A stretch of DNA of 64,000 nt from Pseudomonadota bacterium. GTDB taxonomy: Bacteria > Pseudomonadota > Alphaproteobacteria > Caulobacterales > Maricaulaceae. Both the position numbers and the translations under genes were made by a program. Position 1 is the first letter of the stretch; the number at the start of each line of letters is the position of its first letter. The stretch covers positions 181,310-245,309 of the forward strand of contig JAYEGL010000011.1 of assembly GCA_034659015.1 (NCBI GenBank), in the 5' to 3' direction. The notes under the pieces are model-generated. The model saw only the letters and a list, made by a program, of their open reading frames with translations, was not told the DNA's origin and ran no database searches. This document shows, piece by piece, positions 1-64,000 of the stretch.

Positions 1-1
1 C

Positions 2-1348
2 AAATCCACCCTGTTCAACCGGCTGGCCGGAAAACCGCTGGCGATCGTCGACGACCGTCCGGGCGTCACGCGCGATCGCCGGGAGGCCCGCGGCCGGCTG
101 GGCGACATGGAACTCCTGCTGATCGACACGGCGGGTTATGACGATGCCGAAAAATCCGGCCTGGACGCGGAAATGCGCACCCAGACCGAGATCGCACTCC
201 GGGACGCCGACCTCTGCCTGCTCATGATCGATGCGCGCGCCGGCGTGACGCCGCTCGACCAGAATTTCGCCGAGGTCATCCGCCGCTCGGGCAAGCCGGT
301 CGTGCTGCTTGCCAACAAGTGCGAAGGCCGGACGGGCGAGAGCGGGTTGATGGATGCCTACGGGCTGGGCCTGGGCGAGCCCGTGGCGATCTCCGCGGCC
401 CATGGCGGCGGGATCGGCGAGCTCTACGATGCGGTCGAGGCGGGGCTGGGCGATCTCGCCCGGGACGCCAGGCGCTATCGCGAGGACAAGGACCAGCCGC
501 CCCTGCGCATCGCTGTCATCGGCCGGCCCAATGCGGGCAAGTCCACCCTGATCAATGCGCTGATCGGCGAGGAGCGCCTGATTACCGGCCCCGAGGCCGG
601 CATCACCCGCGATGCCATCTCCATCGACTGGATGTGGGACGGGCGCCGGGTGCGCCTTCACGATACGGCGGGCCTGCGCAAGCGCGGCAAGGTCAATGAC
701 CGGCTGGAACGGATGAGCGCGGCGGACACGCTGCGCGCGGTGAAGTTCGCCGAGGTCGTACTCCTGATCGTGGATGCCGGCCATCCGCTGGAAAAGCAGG
801 ACCTGCACCTCGCCGACATGGCCTACAAGGAGGGCCGCGCCGTCGCCATCGCCGTGTCCAAGATGGACCTGGTGCACAATCGCGAAGCCTTCATCAAGGA
901 CATCCGCGTCGAGTTCGAACGCCTCCTGCCGCAGATGACGGGCGCGCCCATCCTGCCGATCTCGGCGGTCAAGAAGAAGGGGCTGGAGACCATCATGCCG
1001 GCCCTCTCGCGTCTGCACGCCGACTGGGACGCCAAGGTGAAGACCCGCGACCTCAATGACTGGCTGCACGAGATGATCGAGCGCCATCCGCCGCCCTCGG
1101 TCAATGGCCGCCGCATCAAGCCGCGCTACATCACCCAGACCAAGGGCCGGCCGCCGACCTTCGTGATGATGTGCTCGCGCGCCGCCGACCTGCCGGAAAG
1201 CTACAAGCGCTATCTGGTCAACGGTATCCGCGAGGCCTTCGACCTGCCGGGCGTGCCGATCCGTCTGATCGTGAAGGCCGGCAAGAACCCTTATGTCGAG
1301 GGCGAGCGGGGTGGCTCCGGCGGCAAGAAGGCGGACGCGAAGAAGTAG
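2..1348 (+). CDS. der: GTPase Der (EngA), 5' end cut by window edge
   Basis: The frame is open from base 2 (KSTLFNRLAG, the tail of the first P-loop) and continues into track ORF 107..1348. It has a second P-loop (GRPNAGKSTL), DTAG motifs and a KH-like C-terminus, as in two-domain Der. Confidence 0.95.
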   Translation, partial: KSTLFNRLAGKPLAIVDDRPGVTRDRREARGRLGDMELLLIDTAGYDDAEKSGLDAEMRTQTEIALRDADLCLLMIDARAGVTPLDQNFAEVIRRSGKPVVLLANKCEGRTGESGLMDAYGLGLGEPVAISAAHGGGIGELYDAVEAGLGDLARDARRYREDKDQPPLRIAVIGRPNAGKSTLINALIGEERLITGPEAGITRDAISIDWMWDGRRVRLHDTAGLRKRGKVNDRLERMSAADTLRAVKFAEVVLLIVDAGHPLEKQDLHLADMAYKEGRAVAIAVSKMDLVHNREAFIKDIRVEFERLLPQMTGAPILPISAVKKKGLETIMPALSRLHADWDAKVKTRDLNDWLHEMIERHPPPSVNGRRIKPRYITQTKGRPPTFVMMCSRAADLPESYKRYLVNGIREAFDLPGVPIRLIVKAGKNPYVEGERGGSGGKKADAKK

Positions 1349-1371
1349 GTCTCTTCACCGGAAATTAGCGT

Positions 1372-1536
1372 GTCATCCCGGACGGATGCCCCGCGCAGGC
1401 GGGGCGTAGATCCGGGACCTATACAGCTCCGCGCGAGCCGGAAGCAGGCTCTGCCGTCGTGACAGCCATAACGAACACCGGGATTATGGGTCCCGGCCCT
1501 GCAGCCCGCCTGCGCGGGCTATTCGACCGGGATGAC
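1372..1536. repeat. 165-bp element with ~52-bp terminal inverted repeats (family A, copy 1), MITE/REP-like
   Basis: The left arm gtcatcccggacggatgccccgcgcaggcggggcgtagatccgggacctata (1372-1423) is the near reverse complement of the right arm at 1485-1536. Each arm carries an internal GC hairpin. A second copy lies at 31438-31601. Confidence 0.8.
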
Positions 1537-1577
1537 AAAGTTGCGGTTTTTGCGAGCACGGCAGCTGCACCAGCAGC

Positions 1578-2057
1578 TCAGCCCGTTTGCAGCCGGTATT
1601 TCCGGAAGCGCTCGCCCTCATGGACGATCTCGCCGACCATCTCGGCGCCCAGCCGCTCCAGCCCGCGTACATGGTGGCGCGAGGGCGGCAGGAGGAATGT
1701 CACATAGGGGATGCGCGCATCGGCGCGGGCAAAGGCGAGGGCCTTGCGGGTGATCGCGAGGCCGAGACCGAAATCCTGCGGCTGGAGCACCAGGCCGTAA
1801 TCCCAGTCCTCGCCCTCCTTCTGGAAGCCGCCCCAGCCGGCATAGTCGCCATCGGCGAGGATGGCCCAGTGACCCAGCCCGTCGCGCGTCCAGCAGGCCT
1901 CCTTGGCGGCGATGAAGGCTGCGCAGGCGGCCCGGTCCCAGCCGCCTTTCAGGAGCGGCATGTGTTCGGCCAGGCGCGGATCGGACATGTGCGCGACGAT
2001 GGTGTCGGGCGCGATCCCGGTGAGGCGGGTGAAGGCGATGTCGGGGCGAGGGCGCAT
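1578..2057 (-). CDS. GNAT-family N-acetyltransferase
   Basis: 159-aa ORF with GNAT-like core segments (LVLQPQDFGLGLAITRKALAFA, then GLERLGAEMVGEI). The overlapping + ORFs are R/G/A-rich shadows. Confidence 0.7.
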   Translation of the reverse strand: MRPRPDIAFTRLTGIAPDTIVAHMSDPRLAEHMPLLKGGWDRAACAAFIAAKEACWTRDGLGHWAILADGDYAGWGGFQKEGEDWDYGLVLQPQDFGLGLAITRKALAFARADARIPYVTFLLPPSRHHVRGLERLGAEMVGEIVHEGERFRKYRLQTG

Positions 2058-2142
2058 GGGCGTCGACTAGCACCGACCCCGCCGCATCAGAAGGTCGGAC
2101 CCGCTTGTCTCACGCGAAGTTGAAGCGGGTGTGGCGATCTCA

Positions 2143-2260
2143 ATCCTCGCCCTTGATGGGCGAGGTGTCCGCAAGTCTGCCTCCACCGGGATTCACCCCT
2201 TCCGACCCCTCCTTCGCCAAGGCTACGGAGGGCCCACCTTCCCCATCAAGGGGAAGGATG
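2143..2260. repeat. Palindromic intergenic repeat (family B, copy 1): two short hairpins
   Basis: Contains atcctcgcccttgatgggcgagg (2143-2165) and ccttccccatcaaggggaaggatg (2237-2260). Both arms recur, reverse-complemented and fused, at 28860-28907. Confidence 0.6.
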
Positions 2261-2278
2261 ACGATCCCGGCGAGGAAA

Positions 2279-2995
2279 CTACCCCTCGAAGCGCAGGATC
2301 TCGCCGTGGCGGGCGCAGTCGGGGCCGACGAGTTCGGACATCAGCGGCCACAGCGCCTTGGGCTCGGGCAGGCTCATCGGATCCTCGCCGGGGAAGGCCT
2401 TCGCCCGCATGCGCGTGCGCATGGCGCCGGGATAGACGACATTGATGCGCAGGGAGGGCGAATTGACGTGTTCGGCCGCCCAGGACTGGGCCAGGGCGTC
2501 GACGGCGGACTTGGAGGCCGCATAGGGCGCCCAGAAGGCGCGGCGGGAGGTGGCGGCGCCGGAGGAGATGAAGACGGCGCGGCCGGCGTCCGACGCCAGC
2601 AGCGGGCCCTCGAAGGCGCGGATCATGCGGGCCGGTGCGATCAGGTTGACGCCCATCACGCTCTGCCAGGTTTTCGACTTCACCTGGGCGGCCGGCGTCA
2701 GCTCGCCCAGCGCGCCGGCGCAGGCGAGCATGATGTCCAGCTTGCCCCAGCGTTCCGAGACGATCTGGCCGAGCTGTTCGATCCCGTCTTCCGACATCAG
2801 GTCCATCGGCACCAGCGTGGCGGTACCGCCCTCGGCCTTGATGGCATCGTCCAGCTCCTCCAGCGCGCCCTGGGTGCGCGCCGTGGCGATAACGTGGGCG
2901 CCGGCGCGGGCCAGTTCCAGCGCCATGGCATGGCCAATACCCCGCGAGGCCCCGCTCACCAGAGCGAGGCGGCCTTTCAGATCGATGTCGGTCAT
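2279..2995 (-). CDS. SDR-family short-chain dehydrogenase/reductase
   Basis: Has the N-terminal Rossmann motif VSGASRGIG and the catalytic YAASK (Y-x3-K). 238 aa. Confidence 0.9.
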   Translation of the reverse strand: MTDIDLKGRLALVSGASRGIGHAMALELARAGAHVIATARTQGALEELDDAIKAEGGTATLVPMDLMSEDGIEQLGQIVSERWGKLDIMLACAGALGELTPAAQVKSKTWQSVMGVNLIAPARMIRAFEGPLLASDAGRAVFISSGAATSRRAFWAPYAASKSAVDALAQSWAAEHVNSPSLRINVVYPGAMRTRMRAKAFPGEDPMSLPEPKALWPLMSELVGPDCARHGEILRFEG

Positions 2996-4473
2996 GCGTC
3001 CACCAGGAGAGAGAGCTGGAATTCCTTGGCCGAAAGGTCCCGGTCGTGATCGACGAGCCGGGTCGGATATTCACCGGTGAAATAGTGGTCGGCCAGCTGC
3101 GGATCGGCGTCGTTGCGGTCTTCCCCGACGACGGCCTGGTAAAGCCCGTTGACCGAGAGGAAGTCCAGACTGTCGGCCTCCAGCTTGGCGGTCATCTCGT
3201 CGAGCTCCATGTTCGCCGCGATCAGCTCGTTCCGGCCGGCCATGTCGATGCCGTAGAAGTCCGGGAATTTGATCGGCGGGCAGGCGGAGCGGAAATGCAC
3301 TTCCGCGGCGCCGGCTTCGCGCATCATGCGCACGATCTTCAGCGAGGTCGTGCCGCGCACGATCGAGTCGTCGATCAGCAGGACGCGCTTGCCTTTCACC
3401 ACGGCGGCATTGGCCGAGTGCTTGCGGCGCACCGAGAGGTCGCGCCGGTCCTGGGTCGGCTGGATGAAGGTGCGGCCCACGAAGTGGGAGCGGATGATGC
3501 CCAGTTCGAAGGGCACGCCGGAGGCTTCCGAATAGCCGATCGCCGCCGGCACGCCGCTGTCGGGCACCGGGATGACCACGTCCACGTCGGCCGGGTTTTC
3601 CAGCGCCAGCTGGCGGCCCATCTGCTTGCGGGCCTCGTAGACCGAGCGGCCGCCGATCACCGAGTCGGGACGGGCGAAATAGATGTATTCGAAGGCGCAG
3701 ATACGGGCCGGATGAGCCGGCGCGAAGCGCTCTGAACGGATGCCTTCCTCGCTGACGACCACGGCCTCGCCGGGTTCGATGTCGCGGATGAAGGTGGCGC
3801 CGACCATGTCCAGCGCACAGCTTTCCGAGGCGAAGATCACCGCATCGCCCAGCGACCCCATCACCAGCGGGCGGATGCCGTAGGGGTCGCGCGCCGCGAT
3901 CAGCCGGTCATTGACCAGCGCGACGAAGGCGAAGGCGCCCTGGACCTGTTTCAGCGCCTGCAGGACGCGATTGGTCAGCTTGGTCTTTTTCGACTGGGCG
4001 GCCAGATGCAGCACGACCTCCGAATCGGAGGTCGACTGGAAGATGGCGCCATGGCTGACGAGTTCCTCGCGCAGCACGCGGGCATTGGTCAGATTGCCGT
4101 TATGGGCGAGGGCGATGCCGCCGCCGCGCACATCCGAATAGAGGGGCTGTACATTACGCAACACCGACGCGCCCTGGGTGGAATAGCGGGCATGCCCGAT
4201 GGCGACCTTTCCGGGCAGGCGCTGCGGCATGTCCGGCGAGGTGAAGTTCTCGCCGACAAGGCCGAGATAGCGCTCGATATGGAAACGCGACCCGTCATGG
4301 GTCGCGATACCGCAGGCTTCCTGGCCGCGATGCTGCAGGGCGTGGAGCCCGAGCGCGGTCAATATGCCGGCATCCTCGGCATTGTAGACAGCGAAAACGC
4401 CGCATTCTTCCTGGGGGCGATCCGTTTCCGGATCGTAAGTGAGCGTGGCAGTGGGGGCCGGGGCCTGGCTCAT
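2992..4473 (-). CDS. purF: Amidophosphoribosyltransferase
   Basis: Ntn-type N-terminus (ECGVFAVY), a PRTase motif (VLLIDDSIVRGTT), and the conserved cvpA-purF pairing. Confidence 0.97.
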   Translation of the reverse strand: MSQAPAPTATLTYDPETDRPQEECGVFAVYNAEDAGILTALGLHALQHRGQEACGIATHDGSRFHIERYLGLVGENFTSPDMPQRLPGKVAIGHARYSTQGASVLRNVQPLYSDVRGGGIALAHNGNLTNARVLREELVSHGAIFQSTSDSEVVLHLAAQSKKTKLTNRVLQALKQVQGAFAFVALVNDRLIAARDPYGIRPLVMGSLGDAVIFASESCALDMVGATFIRDIEPGEAVVVSEEGIRSERFAPAHPARICAFEYIYFARPDSVIGGRSVYEARKQMGRQLALENPADVDVVIPVPDSGVPAAIGYSEASGVPFELGIIRSHFVGRTFIQPTQDRRDLSVRRKHSANAAVVKGKRVLLIDDSIVRGTTSLKIVRMMREAGAAEVHFRSACPPIKFPDFYGIDMAGRNELIAANMELDEMTAKLEADSLDFLSVNGLYQAVVGEDRNDADPQLADHYFTGEYPTRLVDHDRDLSAKEFQLSLLVDA

Positions 4474-5114
4474 CCGTCCTCGTCCTGGTCATCCGTGGTC
4501 GAACCGATGAGGTCATCTAGTCGGTTTCGGTCGCGGCTTCCATAGGAGCTGTCATTATTTCTTATTGTTTGTGCAATCGGGTCGTCTTCGGCATCGGGCA
4601 GCGGTTGCGTTTCCGCGAGGCGCGAGGTTTCCGGCGCCAGCGTCTGCAGGGCGCGCGCGGTGGCGCTGACCAGGGGATAAATACGGGCCTGGCTGACCCA
4701 GCCGGGCGGGCGGCCGTTCTCGCCCATCGTGGCAGCCATGAAGATCACGCCCAGTCCCAGCAGGACGAGACCGCGCACCACGCCGAAGGCAAAGCCCAGC
4801 GTGCGGTCGACGACATTGACGTCCTCGCCCTTGGCGAGGCCCCGGGACAGCGAGCTGGTGACGAAGGTGACGGCCAGATAGACCAGCAGGAAGATCGATG
4901 CGCCCACGGCCAGCGGCGCCAGCCAGTCCGGGTCGATGATGTCGCGTGCGGGGCCGATGAAGGCCGGCAGGCTCCACAGCGCGGCCAGCGAGGCGGCGAC
5001 GAAGGCCGTGACCGAGAGCGCTTCACGGACAAAGCCGCGCACCAGCGCCAGAAGACCCGAGATCAGCAGGATAGCCAGTCCGATCCCGTCAAAGGCACTC
5101 AGCGAGCTCTCCAT
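4470..5114 (-). CDS. cvpA: CvpA-family membrane protein
   Basis: Multi-pass hydrophobic N-terminal region with an acidic tail. It overlaps the purF start by 4 nt, the classic cvpA-purF arrangement. Confidence 0.85.
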   Translation of the reverse strand: MESSLSAFDGIGLAILLISGLLALVRGFVREALSVTAFVAASLAALWSLPAFIGPARDIIDPDWLAPLAVGASIFLLVYLAVTFVTSSLSRGLAKGEDVNVVDRTLGFAFGVVRGLVLLGLGVIFMAATMGENGRPPGWVSQARIYPLVSATARALQTLAPETSRLAETQPLPDAEDDPIAQTIRNNDSSYGSRDRNRLDDLIGSTTDDQDEDG

Positions 5115-5125
5115 CCCCTTACTCC

Positions 5126-6502
5126 CTACTCTCCCGCCAGGGCCCTCAAAGTCTGCACCAATTCGAGCGCCGTGGCCACGCCGTGCACGCGCACGGGTGT
5201 TTTATTGTCGGCGGCGGCCCGCGGCGCAATGGCCGAGTCGAAACCGAGCTTGGCCGCTTCCTTGAGCCGGGCGTCCGAACGGCCGACGGGACGAACATCG
5301 CCGGAAAGACTGATTTCTCCGTAAACGACGCCTTTGCCCGGCAGCGCCACGTCCATCGCCGAGGACACGATCGCCGCCGCCACGGCCAGATCGGCGGCCG
5401 GTTCGGTGATTTTCAGCCCGCCGGCCACGTTGAGGAAGATGTCGCGGTTGGAGATGTTCACGCCGCAGCGCGCCTCCAGCACGGCGAGCACCATGGCCAG
5501 CCGGCCCGAATCCCAGCCCACCACGGCGCGGCGCGGCGTGCCGAAGGCGGCGGGAGCCACCAGGGCCTGGATTTCCGACAGGACGGGGCGCGTGCCTTCC
5601 ATGCCGGCGAAGACGGCGGCGCCGGGATTGGCCTCGCCGCGGCCGTCCAGAAACAGGGAGGAGGGGTTGGCGACTTGGGCCAGGCCCTTGTCGCCCATTT
5701 CGAAGACGCCGATCTCGTCGGTCGGGCCGAACCGGTTCTTTACCGCGCGCAGGATGCGGAACTGGTGGGCGCGCTCGCCCTCGAAATACAGCACCGCATC
5801 GACCATGTGCTCCACCACGCGGGGCCCGGCGATCTGGCCGTCCTTGGTGACATGGCCGACCAGGATGACGGTGCAGTTGCGCTTTTTCGCAAAGCGCACG
5901 AGTTCCTGGGCGCAGGCGCGCACCTGCGCCACCGTGCCCGGCGCCGCGGCCAGCTGGTCGGTCCACAGGGTCTGGATCGAATCGATGACGACGATGTCCG
6001 GCTTTTCCGATTTCAGCCCGTCGAGAATGTCGTTGAGCGAGGTTTCCGCCGCCAGCGCCACCGGCGCGTCGGCCAGGCCGAGGCGTTTGGCGCGGCGGCG
6101 CACCTGGTCGATCGCCTCCTCGCCGGAAATGTAGATGGCGCGCGTGTCCTGGCTGGCCAGCTGCGCCATGAGCTGCAGCAGGAGGGTCGACTTGCCGATG
6201 CCCGGATCGCCGCCGACCAGGATGGCCGAGCCGGGCACCAGCCCGCCGCCGGCAACCCGGTCGAGTTCCTCAATCCCCGAGCGCATGCGCGGCGTGTCGG
6301 GCGTTTCCGCCCCCAGGTCGACCAGTTCCAGCCGCGCCGCGCGGCCGCGCTTTTTCGGGGCGGTCGCCTGGGTGCCCAGGGGCGCGGCGGGGGCTTCCTC
6401 GACCAGCGTGTTCCACTGGCCGCAATCGTCGCACTTGCCGGCCCATTTGGAATGCACGGCGCCGCAGGACTGGCAGACATAGACACTGTCGGATCGGGCC
6501 AT
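5126..6502 (-). CDS. radA: DNA repair protein RadA
   Basis: N-terminal zinc ribbon (YVCQSCG...CDDCGQWNT), Walker A (GDPGIGKST), KNRFG motif and a Lon-like C-terminal domain. I place the start at MARSDSVYVC, internal to track ORF 5126..6532. Confidence 0.95.
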   Translation of the reverse strand: MARSDSVYVCQSCGAVHSKWAGKCDDCGQWNTLVEEAPAAPLGTQATAPKKRGRAARLELVDLGAETPDTPRMRSGIEELDRVAGGGLVPGSAILVGGDPGIGKSTLLLQLMAQLASQDTRAIYISGEEAIDQVRRRAKRLGLADAPVALAAETSLNDILDGLKSEKPDIVVIDSIQTLWTDQLAAAPGTVAQVRACAQELVRFAKKRNCTVILVGHVTKDGQIAGPRVVEHMVDAVLYFEGERAHQFRILRAVKNRFGPTDEIGVFEMGDKGLAQVANPSSLFLDGRGEANPGAAVFAGMEGTRPVLSEIQALVAPAAFGTPRRAVVGWDSGRLAMVLAVLEARCGVNISNRDIFLNVAGGLKITEPAADLAVAAAIVSSAMDVALPGKGVVYGEISLSGDVRPVGRSDARLKEAAKLGFDSAIAPRAAADNKTPVRVHGVATALELVQTLRALAGE

Positions 6503-6594
6503 GGGAATGTGTCTCCTTCGATTCCCGCACATTCAAGCAGGCGGGGATGACAGAAGGAGTCATTCGCCGTGCGCGTCAAGCAGCGAACCGGCGG

Positions 6595-7749
6595 TCAGCG
6601 CCGCTGTGCCGCCGGCTTGTAGATGCGGTGAAAGCGCAGGCCCAGGCGGACCAGGAATTCGTAGGAGATGGTCGCCGCGCTGTCGGCCATGTCCTCGATG
6701 TCGCCGCCCAGGAAACAGACCGGATGGCCCGGGGCGATGTCGTCGGCGACCCCGGTGACGTCGACGCCGATCAGGTCCATCGAGACCCGGCCCAGGATCG
6801 GCACGCGCGTCTCGCCGATCCGGCCATAGCCGCCATTGCCGAAGGCGCGCAGCAGCCCGTCCGCATAGCCCGCCGCGACCGTGGCCATGCGGCGCGGCGT
6901 CTCGGCGGTATAGGTGGCGCCATAGCCCACCGTGTCGCCGGGGCGCAGGTCGCGGATCTGCAGGATGGGGGCGTCGATTGTCACGGCCGGTTCGAAGGGC
7001 GAGTCGTGGCCGGGGGCCGGGACACCGCCATAGAGGGCCAGGCCGGGGCGCAGCACGTCGAAATGATAGTCCGGTCCCAGCAGGATGCCCGCCGAATTGG
7101 ACAGCGAGGCGGGGATGCCCGGAAAGGCCTCGCGGACGCGCCGGAAACGCTTCAGCTGCAGCGCGTTGAGCGGGTAGACCGGCTCGTCCGCGCAGGCCAG
7201 ATGGCTCATGATCTGGCGTACATCGATGGCGTCCAGGCGGCCCGGATCGGCGATCAGCGCATCGGTCTCTTCCGGGCCCAGGCCGAGCCGGTTCATGCCG
7301 GTATCGAAATGCAGGGCGCAGGGCAGGTCCGGGGCCTGGTCGCGCAATTGCTCCAGCTGGGCCAGCTCGTTGATCACCGGGAAGAGCTCGGCTTCGCGCA
7401 GGGCCGGCAGTTCGGCCGGCCAGAAGCCGTTGAAGACATAGATGTCTGCTGTGCGGCCGGCCAGCGCGGCGCGCGCCTCGCGGCCTTCCTGGGTATGGGC
7501 GACATAGAAGGTGCGGCAGCCCGCATCGGCCAGCGCCGGCACGATCTCGGTGGCGCCCAGCCCGTAGGCGTTCGCCTTCACCACGGCGCCGGCATCGGCG
7601 CCGGGGGCGAGGTCGCGGATCCTGGCGTAATTGCTCTGGATGGTCGCCAGATCGATGATCAGGCGCGGCGCCGGTTCGGCGCGGGTCTCGTCAGGCGTTT
7701 GGGTCTTCAAATCGCGTATCAAGGTCGCTGAATTTCGTCCGGGCACCAT
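6595..7749 (-). CDS. alr: Alanine racemase (start uncertain)
   Basis: Has the PLP-lysine region VVKANAYGLG and an alanine-racemase C-terminal domain. The start is uncertain: ATG at 7749 or 7779, or in-frame TTG at 7722 or 7710. Every option overlaps the dnaB 3' end (stop at 7691). Confidence 0.9.
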   Translation of the reverse strand: MVPGRNSATLIRDLKTQTPDETRAEPAPRLIIDLATIQSNYARIRDLAPGADAGAVVKANAYGLGATEIVPALADAGCRTFYVAHTQEGREARAALAGRTADIYVFNGFWPAELPALREAELFPVINELAQLEQLRDQAPDLPCALHFDTGMNRLGLGPEETDALIADPGRLDAIDVRQIMSHLACADEPVYPLNALQLKRFRRVREAFPGIPASLSNSAGILLGPDYHFDVLRPGLALYGGVPAPGHDSPFEPAVTIDAPILQIRDLRPGDTVGYGATYTAETPRRMATVAAGYADGLLRAFGNGGYGRIGETRVPILGRVSMDLIGVDVTGVADDIAPGHPVCFLGGDIEDMADSAATISYEFLVRLGLRFHRIYKPAAQRR

Positions 7750-9178
7750 CGAAGGACAGCTTCGCCGTGCCGATGGCACCGTGACGCTGCTTGCCGATGA
7801 TGACTTCCGCCAGTTTCTCGATGCGGCGGAATTCCTCTTCCCACGCGAGATACTCGGGCGTGTCTTCGCGCGGTTTCTCCCGTTCCTTGTAATAGGCTTC
7901 GCGATAGACGAACAGCACGACGTCAGCGTCCTGCTCGATCGAGCCGGATTCGCGCAGGTCGGACAGCTGCGGTTTCTTGTCGTCGCGGCTTTCCACCTGG
8001 CGCGAGAGCTGGGACAGGGCGATCACCGGAACGCCCAGCTCCTTGGCCAGGGCCTTGAGGTTCTGGGTGACCTCGGACACCTCCTGCACCCGGCTGTCGC
8101 CGGCGCGGGTCTTGGAGGAGGTGACGAGCTGGAGATAGTCGACCACGATCAGGTCGAGCCCGTGGGTGCGCTTGAGCCGGCGCGCGCGGGCGGCCAGCGC
8201 CGAGATGGGCAGGCCGCCGGTGTCGTCGATGTAGAGCGGCAGGCCCTGAATCTCCAGGCAGGCATCGCGGATCTCTTCGTACTGGGTCGCGTCGATCGTG
8301 CCCTGGCGGATCATGTAGCCGGGAATGCCGGTATAGTCGGCGATGAGACGCGTCGCGAGCTGTTCGGCGGACATTTCCAGCGAGTAGAAGCCGACCACGC
8401 CGCCGCTCGTCGTCTTGCGCGAGCCGTCGGGCAGTTCCTCGAAGGCGTAGTTGCGCGCCACGTCGAAGGCGATGTTGGTAGCCAGGGCGGTCTTGCCCAT
8501 CGAGGGGCGTCCGGCGAGGATGATGAGATCGGAGGGGTGAAGCCCGCCCAGCTTCTCGTCCAGCGCCTTCAGGCCGGAAGAGATGCCCGACAGGCCGCCA
8601 TCGCGCTCATAGGCCGCCGCGGCCGTTTCCACGGATTCAGCCAGGGCCTGCTTGAAGCTGACGAAACCGCGCGAGGCCGAGCCTTCCTCGGCGAGATTGT
8701 AGAGCTGCTGCTCGATCTCCTGGATCAGGGCCCGCGCCTCGACCTCGGCATCGGCACCGGCGGCGTTGGACAGGTCGTTGCCGATGCGGATCAGTTCGCG
8801 GCGCAGCGCCAGCTCGTAGATGATCTTGGCGTATTCGACGGCGGCATTGCCCGTCACCGCGCCTTCCATGAGCACGGCGAGATAGGTCGTGCCGCCAATC
8901 TCGCGCAGCCCGTCATCGCGGTCGAACTGGGTTTTCAGCACCACGGCGTCGGCCAGCGAGCCGCGGCCGATCAGGTCGGCGGCGGTCTCGTAGATGCGGC
9001 CGTGCACGGGATCGTAGAAATGGCCCGGCTTCAGCCAGTCGGCGACCCGGTGATACATCTCGTTGTCGTACAGCAGGGCACCCAGGAAGGCCTGTTCGGC
9101 ATCCAGGTTATGCGGTGCCGTATCGGCATCGGCAATGTCGGAGTCGTCCTCGACGAACGGCTGCAGCGCGGTGGTCAT
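7691..9178 (-). CDS. dnaB: Replicative DNA helicase DnaB
   Basis: N-terminal PHNLDAEQAFLGALL, Walker A (GRPSMGKTA) and a RecA-like C-terminal domain. 495 aa. Confidence 0.97.
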   Translation of the reverse strand: MTTALQPFVEDDSDIADADTAPHNLDAEQAFLGALLYDNEMYHRVADWLKPGHFYDPVHGRIYETAADLIGRGSLADAVVLKTQFDRDDGLREIGGTTYLAVLMEGAVTGNAAVEYAKIIYELALRRELIRIGNDLSNAAGADAEVEARALIQEIEQQLYNLAEEGSASRGFVSFKQALAESVETAAAAYERDGGLSGISSGLKALDEKLGGLHPSDLIILAGRPSMGKTALATNIAFDVARNYAFEELPDGSRKTTSGGVVGFYSLEMSAEQLATRLIADYTGIPGYMIRQGTIDATQYEEIRDACLEIQGLPLYIDDTGGLPISALAARARRLKRTHGLDLIVVDYLQLVTSSKTRAGDSRVQEVSEVTQNLKALAKELGVPVIALSQLSRQVESRDDKKPQLSDLRESGSIEQDADVVLFVYREAYYKEREKPREDTPEYLAWEEEFRRIEKLAEVIIGKQRHGAIGTAKLSFDGARTKFSDLDTRFEDPNA

Positions 9179-9309
9179 TCCGATTGTCCCCTGGTCCTCG
9201 CCGTTTCGGGCGAAGGGCGGATCATTACCGGGCCGGCGCAGACTTGGCCACTGTCCATGACTGTCATTGTCAGGCGATTCCCGGCGCCGACATAAACTTT
9301 GTTGATGGC

Positions 9310-9318
9310 TGTGGATAA
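9310..9318 (-). promoter_or_regulatory. Perfect consensus DnaA box (TTATCCACA on the minus strand) upstream of dnaB
   Basis: The plus strand reads tgtggataa at 9310-9318, about 132 nt upstream of the dnaB start codon (9178). Function is not shown. Confidence 0.4.
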
Positions 9319-9422
9319 CCGGCGCCGCGCCTGATCGAAGAGGTGTTTAAACCCGGGGGCAGGAGGTTTTCAGTAGCGGGAAAACAAGGGTTTGACCCCG
9401 CTGTTTTTCCACAATGCCCCGG

Positions 9423-9854
9423 TCAGGAGCGCCGCCGGAACCAGGTCTGGTCCGTCGAGCGGAAGACCAGCACGATCGCGATCACCTGGATCGCGGTCAG
9501 CCAGGCGCCGATGGCGCCGCCGTCGTAATAGGGCAGGAAGGTGGAGAGGATATAGGCGGTCTTGGCGGCGACGAAATGCACCAGGATGGCCGGAAACGCC
9601 CAGCGCGAGCGGGCGAGCAGCAGAATGGTGGCGAGCAGAGCGCCCAGGCAGGCCAGGATCAGCGAGGTTTGCAGCGGCCAGTCGACGATCGGACGGACAT
9701 CCTCGAAGGTGACGCCGGGCTCCAGGTCGACATAGCGGTCGATGGAGAAGAAATTGATGCCGATCACGAAATAGCCCTGAGCCACACCCAGGAAGAGGCA
9801 CAGTATGACGGCGATCCAGCGCTCCGCGGCGCGAAAGACAGGCGGAAGGCCCAT
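9423..9854 (-). CDS. Hypothetical integral membrane protein
   Basis: 143-aa ORF with about four hydrophobic segments and high GC3. I recognise no family. Confidence 0.55.
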   Translation of the reverse strand: MGLPPVFRAAERWIAVILCLFLGVAQGYFVIGINFFSIDRYVDLEPGVTFEDVRPIVDWPLQTSLILACLGALLATILLLARSRWAFPAILVHFVAAKTAYILSTFLPYYDGGAIGAWLTAIQVIAIVLVFRSTDQTWFRRRS

Positions 9855-9995
9855 GATGCTTTTTCCGGCAGGAAGGCTGCAGTTTCGGTCGATACGCGCT
9901 TCACGTTAGCGCCGCCGCAACGGATTGGCGAGATGCAAAACGAAAGAGGCGGACCCTGGGGCCCGCCTCTTCGCATTCGGAAAAAACCGGCAGGT

Positions 9996-10637
9996 CTACT
10001 GCTGGGTTTCTTCGGTTTCCGCTTCGGTCTCTTCGCCGGCGGTCTCGCCTTCGGCAGCCTGCTGGGCAGCCAGTTCCTGGCCTTCCTCGCTGGCTTCGAA
10101 CAGCTCGGCCGCCTGGGCCTCGGCAATGGCGCGATCCTCGTCGGCCTGCGACGCGATCACGTCCTCGCCGGCGGCCTGGCGCTCGGCTTCCTCTTCGGAG
10201 CGGGCGACATTGATCGTCACGCCGACGGAGACCTCGGCGTGCAGCTTGATGCGCACGTCATGGACGCCCAGCGTCTTGATCGGCGCGTTCAGCACGACCT
10301 GCGAGCGGCCGACCTTGGTGCCGCTTTCCGACACGATGTCGGCGATGTCGCGCGAGGTCACCGAGCCGTAGAGCTGACCGCTCTCGCCGGCCTGGCGGAT
10401 CATCACGAAGCTTTCGCCGTCGATCGTTTCGCCGGACTTGGCCGCTTCTGCAGCGCGTTCCGCATTGCGCTTTTCCAGCGCTTCGCGTTCGGCTTCGAAA
10501 CGGGCCATGTTGGCTTCGGTGGCGCGCAGCGCCTTTTCCTGCGGCAGCAGGTAATTGCGGGCAAAGCCCGGACGCACGGTGACGACGTCACCCATGGCAC
10601 CCAGGTTTTCCACGCGTTCCAGGAGAACCAGTTTCAT
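9996..10637 (-). CDS. rplI: 50S ribosomal protein L9 with long acidic C-terminal tail
   Basis: N-terminus [32 protein letters not shown], and it sits in rpsF-rpsR-rplI order. It carries about 60 extra E/A/Q-rich residues. Confidence 0.95.
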
Positions 10638-10651
10638 GTGTCAGTCCTCCC

Positions 10652-10906
10652 TCAATCGACCACATAGGGCAGCAGGGCCAGCTGGCGTGCGCGCTTGATG
10701 GCGCGGGCCAGTTCCCGCTGCTTCTTGGCCGACACCGCGGTGATGCGGGACGGAACGATCTTGCCGCGTTCGGACATGTAGCGAAGCAGCAGCTTGGGGT
10801 CCTTGTAGTCGATCTTCGGCGCGTTTTCGCCGGAGAACGGGCAGACCTTGCGGCGACGCATGAACGGACGGCGTGCCGGCAGATTGGAAATGTTTCCGGA
10901 AGACAT
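10652..10906 (-). CDS. rpsR: 30S ribosomal protein S18
   Basis: Motifs [25 protein letters not shown] and [12 protein letters not shown]. Confidence 0.95.
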
Positions 10907-10919
10907 CGGTCAGTCCTTT

Positions 10920-11273
10920 CTAGTTGCGGTCGCGGCGGCCGCGGCGATCGTCCTTCTTGGACAGGATCGCGGACGGCTCTTCGCTGTGTTCCTCGACGCG
11001 GACCGTCATGTGACGGATCACGTCTTCGGACAGGCGCTGGATACGGTCCAGTTCGGCAATGACGTCCGCAGGGGCGTCCATGTCGATCAGGCCGTAATGA
11101 CCTTTGCGGGACTTGTTGATGCGGTAGGCAAGATTGCGCAGACCCCAGTATTCGGTCTTGCCGGTCTTGCCGCCCTTCTCTTCGATCAGGGCTTTGGTCT
11201 CTTCGAGAAGAGATTCCATCTGCGCCGGCGAGATGTCCGGACGCGCAATGAAGATATGCTCGTAAAGTGCCAT
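10920..11273 (-). CDS. rpsF: 30S ribosomal protein S6
   Basis: Starts at MALYEHIFIARPD (ATG complement at 11271-11273). The upstream part of track ORF 10920..11504 is non-coding extension. Confidence 0.95.
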   Translation of the reverse strand: MALYEHIFIARPDISPAQMESLLEETKALIEEKGGKTGKTEYWGLRNLAYRINKSRKGHYGLIDMDAPADVIAELDRIQRLSEDVIRHMTVRVEEHSEEPSAILSKKDDRRGRRDRN

Positions 11274-11542
11274 GTCGGCTCCCTTCCTAAGCGGTTGCGG
11301 CGCACACCATGCCGAAGGGTCGGGCAGGTCTGCGGCGGCTCCGTGATCCCAGGCTCCTGCACCATGCAGGACCCGTCCGGAAAACGGACCGCAACCAAGC
11401 GAAGCGCGGCCCATACCTGAATTGAATGCACAGCGCAAGGCGCAAGCACCCTTGCGCGCCGCATCCCGCAGGCGGTATCGAGCGGGCCAAGACACGTCGG
11501 CCAATCAGAGTCGGGCCAATCTCAGTCGGGAGGGAATACGCC

Positions 11543-12490
11543 ATGAAACTTGCCTTTGTCTTCCCCGGTCAGGGCAGCCAGGCCGTCGGCATGGGCCAGG
11601 AACTGGCGGAACGCTTCGCCAGCGCCAGGGCGGTGCTCGACGAGGTGGATGCCGCGCTGGGCCAGGACCTCTCCGGTCTCATGGCCAACGGCCCGATCGA
11701 GGATCTCACTCTGACCGAGAACGCCCAGCCCGCCCTGATGGCGGCGAGCCTGGCGGTGATGGCGGTGCTGCGGGACGAGTTTGACGTAAACGTCAATGCC
11801 GCCGAGTTCGTTGCCGGACACAGTCTTGGCGAATATTCGGCCCTCGCAGCCGTCGGCGCGCTGTCGGTCACCGATGCGGCGAAGCTGCTTCGCCTGCGCG
11901 GCCAGGCCATGCAGAAGGCCGTGCCGGTCGGCGCGGGCGCCATGGCGGCGCTGCTCGGCGCCGACGAGGAGCTGGCGGCCAAGGCGGTGAATTCCGGCGC
12001 CCATCTGGGCCCCTGCCAGATCGCCAACGACAATGCGCCGGGCCAGATCGTGATTTCCGGTGCCAAGCCCGCCGTCGAGGCGGCAATCGCCACGGCGAGC
12101 GATCTGGGCCTGAAGAAGGCCATGCTGCTGCCGGTCTCCGCGCCTTTCCATTGCGAGATGATGCAGCCCGCCGCCGATGCCATGGCCGAGGCGCTGGCCG
12201 CCGCGACGATCGCCAAACCGGCCGTGCCGGTCGTGGCCAATGTCACCGCCCGCCCGACCGACGATGTCGAGACGATCCGCAAACAGCTCGTCGAACAGGT
12301 CACCGGCCGGGTGCGCTGGCGCGAAAGCGTGATGTGGATGGTCGAGGAGGGCGGTATCGACACGCTCGCCGAGGCCGGTTCCGGCAAGGTGCTCACCACC
12401 ATGCTCAAGCGCACCACCAAGGACGCCAAGGGCCTCGCCCTCAATTCCGCCGACGATCTGGAAGCCTTCGCGGCGGCCCTCAAGGAGTAG
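11543..12490 (+). CDS. fabD: ACP S-malonyltransferase
   Basis: Starts MKLAFVFPGQGSQ, with a gggaggga SD upstream of the ATG at 11543. Has the GHSLGEYSA active-site motif. Confidence 0.95.
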   Translation: MKLAFVFPGQGSQAVGMGQELAERFASARAVLDEVDAALGQDLSGLMANGPIEDLTLTENAQPALMAASLAVMAVLRDEFDVNVNAAEFVAGHSLGEYSALAAVGALSVTDAAKLLRLRGQAMQKAVPVGAGAMAALLGADEELAAKAVNSGAHLGPCQIANDNAPGQIVISGAKPAVEAAIATASDLGLKKAMLLPVSAPFHCEMMQPAADAMAEALAAATIAKPAVPVVANVTARPTDDVETIRKQLVEQVTGRVRWRESVMWMVEEGGIDTLAEAGSGKVLTTMLKRTTKDAKGLALNSADDLEAFAAALKE

Positions 12491-12496
12491 ACCCAC

Positions 12497-13234
12497 ATGT
12501 TCGATCTGACCGGCAAGAACGCCCTCGTGACCGGTGCCACCGGCGGTCTGGGCAATGCTATCGCCCGCAAGCTGCACGCCCAGGGCGCCACCGTCGCCCT
12601 GTCGGGCACGCGCGAAAACGTGCTGCAGGAGCTGGCCTCCGAGCTGGGTGAGCGCACCCATGTCCTGCCGTGCAACCTGTCTGATGCCGAGGCCGTCGAT
12701 GCCCTGCCCAAACAGGCCGTCGAGGCGATGGGCTCGCTGGACGTGCTGGTGGCCAATGCCGGCATCACCAAGGACCAGCTCCTCATGCGCATGAAGGACG
12801 AGGACTGGGACACGGTGATGAAGATTAATCTGGAAAGCTATTTCCGCCTGTCCCGCGCCGCCCTGCGCGGCATGATGAAGTCCCGGTGGGGCCGTATCAT
12901 CGGCATTACCTCCGTGGTCGGCGTCACCGGCAATCCGGGCCAGACGAATTACTGCGCCTCCAAGGCCGGCATGATCGGCTTTTCCAAGTCGCTGGCCCAG
13001 GAAGTCGCGGCGCGCGGCGTGACGGTGAACTGCGTCGCGCCGGGCTTCATTGCCTCGCCGATGACCGATGCGCTCACCGAAGAGCAGAAATCGGCTATTC
13101 TTGCCAAGATCCCGGCCGGCGATCTGGGATCGGGCGACGATATCGCCGCCGCGGTCGTTTATCTCGCCAGCGCGGAAGCCCAGTACGTCACCGGTCAGAC
13201 CGTTCATGTGAACGGCGGCATGGCGATGATCTAG
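12497..13234 (+). CDS. fabG: 3-oxoacyl-ACP reductase
   Basis: Motifs TGATGGLG, NYCASKAG (Y-x3-K) and a C-terminal TGQTVHVNGGM. Lies in fab cluster order. Confidence 0.95.
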   Translation: MFDLTGKNALVTGATGGLGNAIARKLHAQGATVALSGTRENVLQELASELGERTHVLPCNLSDAEAVDALPKQAVEAMGSLDVLVANAGITKDQLLMRMKDEDWDTVMKINLESYFRLSRAALRGMMKSRWGRIIGITSVVGVTGNPGQTNYCASKAGMIGFSKSLAQEVAARGVTVNCVAPGFIASPMTDALTEEQKSAILAKIPAGDLGSGDDIAAAVVYLASAEAQYVTGQTVHVNGGMAMI

Positions 13235-13393
13235 CGGGCAAATTCGAGTTTGCGGACACCGAGACACATTCTGGCGTCACGCCGTCATGTGTGCTAGGTG
13301 CCCGCGCATCCTGAGGGAAGGCATGTCTTTCGGCACTTCCCGTCCTGTCCTGCACCGCTATAGTCTCGCGGTGATTCATTATGAGGGTCTGAA

Positions 13394-13630
13394 ATGTCTG
13401 ACGTTCTCGAGCGCGTTAAGAAAATTGTTGTCGAACATCTCGATGTCGAGGCCGACAAGGTCACCGAGAATGCGAGCTTCATCGACGATCTGGGCGCTGA
13501 CAGCCTGGACAATGTCGAACTGGTGATGGCGTTCGAAGAAGAGTTCGACATCGAAATCCCGGATGATGCCGCCGAGCACATCCAGACGGTCGGTGACGCC
13601 GTGAAGTTCATCTCCGAGAAGGTGGGCTAA
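13394..13630 (+). CDS. acpP: Acyl carrier protein
   Basis: 78 aa with the phosphopantetheine site DLGADSLD. Confidence 0.97.
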
Positions 13631-13640
13631 CGACCCCTTC

Positions 13641-14924
13641 ATGCGTCGCGTCGTTGTCACGGGTATCGGCCTCGTAACGCCGCTGGGCTGCGGGCGGGAA
13701 GTCGTCTGGGAACGTCTTCTCGCCGGTCAGTCGGGGCTGGGACCCATCGAGCATTTCGAAACCGACGATCTGGCTTGCCGGATCGCGGGCCTTGTTCCAC
13801 GCAGCGACGGACGCGGCGGCGGGCGCGAAGGCGATGCCGGGGTGTTCAATCCCGACGACGTCATGAGTGCCCGCGACCGGCGCCGGGTCGACGATTTCAT
13901 CCTCTACGGCATTGCCGCCGCCGACGAGGCGCTGGCCGACAGCGGATGGGCGCCCCAGACCGACGAGGACAGACATCGCACCGGCGTCATGATCGGTTCG
14001 GGTATCGGCGGTCTGGAGACCACCTACCAGGCCTCGGTCGATCTGCACGAGAAGGGGCCGCGCCGCCTCTCTCCCTTTGTCATTCCCGCCATGCTGATCA
14101 ATCTGGTCTCCGGCCAGGTGTCGATCCGTCATGGCCTGAAGGGGCCGAACCACGCCGTGGTCACGGCCTGTTCCACCGGCGCCCACGCCATCGGCGATGC
14201 GGCCCGCCTCGTTGCGCGCGGCGATGCCGACGTGATGGTGGCTGGCGGCGCGGAAGCCGCCGTGTGCCGCCTGGGCATTGCCGGCTTCGTCGCCTGCAAG
14301 GCGCTCTCCACCGGTTTCAACGACACGCCGGAAAAGGCCTCGCGCCCCTATGACACGGACCGCGACGGTTTCGTCATGGGCGAGGGGGCCGGCATCGTCG
14401 TGCTGGAAGACTACGAGCACGCCAAGGCCCGCGGCGCGACCATCTATGCCGAGGTGAAGGGTTATGGCCTGTCCGGCGACGCCTATCACATCACGGCGCC
14501 TGCCGAGGACGGGGATGGCGGTTTCCGCTCCATGTCCGCCGCGCTCAAGGATGCCGGTGTGACGCCGGACGAGATCGACTACGTCAATGCGCACGGCACC
14601 TCCACGCCGCTGGGCGACGAGATCGAGCTGCGCGCCGTGGAGCGCCTGTTCGGTGACAAGACCGGCGATCTCGTCATGTCCTCGACCAAATCGGCGATCG
14701 GCCACCTGCTCGGCGCGGCCGGGGCCGTCGAGGCGATCTTCTCGGTGCTGGCGATCCGCGACGGCGTCTGTCCGCCGACGCTGAACCTGGACAATCCCTC
14801 CGTCGAGACGGCGATCAATCTGGCGCCGAAAGCCGCTGTGAAAAAGCCGGTCCGGGCCGCCCTGTCGAACTCTTTCGGATTCGGCGGGACCAATGCCTCC
14901 GTGGTATTCGTCGCCGCAGAGTGA
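13641..14924 (+). CDS. fabF: Beta-ketoacyl-ACP synthase II
   Basis: Active-site segment VVTACSTG, plus NAHGTSTP and SFGFGGTNA. 427 aa. Confidence 0.95.
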   Translation: MRRVVVTGIGLVTPLGCGREVVWERLLAGQSGLGPIEHFETDDLACRIAGLVPRSDGRGGGREGDAGVFNPDDVMSARDRRRVDDFILYGIAAADEALADSGWAPQTDEDRHRTGVMIGSGIGGLETTYQASVDLHEKGPRRLSPFVIPAMLINLVSGQVSIRHGLKGPNHAVVTACSTGAHAIGDAARLVARGDADVMVAGGAEAAVCRLGIAGFVACKALSTGFNDTPEKASRPYDTDRDGFVMGEGAGIVVLEDYEHAKARGATIYAEVKGYGLSGDAYHITAPAEDGDGGFRSMSAALKDAGVTPDEIDYVNAHGTSTPLGDEIELRAVERLFGDKTGDLVMSSTKSAIGHLLGAAGAVEAIFSVLAIRDGVCPPTLNLDNPSVETAINLAPKAAVKKPVRAALSNSFGFGGTNASVVFVAAE

Positions 14925-14944
14925 CACCAGTCGGGGAAGTCTGA

Positions 14945-15985
14945 ATGAGCGAGGCGTCTGCGCCGAAGTCCGGCAACGGGCTGGCGAAATTCCTGATCGG
15001 ATTGCTGGTTGTCCTGGTCGTTCTGGCGCTCGCCGCGGCCGGCGCGGTTTATGGCGGCTACAGATGGCTTCAGGCCGAGTTCGCAGCGCCGGGCCCGGCC
15101 CAGGAGGAGACGATCGTTCTCCTGCCGCGCGGCGCCGGCCTGATCCGCATCGCCGGCCAGCTGGAAGACGAGGGCGTGATCGAGGATCGCCGCATCTTCC
15201 GCGCCGTCATCACCCTGGACGAGGGCGACCGCTCGCTGCGTGCGGGCGAGTATCGCATCCCGGCCAACGCTTCCATGGCCGACATCTACGAACTCCTGCG
15301 CTCCGGCGAGACGGTACAGCACCCGGTCACCTTCGCGGAAGGCCTGACCAGCGCGATGATCGTGGCCGTGCTCAACGAGGTCGAGGTGCTGACCGGCGAG
15401 ATCGCCGAGGTGCCTGCTGAGGGCACGCTCCTTCCGGAGACCTATCTGGTTACCCGCGGCACGCCGCGCCAGGAAGTCATCGACCGCATGGCCGAGGCCC
15501 AGGACGCGCTGCTCGACGAACTCTGGCCCAACCGCGCCGGGGACCTGCCCTTCGATACGCGCGAGGAGGCGATTATTCTCGCCTCGGTGGTCGAGAAGGA
15601 GACCGGCCTCGCCTCCGAACGCCCCGAGGTCGCCGCCGTCTTCGTCAACCGGATGCGCCGTGGCATGCGCCTGGAAAGCGATCCGACCATCATCTACGGC
15701 ATTTCCCGGGGCGAAGCCCTGGGCCGCGGGCTCTACCGCTCCGAACTCGATAATGCCGACAATGAATGGAATACCTACCAGAATGACGGCCTGCCGCCGA
15801 CGCCGATCGCCAATCCGGGCCGCGAATCCCTGGCCGCCGTGCTGAACCCGGCCGAGAGCAGCGCGCTCTTCTTCGTCGCCGACGGCACGGGCGGGCATGT
15901 CTTCGCCGACACCTATGCCGAACACCGGCGCAATGTCGCCCAGTGGCGCCGTATCGAGCGCGAACGCCGCAATGGTGGCCGCTGA
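14945..15985 (+). CDS. mltG: Endolytic murein transglycosylase MltG (YceG-like)
   Basis: N-terminal TM helix and the YceG signature region (ASVVEKET, NTYQNDGLPPTPIANPG). Confidence 0.9.
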   Translation: MSEASAPKSGNGLAKFLIGLLVVLVVLALAAAGAVYGGYRWLQAEFAAPGPAQEETIVLLPRGAGLIRIAGQLEDEGVIEDRRIFRAVITLDEGDRSLRAGEYRIPANASMADIYELLRSGETVQHPVTFAEGLTSAMIVAVLNEVEVLTGEIAEVPAEGTLLPETYLVTRGTPRQEVIDRMAEAQDALLDELWPNRAGDLPFDTREEAIILASVVEKETGLASERPEVAAVFVNRMRRGMRLESDPTIIYGISRGEALGRGLYRSELDNADNEWNTYQNDGLPPTPIANPGRESLAAVLNPAESSALFFVADGTGGHVFADTYAEHRRNVAQWRRIERERRNGGR

Positions 15986-16860
15986 TGGCGGTCCTGTCGG
16001 GCATGACGGGCTTTGCCCGCTGCGAGGGTGTTGCGGGCGACTGGCGCTGGAGCTGGGAGGCGCGCAGCGTCAACGGCAAGGGGCTGGAGGCGCGCTTCCG
16101 CTTCCCCGCCGGTTTCGACCGTCTGGAAGCCAAGGCCCGTGAATTCGCCAAGGCGCGTTTCACGCGCGGCAATGTTCAGGCGACGCTGACGCTGAAGCGC
16201 GATGCGGCGGGCGCCGGGATCGATATCGATGCGGCCCGCATCGACGCCTTGCTGCGCGCGTCGCAGCCCTATGTCGAGAGCGGTCGCGTGCAGCGGTCCA
16301 CATTCGAAGGCCTTGTGGGCCTGGCCGCGTCGTTGGGCGGTGGCATGCCCGACGATGCCGATCCGGCGCTCGATACGGCGATCCTGGACGGTCTGGCCCG
16401 GGCGCTCGACGCGCTGCAGACCGCCCGCCGCGAGGAAGGGCGCACGCTGGCGCCCGTGCTGACGGGGCATGTCGACACGATCGAGGATCTCACCCGCCAG
16501 GCCGCCGGCAGCGCCGCCGTGCGCATCGACACGATCCGCGACCGGCTGGCGGCGAAATTCGCCGAATTGCTCGACGGGGACCTGCCCGAGGACCGGCTCG
16601 CCCAGGAGGCCGCCGCCCTGGCGGTGAAGATGGATGTGCGCGAGGAGCTGGACCGGCTGGAGGCCCATATCGCCTCGGCGCGCACGCTGATCGCGGGCGG
16701 ATCGCCGGTCGGGCGCAAGCTGGACTTCCTGTCGCAGGAGTTTAATCGCGAAGCGAACACTCTATGCTCGAAGTCTTCCGATTCTTCACTCACGCAGGTC
16801 GGCCTGGCGATCAAGAACGCCGTCGATCAGTTCAGGGAGCAGGTGCAGAATGTCGAGTGA
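15985..16860 (+). CDS. yicC: YicC-family stress-induced protein
   Basis: Starts MAVLSGMTGFAR with the ATG overlapping the mltG TGA. The C-terminus has KLDFLSQEFNREANTLCSKS, typical of YicC. Confidence 0.85.
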   Translation: MAVLSGMTGFARCEGVAGDWRWSWEARSVNGKGLEARFRFPAGFDRLEAKAREFAKARFTRGNVQATLTLKRDAAGAGIDIDAARIDALLRASQPYVESGRVQRSTFEGLVGLAASLGGGMPDDADPALDTAILDGLARALDALQTARREEGRTLAPVLTGHVDTIEDLTRQAAGSAAVRIDTIRDRLAAKFAELLDGDLPEDRLAQEAAALAVKMDVREELDRLEAHIASARTLIAGGSPVGRKLDFLSQEFNREANTLCSKSSDSSLTQVGLAIKNAVDQFREQVQNVE

Positions 16861-17509
16861 CGGCCATATCGGACCGATTTTCCGCGGCCAGCGGCGCGGC
16901 GTCCTGCTGGCCCTGTCCAGCCCGTCCGGGGCGGGCAAGACGACGCTGTCCAAACGCCTGATCAGCCAGAATCCGGATGTCATCCTGTCGGTCTCCGCCA
17001 CGACGCGCGAGCCGCGACCCGGCGAGACCGATGGCGAGGACTACCACTTCATGTCCGTCGACGACTTCAAGGCCCAGGCCGAGGCCGGCGAATTCTTCGA
17101 ATGGGCCGAAGTGTTCGGCCGCTATTACGGCACGCCCAAGACGCCGGTGCTCGAGGCCGTCGAGGAAGGCCGCGACGTCGTCTTCGACATCGACTGGCAG
17201 GGCGCCCAGGCCATCGCCGAGCAGGCGCCGGAGGATACGGTCCGCGTCTTCATCCTGCCGCCCTCGCTGGAGCTGCTGGAAGACCGTCTGCGCAAGCGCG
17301 GCCAGGACACGCCGGACATCATCAAGGGCCGCATGGACCGCGCCAAGGACGAGATTTCGCACTGGCACGAATACGACTACATCATCGTCAATGACGATTT
17401 CGCCCGCGCCCTGGAAAAGCTCAGCCTGATCCTGCACGCCGAACGCCTCAAGCGCACCCGTCATCCCTGGCTGGACGATTTTGTCGACGCCATCATGAAC
17501 GAGGAATAG
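16850..17509 (+). CDS. gmk: Guanylate kinase
   Basis: P-loop SSPSGAGKTTL and the YYGTPK segment. Follows yicC, a common arrangement. Confidence 0.95.
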   Translation: MSSDGHIGPIFRGQRRGVLLALSSPSGAGKTTLSKRLISQNPDVILSVSATTREPRPGETDGEDYHFMSVDDFKAQAEAGEFFEWAEVFGRYYGTPKTPVLEAVEEGRDVVFDIDWQGAQAIAEQAPEDTVRVFILPPSLELLEDRLRKRGQDTPDIIKGRMDRAKDEISHWHEYDYIIVNDDFARALEKLSLILHAERLKRTRHPWLDDFVDAIMNEE

Positions 17510-17515
17510 GGCGGC

Positions 17516-18376
17516 TCAGCCCGTCTTCGCGGCGCGCCAGGCCCCGGCCAGCCGCCGGAACCCCGCGACATCCACCGTCTCCGCCCGTGCGCCCGGATCG
17601 ATTCCGGCCGTCGTGAGAAGGTCTTCCGCGCTCGCCGTCGTCTGCCCGGCGGCCTGGGCGAGGCTGCGGCGCAGCGTCTTGCGGCGCTGGCCGAAGGCGG
17701 AGGCCGTGACGATGCCCAGCGCCTCCACATCCGCGAAGCGCTCGGCTTCCGGCAGCGGCTCCAGCACCACCACGGCGCTGTCCACCTTGGGCGGCGGGGT
17801 GAAGGCGCGGGCGGGCACTTTCAGCCCCATGCGGACGCGGCAACGCGCCTGGGAGATCACCGCCAGCCGGCCATAGGCCTTGCTGCCCGGCGCCGCGACG
17901 ACCCGGTCGGCGACCTCGCGCTGGAACATCAGCACGGCGCGGGTCCACCAGACCGGCTCGGCCTCCAGCCATTTGATCAGCAAAAGCGTGCCGACATTAT
18001 AGGGCAGGTTGGACAGGATCACCCGTTCGCCGCCGGCCGGCAGCAGCGCGTCCTCGTCCACCGCCAGCGCATCGGCCTGCACGATCTCCAGACGCCCGCC
18101 GCTGGCGGTTCCGATCTCTTCAAGGGCACCGAGAAAACGGTCGTCCTTTTCCACCACGGTGAGCGATTTGGCACCGGCGGCCAGGATGGCGCGGGTCAGC
18201 CCGCCGGGGCCGGGGCCGACCTCGATGGCGTGCACCGCCGACATGTCGCCGGCCAGGCTGGCGATCTTGCCGGTCAGGTTGAGATCGAGCAGGAAGTGCT
18301 GGCCGAAGGCCTTGTTGGCGCCCAGCCCGTGCTGCGCGATTACCTCGCGCAGGGGCGGCAGACCATCCAGGCTCAT
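17516..18376 (-). CDS. rsmA: 16S rRNA (adenine1518/1519-N6)-dimethyltransferase
   Basis: FGQHFLLD N-terminus, SAM motif (EVGPGPGGLT) and NLPYNV. Lies in the lptD-surA-pdxA-rsmA operon. Confidence 0.95.
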   Translation of the reverse strand: MSLDGLPPLREVIAQHGLGANKAFGQHFLLDLNLTGKIASLAGDMSAVHAIEVGPGPGGLTRAILAAGAKSLTVVEKDDRFLGALEEIGTASGGRLEIVQADALAVDEDALLPAGGERVILSNLPYNVGTLLLIKWLEAEPVWWTRAVLMFQREVADRVVAAPGSKAYGRLAVISQARCRVRMGLKVPARAFTPPPKVDSAVVVLEPLPEAERFADVEALGIVTASAFGQRRKTLRRSLAQAAGQTTASAEDLLTTAGIDPGARAETVDVAGFRRLAGAWRAAKTG

Positions 18377-19383
18377 GCGCGCTGCTCCGCGATGAGGGCG
18401 GCTTCGCGGATCGCGGCTATCAGGCTGTCGGCGCGGGCCTCTCCCTTGCCGGCGATGTTGAATGCGGTGCCGTGATCCGGCGAGGTGCGTACGATGGGCA
18501 GGCCCAGCGTGATATTGACCCCGCCATGGAAATCCAGCGTCTTCACCGGGATCAGGCCCTGGTCGTGATAAAGGCAGATCGCGGCATCGTACCCGGCGCG
18601 GGCCTCGGCATGGAACATCGTGTCCGGCGGCAGGGCGTCGGTGATGTCGATGCCGGCGGCGCGCAAGCGTTCCGCCGCCGGATTGACGGTCTCGATCTCC
18701 TCGCGGCCCAGCGCGCCGCCTTCGCCGGCATGGGGGTTCAGCCCGGCCAGGCCCAGCCGCGGTTCGGCCATGCCGAAATCGCGCTTCAGGGCGTTATGGG
18801 TCAGCCGGGCGATGTGTTCGATGCGCTCGCCGGTGATCGCATCCAGCGCCTGGCGCAGGGGGAGGTGGATGGTCACCAGCACCACACGCAACCCGCCGCC
18901 CGACAGCATCATGGCCGGTCCGCGCGGCCCGTCGACCGGCGCCTGTGCCGTCAGGTCGGCGAGGTATTCGGTGTGGCCGGGGAAGTCGAAACCGGCCTCG
19001 TAGAGCACGGCCTTGGAGATCGGCGCCGTCACCAGTGCGCAGGCCTGTTTCTCCAGGCACAGGGCGACGCCAGTCTCGATGGCGGCCTTCACGGCGCCGG
19101 CATGGGCCGGATCGGGCCGGCCCGGTTCGACCGGTATCGTACAGGTCTCATGGGGCTGGAAGACGGCCAGCCCCCCGGGCGGCGGCGGTGCGAAGGTGTC
19201 GAGCACCTGCGGCGCGTCCAGGCCGAGCGCCGCGGCCCGCTCGCGGAACACGCCGGCATCGCCCAGCGCCACGATGGACGGGGCGTTCCCGCCGGCCAGG
19301 GCGGAATGGGCCTTGAGGATGATCTCGGGGCCGATCCCGGCCGGATCACCCATCGACACGACGATGGGTGAGGGGCGGTTCAT
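18373..19383 (-). CDS. pdxA: 4-hydroxythreonine-4-phosphate dehydrogenase
   Basis: Motifs MGDPAGIGPEI, GHTEYLA and RTSPDHGTAF. Confidence 0.95.
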   Translation of the reverse strand: MNRPSPIVVSMGDPAGIGPEIILKAHSALAGGNAPSIVALGDAGVFRERAAALGLDAPQVLDTFAPPPPGGLAVFQPHETCTIPVEPGRPDPAHAGAVKAAIETGVALCLEKQACALVTAPISKAVLYEAGFDFPGHTEYLADLTAQAPVDGPRGPAMMLSGGGLRVVLVTIHLPLRQALDAITGERIEHIARLTHNALKRDFGMAEPRLGLAGLNPHAGEGGALGREEIETVNPAAERLRAAGIDITDALPPDTMFHAEARAGYDAAICLYHDQGLIPVKTLDFHGGVNITLGLPIVRTSPDHGTAFNIAGKGEARADSLIAAIREAALIAEQRA

Positions 19384-20675
19384 CAGCTGCGGATCTCGAT
19401 CGTCGCGTCGCGGCGGATGTCGCGCAGCCAGCGGCGCGAAAGCAGCGACAATTGCTGGCCGCGCAGCTGCGATTCAAGATCGTCGCGGCTGGGAACACCC
19501 GGACCGGCGATATTGCGGTCGCACACGATCAGCGCCTGCAGGCCGGAACTGTTCTCGATGACGCCGGTATTCTCGCCGGCCTCGAGCGGTTCGAGCGCCT
19601 GGCGGATCTCGTCGCGCATGGCGTCGGCGCCGATGCCGCCGAGCGGGCTGTGAATGGCGCCCTCGAATTCACCGGCCAGGGCTTCGCTGGCGCTGCAGGT
19701 CGGGTTGTCCGACAGGGCCCGTTCGAGGCGTTGGCGGGTGTCGTCGCCGACGACGCTGTTGGGCAGGGTGATCTGGACGAGATCGTATTGCAGCGTGGTG
19801 GTGCCGTCGCGCACGCCCACAAGGGCGATGACCATGTAGCCACCGGGCACCTGGACCGGGTTGGAGAGCGCGCCACGGCCCTGGGAGCGCTCGAACTGGC
19901 GGCGCATATCCGGCATGATCGCCGCGACTTCCGGCTGCAACTGGGACGCCACGATCCAGCCGATATCGCCGCCGGAGGCCGCCGAGGGCGCATCGGAGAA
20001 CTGGCGTGCGAGCTCGGGGAAGGCGGCGCCCTGCTGCAGCTGATTCATGACGGCGATGACGCGCTGCAGGGTGGCCTGTTCCTGGCCCGGACGCGGCACT
20101 TCGAAGAACATCTCGAAAATGCGGTACTGGGGCTGTGAGGCACTGGCCGCGAGGCGTTCCAGCGCCAGCTCGATCTGCTGTTCGGAAATCCGGATGCGCG
20201 AGCCGTAGCGGCCGTTCACCAGGATCTGCCAGGCGATTTCCGCTTCCAGCTGGTGACGCAGCGTCGTCACGTCGACGCCGGAATTCTGCAGGTCGGACAC
20301 GATGGCGTCGATCGTGGTGTTGTTGCGATTGGCGAGATCGAGCAGGGCGTTGGTGATCTCGGCGTCCTCGACCTCGACCTCGTATTCGCGCGCGGCCTGG
20401 AGCTGGAGATGCTCGTCGATCAGCCCGCGCAGCGCCTGGTCCTGGATGCGGGCCAGCGTGTCCTCGTCGATCTGCGACATGCCGGTCGAGGCGATGATCA
20501 GCCGCATGCGGTTGCGCACATCGACCGTGGTGATCGGTTCGTCATTGACGAGTGCCGCGACCCCCTCCGTCGACTGGGCGTGCGCACCGCCGGCGAAGAC
20601 CGTCGCGGTGACGGCCGTCAGGGCGGCAAACAGGGCAAGGGCAAGGGTCTTGGCGCAGGTCATAAGCAATCGCAT
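19383..20675 (-). CDS. surA: Periplasmic chaperone/peptidyl-prolyl isomerase SurA-like
   Basis: Signal peptide starting at MRLLMTCAKTLALALF and a SurA N-terminal-like region, positioned between lptD and pdxA. The track ORF extends to 20723. Confidence 0.8.
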   Translation of the reverse strand: MRLLMTCAKTLALALFAALTAVTATVFAGGAHAQSTEGVAALVNDEPITTVDVRNRMRLIIASTGMSQIDEDTLARIQDQALRGLIDEHLQLQAAREYEVEVEDAEITNALLDLANRNNTTIDAIVSDLQNSGVDVTTLRHQLEAEIAWQILVNGRYGSRIRISEQQIELALERLAASASQPQYRIFEMFFEVPRPGQEQATLQRVIAVMNQLQQGAAFPELARQFSDAPSAASGGDIGWIVASQLQPEVAAIMPDMRRQFERSQGRGALSNPVQVPGGYMVIALVGVRDGTTTLQYDLVQITLPNSVVGDDTRQRLERALSDNPTCSASEALAGEFEGAIHSPLGGIGADAMRDEIRQALEPLEAGENTGVIENSSGLQALIVCDRNIAGPGVPSRDDLESQLRGQQLSLLSRRWLRDIRRDATIEIRS

Positions 20676-20732
20676 TTCGGTTCGGCGCGGAACATTACTC
20701 AAACTCGGCAGACGCGCAATCACGGGACACTG

Positions 20733-22937
20733 TTAGCGGCCGGGGTCGACGCTGCCGAGTGTAAAGAGGGTAATCCGGACTTGGATGGATTCCGAGGGGC
20801 CCAGGCGTTGGATGCCCAGGTCCTCGCGCTGGTAGACGATTTCGAACTGGGTGCATTCGTCGCGATAGAGGAAGCCGGTCTCCTGCCGGCGCGTCAGATC
20901 GCTGTCGATATCGCGGATGACGCGGCCGACGGCGCTCCAGCGCTCGGTCATCTGCACGCGCACATCGGCGCGCAATTCGCGCTTGATGCTGTTCGCGGAC
21001 GTCGCCGCGTCGTCGCTCGTGTCGAGATAGCCCACGGTGGCGCTGAAGCGTTCGCTGCGATAGCGCGCATCGAACTGCAGCGTGTTGACGTCGTAGTCCT
21101 CGGTGTCGAGCCGGGTTGTCAGCTCCGCGGAGAACTGGCCGAGATCGATCTCGCCGGCCACGACATAGTCGGACCTGTCCTCGAACAGGCCGCTGGTCTC
21201 GGAGAAGGCGGGGTCTCCGTCCAGGCGTTCGCTGCGCCCGACAAAACCGCGCAGCCGGCCGCTCTCGCCCCAGAAGGCGGTGGCCCGCAGGCCGTAATTG
21301 GCGCGCTGGCCTTCTTCCCAGATGTCGTAGCCGGCCGCGCGCACGGGTTCGAACAGCATGCTCTCGTCGACTTCCGTCGTCAGGCTGTCCTCGTTGAGTA
21401 CGCGGCCGCTCTCCGGATCGTCGGAAGCGGCGACGAGCGAGACGACGGGTTCGACGACCCAATCCATCGTGTCGCCGCCCCGGTAGAAGGGCCAGCTGAA
21501 TTCGGTGCCGACGAGGCCCAGCTCGCGCGAGAAACTGTCGCTGTCCGGCGCGCCGGCGGCGACGTCGAGGTCCGACAGGTCGTAATAGTCGGCCCGGGCA
21601 TAGGCGAAGGGCTCCACGACCAGGCCGCCCGGTGCGATCCAGCGTGTGCGCCAGTCCAGCGAAGCGCTGGCCCGCGTATAGTCGGCGCCTTCCTGGCGGG
21701 TGAGATGGACGGTATTGCCGTTGAGGGAGAAACGCCCCCAGCCCTCCGGCGCATCGAAGACCTGGGTGATATCGATTTGCGGGGCGAGCTCGGGCAGCGT
21801 GTCGTCGTTGAAGTTCGTGCGCAGCGACTGGTAGGTGGCGGCCAGCACCGAGCCGTAGCGGTGGCGGGTGCGGTTTTCCAGGAAAAGCTGGCTGACGAGC
21901 TGGCGGTTCACCGCCTCGATCGGCTGGCCGAGATCCTTGGCGCGTTCGGAGAAATCGTAGCGCCGCAGGTGCAGATCGTCCGAGGCGCGCTGGATGCCGA
22001 AACCCCACCGCCAGTCCGCGTTGATATCGAACAGGCCGCCGCCGAAGACGTGCCAGCGCCATTCCTCCTCGCCGAACCGTTCGCCGTCGCTGTCGATCTC
22101 GGCCTCGCGTGTGACGGAAGCCTCGAACTCGGTGAAGCCCGACCAGAATCGCTTGCGGTATTCGGTGTAGAGGAGCGGGTTCACATTGGTCATCGCGCGC
22201 GGCGCGACGACGATGTCCTGGGAGGGCGAGATCGACCAGTAATAGGGCTGCTGGTAGATGAAGCCGAGGCGGGAGGACACGCCCACCTTCGGGAAAAGAA
22301 AGCCGGACCGGCGTTCCGAGGACGGGTCGGCATGGGCGAAGACCGGCGTGTAGAGCACGGGAACGCCCAGCACCTCGAACCGCGCATCGCGGTAGTAGAT
22401 CATCTGGTCTTCGGCGTCCTGGTGGACCTGCCGGGCGCGCAGCCGCCAGGTGGGCGTGCCGCTGCCGTCCTCGCACAGATCGCAAGCCGTGTAGTAAGCG
22501 TCGCTCAGGGTCAGCGAGGCATCCTCGTCGCGGATCGCCGAGGCGGCGGCGACACGGCCATTGCGCTCGAGCATGGAGGCGAAGCCCAGCGCCACGCCCG
22601 AGGCGAGGGCGCTGTCAAGTTCGACCTCGTCGGCATATTGCGGATAGGGGCCCTGGCCGATGATCACGACATGGCCGCGGGCGATCACGCGATTGCTCGC
22701 GGGGTGGTATTCCAGCTCGTCCGCCATCAGCGTGCGGTCCTGCTGGCGCACGCGCACATTGCCGTGAGCGACATAACCGCCTTCGGCCAGGTCCTCGATA
22801 CGGTCGGCTTCCAGATAGATGGGCGGCTCGGCAGGTTGCGCTGCCTGCTGGCCCAGGGCGGGGCTGGCGAGCGCAAGCGTCGTCGTGCTCATCAAAACGG
22901 CCGCTAGGCGGCGAACCTGTGACGCCATGCGCGTCAT
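20733..22937 (-). CDS. lptD: LPS assembly outer-membrane protein LptD
   Basis: 734 aa with a signal peptide, an OstA-like N-terminal domain and a large beta-barrel-type composition. It sits upstream of surA. Confidence 0.9.
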   Translation of the reverse strand: MTRMASQVRRLAAVLMSTTTLALASPALGQQAAQPAEPPIYLEADRIEDLAEGGYVAHGNVRVRQQDRTLMADELEYHPASNRVIARGHVVIIGQGPYPQYADEVELDSALASGVALGFASMLERNGRVAAASAIRDEDASLTLSDAYYTACDLCEDGSGTPTWRLRARQVHQDAEDQMIYYRDARFEVLGVPVLYTPVFAHADPSSERRSGFLFPKVGVSSRLGFIYQQPYYWSISPSQDIVVAPRAMTNVNPLLYTEYRKRFWSGFTEFEASVTREAEIDSDGERFGEEEWRWHVFGGGLFDINADWRWGFGIQRASDDLHLRRYDFSERAKDLGQPIEAVNRQLVSQLFLENRTRHRYGSVLAATYQSLRTNFNDDTLPELAPQIDITQVFDAPEGWGRFSLNGNTVHLTRQEGADYTRASASLDWRTRWIAPGGLVVEPFAYARADYYDLSDLDVAAGAPDSDSFSRELGLVGTEFSWPFYRGGDTMDWVVEPVVSLVAASDDPESGRVLNEDSLTTEVDESMLFEPVRAAGYDIWEEGQRANYGLRATAFWGESGRLRGFVGRSERLDGDPAFSETSGLFEDRSDYVVAGEIDLGQFSAELTTRLDTEDYDVNTLQFDARYRSERFSATVGYLDTSDDAATSANSIKRELRADVRVQMTERWSAVGRVIRDIDSDLTRRQETGFLYRDECTQFEIVYQREDLGIQRLGPSESIQVRITLFTLGSVDPGR

Positions 22938-23011
22938 CCCCTCATCTGTCCCGGACCCCGGCCGACCGGATGCAACCTGACTAGCCGAACACGTCCGTAA
23001 CGTCCATGCCG

Positions 23012-24109
23012 TCAGCCGTCTTCGGTCGACGCGATATAGGTCAGCGCGATCAGCGCGGTGAGCGCCGGAGCGGCCCAGGCCGCGGTCAGCGGCGGCAGGG
23101 CCCCGGTGGTCCCGAAGGAGCTGAGCACTTCCTGGAAGAAGAACATCACGAAGCCAGCCAGCCCGCCGGCCATCGCAAACGCCGCCGCGCCGCCCAGCCG
23201 GTGCAGGCGCAGCGTCGCCGCTGCCGCGATCAGGGTCGCCGCCAGCAGCGTCAGCGGCAGGGCCAGCAGGGTGTGCCAGCGCAGCTCGTAGCGCGCCGTG
23301 GCGAGCCCGGCTTCGCGCGCCGAGGCGATCAGCCCCGGCAGGTCCCAGAAGGAGACGCCCTGGGGCGAGCGGGCCCGTTCGAACAGGGCCTGGCGATTGA
23401 TCTCGGTGGGCAGGGTCACCAGGCCCAGTTCGAGCGCGCTTTCGTTCGGCGTGCGCTCCACCGCGTCGGAGACTTCCCAGAACCCGTTCATCAGCTCGGC
23501 CGAGGCGGCATCGATGCGGCGTTCCAGGCCGGGTATGCCGTCATCGTCCAGCGAGAAATGATAGAAGGTCGGCTCGCGCAGCTCCTGCCGGTTTTCCTCC
23601 AGCGCGGTAGCGGAAATCACCGTGAAGCCGTCGGCCGTCGTCTCGCGCAGCCAGACGGGTTCTTCCACGCCCGGCGTCTGGCGTACATTCATCAGCGCAT
23701 CGCGCCGGCTCTGGAATTCCGCATTGCCGGCCGCCGCCAGCGGGTTGAGCGCCGTGGCGCCGATCACGCCGGCCAGGACGGCGAAGATCATCGGCGCGGT
23801 GAGGATGCGCCAGGCCGACATGCCCGAAGCGCGCATCACGATCAGCTCCGAACGGCGGTTGAGCCGGAACAGCGAGGTGAGGATGCCGAACAGGAAGATG
23901 AAGGGCAGGGTCGCTTCCAGCAGCGAGGGTGTCTTCAGAAGGGTCAGGCCCAGAAGATCGAAGGTGGAGACGTCCACCCGCGTACCGATGGCGCGCGACT
24001 GTTCGACGAAATCGACCAGGATGATCACCGTGGCGATGGTCGCCAGGGCCAGACCCAGACCGCTGAGCGTCTGGGTCAGCATGTAGCGGTTGAGGCGGCC
24101 CCCGGTCAT
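23012..24109 (-). CDS. lptG: LPS export ABC permease LptG
   Basis: YjgP/YjgQ-type permease topology. It overlaps lptF by 4 nt and lies divergent from pepA, the canonical arrangement. Confidence 0.9.
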   Translation of the reverse strand: MTGGRLNRYMLTQTLSGLGLALATIATVIILVDFVEQSRAIGTRVDVSTFDLLGLTLLKTPSLLEATLPFIFLFGILTSLFRLNRRSELIVMRASGMSAWRILTAPMIFAVLAGVIGATALNPLAAAGNAEFQSRRDALMNVRQTPGVEEPVWLRETTADGFTVISATALEENRQELREPTFYHFSLDDDGIPGLERRIDAASAELMNGFWEVSDAVERTPNESALELGLVTLPTEINRQALFERARSPQGVSFWDLPGLIASAREAGLATARYELRWHTLLALPLTLLAATLIAAAATLRLHRLGGAAAFAMAGGLAGFVMFFFQEVLSSFGTTGALPPLTAAWAAPALTALIALTYIASTEDG

Positions 24110-25236
24110 GCGGCGGCCTCCTCGGTGAGGGCGGCCTCCGGCTGGCGTTTGGGCCGCCGGCGGGCCGGCCAGTAGATCACCGCCAGGGCGCCCGCGGCGC
24201 CGGCCAGCGGAATGACGTACTGCATGACATTCATCGCACCGTCGTCCGCGCTGGCCGACTGCACGCCGAACCCGACGAGGCGCATCGTCATGCCGGCCGC
24301 GACGGCGATCATCACGCGGCGCGAATGCCCCATGCGCGAATGGTCGCCGGCCAGGAAGGCGGCCGCGGCGATCAGGGCGAAGGCGAGACTGTAGAGCGGC
24401 GCGGACAGCCGGTAGTGGGCCTCCGCCCAGGCGCGTTCGGGACCGCCGGTGCGGGCGATGGTTCCGGCATCGGGCCAGATCAGCTCGTGCAGGAAGCGGT
24501 CGCTTTCCTTGAAAAACATCGCGTCGACCGGACCGATGAACTCGCCCAGGTCGAACTCGGTGCGCGTGAAGGTGCCGTAGAACAGCTCGCCGGCCTCGTC
24601 GATCTGCTGGCGGTTGCCGTCGATCAGCACCATGACCGAGCGCTCGTCGGTGCGCACGATCACGCCCTCGCGGGCCGACAGGGTGGATTGCTGGGCGCCG
24701 CGCGTATCGTCGATCAGGATGTCCTGCATACGCCCGGAGCGGTCGCGTTCGCGGGCATAGATGGTGACGCCGTCGCCGAGCTGGGTGAAGGCGCCGGGCG
24801 TGATCAGGCTGGCCGCCACGTCCGAGCGCAGCGCGTGGATCGACCGGCGCATCTCGCGATAGGCGACCGGCTGGACGAAGAGGTTGATCGCCAGGTTGGC
24901 GATCATCACGTAGACGGCCAGCCGCATGACCGGCGTGATCATGCCGAAACGCCCCAGCCCGGAGGCCTGGGCGACGACCAGCTCGCTGTCGCCGGACAGG
25001 CGGTTGAGCGTCGACAGCACGGCGATGAAAAGCGCCAGCGGCACCAGCAGCGCCGTCAGGTGCGGCAGGGCCAGAACGGTGACCTTGATGAAGGTGAAGG
25101 CGGTTTCCGAATAGCCGGAGATCAGGTCGACATTGGACAGCGACTGGGTCAGCAGGGCCAGCGCCGCAAAAGCTGCCACGGCCGTAAGGAAAGGCCAGAG
25201 CAATTGCTTGAAGAAATACCGCTGAACGAGAATCAT
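24106..25236 (-). CDS. lptF: LPS export ABC permease LptF
   Basis: Has the N-terminus typical of LptF (ILVQRYFFKQLLWPF) and is divergent from pepA. Confidence 0.9.
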   Translation of the reverse strand: MILVQRYFFKQLLWPFLTAVAAFAALALLTQSLSNVDLISGYSETAFTFIKVTVLALPHLTALLVPLALFIAVLSTLNRLSGDSELVVAQASGLGRFGMITPVMRLAVYVMIANLAINLFVQPVAYREMRRSIHALRSDVAASLITPGAFTQLGDGVTIYARERDRSGRMQDILIDDTRGAQQSTLSAREGVIVRTDERSVMVLIDGNRQQIDEAGELFYGTFTRTEFDLGEFIGPVDAMFFKESDRFLHELIWPDAGTIARTGGPERAWAEAHYRLSAPLYSLAFALIAAAAFLAGDHSRMGHSRRVMIAVAAGMTMRLVGFGVQSASADDGAMNVMQYVIPLAGAAGALAVIYWPARRRPKRQPEAALTEEAAA

Positions 25237-25359
25237 GATCCCGGCTTGTGCTGCGCGATCCGCCTTCTATCTCACGTCGTGATCGGATACCACTTCCGCG
25301 ACATATGTTTTCCGCTCGAATGACATGTTCGAGCCTGTACCAGACCGGAGAGGGAAGCC

Positions 25360-26844
25360 ATGAAAATCGAATTCGCCGCTACCGCCAGCCCGTCGGGCGC
25401 GATCGCCGTCCCCGTCTATGAGGGGGCTGCCCTTTCCGCCGCCGCCGAAAAGCTGGACGGTGCCACGTCGGGCGCGATCAAGCGCGCCCTGGCCGGTTCG
25501 CGTTTCAAGGGCAAGGCGGGCCAGACGCTGGAACTCGTCGCGCCCTCGGGCGTGGACAACAGCCGTATCGTTCTGTTCGGCCTGGGCGAGAAGGACAAGC
25601 GGTCCGCCTCGGCCCTGGAGAAGGCCGGCGCGGCCGTCGTCAAACTCCTCCTCGTCAGCGGCGAGACCGGCGTGTCGCTGTCGCTGAGCGGTGAGAGCGA
25701 TGCGGAAGGCGCCGCCCGTGCGGCGCTGGGTGCGCGTCTGGCCGCATACCGCTACGACCAGTTCCGCACCAAGCTGAAGGACGACCAGAAGCCGTCCCTG
25801 GAGACGGTGAGCATCGTGGTCGACGACACGGCTGCGGCCGACAAGGCCTGGGAGAGCTGGGGCGCCGTCGCCGACGGCGTGGACCTGGCCCGCGACGTTA
25901 CCAACCTGCCGCCGAACATCCTCAACCCGGAAACCTATGCCAAGAAAATCGAGGGCCTGGCCGAGTTCGGCCTGGAGATCGAGATCCTCGACGAGGTGCA
26001 GATGACCGAACTGGGCATGGGCGCCCTGCTGGGCGTCGGCCAGGGTTCGGAGTTCGAGAGCAAGATCGCCATCATGAAATGGTCCGGCGGCAAGGCGGGC
26101 GACGATCCGCTCCTATTCGTCGGCAAGGGCCTGACCTTCGACAGCGGCGGCATCTCGCTGAAGCCGGGCGCCAACATGGACGAGATGCGCGGCGACATGG
26201 GCGGCTCGGCCGCCGTGGTCGGCCTGATGCGCGCGCTCGCCGGCCGCAAGGCGAACGTCAACGCGATCGGCATTGTCGGCCTGGTGGAGAACATGCCCGA
26301 CGGCAATGCCCAGCGCCCGGGCGACATCGTCACCTCCATGTCCGGCCAGACCATCGAGATCCACAATACCGACGCGGAGGGCCGCCTCGTGCTGGCCGAC
26401 GTGCTCTGGTATTCCCAGGACCGGTTCAAGCCCAAGCTGATCGTCGACCTGGCGACGCTGACCGGCGCCATGCTGATCGCGCTGGGCAATACCCGCGCCG
26501 GCATCTTCACCAATTCCGACGAGATCGCCGACCATCTCTTCAAGGCGGGCAATGACAGCGACGAGCCGGTCTGGCGCCTGCCGCTGGGTCCGGACTATGA
26601 AAAGCACATCGAGACCAAGAATGCCGACATCAAGAATGTCGGCGAGGGCCGTCTGGCCGGCTCGATCTCGGCGGCGGAATTCCTGAAGTGCTTCGTCAAC
26701 GATCGCCCCTGGTGCCATATCGACATCGCCGGCACGGCGATGGGCGGGATGAACCCGAAGGAAGACCCGCGCCAGCCCAGCTGGGGCACGGGCTGGGGCG
26801 TGCGCGTCCTGGACCGTTTCGTCCGCGACAATCACGAGGGCTAG
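25360..26844 (+). CDS. pepA: Leucyl aminopeptidase (M17)
   Basis: M17 signature NTDAEGRLVLAD, plus GKGLTFDSGG. Confidence 0.95.
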   Translation: MKIEFAATASPSGAIAVPVYEGAALSAAAEKLDGATSGAIKRALAGSRFKGKAGQTLELVAPSGVDNSRIVLFGLGEKDKRSASALEKAGAAVVKLLLVSGETGVSLSLSGESDAEGAARAALGARLAAYRYDQFRTKLKDDQKPSLETVSIVVDDTAAADKAWESWGAVADGVDLARDVTNLPPNILNPETYAKKIEGLAEFGLEIEILDEVQMTELGMGALLGVGQGSEFESKIAIMKWSGGKAGDDPLLFVGKGLTFDSGGISLKPGANMDEMRGDMGGSAAVVGLMRALAGRKANVNAIGIVGLVENMPDGNAQRPGDIVTSMSGQTIEIHNTDAEGRLVLADVLWYSQDRFKPKLIVDLATLTGAMLIALGNTRAGIFTNSDEIADHLFKAGNDSDEPVWRLPLGPDYEKHIETKNADIKNVGEGRLAGSISAAEFLKCFVNDRPWCHIDIAGTAMGGMNPKEDPRQPSWGTGWGVRVLDRFVRDNHEG

Positions 26845-26872
26845 GCCCTGCGGCGTCACACGCCCGCAGAAC

Positions 26873-26910
26873 GGGGACAGACACGTAAGCACGCCTACGT
26901 GTCTGTCCCC
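26873..26910 (+). terminator. Perfect 15-bp stem hairpin after pepA (no T-tract)
   Basis: ggggacagacacgta-agcacgcc-tacgtgtctgtcccc. It lies between pepA and holC and no U-run follows, so it may be a terminator or a protein-binding palindrome. Confidence 0.5.
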
Positions 26911-26933
26911 GGAATCCAGAAGCGGAGCGGTCA

Positions 26934-27386
26934 ATGAGCGGCGAACTCTGGTTCTACCATCTGGAACGATCCGCGCTGGAGGACGTTCTGCCGGAACTGC
27001 TGGAGAAAACGCTGGCCCGGGGCTGGCGGGCTCTGGTTCGTTCGCCCGACGCCCGTCGGCGCGAGGCTCTGGATCAGTGGCTGTGGAGTTGGCGTGACGA
27101 CAGTTTCACGCCCCACGGCCAGGCCGGAGAGGGGCATGAGGCGCGCCAGCCCATCCTGCTGGCGGAGGACGAGAGCAATCCCAACGGCGCCCACTGCCTG
27201 TTCCTGATCGACGGGGCGGAGCCGGAAAACCCGGACGGGTTCGAACGGACGATCGTGCTGTTCGACGGTCATGACGAGATGTCCGTCAGCGACGCCAGGG
27301 CCTTGTGGAAGAAAGCGTCCGGCGACGGCCGTCCGGTGTCCTACTGGCGGCAGTCGCCAGAGGGGCGCTGGGAGAAGAAGGCATGA
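26934..27386 (+). CDS. holC: DNA polymerase III subunit chi
   Basis: 150 aa beginning FYHL... in the chi-like pattern, and it follows pepA (conserved pepA-holC synteny). Confidence 0.85.
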   Translation: MSGELWFYHLERSALEDVLPELLEKTLARGWRALVRSPDARRREALDQWLWSWRDDSFTPHGQAGEGHEARQPILLAEDESNPNGAHCLFLIDGAEPENPDGFERTIVLFDGHDEMSVSDARALWKKASGDGRPVSYWRQSPEGRWEKKA

Positions 27387-27688
27387 AGAAATCTGTCCTC
27401 GTCATCGTCGCCGGCCTGGCCGTCGCGGCCTGTTCGACGCCCGCCGATCGCCGCGCGCCGTCCGGGACGGGCGATGCGGCCGCTACCCGACCCGCGCCCA
27501 GCCCCTGCGGCGCGGCGCAGATGGGTTATCTGGTCGGCCAGCAGGTCGAGGAGGTGGATCTGCGCACCCTGTCGGGCAATGTCCGGCTGATCTATCCGGA
27601 CACCCCGGTCACCGAGGACTACCGTCCCGGCCGGCTCAACCTTGACCTGGACGCATCCGGCGTCATTCTGCGTCCCTGGTGTGGCTGA
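27383..27688 (+). CDS. Lipoprotein, peptidase-inhibitor I78-like (paralogue 1)
   Basis: Starts MKKSVLVIVAGLAVAAC (lipobox), with the ATG overlapping the holC TGA. The C-terminus (VRLIYPDTPVTEDYRPGRLNLDLD...CG) fits the I78 pattern. Confidence 0.7.
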   Translation: MKKSVLVIVAGLAVAACSTPADRRAPSGTGDAAATRPAPSPCGAAQMGYLVGQQVEEVDLRTLSGNVRLIYPDTPVTEDYRPGRLNLDLDASGVILRPWCG

Positions 27689-27706
27689 GTTCCCGAGACG
27701 ACATTC

Positions 27707-28072
27707 ATGAAAATCCGTATCGCCCTTCTTGCCTGCTTCCTGGCCGGCTGTGCCCTGACCACGCGCGGCGGCGAGACGCCGGCCCCCGCGCCCGCCCCGC
27801 AAACAGGGCAGGCGGCGCCCGCCCTGCCGCCGCTGGCCGATGCCGGCGATGTCGGCGGCAGTCCGGTCCGTCCGCCCATTACGGGCGATTGCGGCATGGA
27901 GGATGTTCAGCACTATGTTGGCCGGCCGCGGGTCGATGTCCCGCGCAGTGCGATGCCCGACAATTACCGCGTCGTCGGCCCGGACACGCCGGTCACGATG
28001 GACTACCGGCCCGACCGGCTGACCATCCGCGTCGATGAACGCGACATCGTCGAAAGCATGGCCTGCGGCTGA
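27707..28072 (+). CDS. Lipoprotein, peptidase-inhibitor I78-like (paralogue 2)
   Basis: Lipobox LLACFLAGC. The C-terminus (YRVVGPDTPVTMDYRPDRLTIRVD...ACG) parallels the upstream gene. Confidence 0.7.
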   Translation: MKIRIALLACFLAGCALTTRGGETPAPAPAPQTGQAAPALPPLADAGDVGGSPVRPPITGDCGMEDVQHYVGRPRVDVPRSAMPDNYRVVGPDTPVTMDYRPDRLTIRVDERDIVESMACG

Positions 28073-28163
28073 CGGCGGATGCCCCCGTATCCGGGCCGGG
28101 ACCTCTTCCCCTTCGCACTGCACTGGGGCATGGTTCGCGCAGTGAGGATGAGGGGGATATCCG

Positions 28164-28841
28164 ATGATCTTGGCTTCGATGATCGCCGCGGGTGCTGCAT
28201 TGTCGGCGCAGGCGGCCGAGGTGCCGATAACCGAGCGCGCCGAAGAGGTGGAAGTGCGCTACGGCCGCGAGGACGGGCGCAATACCTGGCAGGCCGGCGA
28301 ACTGCACGGCACCTGGTCGGGCATGGGCTCCTACCGCAATCTCTTCGGCGTCAGCGAACGCCGCCGCACCCGCGCCGAGATCACCGTGGCCGGCGGGTCT
28401 TTCGGCGGCACGCCTCTGGAGATCAGCTGTTCCGGCGGCGAGAGCGAGTTGAGCCTGGGCTGGATCACCTTCGACAAGCAGGATCTCGTCTATTCCTGCA
28501 CCTTCACGCGCAATGGCGAGACGCTGGACAGCCGGTTCGAACTGGCCCTGCAGGAAAGCGGCCTGTTCGGCATGGGCCGCAATGAGCGCGCCGGCGAATT
28601 CCATCATGACGGCACCACGCTGCAATTCGAGACCCAGCGCCTGTCCGGCGTCGGCTTCCCGTCCGGCCGTGTGCCCGGCTATGTGATCCGTCAGGACGGC
28701 ATGGATGTCGGCGGCATGGACTACGGCGTGATGCGTTCGCGCGTCTACCTGCCCGGCGCGGACGATCCGATGCGCGAACCGGTCACCATCGCCGCCATCG
28801 TGCTGGCGCTCTTCTTCGATCCGGCGAATTCGGGGAATTAG
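28164..28841 (+). CDS. Hypothetical secreted protein
   Basis: 225 aa with a signal-like N-terminus (MILASMIAAGAALSAQA) and a C-terminal hydrophobic stretch. I recognise no family. Confidence 0.5.
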   Translation: MILASMIAAGAALSAQAAEVPITERAEEVEVRYGREDGRNTWQAGELHGTWSGMGSYRNLFGVSERRRTRAEITVAGGSFGGTPLEISCSGGESELSLGWITFDKQDLVYSCTFTRNGETLDSRFELALQESGLFGMGRNERAGEFHHDGTTLQFETQRLSGVGFPSGRVPGYVIRQDGMDVGGMDYGVMRSRVYLPGADDPMREPVTIAAIVLALFFDPANSGN

Positions 28842-28859
28842 ACGGCGATGGCGTCCGCT

Positions 28860-28907
28860 CATCCTTCCCCTTGATGGGCTCCTCAGCGCCCATCAAGGGC
28901 GAGGATG
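28860..28907. repeat. Palindromic intergenic repeat (family B, copy 2): 17-bp stem hairpin
   Basis: catccttccccttgatgggc-tcctcag-cgcccatcaagggcgaggatg. It lies between convergent genes, so it may act as a bidirectional terminator. Its arms match 2143-2260. Confidence 0.6.
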
Positions 28908-28914
28908 GCGTTGG

Positions 28915-29220
28915 CTACGGATGAAACAGGTGCTGGATCCGCGCCGCCTGGAAATTGGCGATCGGCAGGGTCTGCGCGGCCAGCTCCAGGCCGACCTCGC
29001 GGGCCGTGGCCAGCGCATCGTCGCGCGTGATCTCGACATCGTCGAATTCCGGCGGCTCGTGGCTGTCCGGATCGGCGGCAGCCAGCCCGTCCACATGCAT
29101 CACTTCGGGCGCGTGCGTGGGCACTTCCTCACGAAAGTCGCCGCCGCGCGGATGGGTGCGGGCCTTGAGGCTGCGGACCGTGCTCAGCGAAACGGGGCGG
29201 GCAGGAGGATCGATCTTCAT
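28915..29220 (-). CDS. Hypothetical small acidic protein
   Basis: 101-aa ORF with high GC3 and plausible composition. The overlapping + ORF 28921..29520 is R/G/P-rich. No family recognised. Confidence 0.4.
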   Translation of the reverse strand: MKIDPPARPVSLSTVRSLKARTHPRGGDFREEVPTHAPEVMHVDGLAAADPDSHEPPEFDDVEITRDDALATAREVGLELAAQTLPIANFQAARIQHLFHP

Positions 29221-29380
29221 GCCGACACCTCCCGCCCGCAGGCGGAACCATCCGTTTTGCTGCGTGAGCGCCGGACAGCCGCCCCGCGGCCCGACCGGCA
29301 GGGCAGGCCCGGCGACAGGGCGTTGGATCCCATGTCGAGGCCACCTCAGATTGTTCGAATAATACCCTATGAACTGAGTC

Positions 29381-29396
29381 TTAAGGATCGATTAAC
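29381..29396. promoter_or_regulatory. CtrA-type box TTAA-N7-TTAAC with adjacent GANTC
   Basis: ttaa-ggatcga-ttaac at 29381-29396, with gagtc (a CcrM-type GANTC site) at 29376-29380. It lies in the intergenic region upstream of the minus-strand ORF that starts at 29220. Confidence 0.4.
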
Positions 29397-29425
29397 CGAA
29401 TGGGCCTGTCGCGCAACCGGACGGC

Positions 29426-31309
29426 TCAAGCGTCCGCCTGCGCCGCCTCAAGCGCCTCGGCCGCCTCCAGCCAGCTCGTCTCGGCGGTGTCCAGCAGGTT
29501 CACCGCCTTCGCCCGCTTGATCTGGAGCTCGGTCGCCGTCTTGGGGTCCTTTTCGTAGAGCCCGGGGGCGGCCAGGCCCTTGTCGATCGTCTCGATCACG
29601 CCGCGCAGGCGGTCGCATTCCTTTTCCCAGCGGGCGGTCTCGGCCTTGAGCGGTTTCAGGGCCTCGCGCCTGGAGGCGCTTTCGCGGCGGCGCTGGCTTT
29701 TCTCGTCGGCGGGAGCGGCCTTTTTTGCCTTCGGGTCGCGGGGCACGCGGCCGAGCAGGGACTGGCGATAGGTCTCGATGTCCTCGTCATAGGGTTTCAC
29801 CGTGCCGTCGGCGACGACCCAGAGCCGGTCGACGCAGCTCTCGATGATGTGGCGGTCGTGGGTGATCAGCACGACGGCGCCCTCATAGGCGTTGATCGCG
29901 TTGATCAGCGCGGCGCGGCTGTCCATGTCGAGGTGGTTGGTCGGTTCGTCGAGGATGAGCAGGTGCGGGCCCTCGAAGGTGATCAGGTTGAACAGGAGCC
30001 GCGCCTTCTCGCCGCCGGAGAGGTTTTTCGCCGGGGTCTCCTGGCGGTCGCCGGGCAGGCCGAAGGTCGCCAGGCGGGCGCGCCGCTGGGCTTCGGTGGC
30101 GTCCTCCATCAGCTCGATCACGTGCTGATAGGCCGATTTCTCCGGCGACAGATCGTCGATCTGGTGCTGGGCGAAGAAGGCGATCTGCAGCTTCTTGTGT
30201 TTCCGAAGATGCCCCGACATCGGCGCCAGCCGGTCGTTGAGCAATTTGGCCAGGGTCGACTTGCCCGCCCCGTTGCGACCGAGAATGCCGATCCGGTCGT
30301 CCGGATCGATATTGAGACTGATGTCGCGCAGGATCGGCCTGTCCGCCTCGTAGCCCACGGCGACGTCCAGCATGCGCACGATGGGCGGGGCCATGCGGCG
30401 CTGCGGATCGGGGAAGTCGAAGGGGGCGACCGGGTCTTCCACCTGGGTGGCGACGACCTGCATCTTCTCCAGCCGTTTGACCCGCGACTGGGCCTGTTTG
30501 GCCTTGGACGCCTTGGCCTTGAACCGGTCCACGAAGCTCTGCAGGTGGCGGCGTTCGGCCTCCTGCTTTTCCACCAGCTTCATCTGCAGGCGCTGCTTTT
30601 CCATCAGCGCCTTTTCGAAATCGTCATAGCCGCCCTCATAGACCGACAGCTTGCCCTGCTTGAGATGGGCGATCTTCTGCATCGCCCCGTTCAGGAGGTC
30701 GCGGTCGTGCGAGATCACCAGGGCCGCGCCGGGGAAGGTCTTCAGATAGCTTTGCAGCCACATCACGCCTTCCAGGTCGAGATAATTGGTCGGCTCGTCC
30801 AGCAGGAGAAGGTCGGGCCGGGCGAACAGGGTCGCGGCCAGCGCCACGCGCATGCGCCAGCCGCCGGAGAATTCCTTGCACGGGCGCAGCTGTTCGGTGC
30901 CGGAAAAGCCCAGACCGGACAGGATGGTGCCGGCGCGGGCTTCCGCCGTGTGGGACTCGATATCGGCCAGGCGGGTCTGGATCTCGGCGATGCGGTCGGG
31001 ATCCTGCGCGGTCTCGGCCTCGGCCAGGAGGGCGGCGCGCTCATGGTCGGCGGCCAGCACCACCTCCATCAGGCTCTCCTCCCCGCCGGGCGCCTCCTGG
31101 GCGACCGAGCCGACGCGGGCGCCTTTCTGCACGCGCACCTCGCCGCTCTCCGCGGCGGTTTCGCCGCGGATCAGGCGGAACAGGGTCGACTTGCCGGTGC
31201 CGTTCCGCCCGACCAGACCCATCTTGGTCTTGGCCGGCAGGAAGAGCGTCGACTGGTCGAACAGCATCCGCCCTTCGATGCGGTAGGTGAGGTCGTTGAC
31301 GTGCAGCAT
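29426..31309 (-). CDS. ABC-F family ATPase (two ABC domains, no TM domain)
   Basis: Two Walker A motifs (GRNGTGKST, GRNGAGKST), two LSGG signatures (FSGGWRMR, LSGGEKAR) and a charged linker and C-terminal coiled region. Confidence 0.9.
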   Translation of the reverse strand: MLHVNDLTYRIEGRMLFDQSTLFLPAKTKMGLVGRNGTGKSTLFRLIRGETAAESGEVRVQKGARVGSVAQEAPGGEESLMEVVLAADHERAALLAEAETAQDPDRIAEIQTRLADIESHTAEARAGTILSGLGFSGTEQLRPCKEFSGGWRMRVALAATLFARPDLLLLDEPTNYLDLEGVMWLQSYLKTFPGAALVISHDRDLLNGAMQKIAHLKQGKLSVYEGGYDDFEKALMEKQRLQMKLVEKQEAERRHLQSFVDRFKAKASKAKQAQSRVKRLEKMQVVATQVEDPVAPFDFPDPQRRMAPPIVRMLDVAVGYEADRPILRDISLNIDPDDRIGILGRNGAGKSTLAKLLNDRLAPMSGHLRKHKKLQIAFFAQHQIDDLSPEKSAYQHVIELMEDATEAQRRARLATFGLPGDRQETPAKNLSGGEKARLLFNLITFEGPHLLILDEPTNHLDMDSRAALINAINAYEGAVVLITHDRHIIESCVDRLWVVADGTVKPYDEDIETYRQSLLGRVPRDPKAKKAAPADEKSQRRRESASRREALKPLKAETARWEKECDRLRGVIETIDKGLAAPGLYEKDPKTATELQIKRAKAVNLLDTAETSWLEAAEALEAAQADA

Positions 31310-31437
31310 GGGAGAAGGCGGTTAGCGCGGAGCGGCGGGCCGATCAATCGGGAAAGGCTGATGGGGGGATGAACAAGTATCGGTTCATGGTGTGCACAGG
31401 TTGGTCGCCTTGGAACTCCATCGCCTTTTTTGGTGTT

Positions 31438-31601
31438 GTCACCCCGGACGTATGCCCGGCCTCGGGCCGGGCGGAGTTCCGGGGCCCATACTCCCGGTGC
31501 AAACCCAGTTGTTTCCGCTATCGAGCCCGCTTTCGACCTGCAGCGAGTGTATAGGTCCCGGCTCTCCGCCCCGCCTGCGCGGGGCATTCGGCCGGGATGA
31601 C
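31438..31601. repeat. 164-bp inverted-repeat element (family A, copy 2)
   Basis: The left arm gtcaccccggacgtatgcccggcctcgggccgggcggagttccggggcccata (31438-31490) is the near reverse complement of the right arm tataggtcccggctctccgccccgcctgcgcggggcattcggccgggatgac (31550-31601). It is homologous to 1372-1536. Confidence 0.8.
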
Positions 31602-31687
31602 AACGGGGCATGTGGCACATTGGGGTTTATCGAGGCCGTGGTAACGTGTCTGATACCATCAAGCTTGGGTTGCCAGAAAGGACGGGT

Positions 31688-32002
31688 ATGCCGCTCACTC
31701 GTGAATTCAGGATAATCGTCAAGGACGGGGCCGAGCGTGATCCCGAATTCAGGACGGCCCTGTATCGCGAGGCGCTGGAGGCCCTTCTGGCCGGCGACGC
31801 TGCGACCGGGAAGGCAATGCTGCGCGATTTCGTGAATGCCACGATTGGTTTCGAGCAACTCGAAGTGCGTACGGGCACGCCCCGGAAGAGCCTGATGCGA
31901 ATGCTAAGTCCGGCGGGAAACCCGGGGCTGAACAGCCTCCTTTTGGTCTTCAAGGCACTCAATGAGATCGCCGGGACCGAACCGGAAGTGCATGTGCGCT
32001 GA
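31688..32002 (+). CDS. Small HTH DNA-binding protein, antidote/HigA-like
   Basis: MPLTREFRIIVKDGAERDPEFR...KAMLRDFVNATIGFEQL...PRKSLMRMLSPAGNPGLNSLLLVFKAL resembles the roughly 100-aa addiction-module antidote-like HTH family as I remember it. I place the start at M27 of track ORF 31610..32002. Confidence 0.6.
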   Translation: MPLTREFRIIVKDGAERDPEFRTALYREALEALLAGDAATGKAMLRDFVNATIGFEQLEVRTGTPRKSLMRMLSPAGNPGLNSLLLVFKALNEIAGTEPEVHVR

Positions 32003-32137
32003 CGCGGGTTACGGCAGCGATCTGCATCCTTTCGCACCGCCACCTTTCCATCCGGCGTCACGCCCGCTATAAGCCGCGCGAATTCACGAGCCCGGCTTGT
32101 CCGGACAACCCCCGTATCTGCTTCGAGGACCTTTCCC

Positions 32138-32560
32138 ATGGCGCTGCAACGCACCTTCTCCATCATCAAGCCCGACGCCACTGCCCGCAACATCACCGGC
32201 GCCATCAACGCCAAGATCGAGGACGCCGGCCTGCGCATCATCGCCCAGAAGCGCATCCGTCTGAGCCAGGACCAGGCGGAAGGCTTCTACGCTGTCCACA
32301 AGGAGCGTCCCTTCTTCAACGACCTGGTGTCCTTCATGGTCTCCGGCCCGGTCGTCGTGCAGGTGCTGGAAGGCGAGGACGCCATCGCGAAGTATCGCGA
32401 AGTGATGGGTGCCACCAATCCGGCCGACGCCGCAGAGGGCACGATCCGCAAGGAATTCGCCGAGTCGATCGAAGCCAATTCCGTGCACGGGTCCGACGCT
32501 CCGGAAACCGCCGCCCAGGAAATCCCCTTCTTCTTCTCCGACGACGAGATCGTCGGCTGA
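32138..32560 (+). CDS. ndk: Nucleoside-diphosphate kinase
   Basis: [14 protein letters not shown] start and the active-site region NSVHGSD. 140 aa. Confidence 0.97.
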
Positions 32561-32588
32561 GCCGAAGCGGCATGGCCAGAATGACAAA

Positions 32589-32617
32589 GGGCCCGGCGGT
32601 TGCGCCGGGCCCTTTTT
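32589..32617 (+). terminator. Rho-independent terminator of ndk
   Basis: gggcccggcg-gttg-cgccgggccc followed by ttttt. Confidence 0.85.
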
Positions 32618-32730
32618 CGTTATCAAGCTACTTTTCTCGCGATCAAAAATTGTTCTTGAACGAGGGTAGCTGCTCTGTGAACTTGTGGTAAGCGTTGGCG
32701 ACCATAAAGAGTAGAAAATGGAGCAAATTA

Positions 32731-33798
32731 ATGCGCCGCAGCAGTAACATTCTTACCGAATTTCTGAAGGCGCAGGACGATTTGGTAATCCAGTCTGCCG
32801 ACCTTCCATTGGGAACTTTAGCGGAAATGGTAGGTAGCGGAGCCATTGACCTTGAACCCGGTTTTCAAAGAAGAGAGCGTTGGAAAATTGAGAAACAATC
32901 GGCGTTGATTGAGTCTTTTCTTCTAAATGTTCCTGTCCCTCCAATTTATCTTTCTGAGCAAAATGATGGAACGTACACTGCTATTGATGGAAAGCAGCGC
33001 TTAAAATCTATTTCTGACTACATACTTGGAAAATTTGCTCTCAAAGACTTGGAAAAGCTCGAGTCTGCTCGCGGGTTGAAGTTTTTAGATTTGCCAAGTG
33101 AAATACAAAATTCATTGAAGCTCAGGCCGTATTTGCGTGTCGTTACTTTGCTTCGACAATCCGATCCTTTGCTAAAATATGAGGTCTTTTTGCGTTTGAA
33201 TAGAGGGGGCGAGAGTCTTAATCCTCAGGAAATAAGAAATGTCGCCTTCAGAGGGCGTCTGAATAATTTAATTTATAAACTTTCAGAGAATAAGTTTTTA
33301 CGAAGGCAATTAAAAATAAAGAATTTTACTGAGTCCGCTTATAGGCAGATGTCTGATGCTGAATACGTGCTAAGATTTCTTACGTTGAGAAGCTATTGGT
33401 CAGATTTTAGTGGCTCACTTTCGCGTGAAATGGATAGATTTATGGAGCAAAATAGAAATTGCGACGACGAATTTATCACTAGGTGCGAAAAGGACTTTGA
33501 GTCGGCAATCGGTCGTTGCGAGCAATTGTGGGGAGGGGCGGCTTTTCGGCGGCCAGATGGTGAAAATTGGCGCGATCAAACGCTTGCCGGAATGTATGAC
33601 GCGCAAATGATAGCTTGTTCGGAGATTACTGAGGACCAGTTTAAGCGGGCAATCAGGAAAAAAGAGAGCATAACTCAGAAAACGCGTAGTTTGTTCGATG
33701 ATGGCGAGTTCGATCAGGCGGTTAGAACTGGTACGAACACACCAAGTAGAATTCAGCTGAGAGTCGAACGGATGATGGGAATGTTGGCTGAGGTCTAA
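32731..33798 (+). CDS. DUF262 (ParB/Srx-like) domain protein, stand-alone
   Basis: Motifs PGFQRRERW (nt 32857-32883), DGKQR (32986-33000) and FLRLNRGGESL (33187-33219) match the DUF262 pattern. The ATG at 32731 has GGAG 7 nt upstream. The track start at 32695 is a TTG with no clear SD. Confidence 0.85.
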   Translation: MRRSSNILTEFLKAQDDLVIQSADLPLGTLAEMVGSGAIDLEPGFQRRERWKIEKQSALIESFLLNVPVPPIYLSEQNDGTYTAIDGKQRLKSISDYILGKFALKDLEKLESARGLKFLDLPSEIQNSLKLRPYLRVVTLLRQSDPLLKYEVFLRLNRGGESLNPQEIRNVAFRGRLNNLIYKLSENKFLRRQLKIKNFTESAYRQMSDAEYVLRFLTLRSYWSDFSGSLSREMDRFMEQNRNCDDEFITRCEKDFESAIGRCEQLWGGAAFRRPDGENWRDQTLAGMYDAQMIACSEITEDQFKRAIRKKESITQKTRSLFDDGEFDQAVRTGTNTPSRIQLRVERMMGMLAEV

Positions 33799-33799
33799 T

Positions 33800-34708
33800 T
33801 TGCTTTCTTCCTATTACACAACATTGATCGCCCTTAAGGGCGCGCTGTCTGATCCATTGCTAGTAGGAGGCGTCCCTAGTTCTGGTGCTCTGGGTCAAGA
33901 CGCATCGGCCAGCTTAAGGCTTGGTGGAGCGGTCGTGGTTTATTCGATGCTCGAGGATCATATCGATAAGGCCGTCGACCGCTTGGTGGATTTTGTGTCC
34001 GCTAGAGGTTTTGACGCTCGTCTTTTCCCGGAAAAATTGCAAAAATTCTTGATTGTTGATGCTATCAGTTCGATGGCGAACCAAATGCGGTTTCAAGAAA
34101 GTGGCGAGAATGTAGCGAGCGCAATGACAAATATCCCAAAGTTGAGTTTGGTAACTGAAACTCCGTCAGAATTCCGTTTGCATGGTCTGCGAAAGCAGGG
34201 GTCAAATGTTGTCTTTAAAGATGTGACGGGCGCATTCGGAGCGTTTGGCGTCAAAAATCTTTTTGAAGGAAAGTTGAAAGACATATTGAACGATATTGGT
34301 GGCTCTCGACCAAGTCCAAAGCAAGATTTCATTACACTTTCAAAGACAAGAAATAGCTCGGCGCACAAAGCATACCATAGTATATCTATAAGTAATCTGC
34401 AAAATCATATAGATTCTGCTATTCTTTTGGGTGTTGCTATTGATTGTTTAATTCGGTTTATGAGTGCGGCGATAAAATTTTACAATAACGAGTCCGATTT
34501 TGATGCAGAGATGAGTTTTCCCGCTAAGCAATACAGGTTTTTGGACGAAGTGGGTGTCGGAAAATTTGTGGAGTCCGTCTCGGGAGCAAAACGGGCTAGC
34601 AAAAAATATTCGACGCTAGAGGCTGGGCTTCGGGGCTGTATGAGCCGCGCTTCTGATCTGCCCATCGTAGTGCGGAGAGCTCAGTTTCCAATTGGAGTGG
34701 CGTATTAG
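33800..34708 (+). CDS. HEPN-like protein with R-x4-H motif (MAE_28990/MAE_18760-like by motif layout)
   Basis: RNSSAH at aa 184-189 (nt 34349-34366) sits in a predicted helical context, and an early helix AVVVYSMLEDHIDKAV is placed like the first HEPN helix. The TTG start has GAGG 6 nt upstream and lies 1 nt after the upstream stop. The family assignment is an inference. Confidence 0.7.
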   Translation: MLSSYYTTLIALKGALSDPLLVGGVPSSGALGQDASASLRLGGAVVVYSMLEDHIDKAVDRLVDFVSARGFDARLFPEKLQKFLIVDAISSMANQMRFQESGENVASAMTNIPKLSLVTETPSEFRLHGLRKQGSNVVFKDVTGAFGAFGVKNLFEGKLKDILNDIGGSRPSPKQDFITLSKTRNSSAHKAYHSISISNLQNHIDSAILLGVAIDCLIRFMSAAIKFYNNESDFDAEMSFPAKQYRFLDEVGVGKFVESVSGAKRASKKYSTLEAGLRGCMSRASDLPIVVRRAQFPIGVAY

Positions 34709-34773
34709 CCACTGATTGGACGTGAGCGAAAGTGCAGAGCGTAAAAAATAGGTACATGTGGTAGTCTTCGCTC

Positions 34774-35787
34774 ATGTCCGCGCTCCACGATCTCATCCGG
34801 CGCCTGCCCAAGGCCGAGCTTCACATGCATCTGGAAGGTTCGCTGGAGCCGGAGATGATGTTCGAGCTGGCGCAGCGAAACGGCATCGCCATCCCCTACG
34901 ACACGCCGGAAGCGGTGCGGGCGGCGTATGATTTCTCCAGCCTGCAGGACTTCCTCGACATCTATTATGCCGGGATGAGCGTGCTGGTCACCGAGCGCGA
35001 TTTCTTCGACCTGACCCGCGCCTATCTCGACCGGTGCGCCGAAGACAATGTCCGCCATGTCGAGGTCTTCTTCGATCCCCAGGCCCATACCGAGCGGGGC
35101 ATCGCTTTCGAGACCGTGCTCAACGGCATCACGGCGGCGCTGGACGCGGGCGAGGACGAGCTGGGCATCACGTCCAAACTCATCCTGTGCTTCCTGCGGC
35201 ACCTGTCCGAGGAGGCCGCGCGCGACGTGTTCGAACTGGCGCGCCCGCATCTCAACGATATCGACGGGGTGGGGCTGGATTCCTCCGAGCTGGGCCATCC
35301 GCCCTCCAAATTCGCCCGCGTCTTCCACCTGGCCGGCGAACTGGGCCTGAAACGCGTCGCTCATGCCGGCGAGGAGGGGCCGCCGGACTATGTCCGCGAA
35401 GCGCTCGACATCCTGGAGATCGACCGGCTCGATCACGGCAATCGCGCGCTGGAGGATCACCACCTGGTCGAGCGCCTGGCCGCCGAACAGATGACGCTGA
35501 CCGTCTGCCCGCTCTCCAATCTGCGCCTGTGCGGGGTGGCGCGGCTGGAGGATCACCCCCTCAAGCGCATGCTGGAGCTGGGCCTGCGCGCCACGGTGAA
35601 CTCGGACGATCCGGCCTATTTCGGCGGCTATGTGAACGAGAATTATATCCGCATCGCCGACGCCCTGGGCCTGACGGAAGACGAGATCGTCACCCTGGCG
35701 CGCAACAGTTTCCGCGGCGCCTTCCTGCCGCCCCAGCTGATCGAGCGCCACCTGCACGAGATCGACGCCGTCGTGGAAAAGGTCTGA
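34774..35787 (+). CDS. add: Adenosine deaminase
   Basis: LPKAELHMHLEGS metal-binding start, plus HAGE and SDDPAYFG motifs. Confidence 0.95.
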   Translation: MSALHDLIRRLPKAELHMHLEGSLEPEMMFELAQRNGIAIPYDTPEAVRAAYDFSSLQDFLDIYYAGMSVLVTERDFFDLTRAYLDRCAEDNVRHVEVFFDPQAHTERGIAFETVLNGITAALDAGEDELGITSKLILCFLRHLSEEAARDVFELARPHLNDIDGVGLDSSELGHPPSKFARVFHLAGELGLKRVAHAGEEGPPDYVREALDILEIDRLDHGNRALEDHHLVERLAAEQMTLTVCPLSNLRLCGVARLEDHPLKRMLELGLRATVNSDDPAYFGGYVNENYIRIADALGLTEDEIVTLARNSFRGAFLPPQLIERHLHEIDAVVEKV

Positions 35788-35863
35788 GACGGCGTCCGCC
35801 GCGGATTGAACCGGCTGGCCGCATTGCCTACCTGCCCGTGAACGTAGCGAGCGGGACGGTGCC

Positions 35864-36487
35864 ATGGATGCGGCCCTCTATCTGAGCCTGGTGGGCTTCG
35901 TCGTGGCCATGTCCGTCACGCCGGGGCCGAACAATCTCATGCTGATGTCGTCTTCGGCCCTGTTTGGTGTGCGGCGGACCTTGCCGCACTATTTCGGCGT
36001 TCAGCTGGGTTTCAATCTGCTCCTGGTGGCCGCGGTCTTCGGTCTGGGCGAACTGGTCGGCCGTTATCCCGTCACCCTGGATGCCGTGAAGATCGGCGGC
36101 GCGCTCTGGCTGGCCTGGATGGCGCTGGCCTTTTTCCGCGCCGGGCTGGCAAAGCCGGCGGACCCGGACACGCCGCGCAAGGAAAAGCGCCGTTCCCGGC
36201 CCTTCAGGAGCTGGGAGGCGGCGCTGTTCCAGTGGATCAATCCCAAGGCGCTGCTGATGACGATCTCGGCCGCCGGCGCCTATATCGCCCTGGCGGACAC
36301 GGCCAGCGAGCGGGCGGCGCTCTTCGTGGGCACATTCGTCCTGTTCGGGGCGCCCTGCGGCCTGTTGTGGATGCTGGCCGGCGGGGTGATCCATCGCTTT
36401 CTCACCGACCGCCGGCATGCCCGCCTGCTCAACCTCGCCATTGGCGGGCTGCTGCTGGCGACGATCGCCATCATCCTGACGGGCTAG
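35864..36487 (+). CDS. LysE/RhtB-family amino-acid exporter
   Basis: 207 aa with about six TM segments and an N-terminal VTPGPNNL motif. Confidence 0.85.
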   Translation: MDAALYLSLVGFVVAMSVTPGPNNLMLMSSSALFGVRRTLPHYFGVQLGFNLLLVAAVFGLGELVGRYPVTLDAVKIGGALWLAWMALAFFRAGLAKPADPDTPRKEKRRSRPFRSWEAALFQWINPKALLMTISAAGAYIALADTASERAALFVGTFVLFGAPCGLLWMLAGGVIHRFLTDRRHARLLNLAIGGLLLATIAIILTG

Positions 36488-37953
36488 CGTGTCTCACCAA
36501 GATCGGCGCGCGCCCGTGCGACCAGCTGATCGAGAACCGTGTCCTGCGCACCGCGCAGGACCGGGATGTCGAGCGCGATGTCGGGTGTCACCGGATGCGA
36601 CATCAATGTCCCGTTGGGGCGCACGATATGCGCCTTGGGATACCCCACGGCGAGCCCGGTACGCGGCAGGGTGAAATGCTCCATGGCACCGTAGGTTGTC
36701 GCCATGTCCGCCGTGGTTTCGCCGGCAACGGTCCCGAAGCCGTAATCCTGCACCAGGGCCGCCGTGGTCACCGCATTGGAAAAGCTGTAGCGGTTGACCA
36801 GTACGTAGACCGGCCCCTCGAAACGCTCACCGTCCGGGCGGGGCCGGGCAAAATCCAGCTCGATCGTGACGGTCTCGCCATTCTCGTGGCTGGCGAAGAG
36901 GTCGGCATAGACAGCCGACATGCCGCCTTCGCCCTCCGGCAGCGTGTCCAGCCGGGCCTGGTTGGACGCCGTGGTCTGCGCGCTCACGCGCACGCTGAAC
37001 CGCGACGCGAAGCGGAAGGGCTCGTCGGCGATCCAGGCCAGCATCGGGTCGGAGAAGGAGTTGTTGCCGCCGGGATTGTCGCGCAGGTCGATGATCAGCG
37101 CTTCGGCTCCGGCCGCCAGGAAACCCGCGAAGCTTTCGTCGACGAAGGCGATGAAATCCGACGGGTCCCAGGGATTGCCGTCCGGATCCGGATTGTAGAA
37201 GGGGCCGGGGCGCAGATAGGCGATGTCGGAACCGATCATGCGGGCGTCGCGCCCGTCCAGGCTGAACGGGGCTGCATCGGCCGGGCCCGGATCGAGCGCC
37301 TCGCCGGTCAGGAAGGGGACGGTCAGCGTCTCCTCGCGGCCGTCGGCATGGCGCACATGCAGGCTCGCCTCGGTCATGTCCGGCCATTCCAGCCAGACGA
37401 GGCCGCGCAGATAGGCTTCCAGCAGGGTGTGCGCAAAGCGCGGCGTTTCCGCGGAGATATGACGCGTCAGCGCAGGCATCCAGACCGTGCTGGGCTGACC
37501 GTTGAAGGCGAGGATCTCGTCGCCGACCTCAAGCCCGTCGATCCCGGCGGCGTGCGTTTCCACGAAGACCCGGCCCGCGCGGACGGAAATCGTCAGCGGC
37601 AGGACGCGGCCGCCGGCGGCCCGGAAGGCGCTGTAGGCCTCCAAGGGGAAATCGATCCGCGCATGGGCATGCCGCGCAAGGGCGGCGAAGGTCTGGAATT
37701 CGCGCTGCACGTCCAGCCGTGTCATCGGCGTGTCGAACGCGGCGCGCATTTCCGCATGGCGCCGGTCGAACACGGCCCGGGGCGTGGCGGCGAACAGGTC
37801 GTAATGGGCTTCGCGCAGTCCGGTATAGAGCTGGTCGAAATCGGCGCGCACGGCCTCGGCGCTGTAGACGGTATCGGGCGTGGCGTCCTGGGCAGCGAGG
37901 GGGCTGGCGCAGGCGGTCAGAAGCGCGCCGCAGAGCGTGAAAGTCTTGAGCAT
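36484..37953 (-). CDS. Secreted S41-family peptidase
   Basis: Signal peptide from MLKTFTLCGALLTACA and the IIDLRDNPGGN motif typical of S41. The track ORF extends to 38028. Confidence 0.8.
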   Translation of the reverse strand: MLKTFTLCGALLTACASPLAAQDATPDTVYSAEAVRADFDQLYTGLREAHYDLFAATPRAVFDRRHAEMRAAFDTPMTRLDVQREFQTFAALARHAHARIDFPLEAYSAFRAAGGRVLPLTISVRAGRVFVETHAAGIDGLEVGDEILAFNGQPSTVWMPALTRHISAETPRFAHTLLEAYLRGLVWLEWPDMTEASLHVRHADGREETLTVPFLTGEALDPGPADAAPFSLDGRDARMIGSDIAYLRPGPFYNPDPDGNPWDPSDFIAFVDESFAGFLAAGAEALIIDLRDNPGGNNSFSDPMLAWIADEPFRFASRFSVRVSAQTTASNQARLDTLPEGEGGMSAVYADLFASHENGETVTIELDFARPRPDGERFEGPVYVLVNRYSFSNAVTTAALVQDYGFGTVAGETTADMATTYGAMEHFTLPRTGLAVGYPKAHIVRPNGTLMSHPVTPDIALDIPVLRGAQDTVLDQLVARARADLGETR

Positions 37954-38082
37954 TCCGGTCTCCCGTGTCTTGTTTCCGGTGGAGTGGCCGGGACGCTGGG
38001 CGCGGGGCCGTTCAAAGGCCATGACCATATCTTCCTGACTGTCTGACCTTTTTCTGACCGGGGCAAGGGGACTGGAAAATCA

Positions 38083-39312
38083 ATGAAGTACAGCGGGGCT
38101 TTCATGCTCGGGGACTGGCGCGTCGAACCGCGCGCGGGCCGGATTTCGGGACCCGACGGCGAGCGCGAGCTCGAGCCGAAAGTGATGGACTTGCTGTGCC
38201 TGCTCGCCGAGGCCGAAGGCGAGGTGGTCTCGCGTGAGACGATGGCCGGGCGGATCTGGCCGGGCGTGACCGTGAATGACGACGCGCTGGGCCGCTGCGT
38301 GTGGAAGCTGCGCCGGGCGCTGGGCGATCCGGCGCGGACGCCGCGCTATGTCGCCACCGTGCCCAAGCGCGGCTATCGCCTGCTCGAACCGGCCGTCCCG
38401 CAACGCCTTCCCGCGCCGGTCCGCGCCGTTCCCAAATGGATCTGGGGCGTGGCCGGCGCGCTCCTCCTGCTCATGGCCTTCCCGGCTTTCTGGCTGGTGC
38501 GCACGACACTGGCACCGGCCGGAGAGCCCGAAGCCCGGGCGGAGCGTCTGGCCGACCGGGCGGACGATTTCTACTACCAGTTCGAGGCGAGCGGAAACGA
38601 TGCTGCCATGCGTCTCTACGAGGCCGCGCTGGAACTGGAGCCGGACAATCCGCGCGCCCTGGCAGGCCTGGCGAATACGGTGACCCAGCGCGTGCTGCGC
38701 AGCGAGCCGCAGGACTGGCCGGGCGAGACCGGCGCGTCGCGCGTGGGCGCGGCCCTGGCCTCGGGGCGCACAGGCGAGGCCGAGGCGGTGCGCCGGCTGG
38801 ACCGTGCCGAAGCGCTGGCGCGCCGCGCCATCACGGCCGATCCGGACTATCCGCTGGGCTATCGCGCCCTGGGGCTGGCGCTCTCGTCGCAAGGCGATCT
38901 GGATGCGGCCATCGAGGCCTACAACCGCGCACTCACACTCGATCCCGATGCCTGGCAGGCCTGGATCAACCTGTCGGACATGCACGATCTGAAGGGCGAG
39001 CCTGACCTGGCGCTGACCTATCTGGAGCGCGCCTACGAGGCGATGAGCCGGGTCTATGACGAGCAGACCGTGCTGATCCGGCCCTGGTACAGCCCCACCG
39101 GTCTGAGCATCGCCCGGGCCCATGCCGGGCGCGGCGATGCGGTGACGGCGGAACTCTGGTATCGCCGCGTGCTCTACTGGGATCCCTACAATCGCGATGC
39201 CACACGCGAACTGGCCGCCCTTCTGCGCGAGAACGGGGATGCTGCTGCGGCCGACGCGCTGTGCGCGGAAGGCGCGGCGCGGACCGGGGACGCGGAACTG
39301 TGCGGCGGCTGA
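38083..39312 (+). CDS. Winged-helix (OmpR/CadC-type) DNA-binding domain, TM and TPR protein
   Basis: N-terminal trans_reg_C-like region (LEPKVMDLLCLLAEAEGEVVSRETM...TVPKRGYRL), one TM helix (WIWGVAGALLLLMAFPAFWLV) and TPR-like repeats. Confidence 0.8.
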   Translation: MKYSGAFMLGDWRVEPRAGRISGPDGERELEPKVMDLLCLLAEAEGEVVSRETMAGRIWPGVTVNDDALGRCVWKLRRALGDPARTPRYVATVPKRGYRLLEPAVPQRLPAPVRAVPKWIWGVAGALLLLMAFPAFWLVRTTLAPAGEPEARAERLADRADDFYYQFEASGNDAAMRLYEAALELEPDNPRALAGLANTVTQRVLRSEPQDWPGETGASRVGAALASGRTGEAEAVRRLDRAEALARRAITADPDYPLGYRALGLALSSQGDLDAAIEAYNRALTLDPDAWQAWINLSDMHDLKGEPDLALTYLERAYEAMSRVYDEQTVLIRPWYSPTGLSIARAHAGRGDAVTAELWYRRVLYWDPYNRDATRELAALLRENGDAAAADALCAEGAARTGDAELCGG

Positions 39313-39313
39313 G

Positions 39314-39730
39314 CTAGTCGCCCGGTTTTGGCTTCTGCCTGAGCGACTTGGTTGTCGAGCGCCGGGCCTTGGCTTCCTTATGCTTGCGCACCGAGCTCAG
39401 CGAGGGGCGGGATTTCTTGCGCGGTTTGGGCGGAGTGAGGGCGCGTTCGACGAGGCGGCGCAGCCGCTCCCGGGCCTCGGCGCGATTGCGTTCCTGCGAG
39501 CGCTGATTGTCGGCCTGGATCAGCAGCACGCCGTCCTTGGTCATGCGCGATCCGGCCAGACGGACCAGGCGTTTCTTCACCGCCGGATCGAGCGCGGATC
39601 GCGCGACGTCGAAGCGCAGCTGGACGGCGCTTTCGGTCTTGTTGACGTGCTGACCGCCGGGCCCGGAGGCGCGCAGGAAGCGTTCCTCGATCTCGCGCTC
39701 GTCTATGGCCAGGCTTTCATTGATGCGCAT
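39314..39730 (-). CDS. arfB: Alternative ribosome-rescue factor ArfB (peptidyl-tRNA hydrolase)
   Basis: GGQ motif (SGPGGQHVNKTESAV) and a basic C-terminal tail. 138 aa. Confidence 0.9.
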   Translation of the reverse strand: MRINESLAIDEREIEERFLRASGPGGQHVNKTESAVQLRFDVARSALDPAVKKRLVRLAGSRMTKDGVLLIQADNQRSQERNRAEARERLRRLVERALTPPKPRKKSRPSLSSVRKHKEAKARRSTTKSLRQKPKPGD

Positions 39731-39746
39731 GGCCGGCTCCGCCCGT

Positions 39747-40397
39747 TCAGTCGTGCGGGTTGATCAGGAGGTCGGTGCCGAACTCTCGGGCCTGCAGGCG
39801 GACCCGTTCGCCCGCGACCCGCGCCTTGCCCGAACAGGCCAGGGCGACGCATTGCGGGTAGAGTTTGTGCTCGGCCTGCAATACGCGCGCGGCCAGCGTC
39901 TCCGGCGTGTCGCCGGGCAGGACCGGAACGGCGGCCTGGCCGATGATCGGCCCGTCATCCATTTCCGGGCGGACATAATGCACCGTGCAGCCATGCACGC
40001 GCACGCCGGCTTCCAGGGCGCGCTCGTGTGTGTGCAGCCCCTTGAAAGCCGGCAGAAGCGAGGGGTGGATATTGATCAGGAGGTCGCGCCAGCGCTCGGT
40101 GAACCAGGGTGTGAGGATGCGCATGAAGCCGGCCAGGCAGACGATGCGTGCACCATACATCTTCAGGGTCGCATCCAGCGCTTCCTCGAAGGATTCGCGG
40201 CTGTCATGATCGCGGTGATCGACCACATCGGTCTCGATCCCCGCCGCCTCGGCGATGGCCAGGCCCGGCGCGTCGGGATTGTTCGACGCCACCAGCACGA
40301 TCTCGGCCGGGAACGTCTCGTCCTTCGCCGCCTCGATCAGCGCCTGCATGTTGGAACCGCGCCCGGAAATGAGCACGGCGATCTTGGTCTTCGCCAT
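39747..40397 (-). CDS. purN: Phosphoribosylglycinamide formyltransferase
   Basis: Motifs VLISGRGSNMQAL, NIHPSLLP and HGCTVH. Adjacent to purM. Confidence 0.95.
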   Translation of the reverse strand: MAKTKIAVLISGRGSNMQALIEAAKDETFPAEIVLVASNNPDAPGLAIAEAAGIETDVVDHRDHDSRESFEEALDATLKMYGARIVCLAGFMRILTPWFTERWRDLLINIHPSLLPAFKGLHTHERALEAGVRVHGCTVHYVRPEMDDGPIIGQAAVPVLPGDTPETLAARVLQAEHKLYPQCVALACSGKARVAGERVRLQAREFGTDLLINPHD

Positions 40398-40411
40398 CGG
40401 GATGATCCTGG

Positions 40412-41452
40412 TCAGGCTGCCTTGACTTGCCCGACAATCATGGCGTGCTCACCGGTCAAGGCAAGCGCATCCATGGCCGCATCCGCAGTCTCCGGCGCCA
40501 CGCAGAGCACCATGCCCACCCCGCAATTGAAAGTGCGGTGCATTTCATGGGGGGCAATGCCGCCCGTTTCGGCCAGCCACTGGAACAGGGGCGGCAGGGT
40601 CCAGGCGGCGTAGTCGATCGCGGCCTCGAGATGATCCGGCATCATGCGCGGCGGGTTCTCCACCAGGCCGCCGCCGGTGATGTGGGCCAGGCCCTTCACC
40701 ATGTCGGACTTGATCAGGGGCAGGCAGGATTTCACGTAGAGCCGGGTCGGGGCGAGGAAGGCCTCGCCCAGCGTCTTTCCGGTCTCGAAGGGGGCCGGGT
40801 CGGACCAGTCCAGTTCGGCCACTTCCATCACCTTGCGCACCAGGGAAAAACCGTTGGAATGCACGCCGGAGGAGGCCAGGCCGATCAGCACGTCGCCTTC
40901 GGCCATGGCGTCGTGACGGGGCAGGAGCCGGCCGCGCTCGGCCGCGCCGACCACGAAGCCGGCGAGATCGAAATCGTCCTCGGCATACATGCCCGGCATT
41001 TCCGCCGTCTCGCCGCCGATCAGGGCGCAGCCGGAGAGGCGGCAGCCTTCCGCGATGCCTTTCACGATGGCTTCGCCGCGGGCCGGATCCAGCTTCGAGG
41101 TGGCCAGATAGTCCAGGAAGAAGAGCGGTTCGGCGCCCTGGGCCAGCACGTCGTTGACGCACATCGCGACCAGGTCGATGCCGACCGTGTCGAGAATGCC
41201 CGTCGCAATGGCCAGTTTCAGCTTGGTGCCGACACCGTCCGTGCCGGAGATCAGGATCGGATCGTCATAGCCGGCGGCCTTCAGGTCGAAGGCGCCGCCG
41301 AAACCGCCGAGATCGGCGGCCGCACCGGCCCGGCGCGTGGCCGCAGCAAGCGGCTTGATACGGTCGACCAGGGCATCGCCGGCATCGATATCGACCCCGC
41401 TGTCGGCATAGGTGAGCCCGTTCTTGCGTCCGCTGTCGTCGGTTCCGGCCAT
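40412..41452 (-). CDS. purM: Phosphoribosylformylglycinamidine cyclo-ligase (AIR synthetase)
   Basis: [13 protein letters not shown] start and DGVGTK. 346 aa. Confidence 0.97.
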
Positions 41453-41583
41453 GCCGATTCCCCAGGCTTTGACAAAGTGCGGCGGAGTACAGTCGAAACC
41501 CGCCCTGGACGCAAGCCACGGGCTTCACGCGGGACTGCGTCCGGTTATAGTGGCGCCAAATCCGGATCTGACAGGAGCCTGCC

Positions 41584-42657
41584 GTGCGTTTCCTCATCAC
41601 TGCGTTCTGCCTGAGCCTCGCCGTCCTGGCGCCGGTTCACGCGGATGACCCCTACACGGTGACCGGCGTCGAGATCGACGCGACCGCCGACAATGCGCTT
41701 CAGGCCCAGACCCGGGCGATGCGGCAGGGCCAGCGCGCCGCCGCCCGCCTGCTGGTCGAACGGCTGACCCTGGCCGAAGACCGGGTGGGTACGCCGCTGG
41801 AGACCGAAGCGGCCGATGCCTTCGCGATCGACGATGCCATCATCGCCGAGATGATCTCGGGCCTGGAAATCCGCGACGAGCAGCGCAGTTCGACGCGTTA
41901 TCTCGCCAAGCTCGATGTCGGCTTCCACCGCCGCTCGGTGGAGCGGGTGCTCGATGCCTACGATATCCCCTTCGTTGACAGCCAGGCCCGGCCGACCCTG
42001 GTCCTGCCGGTCATGGAACAGGGCGGCGCGCTGCTGCTCTGGGAGGACAATCCCTGGCGCGAGGCCTGGCAGACGCGGCGCTTCCGGCACGCCCTGACGC
42101 CGATGTTCATGCCCGATATCGCGCCGGAAGAGGCGCCGATCTCGGCCCGTCAGGCGCTTCAGCTCAACGAGACGGCCCTGCAATCCCTGGCTGCCGAATA
42201 CGGCGTGCGCCGGATCGCGGTCCTGCGGGCCGGCGAACGCTCCGGCGGCTACCGGGTTGGCGGCTATCTGGTGGCGCTGGAGTCCGACGGCACCTTGTCG
42301 GTCGACACCTGGGGACCGGAAACCCTGTATGGCGGATGGCAGATGGCGGCCGAGACCTTCGTCACCCGGCACGAGGACGAGTGGAAACGCGCCAGCGTCG
42401 TGCGCGACCGGGAAGAGACCGAGATGCGCGTGACCGTGCTCTATGGCGGAATAGACGAATGGCGCCGGCTGCAGACGGCACTGGGCCGCGCCTCGCTGGT
42501 GCGCAATGCCCAGCTGGACGCGCTGTCCCGCGACGGGGCCCGGATGACGCTGCATTATCGCGGTGCCATGGAACAGCTGGTGTCCGAGCTTGCCGAGCGT
42601 GGCGCGACACTGGAAGAACATCCCGAACTGGGCTGGGTGGTGATGTCCACCCGGTAG
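41584..42657 (+). CDS. DUF2066-like secreted protein
   Basis: GTG start and a signal peptide. It sits between purM and hda, which matches the purM-DUF2066-hda synteny I remember from other proteobacteria. The family call is from memory. Confidence 0.65.
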   Translation: MRFLITAFCLSLAVLAPVHADDPYTVTGVEIDATADNALQAQTRAMRQGQRAAARLLVERLTLAEDRVGTPLETEAADAFAIDDAIIAEMISGLEIRDEQRSSTRYLAKLDVGFHRRSVERVLDAYDIPFVDSQARPTLVLPVMEQGGALLLWEDNPWREAWQTRRFRHALTPMFMPDIAPEEAPISARQALQLNETALQSLAAEYGVRRIAVLRAGERSGGYRVGGYLVALESDGTLSVDTWGPETLYGGWQMAAETFVTRHEDEWKRASVVRDREETEMRVTVLYGGIDEWRRLQTALGRASLVRNAQLDALSRDGARMTLHYRGAMEQLVSELAERGATLEEHPELGWVVMSTR

Positions 42658-42661
42658 GCAA

Positions 42662-43360
42662 GTGAACCGTCGGGCCGACATGACACCCCAACTGGCACTC
42701 GATCTGCCGGCGCGCGAGGATTTCAGCGCCGAGAGTCTGATCCTCGGTCCCTCCAATACCGAGGCGCTGGCCGCGCTCGGCCGCTGGCCGGACTGGCCGC
42801 GCAACGTCATGGCGCTGATCGGGCCGGAAGGCTCGGGCAAGTCGCATTTGGGCACGGTGTGGGCTGTGCGCTGTGAGGCGGCGGTCATTCCGGCCGCCGC
42901 GCTGGCCGATCAGCTGTCCGGTCTTGCGCCCGGCCGCTGCGCCCTGGTCGAGGATGTCGATCGCGGCGTCGACGAGGATGCGCTCTTCCACGCGCTCAAC
43001 CGGGCGGCCCAGGGCGATATCCCCGCGCTTCTGCTCACCGCCCGCAAGCCTCCGGTGCTGTGGCCGGCCAGCCTGCCCGACCTGGTCTCGCGCCTGCGCG
43101 CCCTGCCGCACGCCGACCTGCACGAGGCGGACGATGAATTGCTCACCCGGTTGATCGAGAAGCAACTGCAGGACCGGGGCGCCCCGGTCCGGCCCGGCGT
43201 GATAGAGTATCTGCTGCCGCGCATGGAGCGTTCCGTCGCCGCCGTGCGCCGTCTGGTCGAGCAGATGGACAAGCTCGCCCTCGTCAAGAAAACGCCGATC
43301 ACGCGTGCGATTGCGCGGGACGTACTGGAAAGCTGGCAGGACAGCGGAGACGCGGAATGA
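42662..43360 (+). CDS. hdaA: DnaA-related regulatory protein HdaA
   Basis: QLALDLP N-terminus and Walker A ([10 protein letters not shown]). Size is about 230 aa. The start could be GTG at 42662 or ATG at 42680. Confidence 0.8.
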
Positions 43361-45537
43361 ACCTCCCCGCCCGGGACATCGCCGATACCGACGCTCTGGC
43401 GAATGCGCCGGCGCGTTTCCTGAACCGGGAACTGTCCTGGGTGCGTTTCAACCTGCGCGTCCTGGAAGAGGCGGAGAACCCGAACCATCCGGTGTTCGAG
43501 CGCGTGCGCTTCCTGTCGATCTCGGCCAGCAATCTGGACGAGTTCTACATGGTGCGCGTGGCCGGCCTGCGCGCCCAGATGCATTCCGGCGTGACCTCGA
43601 CGAGTATCGACGGGCTGACACCGGCCGAGCAGCTCGAACAGATCCATGCCCTGGCCGGCGAGCTGATGGTCAAGCAGCAGCATCTCTGGCGCAAGCTGAA
43701 GACCGAGATGGGCAAGGCGGGCGTGAAAGTGCTCGAGCCCAGCCAGATCTCCAGGACGGACGAGGCGTGGCTGCGGGGCGATTTCCTCAAACACACCCTG
43801 CCGGTCATCACGCCGCTGGCGATCGACCCGGCCCATCCTTTCCCCTTCATTCCCAACCTGGGCTTTGCCCTGGCGCTGCAATTGCGCAAACAGGGCAATG
43901 GCAAGCTGATGAATGCGCTGATCCCGCTGCCCAGCGGGGTGAAGCGCTTCGTGGAACTGCCCACCCGTGCGCGCCGCGACGGCGGCCGTCCGGACCGGCG
44001 CTTCATGTCGCTGGAATCGGTGCTGACGCTGTTCGTCGACACGCTCTTCCCGGGCTATGAAGTGCTCGGAAAGGGCGTCTTCCGGGTGATCCGCGACAGC
44101 GATATCGAGGTCGAGGAGGAATCCGAAGACCTGATGCTGGAATTCGAGAACCTGCTGAAGGAACGCCGCCGCGGTGCCGTGGTCCGCCTGACCATGGAGA
44201 CCGGCATGCCGCCGGCCCTGCGCGATCTCATTGTCCAGCACATGCATGCCGGACCCCAGGACATCGTGCCGGTGAACGGCATTCTCGGCCTCTCCCAGGT
44301 CGGCCAGCTGATCCCGGACGACCGGCCCGAACACATCTTCAAACCCTATGAGCCGCGCTATCCGGAACGGATCCGCGATCATGGCGGCGACTGTTTCTCG
44401 GCGATCCGGGAAAAGGACATCATCGTCCACCACCCCTATGAGAGTTTCGACGTGGTGGTGGAATTCCTGCGCCAGGCCGCCGCCGATCCCGACGTGATCG
44501 CGATCAAGCAGACGCTCTACCGCACCTCCAAGAACAGCCCCATCGTGGCGGCGCTGATCGAGGCGGCGGAAAGCGGCAAGAACGTGACCGCGCTGGTCGA
44601 GCTGAAGGCGCGTTTCGACGAGGAGGCCAACCTGAAATGGGCGCGCGACCTGGAACGCGCCGGTGTGCAGGTCGTCTACGGTTTCATCGAGTACAAGACC
44701 CACGCGAAGATCTCGCTCGTGGTGCGCCGCGAAGGCTCGGACTTGCGCACCTATGCCCATTTCGGGACCGGCAACTATCACCCGATCACGGCGCGCATCT
44801 ATACCGACCTGTCCCTGTTCACCGCCGATCCTGCTTTCGGGCGCGATGCGGGCCGCGTGTTCAACTATGTCACCGGCTATGCCCGTCCGGAGAATCTGGA
44901 GCGGCTGTCGGTCTCGCCGATCGGGATGAAAGAATTCATCCTCGAGCATATCGAGCGCGAGATCGAGAATGCCCGCGCCGGCAAGCCCGCGGCGGTCTGG
45001 GCCAAGCTCAATTCGCTGGTCCATCCGGAAATCATCGACACGCTCTACCGGGCCAGCCAGGCCGGTGTACGGGTGGAACTGGTCGTGCGCGGCATCTGCT
45101 GCCTGCGTCCGGGCATCAAGGGCCTGTCCGAGAATATCCGCGTGAAATCGATCGTCGGGCGGTTCCTGGAGCATTCGCGCATCGTGTGTTTTGCAAACGG
45201 CGAGGCGATGCCGTCGCCGGCAGCGAAAGTCTTCATCTCCTCGGCCGACTGGATGCCGCGCAATCTCGACCGCCGGGTCGAGCATCTCTGCCCGATCCAG
45301 AATCCGACCGTGCACCGCCAGGTGCTCGACCAGATCATGGTCGCCAACCTGAACGATACCGACCAGAGCTGGTATATGGACAGCGAGGGCGATTATCACC
45401 GCGTGGACGCGGCGAATGTCGACAAACCCTTCAGCGCGCACGCCTATTTCATGACCAATCCCAGCCTGTCCGGCCGCGGTCATGCGCTCAAGGGCGACCA
45501 GCCGCCCACTCTGACCGGCAGCAGTACGGGCAGCTGA
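43357..45537 (+). CDS. ppk: Polyphosphate kinase 1
   Basis: [20 protein letters not shown]-terminus and two PLD-like C-terminal domains ([13 protein letters not shown]). The start overlaps hdaA in an ATGA. Confidence 0.97.
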
Positions 45538-45542
45538 GCGCC

Positions 45543-47063
45543 TTGGACGAAAATACCCAGTCCATCGAACCCTTGATCGCGGAAACCGCGATCCACCGCG
45601 ACATCGCGGTGATCGATGTCGGCTCCAACTCGGTGCGCCTGGTGCATTTCCGGGTCGAGGGCCGGGCCTTGTGGCCGATCTTCAACGAGAAGGTCATGGC
45701 CGGGCTGGGCCGCGGCGTACGCGAGACGGGCAAGCTGCACGAAGAGGGCCGGGAGGTCGCGCTCAAGGCGCTCAAGCGCTTCCAGCGCCTGCTCGATGCC
45801 AAGGGCGTGGTGGAACGTCATGTCGTAGCCACGGCCGCCGTGCGCAATGCGGCGGACGGACCGAAATTCGTGGCCGACGTGGCCGATCTGACGGGGCTGG
45901 AGATGCGCGTCCTGTCCGGTGAAGACGAGGCGCGACTGTCGGCGATGGGCGTGCTGGCCGGCATTCCCGATGCACGTGGCGTGATGGGCGATCTGGGCGG
46001 TTCCAGCCTGGAGCTCACCCCCCTGGCCGACGGTGCCGTGGGCGCTGGACGAACCTTTGCGCTGGGGCCGCAGGCGGTGATGAGCGGCGATGCGTTCGAC
46101 AGCGCCGCCGCGCAGGCGATGATCGACGAACAGCTCGCAGGTGTGCTGGATAGCCGGGGCGGTTCGTTCTACGCCATCGGCGGGGCCTGGCGCGCCATGG
46201 CGCAACTGGCCTTCGCCCGGTTCGATCATCCGCTTCACGTTGTTCACCAGTTCGAACTGACGGCCGGGAAGGCACTGGAACTGGCGCGGCTGGCCAGCCG
46301 GCTCAGCGCCGCTTCGCTGACGGGGACGCCGGGCCTGTCCTCGCGCCGAGTGACCACACTGCCCTATGCCGCGCTGCTGCTGCGCCGGGTCATCCATCAT
46401 GGCGGTTTCGAGCGCGTCATCTTTTCCGCCTACGGCGTGCGCGAAGGCGTGCTGGCCGACGGGCTGCCGCCCGATCTTCTGGCCACCGATCCGCTGATCG
46501 CCGGTGCCGAAGCGATGTCGCGCCCGTCTTCCCCGGCGCCGGATTTCGGCCGTGCGCTGGCTGCCTGGATTGCGCCGGCCATGCGGGAGGTGGAGACCGC
46601 TTTCGATCCGGTGCGCGACCGTGTGCTGCAGGAAGCGGGTGCCCGTCTGACCGATCTCGGCGCGCGCTTCCACCCCGATCACCGCGCGGACCTGGCTCGC
46701 GACACCGTGCTCTATGCGCCGTTTGCCGGCGTCACGCATGCCGAACGCGCCTTCCTGGCTGCCGCAATCCACTATCGCTATGCCGGCAAACGCGGCGCGC
46801 TGGAAAAGCATGAAGAGTTCGGCCTGCTCACCACCGACCAGCACAATGTTGCCCAGATGATGGGGTGCGCCCTGCGTCTCGGTGCGAAACTCTCGGGCCG
46901 CGCGCCGCGCCTGCTCGACCGGTTCAACCTGTCGGTGACCCCACAGCACGTCCGTCTGTCCGTCGACGAGAGCGTGCGCGACCTCTATGTCGAGCGGTCG
47001 CTTTCCCTTCTGGACAATCTCGCCCGCGCCATCGGCCGGGAAGGGCATGTGGACTACGTCTGA
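45543..47063 (+). CDS. ppx: Exopolyphosphatase (Ppx/GppA family), start uncertain
   Basis: IAVIDVGSNSVRLV motif and its position after ppk. The possible in-frame starts are TTG at 45543 or TTG at 45573. The earlier part of track ORF 44637..47063 overlaps ppk in another frame. Confidence 0.85.
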   Translation: MDENTQSIEPLIAETAIHRDIAVIDVGSNSVRLVHFRVEGRALWPIFNEKVMAGLGRGVRETGKLHEEGREVALKALKRFQRLLDAKGVVERHVVATAAVRNAADGPKFVADVADLTGLEMRVLSGEDEARLSAMGVLAGIPDARGVMGDLGGSSLELTPLADGAVGAGRTFALGPQAVMSGDAFDSAAAQAMIDEQLAGVLDSRGGSFYAIGGAWRAMAQLAFARFDHPLHVVHQFELTAGKALELARLASRLSAASLTGTPGLSSRRVTTLPYAALLLRRVIHHGGFERVIFSAYGVREGVLADGLPPDLLATDPLIAGAEAMSRPSSPAPDFGRALAAWIAPAMREVETAFDPVRDRVLQEAGARLTDLGARFHPDHRADLARDTVLYAPFAGVTHAERAFLAAAIHYRYAGKRGALEKHEEFGLLTTDQHNVAQMMGCALRLGAKLSGRAPRLLDRFNLSVTPQHVRLSVDESVRDLYVERSLSLLDNLARAIGREGHVDYV

Positions 47064-47191
47064 CGTCCCTGGCGCGGGACAGGGTCATAAAATATGCCGT
47101 CGCGTCACGGCGTCTTAACCCTCTTTCTTTTCGGCCTGTAAGGGATTGCCGCGCCAGTCTGGCCGCAAGGGACAGCAAGGCACCGCAATTC

Positions 47192-49492
47192 ATGTTCAAG
47201 CGCGTCGGGGAATACCTGTTTTCCCCCGTGTCCATTGCCGGCGACGATGCCGACTGGATACGGGCGAGGCAGCTGGACGCCTTCCGGCGCTTCAGCCCCA
47301 TCGCGGCATGCGCCAATATTGCCAATGCAATCCTCGTTGCCGCCGTGCTCATGCAGACGCAACGGATGTGGCTCGGCCTCTTCTGGGCCGCCGCGATCAC
47401 GGCGCCCAACGTGCTCCACCTGATGGCATGGCGCCGTCATCGCCACCGCCCGCGAGGCTCGGCGGCTTCGCCGCGGGCGCTGCGCCGCAATCTGCGCGAT
47501 ACCGTGATCCTCGCCCTTGTCTGGGCGACTTTTCCGATCCTGTTCTACGATTCCATGGCGGGGTCCTTCCAGGCCGCGGTCACGGCCGTTACGGTCGGCA
47601 TGCTGTGCGGCGGCGCCTTCATGCTCTGCACCCTGCCGCGTTCGGCCATGGCGTGGATCGGCCTGCTGACCCTCGGCGCGCTGATCGCCCTGTTTCGCAG
47701 CCCCGACCCCGTGGAGCTCTACGTTGCGGGCCTCCTGGTCGTCTATTCGGGCGTTCTGGTCTACAGCGTGCGCTGGTTCCACACCGAATTCGTACGCCGT
47801 CTGCAGGGCGAACGCCTGGCCCAGCAGCAGACCGATCTGATCGGGCTTCTGCTGCACGATTTCGAGGAGGCCGCCTCGGACTGGCTGTGGCGGACGGATG
47901 CCGACGGCCGGATCGTGTCCGGCCTGCCCCGTTTCGATGTGGAGCCCGCCCTCCGGTCCGGCGATCGCGTGCCGGGCTTCCTACAGCTGTTCGAAAAAGG
48001 ACAAGCGGCCAATGAGCTGGCCCGCCGGATGGCCGCGGAGGACAGTTTTTCCGATCATGAAATCCGCCTGGCCGGAGATGGCGGCGTGCGCTGGGTCAGC
48101 CTGGCCGGCAAGCCGCGTTACGAAAACGGCCGGTTCGCGGGCTATCAGGGCGTGGCGTCCGATATCACGTCGGCCCGCGAGAGCGCCGAGCGCGTGGAAT
48201 ACATGGCCACGCATGATTCCCTGACCGGCCTGGGCAATCGCTGCACACTCATGCGCGCGCTCGAAGAGTGTATGGACACCCAGCGCGGCTGCAGCCTGCT
48301 CCTGCTCGACCTGGACCGGTTCAAGGTGATCAATGACACGATGGGGCATGCGGTAGGCGACCGGGTGCTGACCGTTGTCGCCGACCGGCTGCGCCACGTC
48401 GTCGGCCGCAAGGGCGCGGTCTGCCGGATGGGCGGTGACGAGTTCGCGATCGTGGTCACCGAGGGCTGCCGCGACGCGCCCTTCCTGGCACGCCAGATCG
48501 TCGATGCGGTGGAATTGCCGATCACCATCGAGGATGCCGTACTGGACTGTTCCACCTGCGTGGGCATCCGCCATCTCGGCGCGGGCGACAGCTGTGCCCA
48601 GGTCGTGATGAGCCAGGCCGATATCGCGCTCTACCGCGCCAAGGCGAGCGGCCATGGCAATGTCGTGGAATTCGACCGCACCATGGATGTCGAGGCGCAG
48701 GAATTGATGCGGCTCGAGCGCGATTTGCGGTCGGCTGTCGAAGACGGGCAGATCCATCTTCTTTACCAGCCCCTGATCGATATCGACCGGGCGCGTACGA
48801 CCGGCTGCGAGGCGCTGCTGCGCTGGACCCATCCCGAACATGGTCCCATTCCGCCGGACCGTTTCATCGAGATCGCCGAGCGCTGCGGGCTGATCGTGCC
48901 GATCGGCGAGTGGGTGATCCGTTCGGTGGTTGCCGCGGCGGCGCGGATCGACCCGGATGTGCGGGTCGCGGTCAATGTCTCGCCGGTGCAGTTGCGCAAC
49001 CCCAATCTGCCGGCCGTCTTCACCGAGGCCCTGACGGTACACGGCGTGGATCCCGCGCGGATCGAGGTGGAAATCACGGAATCGGTCCTGCTTGCCGACA
49101 CCGACGCCAACCTGTCAGTGCTTCAGAGCCTGCGCGAACTGGGACTGAAGATCAGCCTCGACGATTTCGGGACCGGCTATTCCTCGTTCAGCTATCTGCG
49201 CAAATTCGCCTTCGACAAGCTGAAGATCGATCGGAGCTTCGTCGAGCCGCTCGACCGCGAGCCGCAATCCATCTCCATCGTGGGGTCGATCAATGCGCTC
49301 GCCAAGGCGCTGAAGATGACGACGGTGGCCGAAGGCGTGGAGACCGAGCGGCAGTTCGAGGCAGTACGCATCATCGGCTGCGACCAGGCCCAGGGCTATC
49401 TCTTCGCCCGTCCGCTGACACTGGATGCTCTTGTCGATTACATCGACGCCGAGTGCAGCGGCGAGGTTCAGAGAACCGGGACGTCGCCCTAG
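47192..49492 (+). CDS. Membrane-anchored GGDEF-EAL signalling protein
   Basis: N-terminal TM helices, a PAS-like segment, a GGDEF motif (RMGGDEFAIV) and an EAL domain (GCEALLRW, DDFGTGYSS). The ATG at 47192 lies inside track ORF 46865..49492. Confidence 0.9.
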   Translation: MFKRVGEYLFSPVSIAGDDADWIRARQLDAFRRFSPIAACANIANAILVAAVLMQTQRMWLGLFWAAAITAPNVLHLMAWRRHRHRPRGSAASPRALRRNLRDTVILALVWATFPILFYDSMAGSFQAAVTAVTVGMLCGGAFMLCTLPRSAMAWIGLLTLGALIALFRSPDPVELYVAGLLVVYSGVLVYSVRWFHTEFVRRLQGERLAQQQTDLIGLLLHDFEEAASDWLWRTDADGRIVSGLPRFDVEPALRSGDRVPGFLQLFEKGQAANELARRMAAEDSFSDHEIRLAGDGGVRWVSLAGKPRYENGRFAGYQGVASDITSARESAERVEYMATHDSLTGLGNRCTLMRALEECMDTQRGCSLLLLDLDRFKVINDTMGHAVGDRVLTVVADRLRHVVGRKGAVCRMGGDEFAIVVTEGCRDAPFLARQIVDAVELPITIEDAVLDCSTCVGIRHLGAGDSCAQVVMSQADIALYRAKASGHGNVVEFDRTMDVEAQELMRLERDLRSAVEDGQIHLLYQPLIDIDRARTTGCEALLRWTHPEHGPIPPDRFIEIAERCGLIVPIGEWVIRSVVAAAARIDPDVRVAVNVSPVQLRNPNLPAVFTEALTVHGVDPARIEVEITESVLLADTDANLSVLQSLRELGLKISLDDFGTGYSSFSYLRKFAFDKLKIDRSFVEPLDREPQSISIVGSINALAKALKMTTVAEGVETERQFEAVRIIGCDQAQGYLFARPLTLDALVDYIDAECSGEVQRTGTSP

Positions 49493-49493
49493 C

Positions 49494-50651
49494 CTAGCCG
49501 ACTTCGCTCACACACACCTTGCCGTCCTTGAGCGTCAGGGACAGCTCGCCCTTCTTCAGCCGCATGGCCGGGTCGCCGAACACCTCCTTGCGCCAGCCTT
49601 TCATGGCTGCCACATCGGCGTCGTCGGACATGGCGATCTGTTCCAGGTCGGGCACGGTGGCCAGCAGTCGCGGCGCGACACCGGCCTCTTCGGCGATGTA
49701 TTTCAGCAGGACCTTGAGCAGTTCCACCGTCGGACCGGTGCCCTGGGGCGGCGGAGCGGATTTCTCCACCTTGGGGGCATAACTCTCCGCCGCGGCGAGG
49801 GCGGCCGACATCTTCTCGAACAGTCGGCGGGCCGGGGCGGAGCGCTCGAAGCCTTTCGGCACGGCGCGCAGGCCGGTCAGCTGGTCCGGCTCGGTCGGCG
49901 CGACATTGGCGATCTCGTAGATCGCATCGTCCTTCATCACGCGCTGGCGCGGCATGTCGCGGGTCTGGGCCTCGGTCTCGCGCCACGCAGCGGCGGCGCG
50001 CAGGGCGGCGAGCCATTTCGGACTGTTCTTGCGGAGCTTCATCCGGCGCCAGCTCTCTTCCGGGTCCAGCCGGTAGGTGTCCGGATTGGTGAGGATCTTC
50101 ATCTCCTCGGCGAGCCATCCGGTCCGGTTTTTCTTTTCCAGCTGTTCCTGCATGATCGGGTAGAGGTCGCGCAGGTGGGTGACGTCGGCGATCGCATATT
50201 CCAGCTGGGCGTTGCTGAGCGGGCGGCGCGACCAGTCGGTAAAGCGCGGCCCCTTGTCGATCGGGCGTTTCAGGAGCGCCTTGACCAGGGCGTCATAGGC
50301 GATCGAGTCGCCCAGGCCCAGCGCCATGGCGGCAACCTGGCTGTCGAACATCGGGTGCGGGATCAGGCTGTCACCGCCGCGGTGGAAAAAGATCTCCAGA
50401 TCCTGCCGTGCCGCATGGAAGACCTTCATGATGCGCTCGTCGGCCATCAGCTCCCAGAACGGCTCCAGGTCGATGCCGTCGGCCAGCGGATCGATGATCA
50501 CCTCCGTCGGGCCGGCGGCCGCCTGGATCAGGCAGAGCTGGGGCCAGTACACCGTCTCCCGCATGAATTCGGTGTCGACGGCTACGTATTCGTTCTGGAG
50601 GAGGTCGTCACAGGCCTGATCGAGGGCCTCGGTCGTTGTAATGATGTTCAT
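49494..50651 (-). CDS. rnd: Ribonuclease D
   Basis: DEDD exonuclease start (VAVDTEFMRE), an HRDC-like C-terminal region, and the start at MNIITTTEAL. Confidence 0.9.
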   Translation of the reverse strand: MNIITTTEALDQACDDLLQNEYVAVDTEFMRETVYWPQLCLIQAAAGPTEVIIDPLADGIDLEPFWELMADERIMKVFHAARQDLEIFFHRGGDSLIPHPMFDSQVAAMALGLGDSIAYDALVKALLKRPIDKGPRFTDWSRRPLSNAQLEYAIADVTHLRDLYPIMQEQLEKKNRTGWLAEEMKILTNPDTYRLDPEESWRRMKLRKNSPKWLAALRAAAAWRETEAQTRDMPRQRVMKDDAIYEIANVAPTEPDQLTGLRAVPKGFERSAPARRLFEKMSAALAAAESYAPKVEKSAPPPQGTGPTVELLKVLLKYIAEEAGVAPRLLATVPDLEQIAMSDDADVAAMKGWRKEVFGDPAMRLKKGELSLTLKDGKVCVSEVG

Positions 50652-50688
50652 GGAGCGGCCGTTTAGCGCGGTGCGAGTGATTTGGCCA

Positions 50689-52008
50689 TCAGGAAGGCGA
50701 GTCAGTTGCACGCCGCCACCGCAAAGACAGCCGCCAGGCAATGACGGCGCCGGCCAGAAGGCTGATGGCGGATATTGTCAGGAAGGCGGTCTGGATCGGC
50801 AGGGCGAGGGCGGCGATGACGGCAAGCACGAACTGGCCGCCGGTCGCCGTGGCCGCATTGAGAATGCCGCCGGCCGCCAGCAGGCGTCCGCGCAGTTCTG
50901 CCGGCGCCCGGCGCTGGGCCATGGCCTGCAGCGGCACGACAAAGAGACCGGCCGAAACCGCCGCCATGCCGAGATCGACCAGGATGCGCAGATTGGCGGG
51001 GTCGGCGAGGAAGGCGTTCGCCGCAATCAGGTCGGCGCCTTCGGGGGTGAGCGGGTTGGACCAGGTGTGCAGTGCCACATCGCCTGCGAACACGACCACG
51101 CCCAGCGCGCCGGCGATGGAGAAGGGCAGGGCGTCGCCATCCCCGCTCAACGCGCCGCACAACACGGCGCCCAGGGCCGCGCCGACCGTGAAGAGAGCTG
51201 AGAAGAGCAGAACCACGGTTTCGTCGGCGCCGAGCACCGAGGCCGTAAAGACCGGCATCAGCGTGATGATCGAGGCGGCTAGCATCCAGAACCAGGCGAC
51301 GCCCATCAGCGGGCGCAGCACGTCCGGTGCCTTGAGGGCAAAGCCGGCGACGCGAACTGTCTCGGCGACGAAGTTGACGGACAACGCCATGTCCGGCTGC
51401 GAGGCCGGCGCCTCGGGCAATTGCCGTATCGCGAGCCAGCCGACGATCGCCATCACGACCAGCCCGCCGCCCACGGCTTCCGGCCCGACGGCCTGGGTGA
51501 CCAGCCAGGTCCCTGTCCCGATCCCGATCAGGACCGAGACGTTGAGACAGCCGGAAATCAGGGCGTTCGCCGGCACCAGCTCGTGATCGGCCAGCAGGGT
51601 GGGCAGGGCGGAATTCTTGGCCGGCGTGAAAAAGGCCGACTGGGTGCCCATCAGGAAGAGCGCGGCCATCAGGAGGTGGGGCTGTTCGAGAATGAAGCCC
51701 AGCGCCGTGAGCGCCATCAGCCAGATTTCGGCAAACTTGGCGATGCGCATGATGCGGGTGCGGTCGAACTTGTCCGCCATGCGCCCGGCGACCGCGGAAA
51801 ACAGGAAGATCGGCACGGTGAACATGGACGCCGCCACCGACACGAGTGTCAGCCGGTCCAGGCCGAACAGGGTGAGCCCTTCGAACGTGATCAGCGTGAC
51901 CAGCGCATAGCGGAAGAAATTGTCGTTGAAGGCCCCCAGGGACTGGGCAACCAGCAGGGGCAGGAAACGCGTCTGCGTCACCAGCCGGGCGGCGATCCTG
52001 GCACTCAT
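50689..52008 (-). CDS. MFS transporter, LplT-like
   Basis: FLPLLVAQSLGAFNDNFFRYAL N-terminus and about 12 TM segments. The start ATG overlaps the stop of the upstream acyltransferase. Confidence 0.75.
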   Translation of the reverse strand: MSARIAARLVTQTRFLPLLVAQSLGAFNDNFFRYALVTLITFEGLTLFGLDRLTLVSVAASMFTVPIFLFSAVAGRMADKFDRTRIMRIAKFAEIWLMALTALGFILEQPHLLMAALFLMGTQSAFFTPAKNSALPTLLADHELVPANALISGCLNVSVLIGIGTGTWLVTQAVGPEAVGGGLVVMAIVGWLAIRQLPEAPASQPDMALSVNFVAETVRVAGFALKAPDVLRPLMGVAWFWMLAASIITLMPVFTASVLGADETVVLLFSALFTVGAALGAVLCGALSGDGDALPFSIAGALGVVVFAGDVALHTWSNPLTPEGADLIAANAFLADPANLRILVDLGMAAVSAGLFVVPLQAMAQRRAPAELRGRLLAAGGILNAATATGGQFVLAVIAALALPIQTAFLTISAISLLAGAVIAWRLSLRWRRATDSPS

Positions 52009-52742
52009 GACACGGTCTCCGTGCCGGTTTCGCGGAGCGCGCGCCCTTCGGCCTCGAGGGCGCGGGTGCGCGCTTCGATACGGGTCATCAGGCGCGGCAG
52101 GAAAGCGTCGCGCGGCAGGCCGGGCGGGATGGGGTCGAGAAACTCGATCACCGCCGGGCCGGGACACTTGGTCCACTCATTCTTCGGCCAGCGCAGGCCG
52201 GTATTGGTGGCGACGGGCACAACCGGGCGATCCAGCGTTTCGTACATGAGGTGGACGCCCTTGCGGTAGCGCCTGGCCTCGCCGACATCGGCCAGCTTGC
52301 CTTCCGGGTAGATCAGGAAGGGGCGCGGATCGTCGGCGGCCCGTTCCAGCGCGGCCGTCATGCGTCCTTCCGCCGACCGGTCGCCGGGCGAATTCACCAT
52401 GGTGGCACCCGAGCGGGCCACAATGCGCGAGACCAGCGGGAATTTCGCCACGGCGCTGCCGATGATGAAATTGATGTCGCCGACAATGGCCATCATCAGG
52501 AAGCCGTCGGCCCAGGACTGGTGTTTCGAGGCGATGATCACCGGCCGGTTCCGGGGCGGCGTGCCGCGCACCTCGATGCGGATACCCATCACGGTGCGCA
52601 TGAGCAGCCGGATGGTCCGGCTGCCGGTCCGCAGGGTCGCCCGAAGCGGTTCCGGCCGGGGCAGGAAGGAGAGGGCCGCGCAGACGAGGACGAAGATCGC
52701 CACGGTCGCATAGAAGAGCACGTTGAAAACGGTCGATCGCAT
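52005..52742 (-). CDS. Lysophospholipid (PlsC-family) acyltransferase
   Basis: H-x4-D motif (KHQSWADG) and a YPEGK block. Starts at [11 protein letters not shown]. Confidence 0.8.
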
Positions 52743-52978
52743 GTCACTCCCCGGATCTCGGCCTGACCCTGGCAGCATCTGGTGTGCCGCTCCGGACCGG
52801 CCGGGGCCGAGACTGCGCGTGTTCTGCCGGTGGCGCAAATCTTCGGGCGCCCGTGCCTGCGGGACAGGCGGGGCGGTCACATCCCAACTGCGCCCCAGAC
52901 CCCGCGCAGCTTGACATTTCACCCTGCAAACCGGCACATCGCGGCACCTGTCTAACACCGTTCCCGGACGCTTTACCC

Positions 52979-54841
52979 ATGCACGCATACCGCACCCATA
53001 CCTGCGCTCAGCTGCGCAAGGACCATGTCGGCCAGACCGCCCGGATTTCCGGCTGGATCCACCGCAAGCGCGACCATGGCGGTCTGCTCTTCGTCGACCT
53101 GCGCGACCATTACGGTCTGACGCAGGTGGTGCTGGAGCCGGAAAGCCCGCACTTCGAGACGCTCGAGCGTCTGCGGGTTGAGAGCGTGATCACGGTGACC
53201 GGCGAAGTCATTGCGCGTTCGGACGAGACGGTGAATGCCAACCTGCCCACGGGCGAGGTGGAAGTGCGCCTGGCGGATCTGTCGATCCAGTCGGCAGCCG
53301 AGGAACTGCCCTTGCCGGTGTTCGGCGAGCCGGACTGGTCCGAGGAAGTGCGCCTGAAGCACCGCTATGTCGATCTGCGCCGGGAGAGCCTGCATAAGCG
53401 CATCGTGCTGCGTTCGCAGATCATCGACTCGATCCGCCGCCGCATGGTGGACGAAGGCTTCATGGAGTATCAGACGCCGATCCTGACGGCGTCCTCGCCG
53501 GAAGGCGCGCGCGACTTCCTGGTGCCGAGCCGTCTGCATCCGGGCAAGTTCTACGCGCTGCCCCAGGCGCCGCAGCAGTTCAAGCAGCTGATCATGGTCT
53601 CCGGCTTCGACCGCTACTTCCAGATCGCGCCCTGTTTCCGCGACGAGGACGCCCGCGCCGACCGGGCGCCGGGCGAATTCTACCAGCTCGACATGGAAAT
53701 GAGCTTCGCCACCCAGCAGGATGTGTTCGACGTGATCGAGCCGGTGATGAAGGGCCTGTTCGACGAGTTCGCCGACGGCCGTCACGTGCCGGACGAGCCC
53801 TTCGTGCAGATCCCGTATTTCGACGCCATCCGCTGGTACGGCTCCGACAAGCCGGACCTGCGCAACCCGATCAAGATGCAGGACGTCACCGAGACCTTCC
53901 GCGGTTCCGGCTTCAAGGTGTTCGCCGGCATGATCGAGAAGAATCCCAAGGTCGAGGTCTGGGCGATCCCGGCCAAGACCGGCGGTTCGCGCGCCTTCTG
54001 CGACCGGATGAATTCCTGGGCTCAGAAGGAAGGCCAGCCGGGCCTGGGCTATATCTTCTGGCGTCACCGGGGCGGTGAAATCGAAAAAATAAACCAGGAT
54101 GGCTCGCTCAACGTTACCAATGCAGATCTCGAAGCTGCGGGTCCGATCGCCAAGAATATCGGCGAGGAGCGGACCGAGGCGCTGCGCCAGCAGCTCGGGC
54201 TGGAGGCGGGCGACGCCGTCTTCTTCGCCGCGGGCGATCCGAAGGACTTCCACAGCTTCGCCGGCAAGGCGCGCGACGTGGTCGGCACCGAGCTGGACCT
54301 TTGCGAGAAAGACACGTTCCGCTTCTGCTGGATCGTCGACTTCCCGATGTATGAGTGGGACGAGGAGAACAAGAAGATCGAGTTCTCCCACAACCCCTTC
54401 TCCATGCCGCAGATCGATCCCGACGAATTCCTGGAATTCGACGGGTCCGACGCCGATGCGCTCCTGAAGCTGAAAGCCTTCCAGTACGACATCGTCTGCA
54501 ATGGCGTGGAGCTGTCCTCCGGCGCGGTGCGGAACCACCGTCCGGACGTGATGCTGAAAGCCTTCGCATTCGCCGGCTACGATGCCGAGACGGTGGAAGA
54601 GGAGTTCGGCGGCATGCTGAACGCCTTCCGCTACGGTGCGCCGCCGCACGCCGGTATCGCGCCGGGCGTCGACCGCATCGTCATGCTGCTGGCCGGCGTG
54701 GAGAATCTCCGCGAAGTCGTGATGTTCCCGAAGGACCAGCAGGCCCGCGACCTGATGATGAACGCGCCGGCCGAGGTCGAGGCGAAACAGCTGCGCGAGC
54801 TGCACCTGCGCTGCATCGTCACCGAGCCGAAAAAGGACTGA
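52979..54841 (+). CDS. aspS: Aspartate--tRNA ligase
   Basis: [13 protein letters not shown] start, OB-fold, class II motifs ([33 protein letters not shown]). Confidence 0.97.
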
Positions 54842-54867
54842 CGCCGGCGTCAGCGCCGGCCCGATGT

Positions 54868-54896
54868 AAAACGCCGGCCCCGGGGCCGGCGTTTTT
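54868..54896. terminator. Bidirectional rho-independent terminator
   Basis: aaaacgccggcccc/ggggccggcgttttt palindrome with A- and T-runs on either side. It lies between convergent aspS and the pentapeptide-repeat gene. Confidence 0.8.
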
Positions 54897-54920
54897 CGTT
54901 CGGATCATGATGTGCCGGGG

Positions 54921-56177
54921 CTAGTTTTCCGGTTCCGGCGGGTGCGGTGTGTCCGGCGGCCTGACGCGGAATTCGAAACGGGCCGTATTGCGTGCCCGCT
55001 CGATTTCCCGCCGCACCTCGCGCCGCACCTCGATGGCCGTCTCGCGCGCCACATCGCGCTGTTCGCGTTCGATCTCGCGGCGGGCCCGGTCCGCTTCGCG
55101 CAGCATCAGCACGCGTTCGCGTTCGGTCTCGGCCCGCTCGGCAGCACGCTCGCGCTGCATGGCACGCAGTTCGCGTTCCGCCCGGGCGATCTCGCGCATC
55201 GCCTCGCTGGTCGCCTCGCGAATGGCTTCCCGGTCGAGATCCTCGGCATGCACTTCCAGCGCCTGGCCGATCTGGGAGAGGACTTCGATGCGGGCATTTT
55301 CCAGGGCCTGCAGCTCCATCACGGTTTCCGCGTCGGCATCGCCGCGGAAGCGCAGCACGTAGTGGTATTCCTCGGCCGGGCTCAGCCCGCTCTCCCCGTC
55401 GCCGCCGCAGGCCGGCAGCCGCAGTCCGTCATTGAGCTCTGTGGCCTCGTCGCCGCAGGCGCCGGAGAGGTTTTCCTTGGTCAGCCCGATCGCGTCCTCG
55501 ACCCGGGCGGCGGAGAAATTCGTTCCCGCCAGATTGGCGCCGGTGAAGTCGACATCGGTAAGGTCGGCGCGTTCGAAACTTGATCCGGTCAGATCGGCAT
55601 TGCGGAAATTGACGTCGACGCCGTGCACTTCGGAGAAGTTCGCCCGTCGCAGTTCGGCGCCGCGGAAATTCGTGTCGATCAGGTTGGCCCGAAGGAAATT
55701 GACCTGGCGCAGGCGCGCATTGGCGAACAGCGTGGAATCGAGATCCGAGCCGATGAAGGTCACGAAGACCATTTCCGCGCCGGAGAAATCGGCATCGCCG
55801 AGATCGGCGGAGGAGAAGTTGACGCGTTCGATCCGCGCCGCGGAAAAGTTGGCCCCGTCCAGAAGCGCGCGCGAGAAGGTCACGCCGGTCAGGCGCGAGC
55901 CCGGCATGTCGACATCGGAAAAATCGGTATCGTTGAACCGGCTTTCCACGATGGTCACGCCGGGCAGCTCGCTGTCGGCGAAGGTCGCACCCTGGAAATT
56001 GGCGCCGATGAAGACGGCGCCGGCCAGGTTCTTGTCGGAAAAGTCCCAGTTCTCGAACTCGCCGCCGATCGTCAGACCCCGGCGCGGGTGGTCGCCGTCG
56101 CCGCCTGCCAGCGCCGGAGACGACGTAAGACAGGAGAGCGCAAACAAGGCCGAGATGACGCGTGTCGGTGTCCGCAT
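54921..56177 (-). CDS. Secreted pentapeptide-repeat protein with Arg/Glu-rich C-terminal tail
   Basis: Signal peptide, then about 200 aa of A(D/N)LxG-type pentapeptide repeats (ANFQGATFADSELPG...), followed by a roughly 100-aa ER-rich region. Confidence 0.85.
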   Translation of the reverse strand: MRTPTRVISALFALSCLTSSPALAGGDGDHPRRGLTIGGEFENWDFSDKNLAGAVFIGANFQGATFADSELPGVTIVESRFNDTDFSDVDMPGSRLTGVTFSRALLDGANFSAARIERVNFSSADLGDADFSGAEMVFVTFIGSDLDSTLFANARLRQVNFLRANLIDTNFRGAELRRANFSEVHGVDVNFRNADLTGSSFERADLTDVDFTGANLAGTNFSAARVEDAIGLTKENLSGACGDEATELNDGLRLPACGGDGESGLSPAEEYHYVLRFRGDADAETVMELQALENARIEVLSQIGQALEVHAEDLDREAIREATSEAMREIARAERELRAMQRERAAERAETERERVLMLREADRARREIEREQRDVARETAIEVRREVRREIERARNTARFEFRVRPPDTPHPPEPEN

Positions 56178-56303
56178 ATCCCCTCAGATACGGCAGTCGA
56201 CGGGCGAGTTCGACTTAATTCACAGTAACCCCGGCGTATATCGTATGAAGACAATACGGCTTTGGCCAGCCGTCCGGCCTTGTCTGCGAACAATGTTCGC
56301 AGG

Positions 56304-56792
56304 TCAGTCGCAGCGCCGGATATGCAGGCCGGCCGGCAGTTCGGTCGACGCATCGCCGCAGGCCGTATCGAGCTGGGCCTGGGTCAGGCCACGCGCGGTT
56401 CCCAGTTCCGCGCCGGACAGGTTGGCCCCGTCGAGGCGCGCGCCCGTCATGTCGGCGCTGTGCAGATAGGCGCCCACGAGGTTGGCCCGTGTCAGGTCGG
56501 CATGGCGGAAGCTGGCCGCAGTAAAACGCCCGCCGAACATGTTGGCGACCGACAGGTTGGCGTTGTCGAAACGGGCACGGTTCATCGTTGCCAGGGCCAG
56601 CGTTGCCTGGCGAAGGCGCGAACCGGACAGGTCGACGCCGGGCAGGTCGCGATAGGACAGATCGGCCTGGAACAGGTTGCAGCCGGGGCAGGACTGGCCC
56701 GACTGGACCCGGGCGATCTGGGCCGCATCCTGGGCGTGGGCCGTCGTGCCGAGGGCCAGGATTGCAAGGGCGGCAAGCCAAATCCGTATCAT
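56304..56792 (-). CDS. Secreted pentapeptide-repeat protein (short)
   Basis: Starts MIRIWLAALAILALGTTAHA (signal peptide), followed by pentapeptide repeats. The C-terminus is GLTQAQLDTACGDASTELPAGLHIRRCD. Confidence 0.85.
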   Translation of the reverse strand: MIRIWLAALAILALGTTAHAQDAAQIARVQSGQSCPGCNLFQADLSYRDLPGVDLSGSRLRQATLALATMNRARFDNANLSVANMFGGRFTAASFRHADLTRANLVGAYLHSADMTGARLDGANLSGAELGTARGLTQAQLDTACGDASTELPAGLHIRRCD

Positions 56793-56847
56793 TGTGGAAC
56801 GCTCCGAACTGTCTGTCCGGCAGGCAAGCAAGCGCCGCGCCGCGCGC

Positions 56848-59811
56848 TCACGCACCGCTGTCCGGATCGGTCCAGCCGCAGGCATCGCATTGGCGCGTCT
56901 CGTCCTCGCTGCCGGCCACGGTAAAGTGTCCGCATTCCGGGCAGGGATCGCCGGAATAGGCTGCAATATCGCGCGATGTCGAGCGGCTGACCGAATGGTC
57001 TTCCAGCTCGTAATGTCCGCCCTGCCCATCGCCGTCGCCGCGGGCACCGGCGGCCTTGCGGGGCGCATTGGCGAACATCAGGATATTGTCCGGCACCTGG
57101 CCGCGCGAGAAGCCGCGGGAGATGAATTTGGCGGCGTCTTCCTGGGCCAGCTTTTCCTGTTCCACGCCCTTGCCCAGCCCGCCGGGATCGGCCCGGTCGG
57201 GCGAAACCTCGGCCAGGTCCTCGCGGCCGAGATAGGACACGCCCAGCTCGCGGAAGAGATAGTCCAGAATGGAGGTGGCCTGCTGGATGGAATCGTTGCC
57301 TTCCACCGGGCCGGCCGGTTCGAAACGCGTATAGACGAAGGCGTCGACATATTCCTCCAGCGGCACGCCGTATTGCAGGCCGATCGAGATCGCGATGGCG
57401 AAATTGTTCATCAGCGAACGGAAGGCCGCGCCTTCCTTGTGCATGTCGATGAAGATCTCGCCCAGCTCGCCATCGTCGAACTCGCCGGTATGCAGATAGA
57501 CCTTGTGGCCGCCCACCGTGGCTTTCTGGATATAGCCCTTGCGGCGGTCGGGCAGTTTGCGGCGGGCTGCCGGTTTCTCGACCACCCGCTCCACCGTGCG
57601 CTCCACAATGCGTTCCTGGACCTGAGGCTGGGTCTCGGCGGCATAGTCGCCCTTGTCGAAATCGATCGCCGGCAGAAGATCGAAGAGCCCGGAGGCGGTC
57701 CGGCGCATGTCGAGCTGGCGCAGGCCGAGCGCGGCGCCGGTGTCGATGAGGGCGGCGACATCGTCGATCGTGGCGTCGCCCTCCAGTTCGAGCGAAATGG
57801 CGCAGGCGCCCTCGATCTGCTGTTCCACGGCATGGGCCATGCGCATGCGGCCCTCGGCCGAGACCGGTTCGAACACGGCGCGGATATCGGGCGCAAGGCC
57901 CGGCGCGTCGTAGAGCTCGCCCGTGCCCTGGGCGTGCCGGTCGGCGGCGGCAATATCGGCATCGGTAAAGCCGAGCGCATGGCACAGCGAAGCGCCTTGC
58001 GCCTCGATCACATCGGACGGCAGGCCCAGTTCGCGGCACACCCTGTCGCCCAGCGTCCAGCGATTGAGGGCATGGCGCACCGAAGCGCCTTCACCGATCG
58101 AATCCTCGAGTCGTTCCAGTACCTCAACCGGGACGCCGCGCTCGAGAAGCGCTTCGCAGGACAGGGCGGGCGCCCCGTTCAGCGTGCCGTGTCCGGCGGC
58201 GTGATCCTCGGCCTGTTCGATCTGGCCCGGGGTGAGACCCAGCGTTTCCAGTCCGCGGCGCGCGCTGTCGCGCAGGACGCGGCCGCCGCCGAACGTGTCG
58301 CCGGACATCGTGGTCGCTCCGACGACGGGCGCAGCGCCGTCGCTGTCATTGTCGAACAGGCCCGCAATCGCCGCATCGGCCGGGCCGCAGGCCAGAACGA
58401 CCGCCGGGCGGGCCAGGGCCGCCTTGGGCAGGAAGGGCTCTGCGGCGGCATCCAGGCGATCCGCCACGCCGGCGAGCGCTTCGGGCAGCGTGTCGAGGTC
58501 GATCTGCGGACCCAGGCCCGGCGCGCCGGCGCCGGTGCGGGCCGCGGCATCGCGCAAGGCCAGCGTAGCCAGGCGGGCCAGGGCTGCGGCGGCGGTGCGG
58601 CCGGTATCGCTGTCATAGACCAGCCCGCACGCAGTGAGCGTCGCGCCCAGCCCGGTCAGGCTGACCGTGCCGGCGGCGGCGGCCGTCTTCGGTGCGCTCA
58701 GTGCCAGTGCTGCGGCCCAGTAGCGCACGGCGTCGAACATCAGTTCGGCGTCGAACCGGTTGTCGGCATCCAGGAAGGCCGGCAGATTCACGAAGACCGT
58801 CGGGCCGGCCGTTTGAGGGCTTTCATGGAAGGCCAGGGCAGGCGTGCCGAAACTCCAGACGGTGCGCGCGATGCCGGTGCGGAAATCGCGGGCCCGCACA
58901 CTGCCGCCATCGCCGTCGAAACTCCAGGCCTCGTCCTCGCGGATCGCGTCGGCCAGGGCCGGGGGAATGTGGAGCAGGGCTTTGCGCTGCGGCACCGGAT
59001 CGGGAATGAGCGCGCCCAGCGCATCGTCGCCGGTGCCCTGGCGGGCCAGGGAGAGGGCGCGTTCCACGGCCTCCTCGGGGACGCCGTCCTTCAGGGCGCG
59101 GCGCATGGCACGGGCGAGGGCGGCATTGCGGCGGGGGTCGAAACAGTCCTCGGGCTCGCCGGAACAGCGCCGGCACGCCTCGCCGATGGCTTCCAGCCGC
59201 TCGCGGGTCACCCGGGCGCCGACCTCGAGAACCGAGCCGCGCAGGGCGGTTTCCGCAACGCGGCGCAATTGGCCCGGCGCCGTCCGGGCGGCGGCCCGGA
59301 TCTGTAGCGGGGTCTCTTCGGCGGCCGGCGGTTCCGGCGTATCGCCATAGGCCCAGTCGACACCGCCTTCCGCGATCAGATTGGCATCGGGCACGACATA
59401 ACGGCCGGTCACGCTCGCGGCGAGTTCACGGGCGAAGGCCTCGGCGGTTTCCGGTGTGTCGAACGCGCCCTGGCGCGCGGCCGACCAGGCCAGGGATCCG
59501 GCCAGGCGCGTTGTGACCGCCTCCAGCCCGCTTTCGGTGACGCGGGTCTCGTCGTCGGCGATATGCGGGGTGAGGCTGCCGATCACCTTGACGCCGGGCT
59601 TGGGCTTGGTGCGCAGCGGGCGCGGCGTGGTCAGAAGGTCGGCGAGGGTCTGGGCGGCATTGGCGCTCCAGGCGGCGGGGACGGTGATGCTGCGTGTGGT
59701 GGTGTCGAGCTCGGGATCGCTCCCGGCTCCCGCCAGCACGTCGCGCGTGTCCGGGGCATGGCGCTCGCTGTCGCGGGACAGCGCATTCGCGAAATGTTCG
59801 AAGACTTCCAT
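56848..59811 (-). CDS. Class II ribonucleotide reductase (NrdJ)-like protein, apparently lacking catalytic motifs
   Basis: The C-terminal 230 aa or so closely resemble alphaproteobacterial NrdJ ([64 protein letters not shown], then a CPEC..CDAC zinc ribbon). The rest aligns only loosely, and I see no NPC(S/G)E or APTGT motif. Start placed at MEVFEHF (ggtggag SD). Confidence 0.75.
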
Positions 59812-60028
59812 CGCTCCACCCTCAGACCGCCGGACCCTGGTTTGGTTTCCCGCGATGTGCTCGCGAATCGCCCGGTATTCCGGCCAGTCTACCGCGCCCG
59901 GCGGCGCGTCAGAAGCCTTGGCGCAAGAGGCCTGCGACACGTCGTAGCCGCGTTCGGCACTGGACCCGTCCGCTTCCCGCGGGCATATAGGCGCAAAGCC
60001 TGTCTCGACCGACTCGGAGCCGCTGACA

Positions 60029-60439
60029 ATGTTCGGAACGATCGCCAAGATTTTCGTCTGGTGGAAGGACGCCACGCCGGGAACCCTGCTCACGCTTGCC
60101 ATGCGCGGCGCGAAGAAGGTGGGCGAGGACGAATACGGCAATCGCTATTTCGAGGAGCGCGGCACGACGGGGCCGGACGGCAACAAGCGCCGCTGGGTGG
60201 TCTACAAGGGCTATGCCGACGCTTCGCGCGTTCCCTCGGACTGGCACGGATGGCTGCACCACACGTTCGAGGAGGCGCCGAGCGAAAAGCCGCTGCGCCG
60301 CCAGCCCTGGGAAAAGGATCACTATCCCAACCTCACAGGCACGGTGTACGCCTACCGTCCGTCGGGCAGCATCCTGACGCCGGAGGGCCGGCAGGCCGCG
60401 TCGGCCGATTACGAGGCCTGGTCGCCGGACGAGGCCTGA
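60029..60439 (+). CDS. NADH:ubiquinone oxidoreductase subunit NDUFA12-like protein
   Basis: [12 protein letters not shown]...RRWVVYKG...[12 protein letters not shown] is the NDUFA12 pattern. Confidence 0.85.
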
Positions 60440-60516
60440 TCTGGGCCTGATCGGGGCCCGATCCCGCCGCCGGTTCGCCTCGACACCGTCTCAATTGTGT
60501 GGGCAGAGTGCGCGTC

Positions 60517-61005
60517 ATGAATACCGCTATCACCGCCTTTCTGCTGTCGCTGGGACTGGCCGTATCGGCCGCGGCCCAGGACGACAGTGCCGCGCCGGCG
60601 TCCGGCAGCTCTCAGGAAGCACGCGACGCCGTCGCCGACAGGATGCGCCGCGACGATCCCGACGCGCGCGAGGACGAGGAATTGTCGAGCGAGCCGGGCA
60701 GCATTGTCGTGCTGCGCGGGCTGGACAAGGTGACCGCCCGCACGCGGGATTTCGAGATCGAGATCGGCGATACGGTCCAGTTCGGATCGCTCGCCATCAC
60801 GGCGCAGTATTGCCGCAAGCGTCCGCCGGAAGAGACGCCGGAAACCTATGCCTTCCTGCAGGTCCGCGACCGGCGCACCGACGGGTTCGGTGTGGATGTC
60901 CAGGGCGAGCAGATCTTCTCCGGCTGGATGTTCGCCTCGCGGCCGGCCCAGAACCCGCTGGAACATCCCGTCTATGACGTCTGGGTGCTCGACTGCAGGG
61001 CCTGA
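60517..61005 (+). CDS. DUF2155-like secreted protein
   Basis: Signal peptide MNTAITAFLLSLGLAVSAAAQ and VVLRGLDKVTARTRDFEI. It follows the NDUFA12-like gene, which I remember as common in alphaproteobacteria. Confidence 0.7.
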   Translation: MNTAITAFLLSLGLAVSAAAQDDSAAPASGSSQEARDAVADRMRRDDPDAREDEELSSEPGSIVVLRGLDKVTARTRDFEIEIGDTVQFGSLAITAQYCRKRPPEETPETYAFLQVRDRRTDGFGVDVQGEQIFSGWMFASRPAQNPLEHPVYDVWVLDCRA

Positions 61006-61622
61006 GCGCCGCTCATCCCCTCCGGCACGGCCGGAAACCCCGTTTCGATCATCAACGCGTCGCCCAGGCGCATCCGGTAGATGTCGCGCGGTACCGTGAT
61101 CGCGCCGAAGCGTTCCAGGTGTTCGGTGGTGAACTGCGTGTCCAGCAGGATATAGCCCCCGCGGCGCAGCTGGGCGACGAGGTGGACCAGCGCCACTTTC
61201 GACGCGTCCGTGCGATGCGAGAACATGCTTTCCCCGAAAAAGGCGCCGCCCAGTGCGACGCCGTAGAGCCCGCCGGCCAGTTCGCCGTCCCGCCAGCACT
61301 CCACCGAGTGCGCGAAACCCAGATTGTGGAGTTCGAAATAGAGGCTGAGGATGCCGTCGTTGATCCAGGTTTCCTCACGCCCCGGTGCGGGCGCGGCGCA
61401 GCCCCGGACCACATCGCGGAAGGCCGTGTTGTAGCGCACCTCGTAGACGTCCCGGCGGACCGTCTTGCGCAGGCTGCGGGGAATGTGGAGACCGTCGAGC
61501 GGGATCACGCCGCGCTCGTCCGGGTCGAGCAGGTAGATCCGCGGATCGTCGCGCCCCTCGGCCATCGGGAAGACGCCGCGGGCATAGCATTCGATCAGGT
61601 CTTCCGCTCCGAACCCGCGCAT
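60972..61622 (-). CDS. aat: Leucyl/phenylalanyl-tRNA--protein transferase
   Basis: Motifs YARGVFPM, WINDGILSLYFELH, HSVECW and GESMFS. Confidence 0.93.
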   Translation of the reverse strand: MRGFGAEDLIECYARGVFPMAEGRDDPRIYLLDPDERGVIPLDGLHIPRSLRKTVRRDVYEVRYNTAFRDVVRGCAAPAPGREETWINDGILSLYFELHNLGFAHSVECWRDGELAGGLYGVALGGAFFGESMFSHRTDASKVALVHLVAQLRRGGYILLDTQFTTEHLERFGAITVPRDIYRMRLGDALMIETGFPAVPEGMSGAQALQSSTQTS

Positions 61623-61644
61623 CGGGCCTCCGCCGTCGTCGCGG

Positions 61645-62991
61645 CTAGCCGTTGCGTTCGGCCAGCCATTCCTCGAGCCAGCGGATGTGGTAGTCCCCGT
61701 TCACGAAATCCGGCTCCTCGAGCAGGTCGAGGAAGATCGGGATCGTGGTCTCCACTCCGCCGACCACCATTTCCTCCAGGGCACGGCGCAGGCGAAGCAG
61801 GGTCTCCTTGCGTGTCCGGCCGTGCACGATCAGCTTGCCGATCAGGCTGTCATAATAAGGCGGAATGGAATAGCCCGCGTAAAGCGCGGAATCGAGGCGG
61901 ACGCCGAGACCGCCCGGCGCGTGAAACTCGGTCACCTTGCCCGGCGAGGGCGCGAAGGTCTTCGGGTTCTCCGCATTGATGCGGCATTCGATGGCCCAGC
62001 CCTCGAAGGTGATATCCTCCTGGGTGATGTCCAGCGGGGCACCGTCGGCGACGCGGATCTGTTCGCGCACGAGGTCGATCCCGGTGATCATCTCGGTGAC
62101 CGGGTGCTCCACCTGCAGGCGCGTATTCATCTCGATGAAGTAGAACTCGCCGTTTTCCCACAGGAATTCGATCGTTCCCACGCCGCGATAGCCGATCGCC
62201 TGGATCGCCTTGCGCACCGTGTCGCCGATCTGGGCGCGTTCCTCGGGGGTGAGGGCGGGGGACGGCGCCTCCTCGAGGATTTTCTGGTGGCGGCGCTGCA
62301 GCGAGCAGTCGCGCTCGCCCAGATGCACCACATTGCCGTGCGTGTCGGCGAGAACCTGGATCTCGATATGGCGCGGCTGGCCGAGATATTTTTCCAGATA
62401 GACCGTGCCGTCGCCGAAGGCGGCCGAGGCTTCCGCCGCGGCGGTCTCCATGGCGCCTTTCAGCTTGTCGGCGCTTTCCGCGACCTTCATGCCGCGCCCG
62501 CCGCCGCCGGAGGCGGCCTTGATGAGCACCGGGTAGCCGATTTCCTCGGCGATGGGTTTGGCTTCCTCAAAGGTTGCCACGCCGCCCTCGGAACCGGGCA
62601 CGACCGGGATGCCGGCCTCCATCACCGCCTTCTTGGCGGTGATCTTGTCGCCCATCATGCGGATATGCTCGGCCGTCGGGCCGATGAAGGCCAGGCCGTG
62701 CGCTTCGACGATCTCGGCAAAGCGGGCGTTTTCCGACAGGAAACCGTAGCCCGGATGGATGGCCTGGGCGCCGGTTACCTCGGCCGCCGTGATGATGGCG
62801 GGAATGTTGAGATAGGACTTGCCCGCCGGCGGCGGCCCGATGCACACGCTCTCGTCGGCCAGGCGCACATGCATGGCGTTGGCGTCGGCCTCGGAGTGCA
62901 CGGCCACCGTGCGGATGCCCATTTCCCGGCATGCGCGATGGACGCGAAGGGCAATCTCGCCGCGATTGGCGATCAGGATCTTGTCGAACAT
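61645..62991 (-). CDS. accC: Acetyl-CoA carboxylase biotin carboxylase subunit
   Basis: [17 protein letters not shown] start and ATP-grasp motifs. 448 aa. Confidence 0.97.
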
Positions 62992-63016
62992 GTCGGCGCT
63001 CGCGTCGGTTGGGGCG

Positions 63017-63496
63017 TCAGGACAGGACGAAGAGGGCTTCGCCGAATTCGACCGGCTGACCGTCCTCGACCAGGATATCCGTGATCGTGCCGGCTTTTTC
63101 GGCCGTGATCGGGTTGAAGGTCTTCATCGCCTCGACCAGCAGGATGGTGTCACCCTGTTTCACCTGATCGCCGACGCGCACGAAGTTGGCGCTGTCCGGA
63201 TTGGGCTTGAGATAGACCGTGCCGACCATGGGCGACTTCACCGTACCGGCCTGCTCTGCGGCCTCGGCCGGCGCCGCCGGTGCGGCGGCCTGTGCCTGGG
63301 CGGGGGCCGCGGGAGCCGCAGCCGGCACGGAGACGGTCTGCACGGCCGGGGCGGCGGTCAGCTGACGGGCAATCCGCAGGCGCAGATCGTCATGCTCGAC
63401 TTCGATTTCGGACAGTTCCGTCTCGCGCAGGATGTCCGCCAGTTCGCGGACGAGCTTGGGGTCGATCTGGGAGCGGGAACGGGAATCAGAACTCAT
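63017..63496 (-). CDS. accB: Biotin carboxyl carrier protein
   Basis: Ala/Pro-rich linker and the biotinyl-lysine motif EAMKT. Starts at MSSDSRS within track ORF 63017..63538. Confidence 0.95.
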
Positions 63497-63519
63497 GATG
63501 ATAAAGCCTTTGGTTCCGT

Positions 63520-63963
63520 CTATTGCGTTTCGAGGCATCCGGCGGCGGCGGACAGACCGAGCAGGTAGCTGTTCAGTCCAAGCCCCGTAATGGAGCCCCG
63601 CGCGGCGGACGCGATGTAGGAATGATGGCGGAAAGCTTCGCGCGCCGCTGTCTGACTCAAATGAACTTCGATGACCGGAGGTTCTATAGCGCGAACGGCG
63701 TCATGCAAAGCGACCGATGTATGCGTAAATGCACCCGGGTTGAAGACGACGGCAGAGGCGTTGACGTTTGCGTCATGCAGCCAGTCGATCAGTTCGCCTT
63801 CATGATTGGACTGGCGAAACACGATCGAAAACCCCAGATCCCGGGCATGCGCCTGGCAGGCCTTTTCGATGTCGGCGAGCGACATCGTACCGTAGACCTC
63901 CGGTTCCCGCGTGCCGAGGAGATTGAGATTCGGTCCGTTGAGGATGTGAATGGGTTTGCTCAT
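63520..63963 (-). CDS. aroQ: Type II 3-dehydroquinate dehydratase
   Basis: ILNGPNLNLLGTREPEVYG motif, and the aroQ-accB-accC order. Starts at MSKPIHIL. Confidence 0.95.
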   Translation of the reverse strand: MSKPIHILNGPNLNLLGTREPEVYGTMSLADIEKACQAHARDLGFSIVFRQSNHEGELIDWLHDANVNASAVVFNPGAFTHTSVALHDAVRAIEPPVIEVHLSQTAAREAFRHHSYIASAARGSITGLGLNSYLLGLSAAAGCLETQ

Positions 63964-64000
63964 GGCCTTGCCTTGAAGCCTCAAGGAGAATTACGAGGTG

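Follow-up and report, generated by a model that had tools for sequence, protein, structure and literature searches.

An AT-rich islet between ndk and add encodes a putative long-HEPN variant of the DUF262-HEPN defence module

Between the housekeeping genes ndk and add of a Maricaulaceae contig lies a short AT-rich islet that carries a DUF262 gene followed by a HEPN gene. Does this pair represent an undescribed antiphage system, as the first-pass annotation of the locus had proposed, or does it belong to a class of defence module that already bears a name? Judged from sequence comparison, the locus is in our view no new system but a long-HEPN variant of the known DUF262-HEPN defence module. In the following, we establish the islet as an insertion, characterize its two genes, compare them with described systems and weigh what the pair might do.

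The islet stands out by its composition and by its absence from close relatives. Across the 64-kb window (i.e. the whole stretch of DNA that was analysed), the GC content of 1-kb bins falls below 0.62 in the islet bins only. At a resolution of 300 nt, it ranges from 0.37 to 0.52 between ~32650 and ~34750 and from 0.61 to 0.75 on either side; the islet as a whole has 44% GC versus about 66–67% in its flanks. Two related metagenomic contigs, L085 (flanks 97–98% identical to those of the window) and L092 (a syntenic contig of 239 kb, 86–92% identical), lack the islet and carry ndk followed directly by add. Both empty sites place the breakpoints identically, between 32618 and 32619 and between 34772 and 34773, and show that 72–74 bp of ancestral ndk-add intergenic DNA were replaced by the islet. 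The locus is a horizontally acquired, strain-variable insertion between two housekeeping genes, with its foreign origin supported by the presence/absence comparison with L085 and L092. The first-pass annotation had called foreign DNA at 32621–34770, and the breakpoints bear this out to within 2–3 nt. The islet and its borders comprise:

32619–34772, no strand: AT-rich inserted islet of 2154 bp (empty sites in L085 and L092; GC content)
32586–32615, plus strand: intrinsic terminator of ndk, a context landmark (13-bp GC-rich stem and T-run)
34709–34773, plus strand: right-hand junction, followed by the ATG of add at 34774

The empty sites retain the ndk terminator, which directly abuts the left junction, and the L085 sequence is identical up to 32618; a search against Rfam returned sub-threshold matches only, all on this terminator. 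At the right-hand junction, the ancestral ribosome binding site of add (GGAGGT) was replaced, no terminator was found between 34709 and 34773, and a hairpin over the add start codon was no better than in shuffled sequences. As to mobility signatures, the islet showed no flanking direct repeats, target-site duplication, tRNA or integrase. Searches of the locus for tandem repeats or RNA-antitoxin-like arrays, and of the region upstream of gene 1 for a sigma-70-like promoter, were likewise negative. The islet holds two co-oriented genes and no third one. As initially annotated, the two are 1 nt apart, gene 1 ending with the TAA at 33796–98 and gene 2 starting at 33800.

The upstream gene and its landmarks are:

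32731–33798, plus strand: gene 1, a 355-aa DUF262/ParB-fold protein, NsnA-like and PD-T4-2_A-like (PF03235, PADLOC, AF2/Foldseek)
32720–32723, plus strand: GGAG Shine-Dalgarno sequence, preceding the ATG of gene 1 by 7 nt (read from the sequence)
32863–32883, plus strand: DUF262 motif I, FQRRERW (QRxxxW), F45–W51 invariant in A1
32986–33000, plus strand: DUF262 motif II, DGKQR (DGxQR), D86–R90 invariant in A1
33187–33201, plus strand: DUF262 motif III, FLRLN (FxxxN), F153–N157 invariant in A1

Here, A1 denotes an alignment of 30 diverse gene-1 homologues, and the motif definitions follow PMC12065111. Gene 1 could start at a TTG (32695) or, better, at an ATG (32731), which we prefer because its homologues measure 352–356 aa. 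Its identification as a DUF262/ParB-like protein, suggested at first reading, is upheld by a match to Pfam family PF03235 (E 2.8e-21) and by its fold: the AF2 model (pLDDT 84.8) retrieved BrxU, ParB-CDP, Noc, KorB and SspE in Foldseek, with BrxU at the top and CDP-bound ParB as the other best match. An N-terminal, NTP-binding ParB-DUF262 domain is followed by a C-terminal helical domain (ParBDB-like, DNA-binding-type). DGxQR is the predicted nucleotide-phosphate binding centre (PMC12065111, PMC10952713); like the other two predicted nucleotide-binding motifs, it is intact in gene 1, which encodes a DUF262 protein of the ParB/Srx fold. It has 2618 homologues, the best of them 65–67% identical. 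Among PADLOC profiles, NsnA (E 2.5e-71, 239 bits, profile positions 42–381 of 385) outscores PD-T4-2_A (PDLC04027; E 2.8e-34, 116.8 bits, positions 43–356 of 363), and there is a weak match to REase_II (9.4e-13). Pfam detected neither a DUF1524 His-Me/HNH domain nor another nuclease domain in gene 1 at E ≤ 1.

For the downstream gene, the corresponding features read:

33800–34708, plus strand: gene 2, a 302-aa HEPN (RiboL-PSP-like) protein with a TTG start (family homology; PF18735/PF18737 at family level)
33790–33793, plus strand: GAGG Shine-Dalgarno sequence for gene 2, within the end of gene 1 (translational coupling)
33953–33955, plus strand: codon for E52, which is acidic, invariant in A2 and A3 and located on the first long HEPN-region helix
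34349–34366, plus strand: RNSSAH, the R184-x4-H189 HEPN signature; R184, A188 and H189 invariant in A2 and A3
34517–34705, plus strand: C-terminal beta-rich extension of ~60 aa, residues ~240–302 (AF2, A2 pattern)

A2 is an alignment of 52 partners of the gene 2 family and A3 a second alignment of that family, used for AF2 modelling. In a word-index homology search, gene 2 retrieved only itself, yet its reading as an orphan was rejected, since the proteins encoded beside gene-1 homologues are clearly homologous to it. Pairwise matches to such downstream partners reached 2e-41 and 4e-33, jackhmmer recognized 82 of 83 partners as homologous, and an exhaustive phmmer search yielded 167 cluster representatives (best identity 34%, alignments beginning at residue 3–5). 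Assignment to a HEPN family, which the first-pass annotation had derived from the R-x4-H signature, likewise holds, albeit with a nuance: the expected profile match exists for the family, whereas gene 2 itself stays below the PF18735 cut-off (E 0.016, 15.5 bits versus 28.4). PF18735 (HEPN_RiboL-PSP) is matched by 37 of the 52 partners (best 3.8e-10) and PF18737 by 10. A full-length Methylocystis homologue, 28% identical to gene 2 (E 4e-33), reaches 34.1 bits with PF18735 and thereby exceeds the cut-off.

Residues E52, N136, R184, A188 and H189 are invariant across the 52 aligned partners. The consensus around the signature, R-[HN]-x-x-A-H, is found at the corresponding site of all full-length partners, and RNSSAH aligns with RHAFAH/RTTLAH of plasmid-encoded PF18735 proteins. 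In the AF2 model built from A3 (pLDDT 72.6), gene 2 forms a long-helix bundle, its helical HEPN region being followed by the C-terminal beta-rich domain (strands 246–252, 255–260 and 268–270, helix 273–281; pLDDT 71–89). This extension bears the pattern RF..G..E..RA.K...V.RD..G.P..W, conserved in A2. A Foldseek search of the PDB with the gene 2 model returned nothing significant, HEPN entries 7ae6_B and 4nqf_A appearing at E 2.5–2.9, and profile searches of both gene families against PDB sequences gave no matches. Together, gene 2 appears to belong, as a divergent member, to a HEPN family of ~300-aa proteins whose E...R-x4-H signature is invariant and putatively catalytic. All four motifs named at the outset (FQRRERW, DGKQR, LNRGG and RNSSAH) are present at the locus.

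Do the two genes belong together? At the 79 informative loci, defined by gene-1 homologues of 46–66% identity and drawn from many phyla, a gene 2 homologue lies directly downstream of the gene-1 homologue without exception, in line with the co-occurrence that the first-pass annotation had asked for. The gap between them is mostly −4 to +12 nt (80 related loci). One gene 2 partner is frameshifted (L079) and two are N-terminally shortened, and gene 1 alone is missing from no locus. Divergence of the two proteins is correlated (Mantel r 0.76, p 0.001), and gene 2, with a median pairwise identity of 24% against 50% for gene 1, changes at roughly double the rate of gene 1. As here, the pair is richer in AT than its host at 75 of the 76 related loci, with a median GC difference of −12.6 points. 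A conserved third gene was not found, no family occurring in more than two of 90 neighbouring ORFs, and neither was a conserved ABC-ATPase neighbour. Gene 1 and gene 2 form a translationally coupled, always adjacent and co-diverging unit across many phyla. Counted in GTDB species representatives, the clade with the ~300-aa HEPN protein has 79 or more members, which are spread over more than eight phyla.

As for genomic context, some neighbours at related loci are defence genes (HamB, HEC-05, type II R-M, MADS). Often, the pair stands alone among housekeeping genes, outside defence islands. Viral contigs contributed just three matches.

The first-pass annotation had held that this pairing matches no named system, and here it has to be corrected. 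PD-T4-2 from E. coli ECOR65 was annotated as "DUF262, HEPN", with HHpred matches to PF03235 for component A and to PF18735/PF18737 for component B; the cloned system confers protection from T4 on E. coli, and T4 plaques form again once ECOR65 is deleted for it (Vassallo et al. 2022). It is the experimentally validated representative of the DUF262-plus-RiboL-PSP-HEPN class. Besides, RiboL-PSP-HEPN had been listed as an "operon with ParB" in a computational study (Anantharaman et al. 2013). The label "undescribed" no longer stands, as an existing system name largely applies at the level of architecture.

For the comparison with PD-T4-2, we relied on PADLOC profiles, HHpred tables from the literature and look-alike pairs on plasmids. 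Shared are two adjacent, co-oriented genes with DUF262 first and HEPN second, without DUF1524 or a third gene, and a component A that belongs to PF03235, with the PD-T4-2_A profile matched. As for component B, the Pfam HEPN families assigned to PD-T4-2B, PF18735 and PF18737, are matched by relatives of gene 2, gene 2 itself staying below the PF18735 cut-off. On the other hand, gene 2 has 302 aa and an extra C-terminal beta-rich domain, whereas we infer a length of roughly 165–180 aa for PD-T4-2B (both PD-T4-2 ORFs together span 1540 bp, and the HHpred coordinates of B extend up to residue 163; Vassallo et al. 2022). Further differences are that gene 1 is closer to the NsnA than to the PD-T4-2_A profile and that the islet resides in a high-GC alphaproteobacterial host. 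PADLOC profiles recognized one half of the pair: gene 1 is matched by NsnA and PD-T4-2_A, but gene 2 by no profile at E ≤ 1, and the PD-T4-2_B profile matches neither gene 2 nor any of the 52 relatives (E ≤ 0.01). This latter profile is narrow, as it also misses two plasmid-borne PF18735 partners of DUF262 genes.

Plasmid-borne DUF262-HEPN pairs (E. coli IncX1 p573-5; A. baumannii pAB1) resemble the islet in gene order and coupling. Their A proteins are 27–29% identical to gene 1 over 83–96% of the gene 1 length, and their B proteins match PF18735 above the cut-off; with 180 and 237 aa, however, they leave no room for the C-terminal extension of gene 2. Aligning A2 to the single plasmid HEPN proteins with hhalign gave a marginal alignment, confined to the region around the R-x4-H helix. 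These related plasmid pairs adjoin plasmid replication and toxin-antitoxin genes. The ParB–RiboL-PSP-HEPN and ParB–MAE_28990-HEPN operons of Anantharaman et al. (2013) link the same two families with a conserved R-x4-H, yet they are a computational table entry in which the ~300-aa subfamily and its C-terminal domain were not delineated.

Other known systems share individual features with the islet. Like Menshen (NsnABC), it encodes a protein of NsnA architecture, i.e. ParB-DUF262 plus a helical C-terminal domain of ParBDB type, and a polymorphic, fast-evolving effector partner. However, gene 1 is followed by the HEPN gene and then add instead of an NsnB ABC-ATPase, and the inPIN-nuclease effector NsnC is absent, the HEPN effector being coupled directly to the DUF262 gene. 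With NsnB and NsnC both lacking, membership in Menshen was rejected. With GmrSD, BrxU and SspE, gene 1 shares the DUF262 ParB-fold NTPase domain with its DGxQR motif, BrxU being the best structural match, and presumably also the logic of a DUF262 sensor and a linked nuclease executor. In those proteins, the DUF1524 HNH domain is the nuclease and DUF262 the NTPase or sensor (PMC12065111, PMC10952713). The executor here would differ in being a separate HEPN (RNase-type) protein rather than a fused DUF1524 HNH DNase, and as neither gene 1 nor gene 2 matches DUF1524 in Pfam (E ≤ 1), GmrSD membership was rejected as well. HEPN-MNT toxin-antitoxin systems were dismissed, since the partner is DUF262 and Pfam reported no nucleotidyltransferase (NTP_transf) match, and so was Dazbog, neither protein matching DzbA or DzbB in PADLOC at E ≤ 1.

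What, then, might the pair do? In our judgement, the islet is probably an antiphage module of the DUF262-plus-RiboL-PSP-HEPN class that was acquired horizontally and is self-contained with its two genes; in it, the DUF262 sensor would license the HEPN RNase. The DUF262 domain would bind and hydrolyse NTP and sense phage DNA, with gene 1 being proposed as the sensor or switch because of its analogy to GmrSD, BrxU and SspE. Upon detection of phage DNA or a replication intermediate, the gene 1 protein would license the HEPN protein. The latter, probably as a dimer, would cleave RNA (tRNA, mRNA or rRNA), leading to translation arrest and abortion of the infection. Phage counter-selection may act on the surface formed by the HEPN partner, which evolves fast, and by the additional domain at its C terminus. 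Every one of these steps rests on analogy, given that we found no characterization of the PD-T4-2 mechanism itself in the literature searched. Several results count against the reading as a PD-T4-2-like module: the PD-T4-2_B profile misses gene 2 and its relatives, the PF18735 match of gene 2 is sub-threshold, its model has no significant PDB match, gene 1 prefers the NsnA profile, and a promoter-like site upstream of gene 1 was looked for in vain. Still, the sensor-plus-RNase-effector model already put forward in the first-pass annotation seems a reasonable one. It is doubtful, though conceivable, that the ~300-aa-HEPN clade goes further and forms a mechanistically distinct subtype, wherein a ParB-type, NTP-gated clamp or switch licenses the RNase through the C-terminal beta-domain of the HEPN protein. 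If true, this would couple ParB-like nucleotide switching to RNA cleavage, without demonstrated precedent in any system.

Among the alternatives, we regard a toxin-antitoxin-like arrangement as unlikely, albeit the least so. Here, a constitutively active HEPN toxin would be restrained by stoichiometric binding of the DUF262 protein and freed on infection through host shut-off or through degradation or sequestration of its partner, NTP or DNA sensing not being the trigger. The strong ATG/GGAG start of the upstream gene and the weak TTG of the downstream one fit the expression ratios of an antitoxin preceding its toxin, the tight coupling of the genes and their joint divergence hint at a physical complex, and partner-neutralized HEPN toxins are known (e.g. 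HepT-MNT, PrrC-EcoprrI; DARNA preprint). Yet the invariance of the three NTP-binding motifs over 30 diverse homologues points to an enzymatic or switch role rather than to a passive inhibitor, a two-domain "antitoxin" of 355 aa would be unusual, and none of the loci has lost gene 1 alone, even though partners have been frameshifted or shortened. Quite improbable, in our view, is a dual-nuclease, type IV-restriction-like system whose DUF262 protein cleaves DNA while the HEPN protein serves as an accessory RNase or a non-catalytic partner. Anantharaman et al. (2013) treated ParB domains beside HEPN as endoDNases of R-M-like systems, and both the top fold match of gene 1, the type IV enzyme BrxU, and its weak REase_II match would agree with this. 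Against it stand the role of DUF1524, and not DUF262, as the nuclease of GmrSD, BrxU and SspE, the lack of a detected nuclease domain in gene 1, and the invariant putative catalytic residues of the HEPN protein, which make a passive accessory partner unlikely.

A role outside defence, be it as a selfish addiction module that stabilizes the islet or as a stress-responsive RNase, strikes us as very improbable. While the frequent solitary position of the pair among housekeeping genes, the plasmid replication and toxin-antitoxin genes beside related pairs and the paucity of matches in viral contigs could be read in its favour, PD-T4-2 has the same architecture and defends E. coli against T4, in its native strain as well as from a clone, and faster effector evolution together with a sporadic, AT-rich distribution is typical of defence genes. 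Finally, the best PADLOC match of gene 1 might hint at a degenerate Menshen system, that is, an orphan NsnA that lost NsnB and NsnC and came to lie beside an unrelated gene. The conserved two-gene architecture effectively refutes this reading: all 79 informative loci have a HEPN partner and none a conserved ABC-ATPase neighbour. Besides, plasmid DUF262 proteins with a PF18735 HEPN partner likewise obtain a higher score for NsnA than for PD-T4-2_A, which shows that the NsnA profile is simply broad.

In summary, an antiphage module with a DUF262 sensor and a HEPN effector remains our preferred reading of the islet. The locus opens no new category of immunity. If functional, however, it would extend the DUF262-HEPN (PD-T4-2-like) defence class by a widespread subtype that goes uncalled at present and is probably under-counted in defence-system censuses because PADLOC profiles recognize its A component only. 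As a compact module of 2.15 kb with a clean empty-site comparison, the islet offers a convenient entry point into the control of a HEPN RNase by a ParB-fold NTPase, and its strictly conserved putative catalytic residues and fast-evolving effector add to its value in this respect.

The AT-rich islet between ndk and add is real, and it lies where the first-pass annotation had placed it. GC content is 0.37-0.52 inside (~32650-34750) against 0.61-0.75 around it (300-nt windows), and at 1-kb resolution the islet bins are the only ones below 0.62 GC in the whole 64-kb window. In two relatives, ndk is followed directly by add without an islet: the metagenomic contig L085 (identical Ndk protein, 97-98% nucleotide identity) and the 239-kb contig L092, which is fully syntenic over ABC-F/ndk/add/LysE/S41 peptidase at 86-92% identity. 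Since similarity to the window ends at 32618|32619 and resumes at 34772|34773 in both of them, the islet comprises 32619-34772 (2154 bp); it replaced 72-74 bp of ancestral spacer. Its absence from these relatives bears out the proposed foreign origin, and we regard it as a horizontally acquired defence-type module. Neither flanking direct repeats nor a tRNA, integrase or tandem repeats were found at the islet, an Rfam search of it returned no family above threshold, and the metagenome contig L084 (2879 bp) matches window positions 32195-35073 with 100% identity. The features in and next to the islet are as follows:

32586-32615, ndk terminator, immediately followed by the islet
32731-33798, gene 1 (DUF262/ParB-like), 355 aa from the preferred ATG; first possible start, TTG at 32695
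33800-34708, gene 2 (HEPN family), 302 aa from a TTG preceded by GAGG, 1 nt beyond the gene 1 stop

The two genes are thus co-oriented and 1 nt apart, as had been read from the sequence, and the motifs quoted for them (FQRRERW, DGKQR and LNRGG; RNSSAH at R184-H189) are all present. The right end of the islet lies one base ahead of the add start codon, and the insertion deprived add of its former ribosome-binding site (GGAGGT in L085). Because this site was replaced and no terminator was found between gene 2 and add (window 34709-34779), add may rely on read-through from the islet. Of note, an inverted repeat (34718-34730/34767-34779) spans the add start codon, its fold being no better than that of shuffled sequences (z -0.99).

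On the other side of ndk, we observed a second strain-variable segment (31370-32063), which is not AT-rich and is absent from L092 and another related contig, L086 (breakpoints 31369|32064). It contains one ORF:

31610-32002, + strand, 130-aa ORF

This ORF matches TIGR02684 ('addiction module antidote protein') weakly and below threshold (E 5e-5, 23.5 bits, cut-off 53.7), and no toxin partner is evident. Besides, a ~46-nt GC-rich element occurs at window positions 31552-31597 and 1376-1421 (reverse strand), L085:65-109 and L086:304-348, blastn matches between the relatives and the two window positions being 83-87% identical. This could be a short dispersed repeat; when 3 mismatches were allowed, a search for the exact pattern returned one copy only (31557-31601).

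For gene 1, ATG 32731 is the better start because of a GGAG at the right spacing and a 355-aa length common to homologues. The expected Pfam match was obtained (GmrSD_N/DUF262, 2.8e-21), and among PADLOC profiles the protein matched NsnA of Menshen (2.5e-71, 239 bits, profile positions 42-381 of 385) and PD-T4-2_A (2.8e-34, positions 43-356 of 363). There are 2618 homologues at E<1e-10, the closest being 355-aa proteins of 65-67% identity whose organism-named members are all Alphaproteobacteria. The three defined DUF262 motifs, QRxxxW, DGxQR and FxxxN (PMC12065111), are invariant in an alignment of 30 sequences. The top PDB match of the AlphaFold2 model (pLDDT 84.8) was BrxU, a GmrSD-family type IV enzyme (E 1.2e-3, probability 1.0), next to several CDP/CTPgammaS-bound ParB structures, Noc, KorB, PadC, SspE and sulfiredoxin, which confirms a ParB/Srx nucleotide-binding fold.

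That gene 2 encodes a HEPN protein held at the family level, while its own match to Pfam HEPN_RiboL-PSP (residues 155-218) stayed sub-threshold (E 0.016), and neither PADLOC nor NCBIfam gave a match. In a 52-sequence alignment, E52, N136, R184, A188 and H189 are invariant, R40, G42 and D215 nearly so, and the consensus R-[HN]-x-x-A-H is a canonical HEPN signature. PF18735 is matched by 37/52 members (best 3.8e-10) and PF18737 by 10/52; the Methylocystis homologue exceeds the PF18735 cut-off (34.1 versus 28.4 bits), and several relatives are named RiboL-PSP-HEPN by their sources. The AF2 model (pLDDT 72.6, pTM 0.72) shows long helices and a C-terminal beta-rich domain (residues 246-302); Foldseek against PDB returned nothing significant, with HEPN entries only at E 2.5-2.9. 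A word-indexed search of 5.8 billion proteins had made gene 2 look like an orphan, which was a sensitivity artefact: an exhaustive phmmer search of 1.84 billion cluster representatives found 167 relatives at E<=1e-3, nearly all ~300 aa (best identity 34%). Fast-evolving defence effectors can appear orphan in this word-indexed search. Next to the gene-1 homologues of Aquibium and Methylocystis, the gene immediately downstream matches gene 2 over near full length (33% identity, E 2e-41, and 28%, E 4e-33, respectively).

The expectation that both families co-occur elsewhere proved correct. When GTDB species, each represented by a single genome, were scanned with the gene 1 alignment, 116 relatives were obtained; the 80 loci retained span Alpha-, Beta- and Gammaproteobacteria, Actinomycetota, Bacteroidota, Cyanobacteria, Verrucomicrobiota, Planctomycetota, Saccharibacteria and others. 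Immediately downstream, 79/79 informative loci carry a gene-2 homologue (the remaining locus is interrupted by the end of its contig), usually with a gap of -4 to +12 nt. Across 78 loci, median pairwise identity is 50% for gene 1 and 24% for gene 2, the latter being less conserved in 99.9% of comparisons; by this sequence measure, the HEPN partner diverges at roughly double the rate. The distance matrices nevertheless correlate (Mantel r 0.76, p 0.001), so the two genes are inherited together. GC of the pair is below that of its flanks in 75/76 loci (median difference -12.6 points). Neighbours include some defence genes (HamB, HEC-05, type II R-M, MADS) and many housekeeping genes, yet among 90 immediate neighbours (45 loci) each Pfam or PADLOC family turns up at most twice, so a conserved third component is absent. 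Only three relatives were found among 2.9 million viral contigs. In some loci the HEPN partner is altered, being frameshifted near residue ~139 in a cyanobacterial MAG (L079:7117-8200) and lacking ~38 N-terminal residues in L007 and L072, which could be pseudogenisation or assembly errors.

The central claim of novelty, on the other hand, fails, as the architecture is already described and experimentally validated elsewhere: PD-T4-2 from ECOR65 is a two-ORF, 1540-bp 'DUF262, HEPN' system (Vassallo et al. 2022, PMC9519451). Its components match PF03235 (A, 99.7%) and PF18735 and PF18737 (B, 97.8% and 96.9%) in HHpred; it shields E. coli K-12 from T4, and T4 again forms plaques on ECOR65 once the system is deleted there (PMC9519451). 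An earlier computational survey had already listed RiboL-PSP-HEPN domains in an operon with ParB (Anantharaman et al. 2013). It has been grouped with GmrSD, Dazbog, SspE and Menshen as DUF262-centred systems (Li et al. 2025, PMC12065111). The islet pair differs from PD-T4-2 in its ~300-aa HEPN partner with an additional C-terminal domain, in that gene 2 escapes the PD-T4-2_B profile, and in the higher score of gene 1 on NsnA than on PD-T4-2_A. Plasmids, too, carry PF18735 HEPN genes next to a more distant DUF262 gene (<32% identity), with a replication gene plus hns/hha, or a recombinase plus a RelE/HTH TA pair, as neighbours in these two examples:

L090:2917-4557, E. coli IncX1 plasmid p573-5, DUF262 365 aa and HEPN 180 aa
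L091:2935-4785, A. baumannii pAB1, DUF262 376 aa and HEPN 237 aa

Since PD-T4-2_B detects neither of these short partners, the profile is narrow and plasmid pairs are probably under-called; NsnA, in turn, is broad, because the plasmid DUF262 proteins likewise score higher on it than on PD-T4-2_A. Going by the profile matches alone, neither a PD-T4-2 nor a Menshen call would probably be made by PADLOC at this locus. We rejected Menshen (no NsnB ATPase, no NsnC), a GmrSD-like system (no DUF1524), Dazbog (no profile match) and HEPN-MNT. The islet pair is best filed as a candidate long-HEPN variant of the PD-T4-2-like DUF262/RiboL-PSP-HEPN class.

The literature searched holds no description of the PD-T4-2 mechanism. 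The DUF262 domain of GmrSD, BrxU and SspE is an NTP-binding and NTP-hydrolysing sensor of modified DNA that switches on a linked nuclease. HEPN domains typically form dimers and act as metal-independent RNases, staying inactive until triggered (examples summarised in the DARNA preprint). One alternative is a TA-like arrangement in which the DUF262 protein neutralises the HEPN protein; another is a dual-nuclease system, and neither DUF1524 nor any other nuclease domain was detected in gene 1. The invariance of both catalytic signatures, together with translational coupling and co-divergence, favours a complex of the two proteins in which each activity counts. In the most economical model, the gene 1 protein would be a DNA/NTP sensor-switch and the gene 2 protein an RNase effector, whose action would lead to translation arrest and probably abortive infection.

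Follow-up and report, generated by a model that had tools for sequence, protein, structure and literature searches.

A divergent HEPN-type gene with a DUF2188-like C-terminal domain, paired with a DUF262 gene in a mobile low-GC island, as a probable defence cassette of the PD-T4-2 kind

The pairing of a DUF262 gene with a HEPN gene is already known and published, and the HEPN family considered here is labelled as such in public databases. PD-T4-2, described as "DUF262, HEPN," is a system of Escherichia coli whose deletion from strain ECOR65 restores plaquing by phage T4 (PMC9519451; Vassallo et al. 2022), and a "Ribo L-PSP-HEPN ... operon with ParB" already stands in a table of the 2013 survey of the HEPN superfamily (PMC3710099; Anantharaman et al. 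2013). The mechanism of PD-T4-2 is still called uncharacterised in the survey of the Menshen system (NsnABC), the main text of which does not use the term HEPN (PMC12065111). In GmrSD, BrxU and SspE, the half responsible for sensing and NTPase activity is DUF262 (PMC10952713). How does a two-gene island of a Pseudomonadota bacterium, in which a DUF262 gene is followed by a gene for a helical protein with an R-x4-H motif, compare with these systems?

The locus lies in a stretch of 64,000 nucleotides, hereafter the window (GCA_034659015.1, JAYEGL010000011.1:181310-245309), and all coordinates are counted from its first letter. The features of the locus are as follows.

32138-32560: ndk, nucleoside diphosphate kinase gene (Pfam NDK)
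32586-32615: terminator hairpin of ndk
32620-34770, no strand: low-GC two-gene island, from the composition profile, bounded by the terminator of ndk and the adenosine deaminase gene
32731-33798, plus strand: gene 1, encoding a DUF262 (ParB-like) plus ParBDB-type protein, NsnA/PD-T4-2A-like (Pfam, PADLOC, phrog)
33790-33793, plus strand: GAGG ribosome-binding site of gene 2, 6 nt ahead of its TTG start
33800-34708, plus strand: gene 2, encoding a predicted HEPN protein (RiboL-PSP/MAE_28990-type) of 302 aa with a C-terminal DUF2188-like domain
34349-34366, plus strand: R184-N-S-S-A-H189, the putative R-x4-H catalytic signature (sequence, conservation, position in the model)
34774-35787: add, adenosine deaminase gene (Pfam A_deaminase)

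The composition profile sets off an island of 2.1 kb with a G+C content of ~44 to 48% against a window background of ~67%. A LysE gene is a further flanking gene that could be named by Pfam, and Pfam annotation of the flanking genes found no further defence genes near the cassette. A search of the island borders found no tRNA, integrase or flanking direct repeat and turned up no promoter-like site, and no Rfam family matches within or near the island. The island sequence is present only in metagenome DNA runs, and the metagenome contigs revealed no relative with an empty ndk-add site.

The window comes from a brine metagenome. Short contigs identical to the island (32600-34780), with a depth of 2 to 3x, occur in three further runs (X2 to X4), namely, an unrelated organism-labelled run, an estuary metagenome and a marine metagenome, so that the same organism or cassette must also occur, at low abundance, in several other saline settings. 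Just past the stop codon of gene 2, a 13-nt inverted repeat (GGACGTGAGCGAA / TTCGCTCATGTCC) with a 36-nt spacer occupies 34718-34779 and overlaps the start codon of the adenosine deaminase gene at 34774. This repeat may represent a scar of the junction or a hairpin with a regulatory or terminator function. Three copies of a GC-rich intergenic repeat, ~80 nt long and with ~85% identity, are present in the window (31523-31602; 1371-1451, minus strand; 1485-1538, plus strand). The copy upstream of ndk reaches a depth of 905x in the source metagenome compared to ~60x otherwise, indicating that it is probably a multicopy REP/MITE-like element. Between an ABC-F ATPase gene and ndk, and outside the low-GC island, a 130-aa open reading frame (31610-32002, plus strand) has no Pfam match at an E value of ≤0.001 and by eye looks like a small HTH- or antitoxin-type regulator.

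Gene 2 starts with TTG, 1 nt past the stop codon of gene 1 (33796-33798), and this stop codon lies between the GAGG site and the start of gene 2, so that the two genes are probably translationally coupled. The initial annotation had read from the sequence the open reading frame, an RNSSAH motif at R184 to H189 and its placement at 34349-34366, and these coordinates and residues are exact, codons 184 to 189 being aga aat agc tcg gcg cac. Motifs of this type come up easily by chance: when the gene 2 protein is shuffled, R-x4-6-H turns up once or more in 56% of the shuffled sequences, the mean number of matches being 0.77. Such a coincidence in a helical protein of unrelated function therefore has to be weighed, and the lack of a significant fold match in the PDB might also be taken to favor it.

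Conservation speaks for the motif. An exhaustive HMMER scan recovered 167 cluster representatives of the gene 2 family at an E value of ≤1e-3, nearly all of 290 to 315 aa and matched end to end, and of 149 family representatives, 145 carry R-x3-A-H. When 86 homologues, 18 to 32% identical to the gene 2 protein, are aligned, R184, A188 and H189 are invariant in all 86, as are R40, G42, E52 and N136, while F48, W155, G167 and R246 are nearly invariant. The initial annotation would have been refuted by a lack of conservation of the R-x4-H motif among homologues, but conservation holds without exception for R184 and H189. This invariance marks RNSSAH as a conserved functional site rather than a coincidental match. 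Together with Pfam HEPN matches in 72 of the 86 homologues and a profile alignment that places the motif in register with that of a bona fide HEPN protein (see below), it effectively refutes the chance reading, to which we assign a negligible probability.

The single sequence of the gene 2 protein stays out of reach of several direct searches. The only match of a word-indexed protein search was the query, phmmer against the PDB returned noise, comparison with PADLOC and NCBIfam models gave no matches, and no meaningful match came from tblastn against plasmids and phages. AlphaFold2, run with the family alignment, gave a model with a pLDDT of 94.4 and a pTM of 0.92 that is all-alpha from aa 1 to 239, from which, with the invariant columns and hhalign, the core could be delimited.

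33875-34477, plus strand: predicted HEPN domain core, aa 26-226 (AlphaFold2 model, invariant columns, hhalign)

This core opens with a long helix (26-68) that carries R40, G42 and E52; a helical insert with N136 spans 78-165, and a helix at 173-189, a loop at 190-196 and a long last helix at 197-226 follow. The penultimate helix ends, at its C terminus, in RNSSAH, ahead of the loop to helix 197-226, which is the position described for R-x4-6-H in the 2013 survey, in which an insert between helices 2 and 3 is characteristic (PMC3710099); in the model, the helical elements that separate the early helix from the late ones match this insert. The early helix pointed out from the sequence, AVVVYSMLEDHIDKAVDRLV, falls within model helix 26-68, and the amphipathic helix said to follow the motif (NLQNHIDS...AAIKF) is model helix 197-226. 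The predicted structure, all-alpha to aa 239 with the motif closing the penultimate helix, is thus consistent with a HEPN core around R184 and H189 rather than with the absence of one.

Which HEPN branch the protein belongs to can be read from its relatives. The gene 2 protein itself scores 15.5 bits (E value, 0.016) against PF18735 (HEPN_RiboL-PSP), below the gathering threshold of 28.4, over aa 155-218, corresponding to profile positions 121-189 of 191. PF18735 matches 72 of the 86 homologues at an E value of ≤0.01 (best, 2.5e-11), and PF18737 (HEPN_MAE_28990) matches 17 of 86. Given this subthreshold score in a family whose homologues do match, the gene 2 protein is a divergent relative of PF18735 and not a scoring member. 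A profile search of a large database added 125 further relatives of ~307 aa, mostly with precomputed PF18735 annotation and some named "HEPN" or "RiboL-PSP-HEPN domain-containing protein" by NCBI or UniRef; the HEPN-named relatives occur in Pseudomonas, Vibrio, Marinobacter, Halomonas and Aeromonas. Aligned by hhalign with a Vibrio phage RiboL-PSP HEPN protein that scores 68 bits to Pfam, the family profile gave a probability of 87.5% and an E value of 3.6e-6, pairing E52, N136 and R184 to H189 in register (YSMLEDHID with LYGIFEGFLE, GSN with SAN, and TRNSSAH with RRNHIAH). The alignment with the HEPN protein of phage P2_4B2 was not significant, though the R-x4-H motifs lined up. In Foldseek against BFVD, the top match was a MAE_28990-like HEPN protein (E value, 0.034; probability, 1.0; TM score, 0.51), while the full model had no match in the PDB at an E value of ≤0.001, and profile searches of the PDB with the family and C-terminal alignments gave noise, such as a weak match to uL22 (E value, 0.37). 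The assignment to the RiboL-PSP/MAE_28990 type, first suggested from the position of the early helix, is borne out by the two Pfam families, the hhalign match and the top BFVD match, and we regard the HEPN identity of the gene 2 product as very likely.

Gene 1 encodes the presumed partner of this HEPN protein. Its longest open reading frame (32695-33798) starts with TTG and encodes 367 aa; the likely start is the ATG at 32731, with GGAG ahead of it, giving 355 aa in agreement with the Logan gene call. The product matches Pfam GmrSD_N (DUF262) at 2.8e-21, PADLOC NsnA at 2.5e-71 (aa 28-366 on profile positions 42-381 of 385), PADLOC PD-T4-2_A at 2.8e-34 (aa 42-359 on profile positions 43-356 of 363) and phrog_2598 at 6.4e-68, besides a weak match to PADLOC REase_II. 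The DUF262 nucleotide-pocket motif occurs in the version IDGKQR at aa 97-102 (367-aa numbering), and IDG(K/R)QR is kept in all loci. Gene 1 is presumed to encode a sensor/NTPase.

The two genes travel together. Six relatives of gene 1 were found in GTDB species genomes, in Rhodopseudomonas, an uncultured alphaproteobacterium, Onishia, Nocardioides, a Phycisphaerae MAG and a Hydrogenedentes MAG, and all six are directly followed by a member of the gene 2 family, with a gap of -4 to +13 nt between the paired genes. All six loci that were profiled (L002 to L007) form a low-GC island of ~2 kb. Three distant family members (P0100, P0144 and P0066) likewise have a GmrSD_N gene of 354 to 371 aa directly upstream; the NCBI contig of P0144 is the same record as locus L004. 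In total, a DUF262 gene lies directly upstream of the family member in all nine other loci examined, which cover five phyla (Alpha- and Gammaproteobacteria, Actinomycetota, Planctomycetota and Hydrogenedentes). The DUF262-HEPN pair is mobile, passing among unrelated genomes in the form of a low-GC island.

In locus L007, from the uncultured alphaproteobacterial MAG (CAVVPM010000009.1), the DUF262 gene (5001-6052) is frameshifted after "...RLNRGG," and the downstream HEPN gene is intact, encoding 295 aa with RNRVAH; the frameshift reflects either a decaying cassette or an assembly error.

Could the pair be a toxin-antitoxin or addiction module, in which a constitutive HEPN RNase toxin is held by the DUF262 protein and the module stabilizes itself or its DNA? 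HEPN RNases are common as toxins of such modules (PMC3710099), the two genes are tightly coupled, and the cassette is small and mobile with no other defence genes nearby. However, the presumed toxin gene comes second and is much the same size as its partner, and the partner keeps IDG(K/R)QR in all loci, an NTP pocket that an inert antitoxin would not need. Moreover, PD-T4-2, the closest tested relative, protects its native strain from T4, and the loss of gene 1 with an intact gene 2 in L007 is unexpected for an essential antitoxin, though an assembly error would explain it as well. An addiction module is thus an unlikely reading of the pair.

The DUF262 half also invites comparison with type IV restriction. 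In a split system like GmrSD, the DUF262 protein would read modified phage DNA, and the HEPN-fold protein would stand in place of DUF1524, either acting on DNA or having only a structural or regulatory role, without acting on RNA. The known sensing and NTPase role of DUF262 in GmrSD, BrxU and SspE (PMC10952713) fits this proposal, as do the weak REase_II match of gene 1 and the activity of PD-T4-2 on T4, a phage with modified DNA. Yet all characterised active R-x4-6-H HEPN domains are RNases or RNA binding (PMC3710099), neither gene has a Pfam match to DUF1524 or to another DNase domain, and the invariance of R184 and H189 together with E52 and N136 argues for a catalytic HEPN. We consider a split DNA restriction system distinctly unlikely.

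The reading that we prefer is that gene 2 encodes a HEPN ribonuclease of the RiboL-PSP/MAE_28990 branch and that, with the DUF262 gene, it forms a mobile two-gene antiphage cassette of the PD-T4-2 kind, which we think probable. Its activity as an RNase, its trigger, its RNA target and the interaction between the two proteins are proposed by analogy with DUF262 proteins (GmrSD, BrxU, SspE and NsnA) and with HEPN effectors. On that analogy, the DUF262/ParBDB protein would bind and sense invading DNA, possibly modified, via the NTP-binding IDGKQR pocket and would then release or activate its HEPN partner. The partner, probably a dimer with a composite R/H active site, would cleave tRNA, rRNA or mRNA and so stop phage replication, most likely at a cost to host growth.

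Phages and prophages carry pairs of the same layout, in which a DUF262 gene is likewise followed by a bona fide HEPN gene: genes 7 and 6 of Vibrio phage 10N.286.55.A5_PE003, gp38 and gp39 of Klebsiella phage ST16-OXA48phi5.4, and gp44 and gp43 of P2_4B2. The gene order is the same, and the A proteins match NsnA and PD-T4-2_A with similar scores. The B proteins are PF18735 or PF18737 HEPNs above the Pfam thresholds, with R-x4-H, but they are 220, 239 and 355 aa long, and none matches the gene 2 family outside the HEPN core. These phage partners either lack a C-terminal extension or carry a different one, indicating that the C terminus of the HEPN partner is a lineage-variable add-on. Gene 6 of the Vibrio phage (L009, 3625-4692; 355 aa) has a C-terminal extension of its own, ~110 aa long and unrelated in sequence to the DUF2188-like domain of gene 2, which suggests that HEPN effectors associated with DUF262 carry C-terminal modules that are polymorphic, as reported for NsnC of Menshen.

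That domain is the second part of the gene 2 protein.

34520-34705, plus strand: C-terminal domain, aa 241-302 (secondary structure, conservation, DUF2188 matches, charge)

An unassigned C-terminal extension of ~85 aa had been noticed in the sequence. The extension is real and conserved, but it spans ~62 aa, from aa 241 to 302 and not from about aa 215, and it is DUF2188-like. In the model, the HEPN part runs to about aa 226, and a short helix at 231-239 joins it to a domain of three strands, a helix and two strands, which is confidently modelled both in context and alone. R246, F247, D249, E258, R283 and R292 are conserved, and since this conservation is family-wide, the domain is not peculiar to the gene 2 protein. 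It is basic, with a net charge of +6 in the gene 2 protein and a family mean of +4.1, compared to +0.5 for the HEPN part.

Pfam DUF2188 (PF09954) matches 6 of 39 homologous C-terminal segments, two of them (27.7 and 22.5 bits) above the gathering score of 22; the segment of the gene 2 protein itself has no match to DUF2188. Papers citing Burroughs & Aravind 2020 describe DUF2188 only as "linked to bacterial defense." In BFVD, the domain superposes on uncharacterised phage proteins of 57 to 87 aa with a probability of 0.9 to 0.99. The C-terminal alignment gave no match in a word-indexed search, and Foldseek against the PDB gave nothing significant for this domain (E value, ≥0.23). Its weak PDB matches point no further than to a generic core of the HicB/RNase-H-like type, with three strands, one helix and a further strand. 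TolR, TTHA1013, the HicB-like antitoxin 3k6q, ASKHA kinases and AcrIF5 (E value, ≥0.23) were set aside as resemblances in topology only. If a role is to be guessed at, the likeliest for this domain is to bind nucleic acid or to dock the partner. In the cassette, this basic domain may position or gate the RNase, which is the least-supported step of the proposed mechanism.

PADLOC does not call this locus, since only the A gene matches its models, and it does so under the names of two systems. The PADLOC PD-T4-2_B model matches neither the gene 2 product nor any of its 86 relatives, and because it misses a HEPN family of ~300 aa, DUF262-HEPN cassettes are likely undercounted in defence censuses. 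The cassette described here is a compact pair of putative sensor and RNase found across five phyla and temperate phages, and it would be tractable for studying the control of an RNase by a ParB-like NTPase as well as the function of DUF2188. If the gating role proposed for the C-terminal domain is true, it would be the first function for DUF2188, a widespread orphan domain. Current understanding is not overturned by this cassette.

Among the known systems, GmrSD and type IV restriction share GmrSD_N with gene 1, but their DUF1524 HNH nuclease is missing from both genes. In Menshen, NsnA is the best model for gene 1, with which it shares DUF262 and a ParBDB-type C-terminal half, and the proposed logic is also alike, with a DUF262 DNA sensor, an RNase effector and polymorphic accessory domains (PMC12065111). 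However, the island carries no NsnB ABC ATPase (AAA_15 plus DUF3696), the neighbor of gene 1 being the HEPN gene instead, and no NsnC, which combines an inactive PIN with a BECR-type nuclease, whereas the gene 2 product combines an all-alpha HEPN with a small alpha/beta domain and has no match to the PADLOC NsnC model. Membership in Menshen was rejected on the absence of NsnB and NsnC despite the strong NsnA match.

Like the RiboL-PSP and MAE_28990 HEPN families, the gene 2 protein has R-x4-H, an acidic residue conserved in its N-terminal helix and a ParB-like operon partner, and most of its relatives reach or come close to the Pfam model; the PF18735 model, with 191 positions, stops at about aa 218 of the gene 2 protein and leaves the C-terminal domain uncovered. 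PD-T4-2, the closest tested relative, also has two genes in the order DUF262 then HEPN; gene 1 matches PD-T4-2_A at almost full length, and the published HHpred assignment of PD-T4-2B is to PF18735 (97.8%) and PF18737 (96.9%), the same Pfam pair as in the gene 2 family. The two B proteins differ in build. The PD-T4-2 open reading frames span 1,540 nt, and the Pfam alignment of PD-T4-2B covers aa 23-163, suggesting a protein of ~165 aa that could not accommodate a C-terminal domain. Judged by this size, the gene 2 product, at 302 aa, is roughly twice as long and has a bigger helical insert and an added DUF2188-like domain. Tentatively, and with considerable doubt, the ~300-aa HEPNs with this domain might even form a mechanistically distinct subtype of DUF262-HEPN systems, overlooked by present defence finders, in which not the DUF262 partner alone but the C-terminal domain would bind a specific nucleic-acid or nucleotide cue and gate the RNase.
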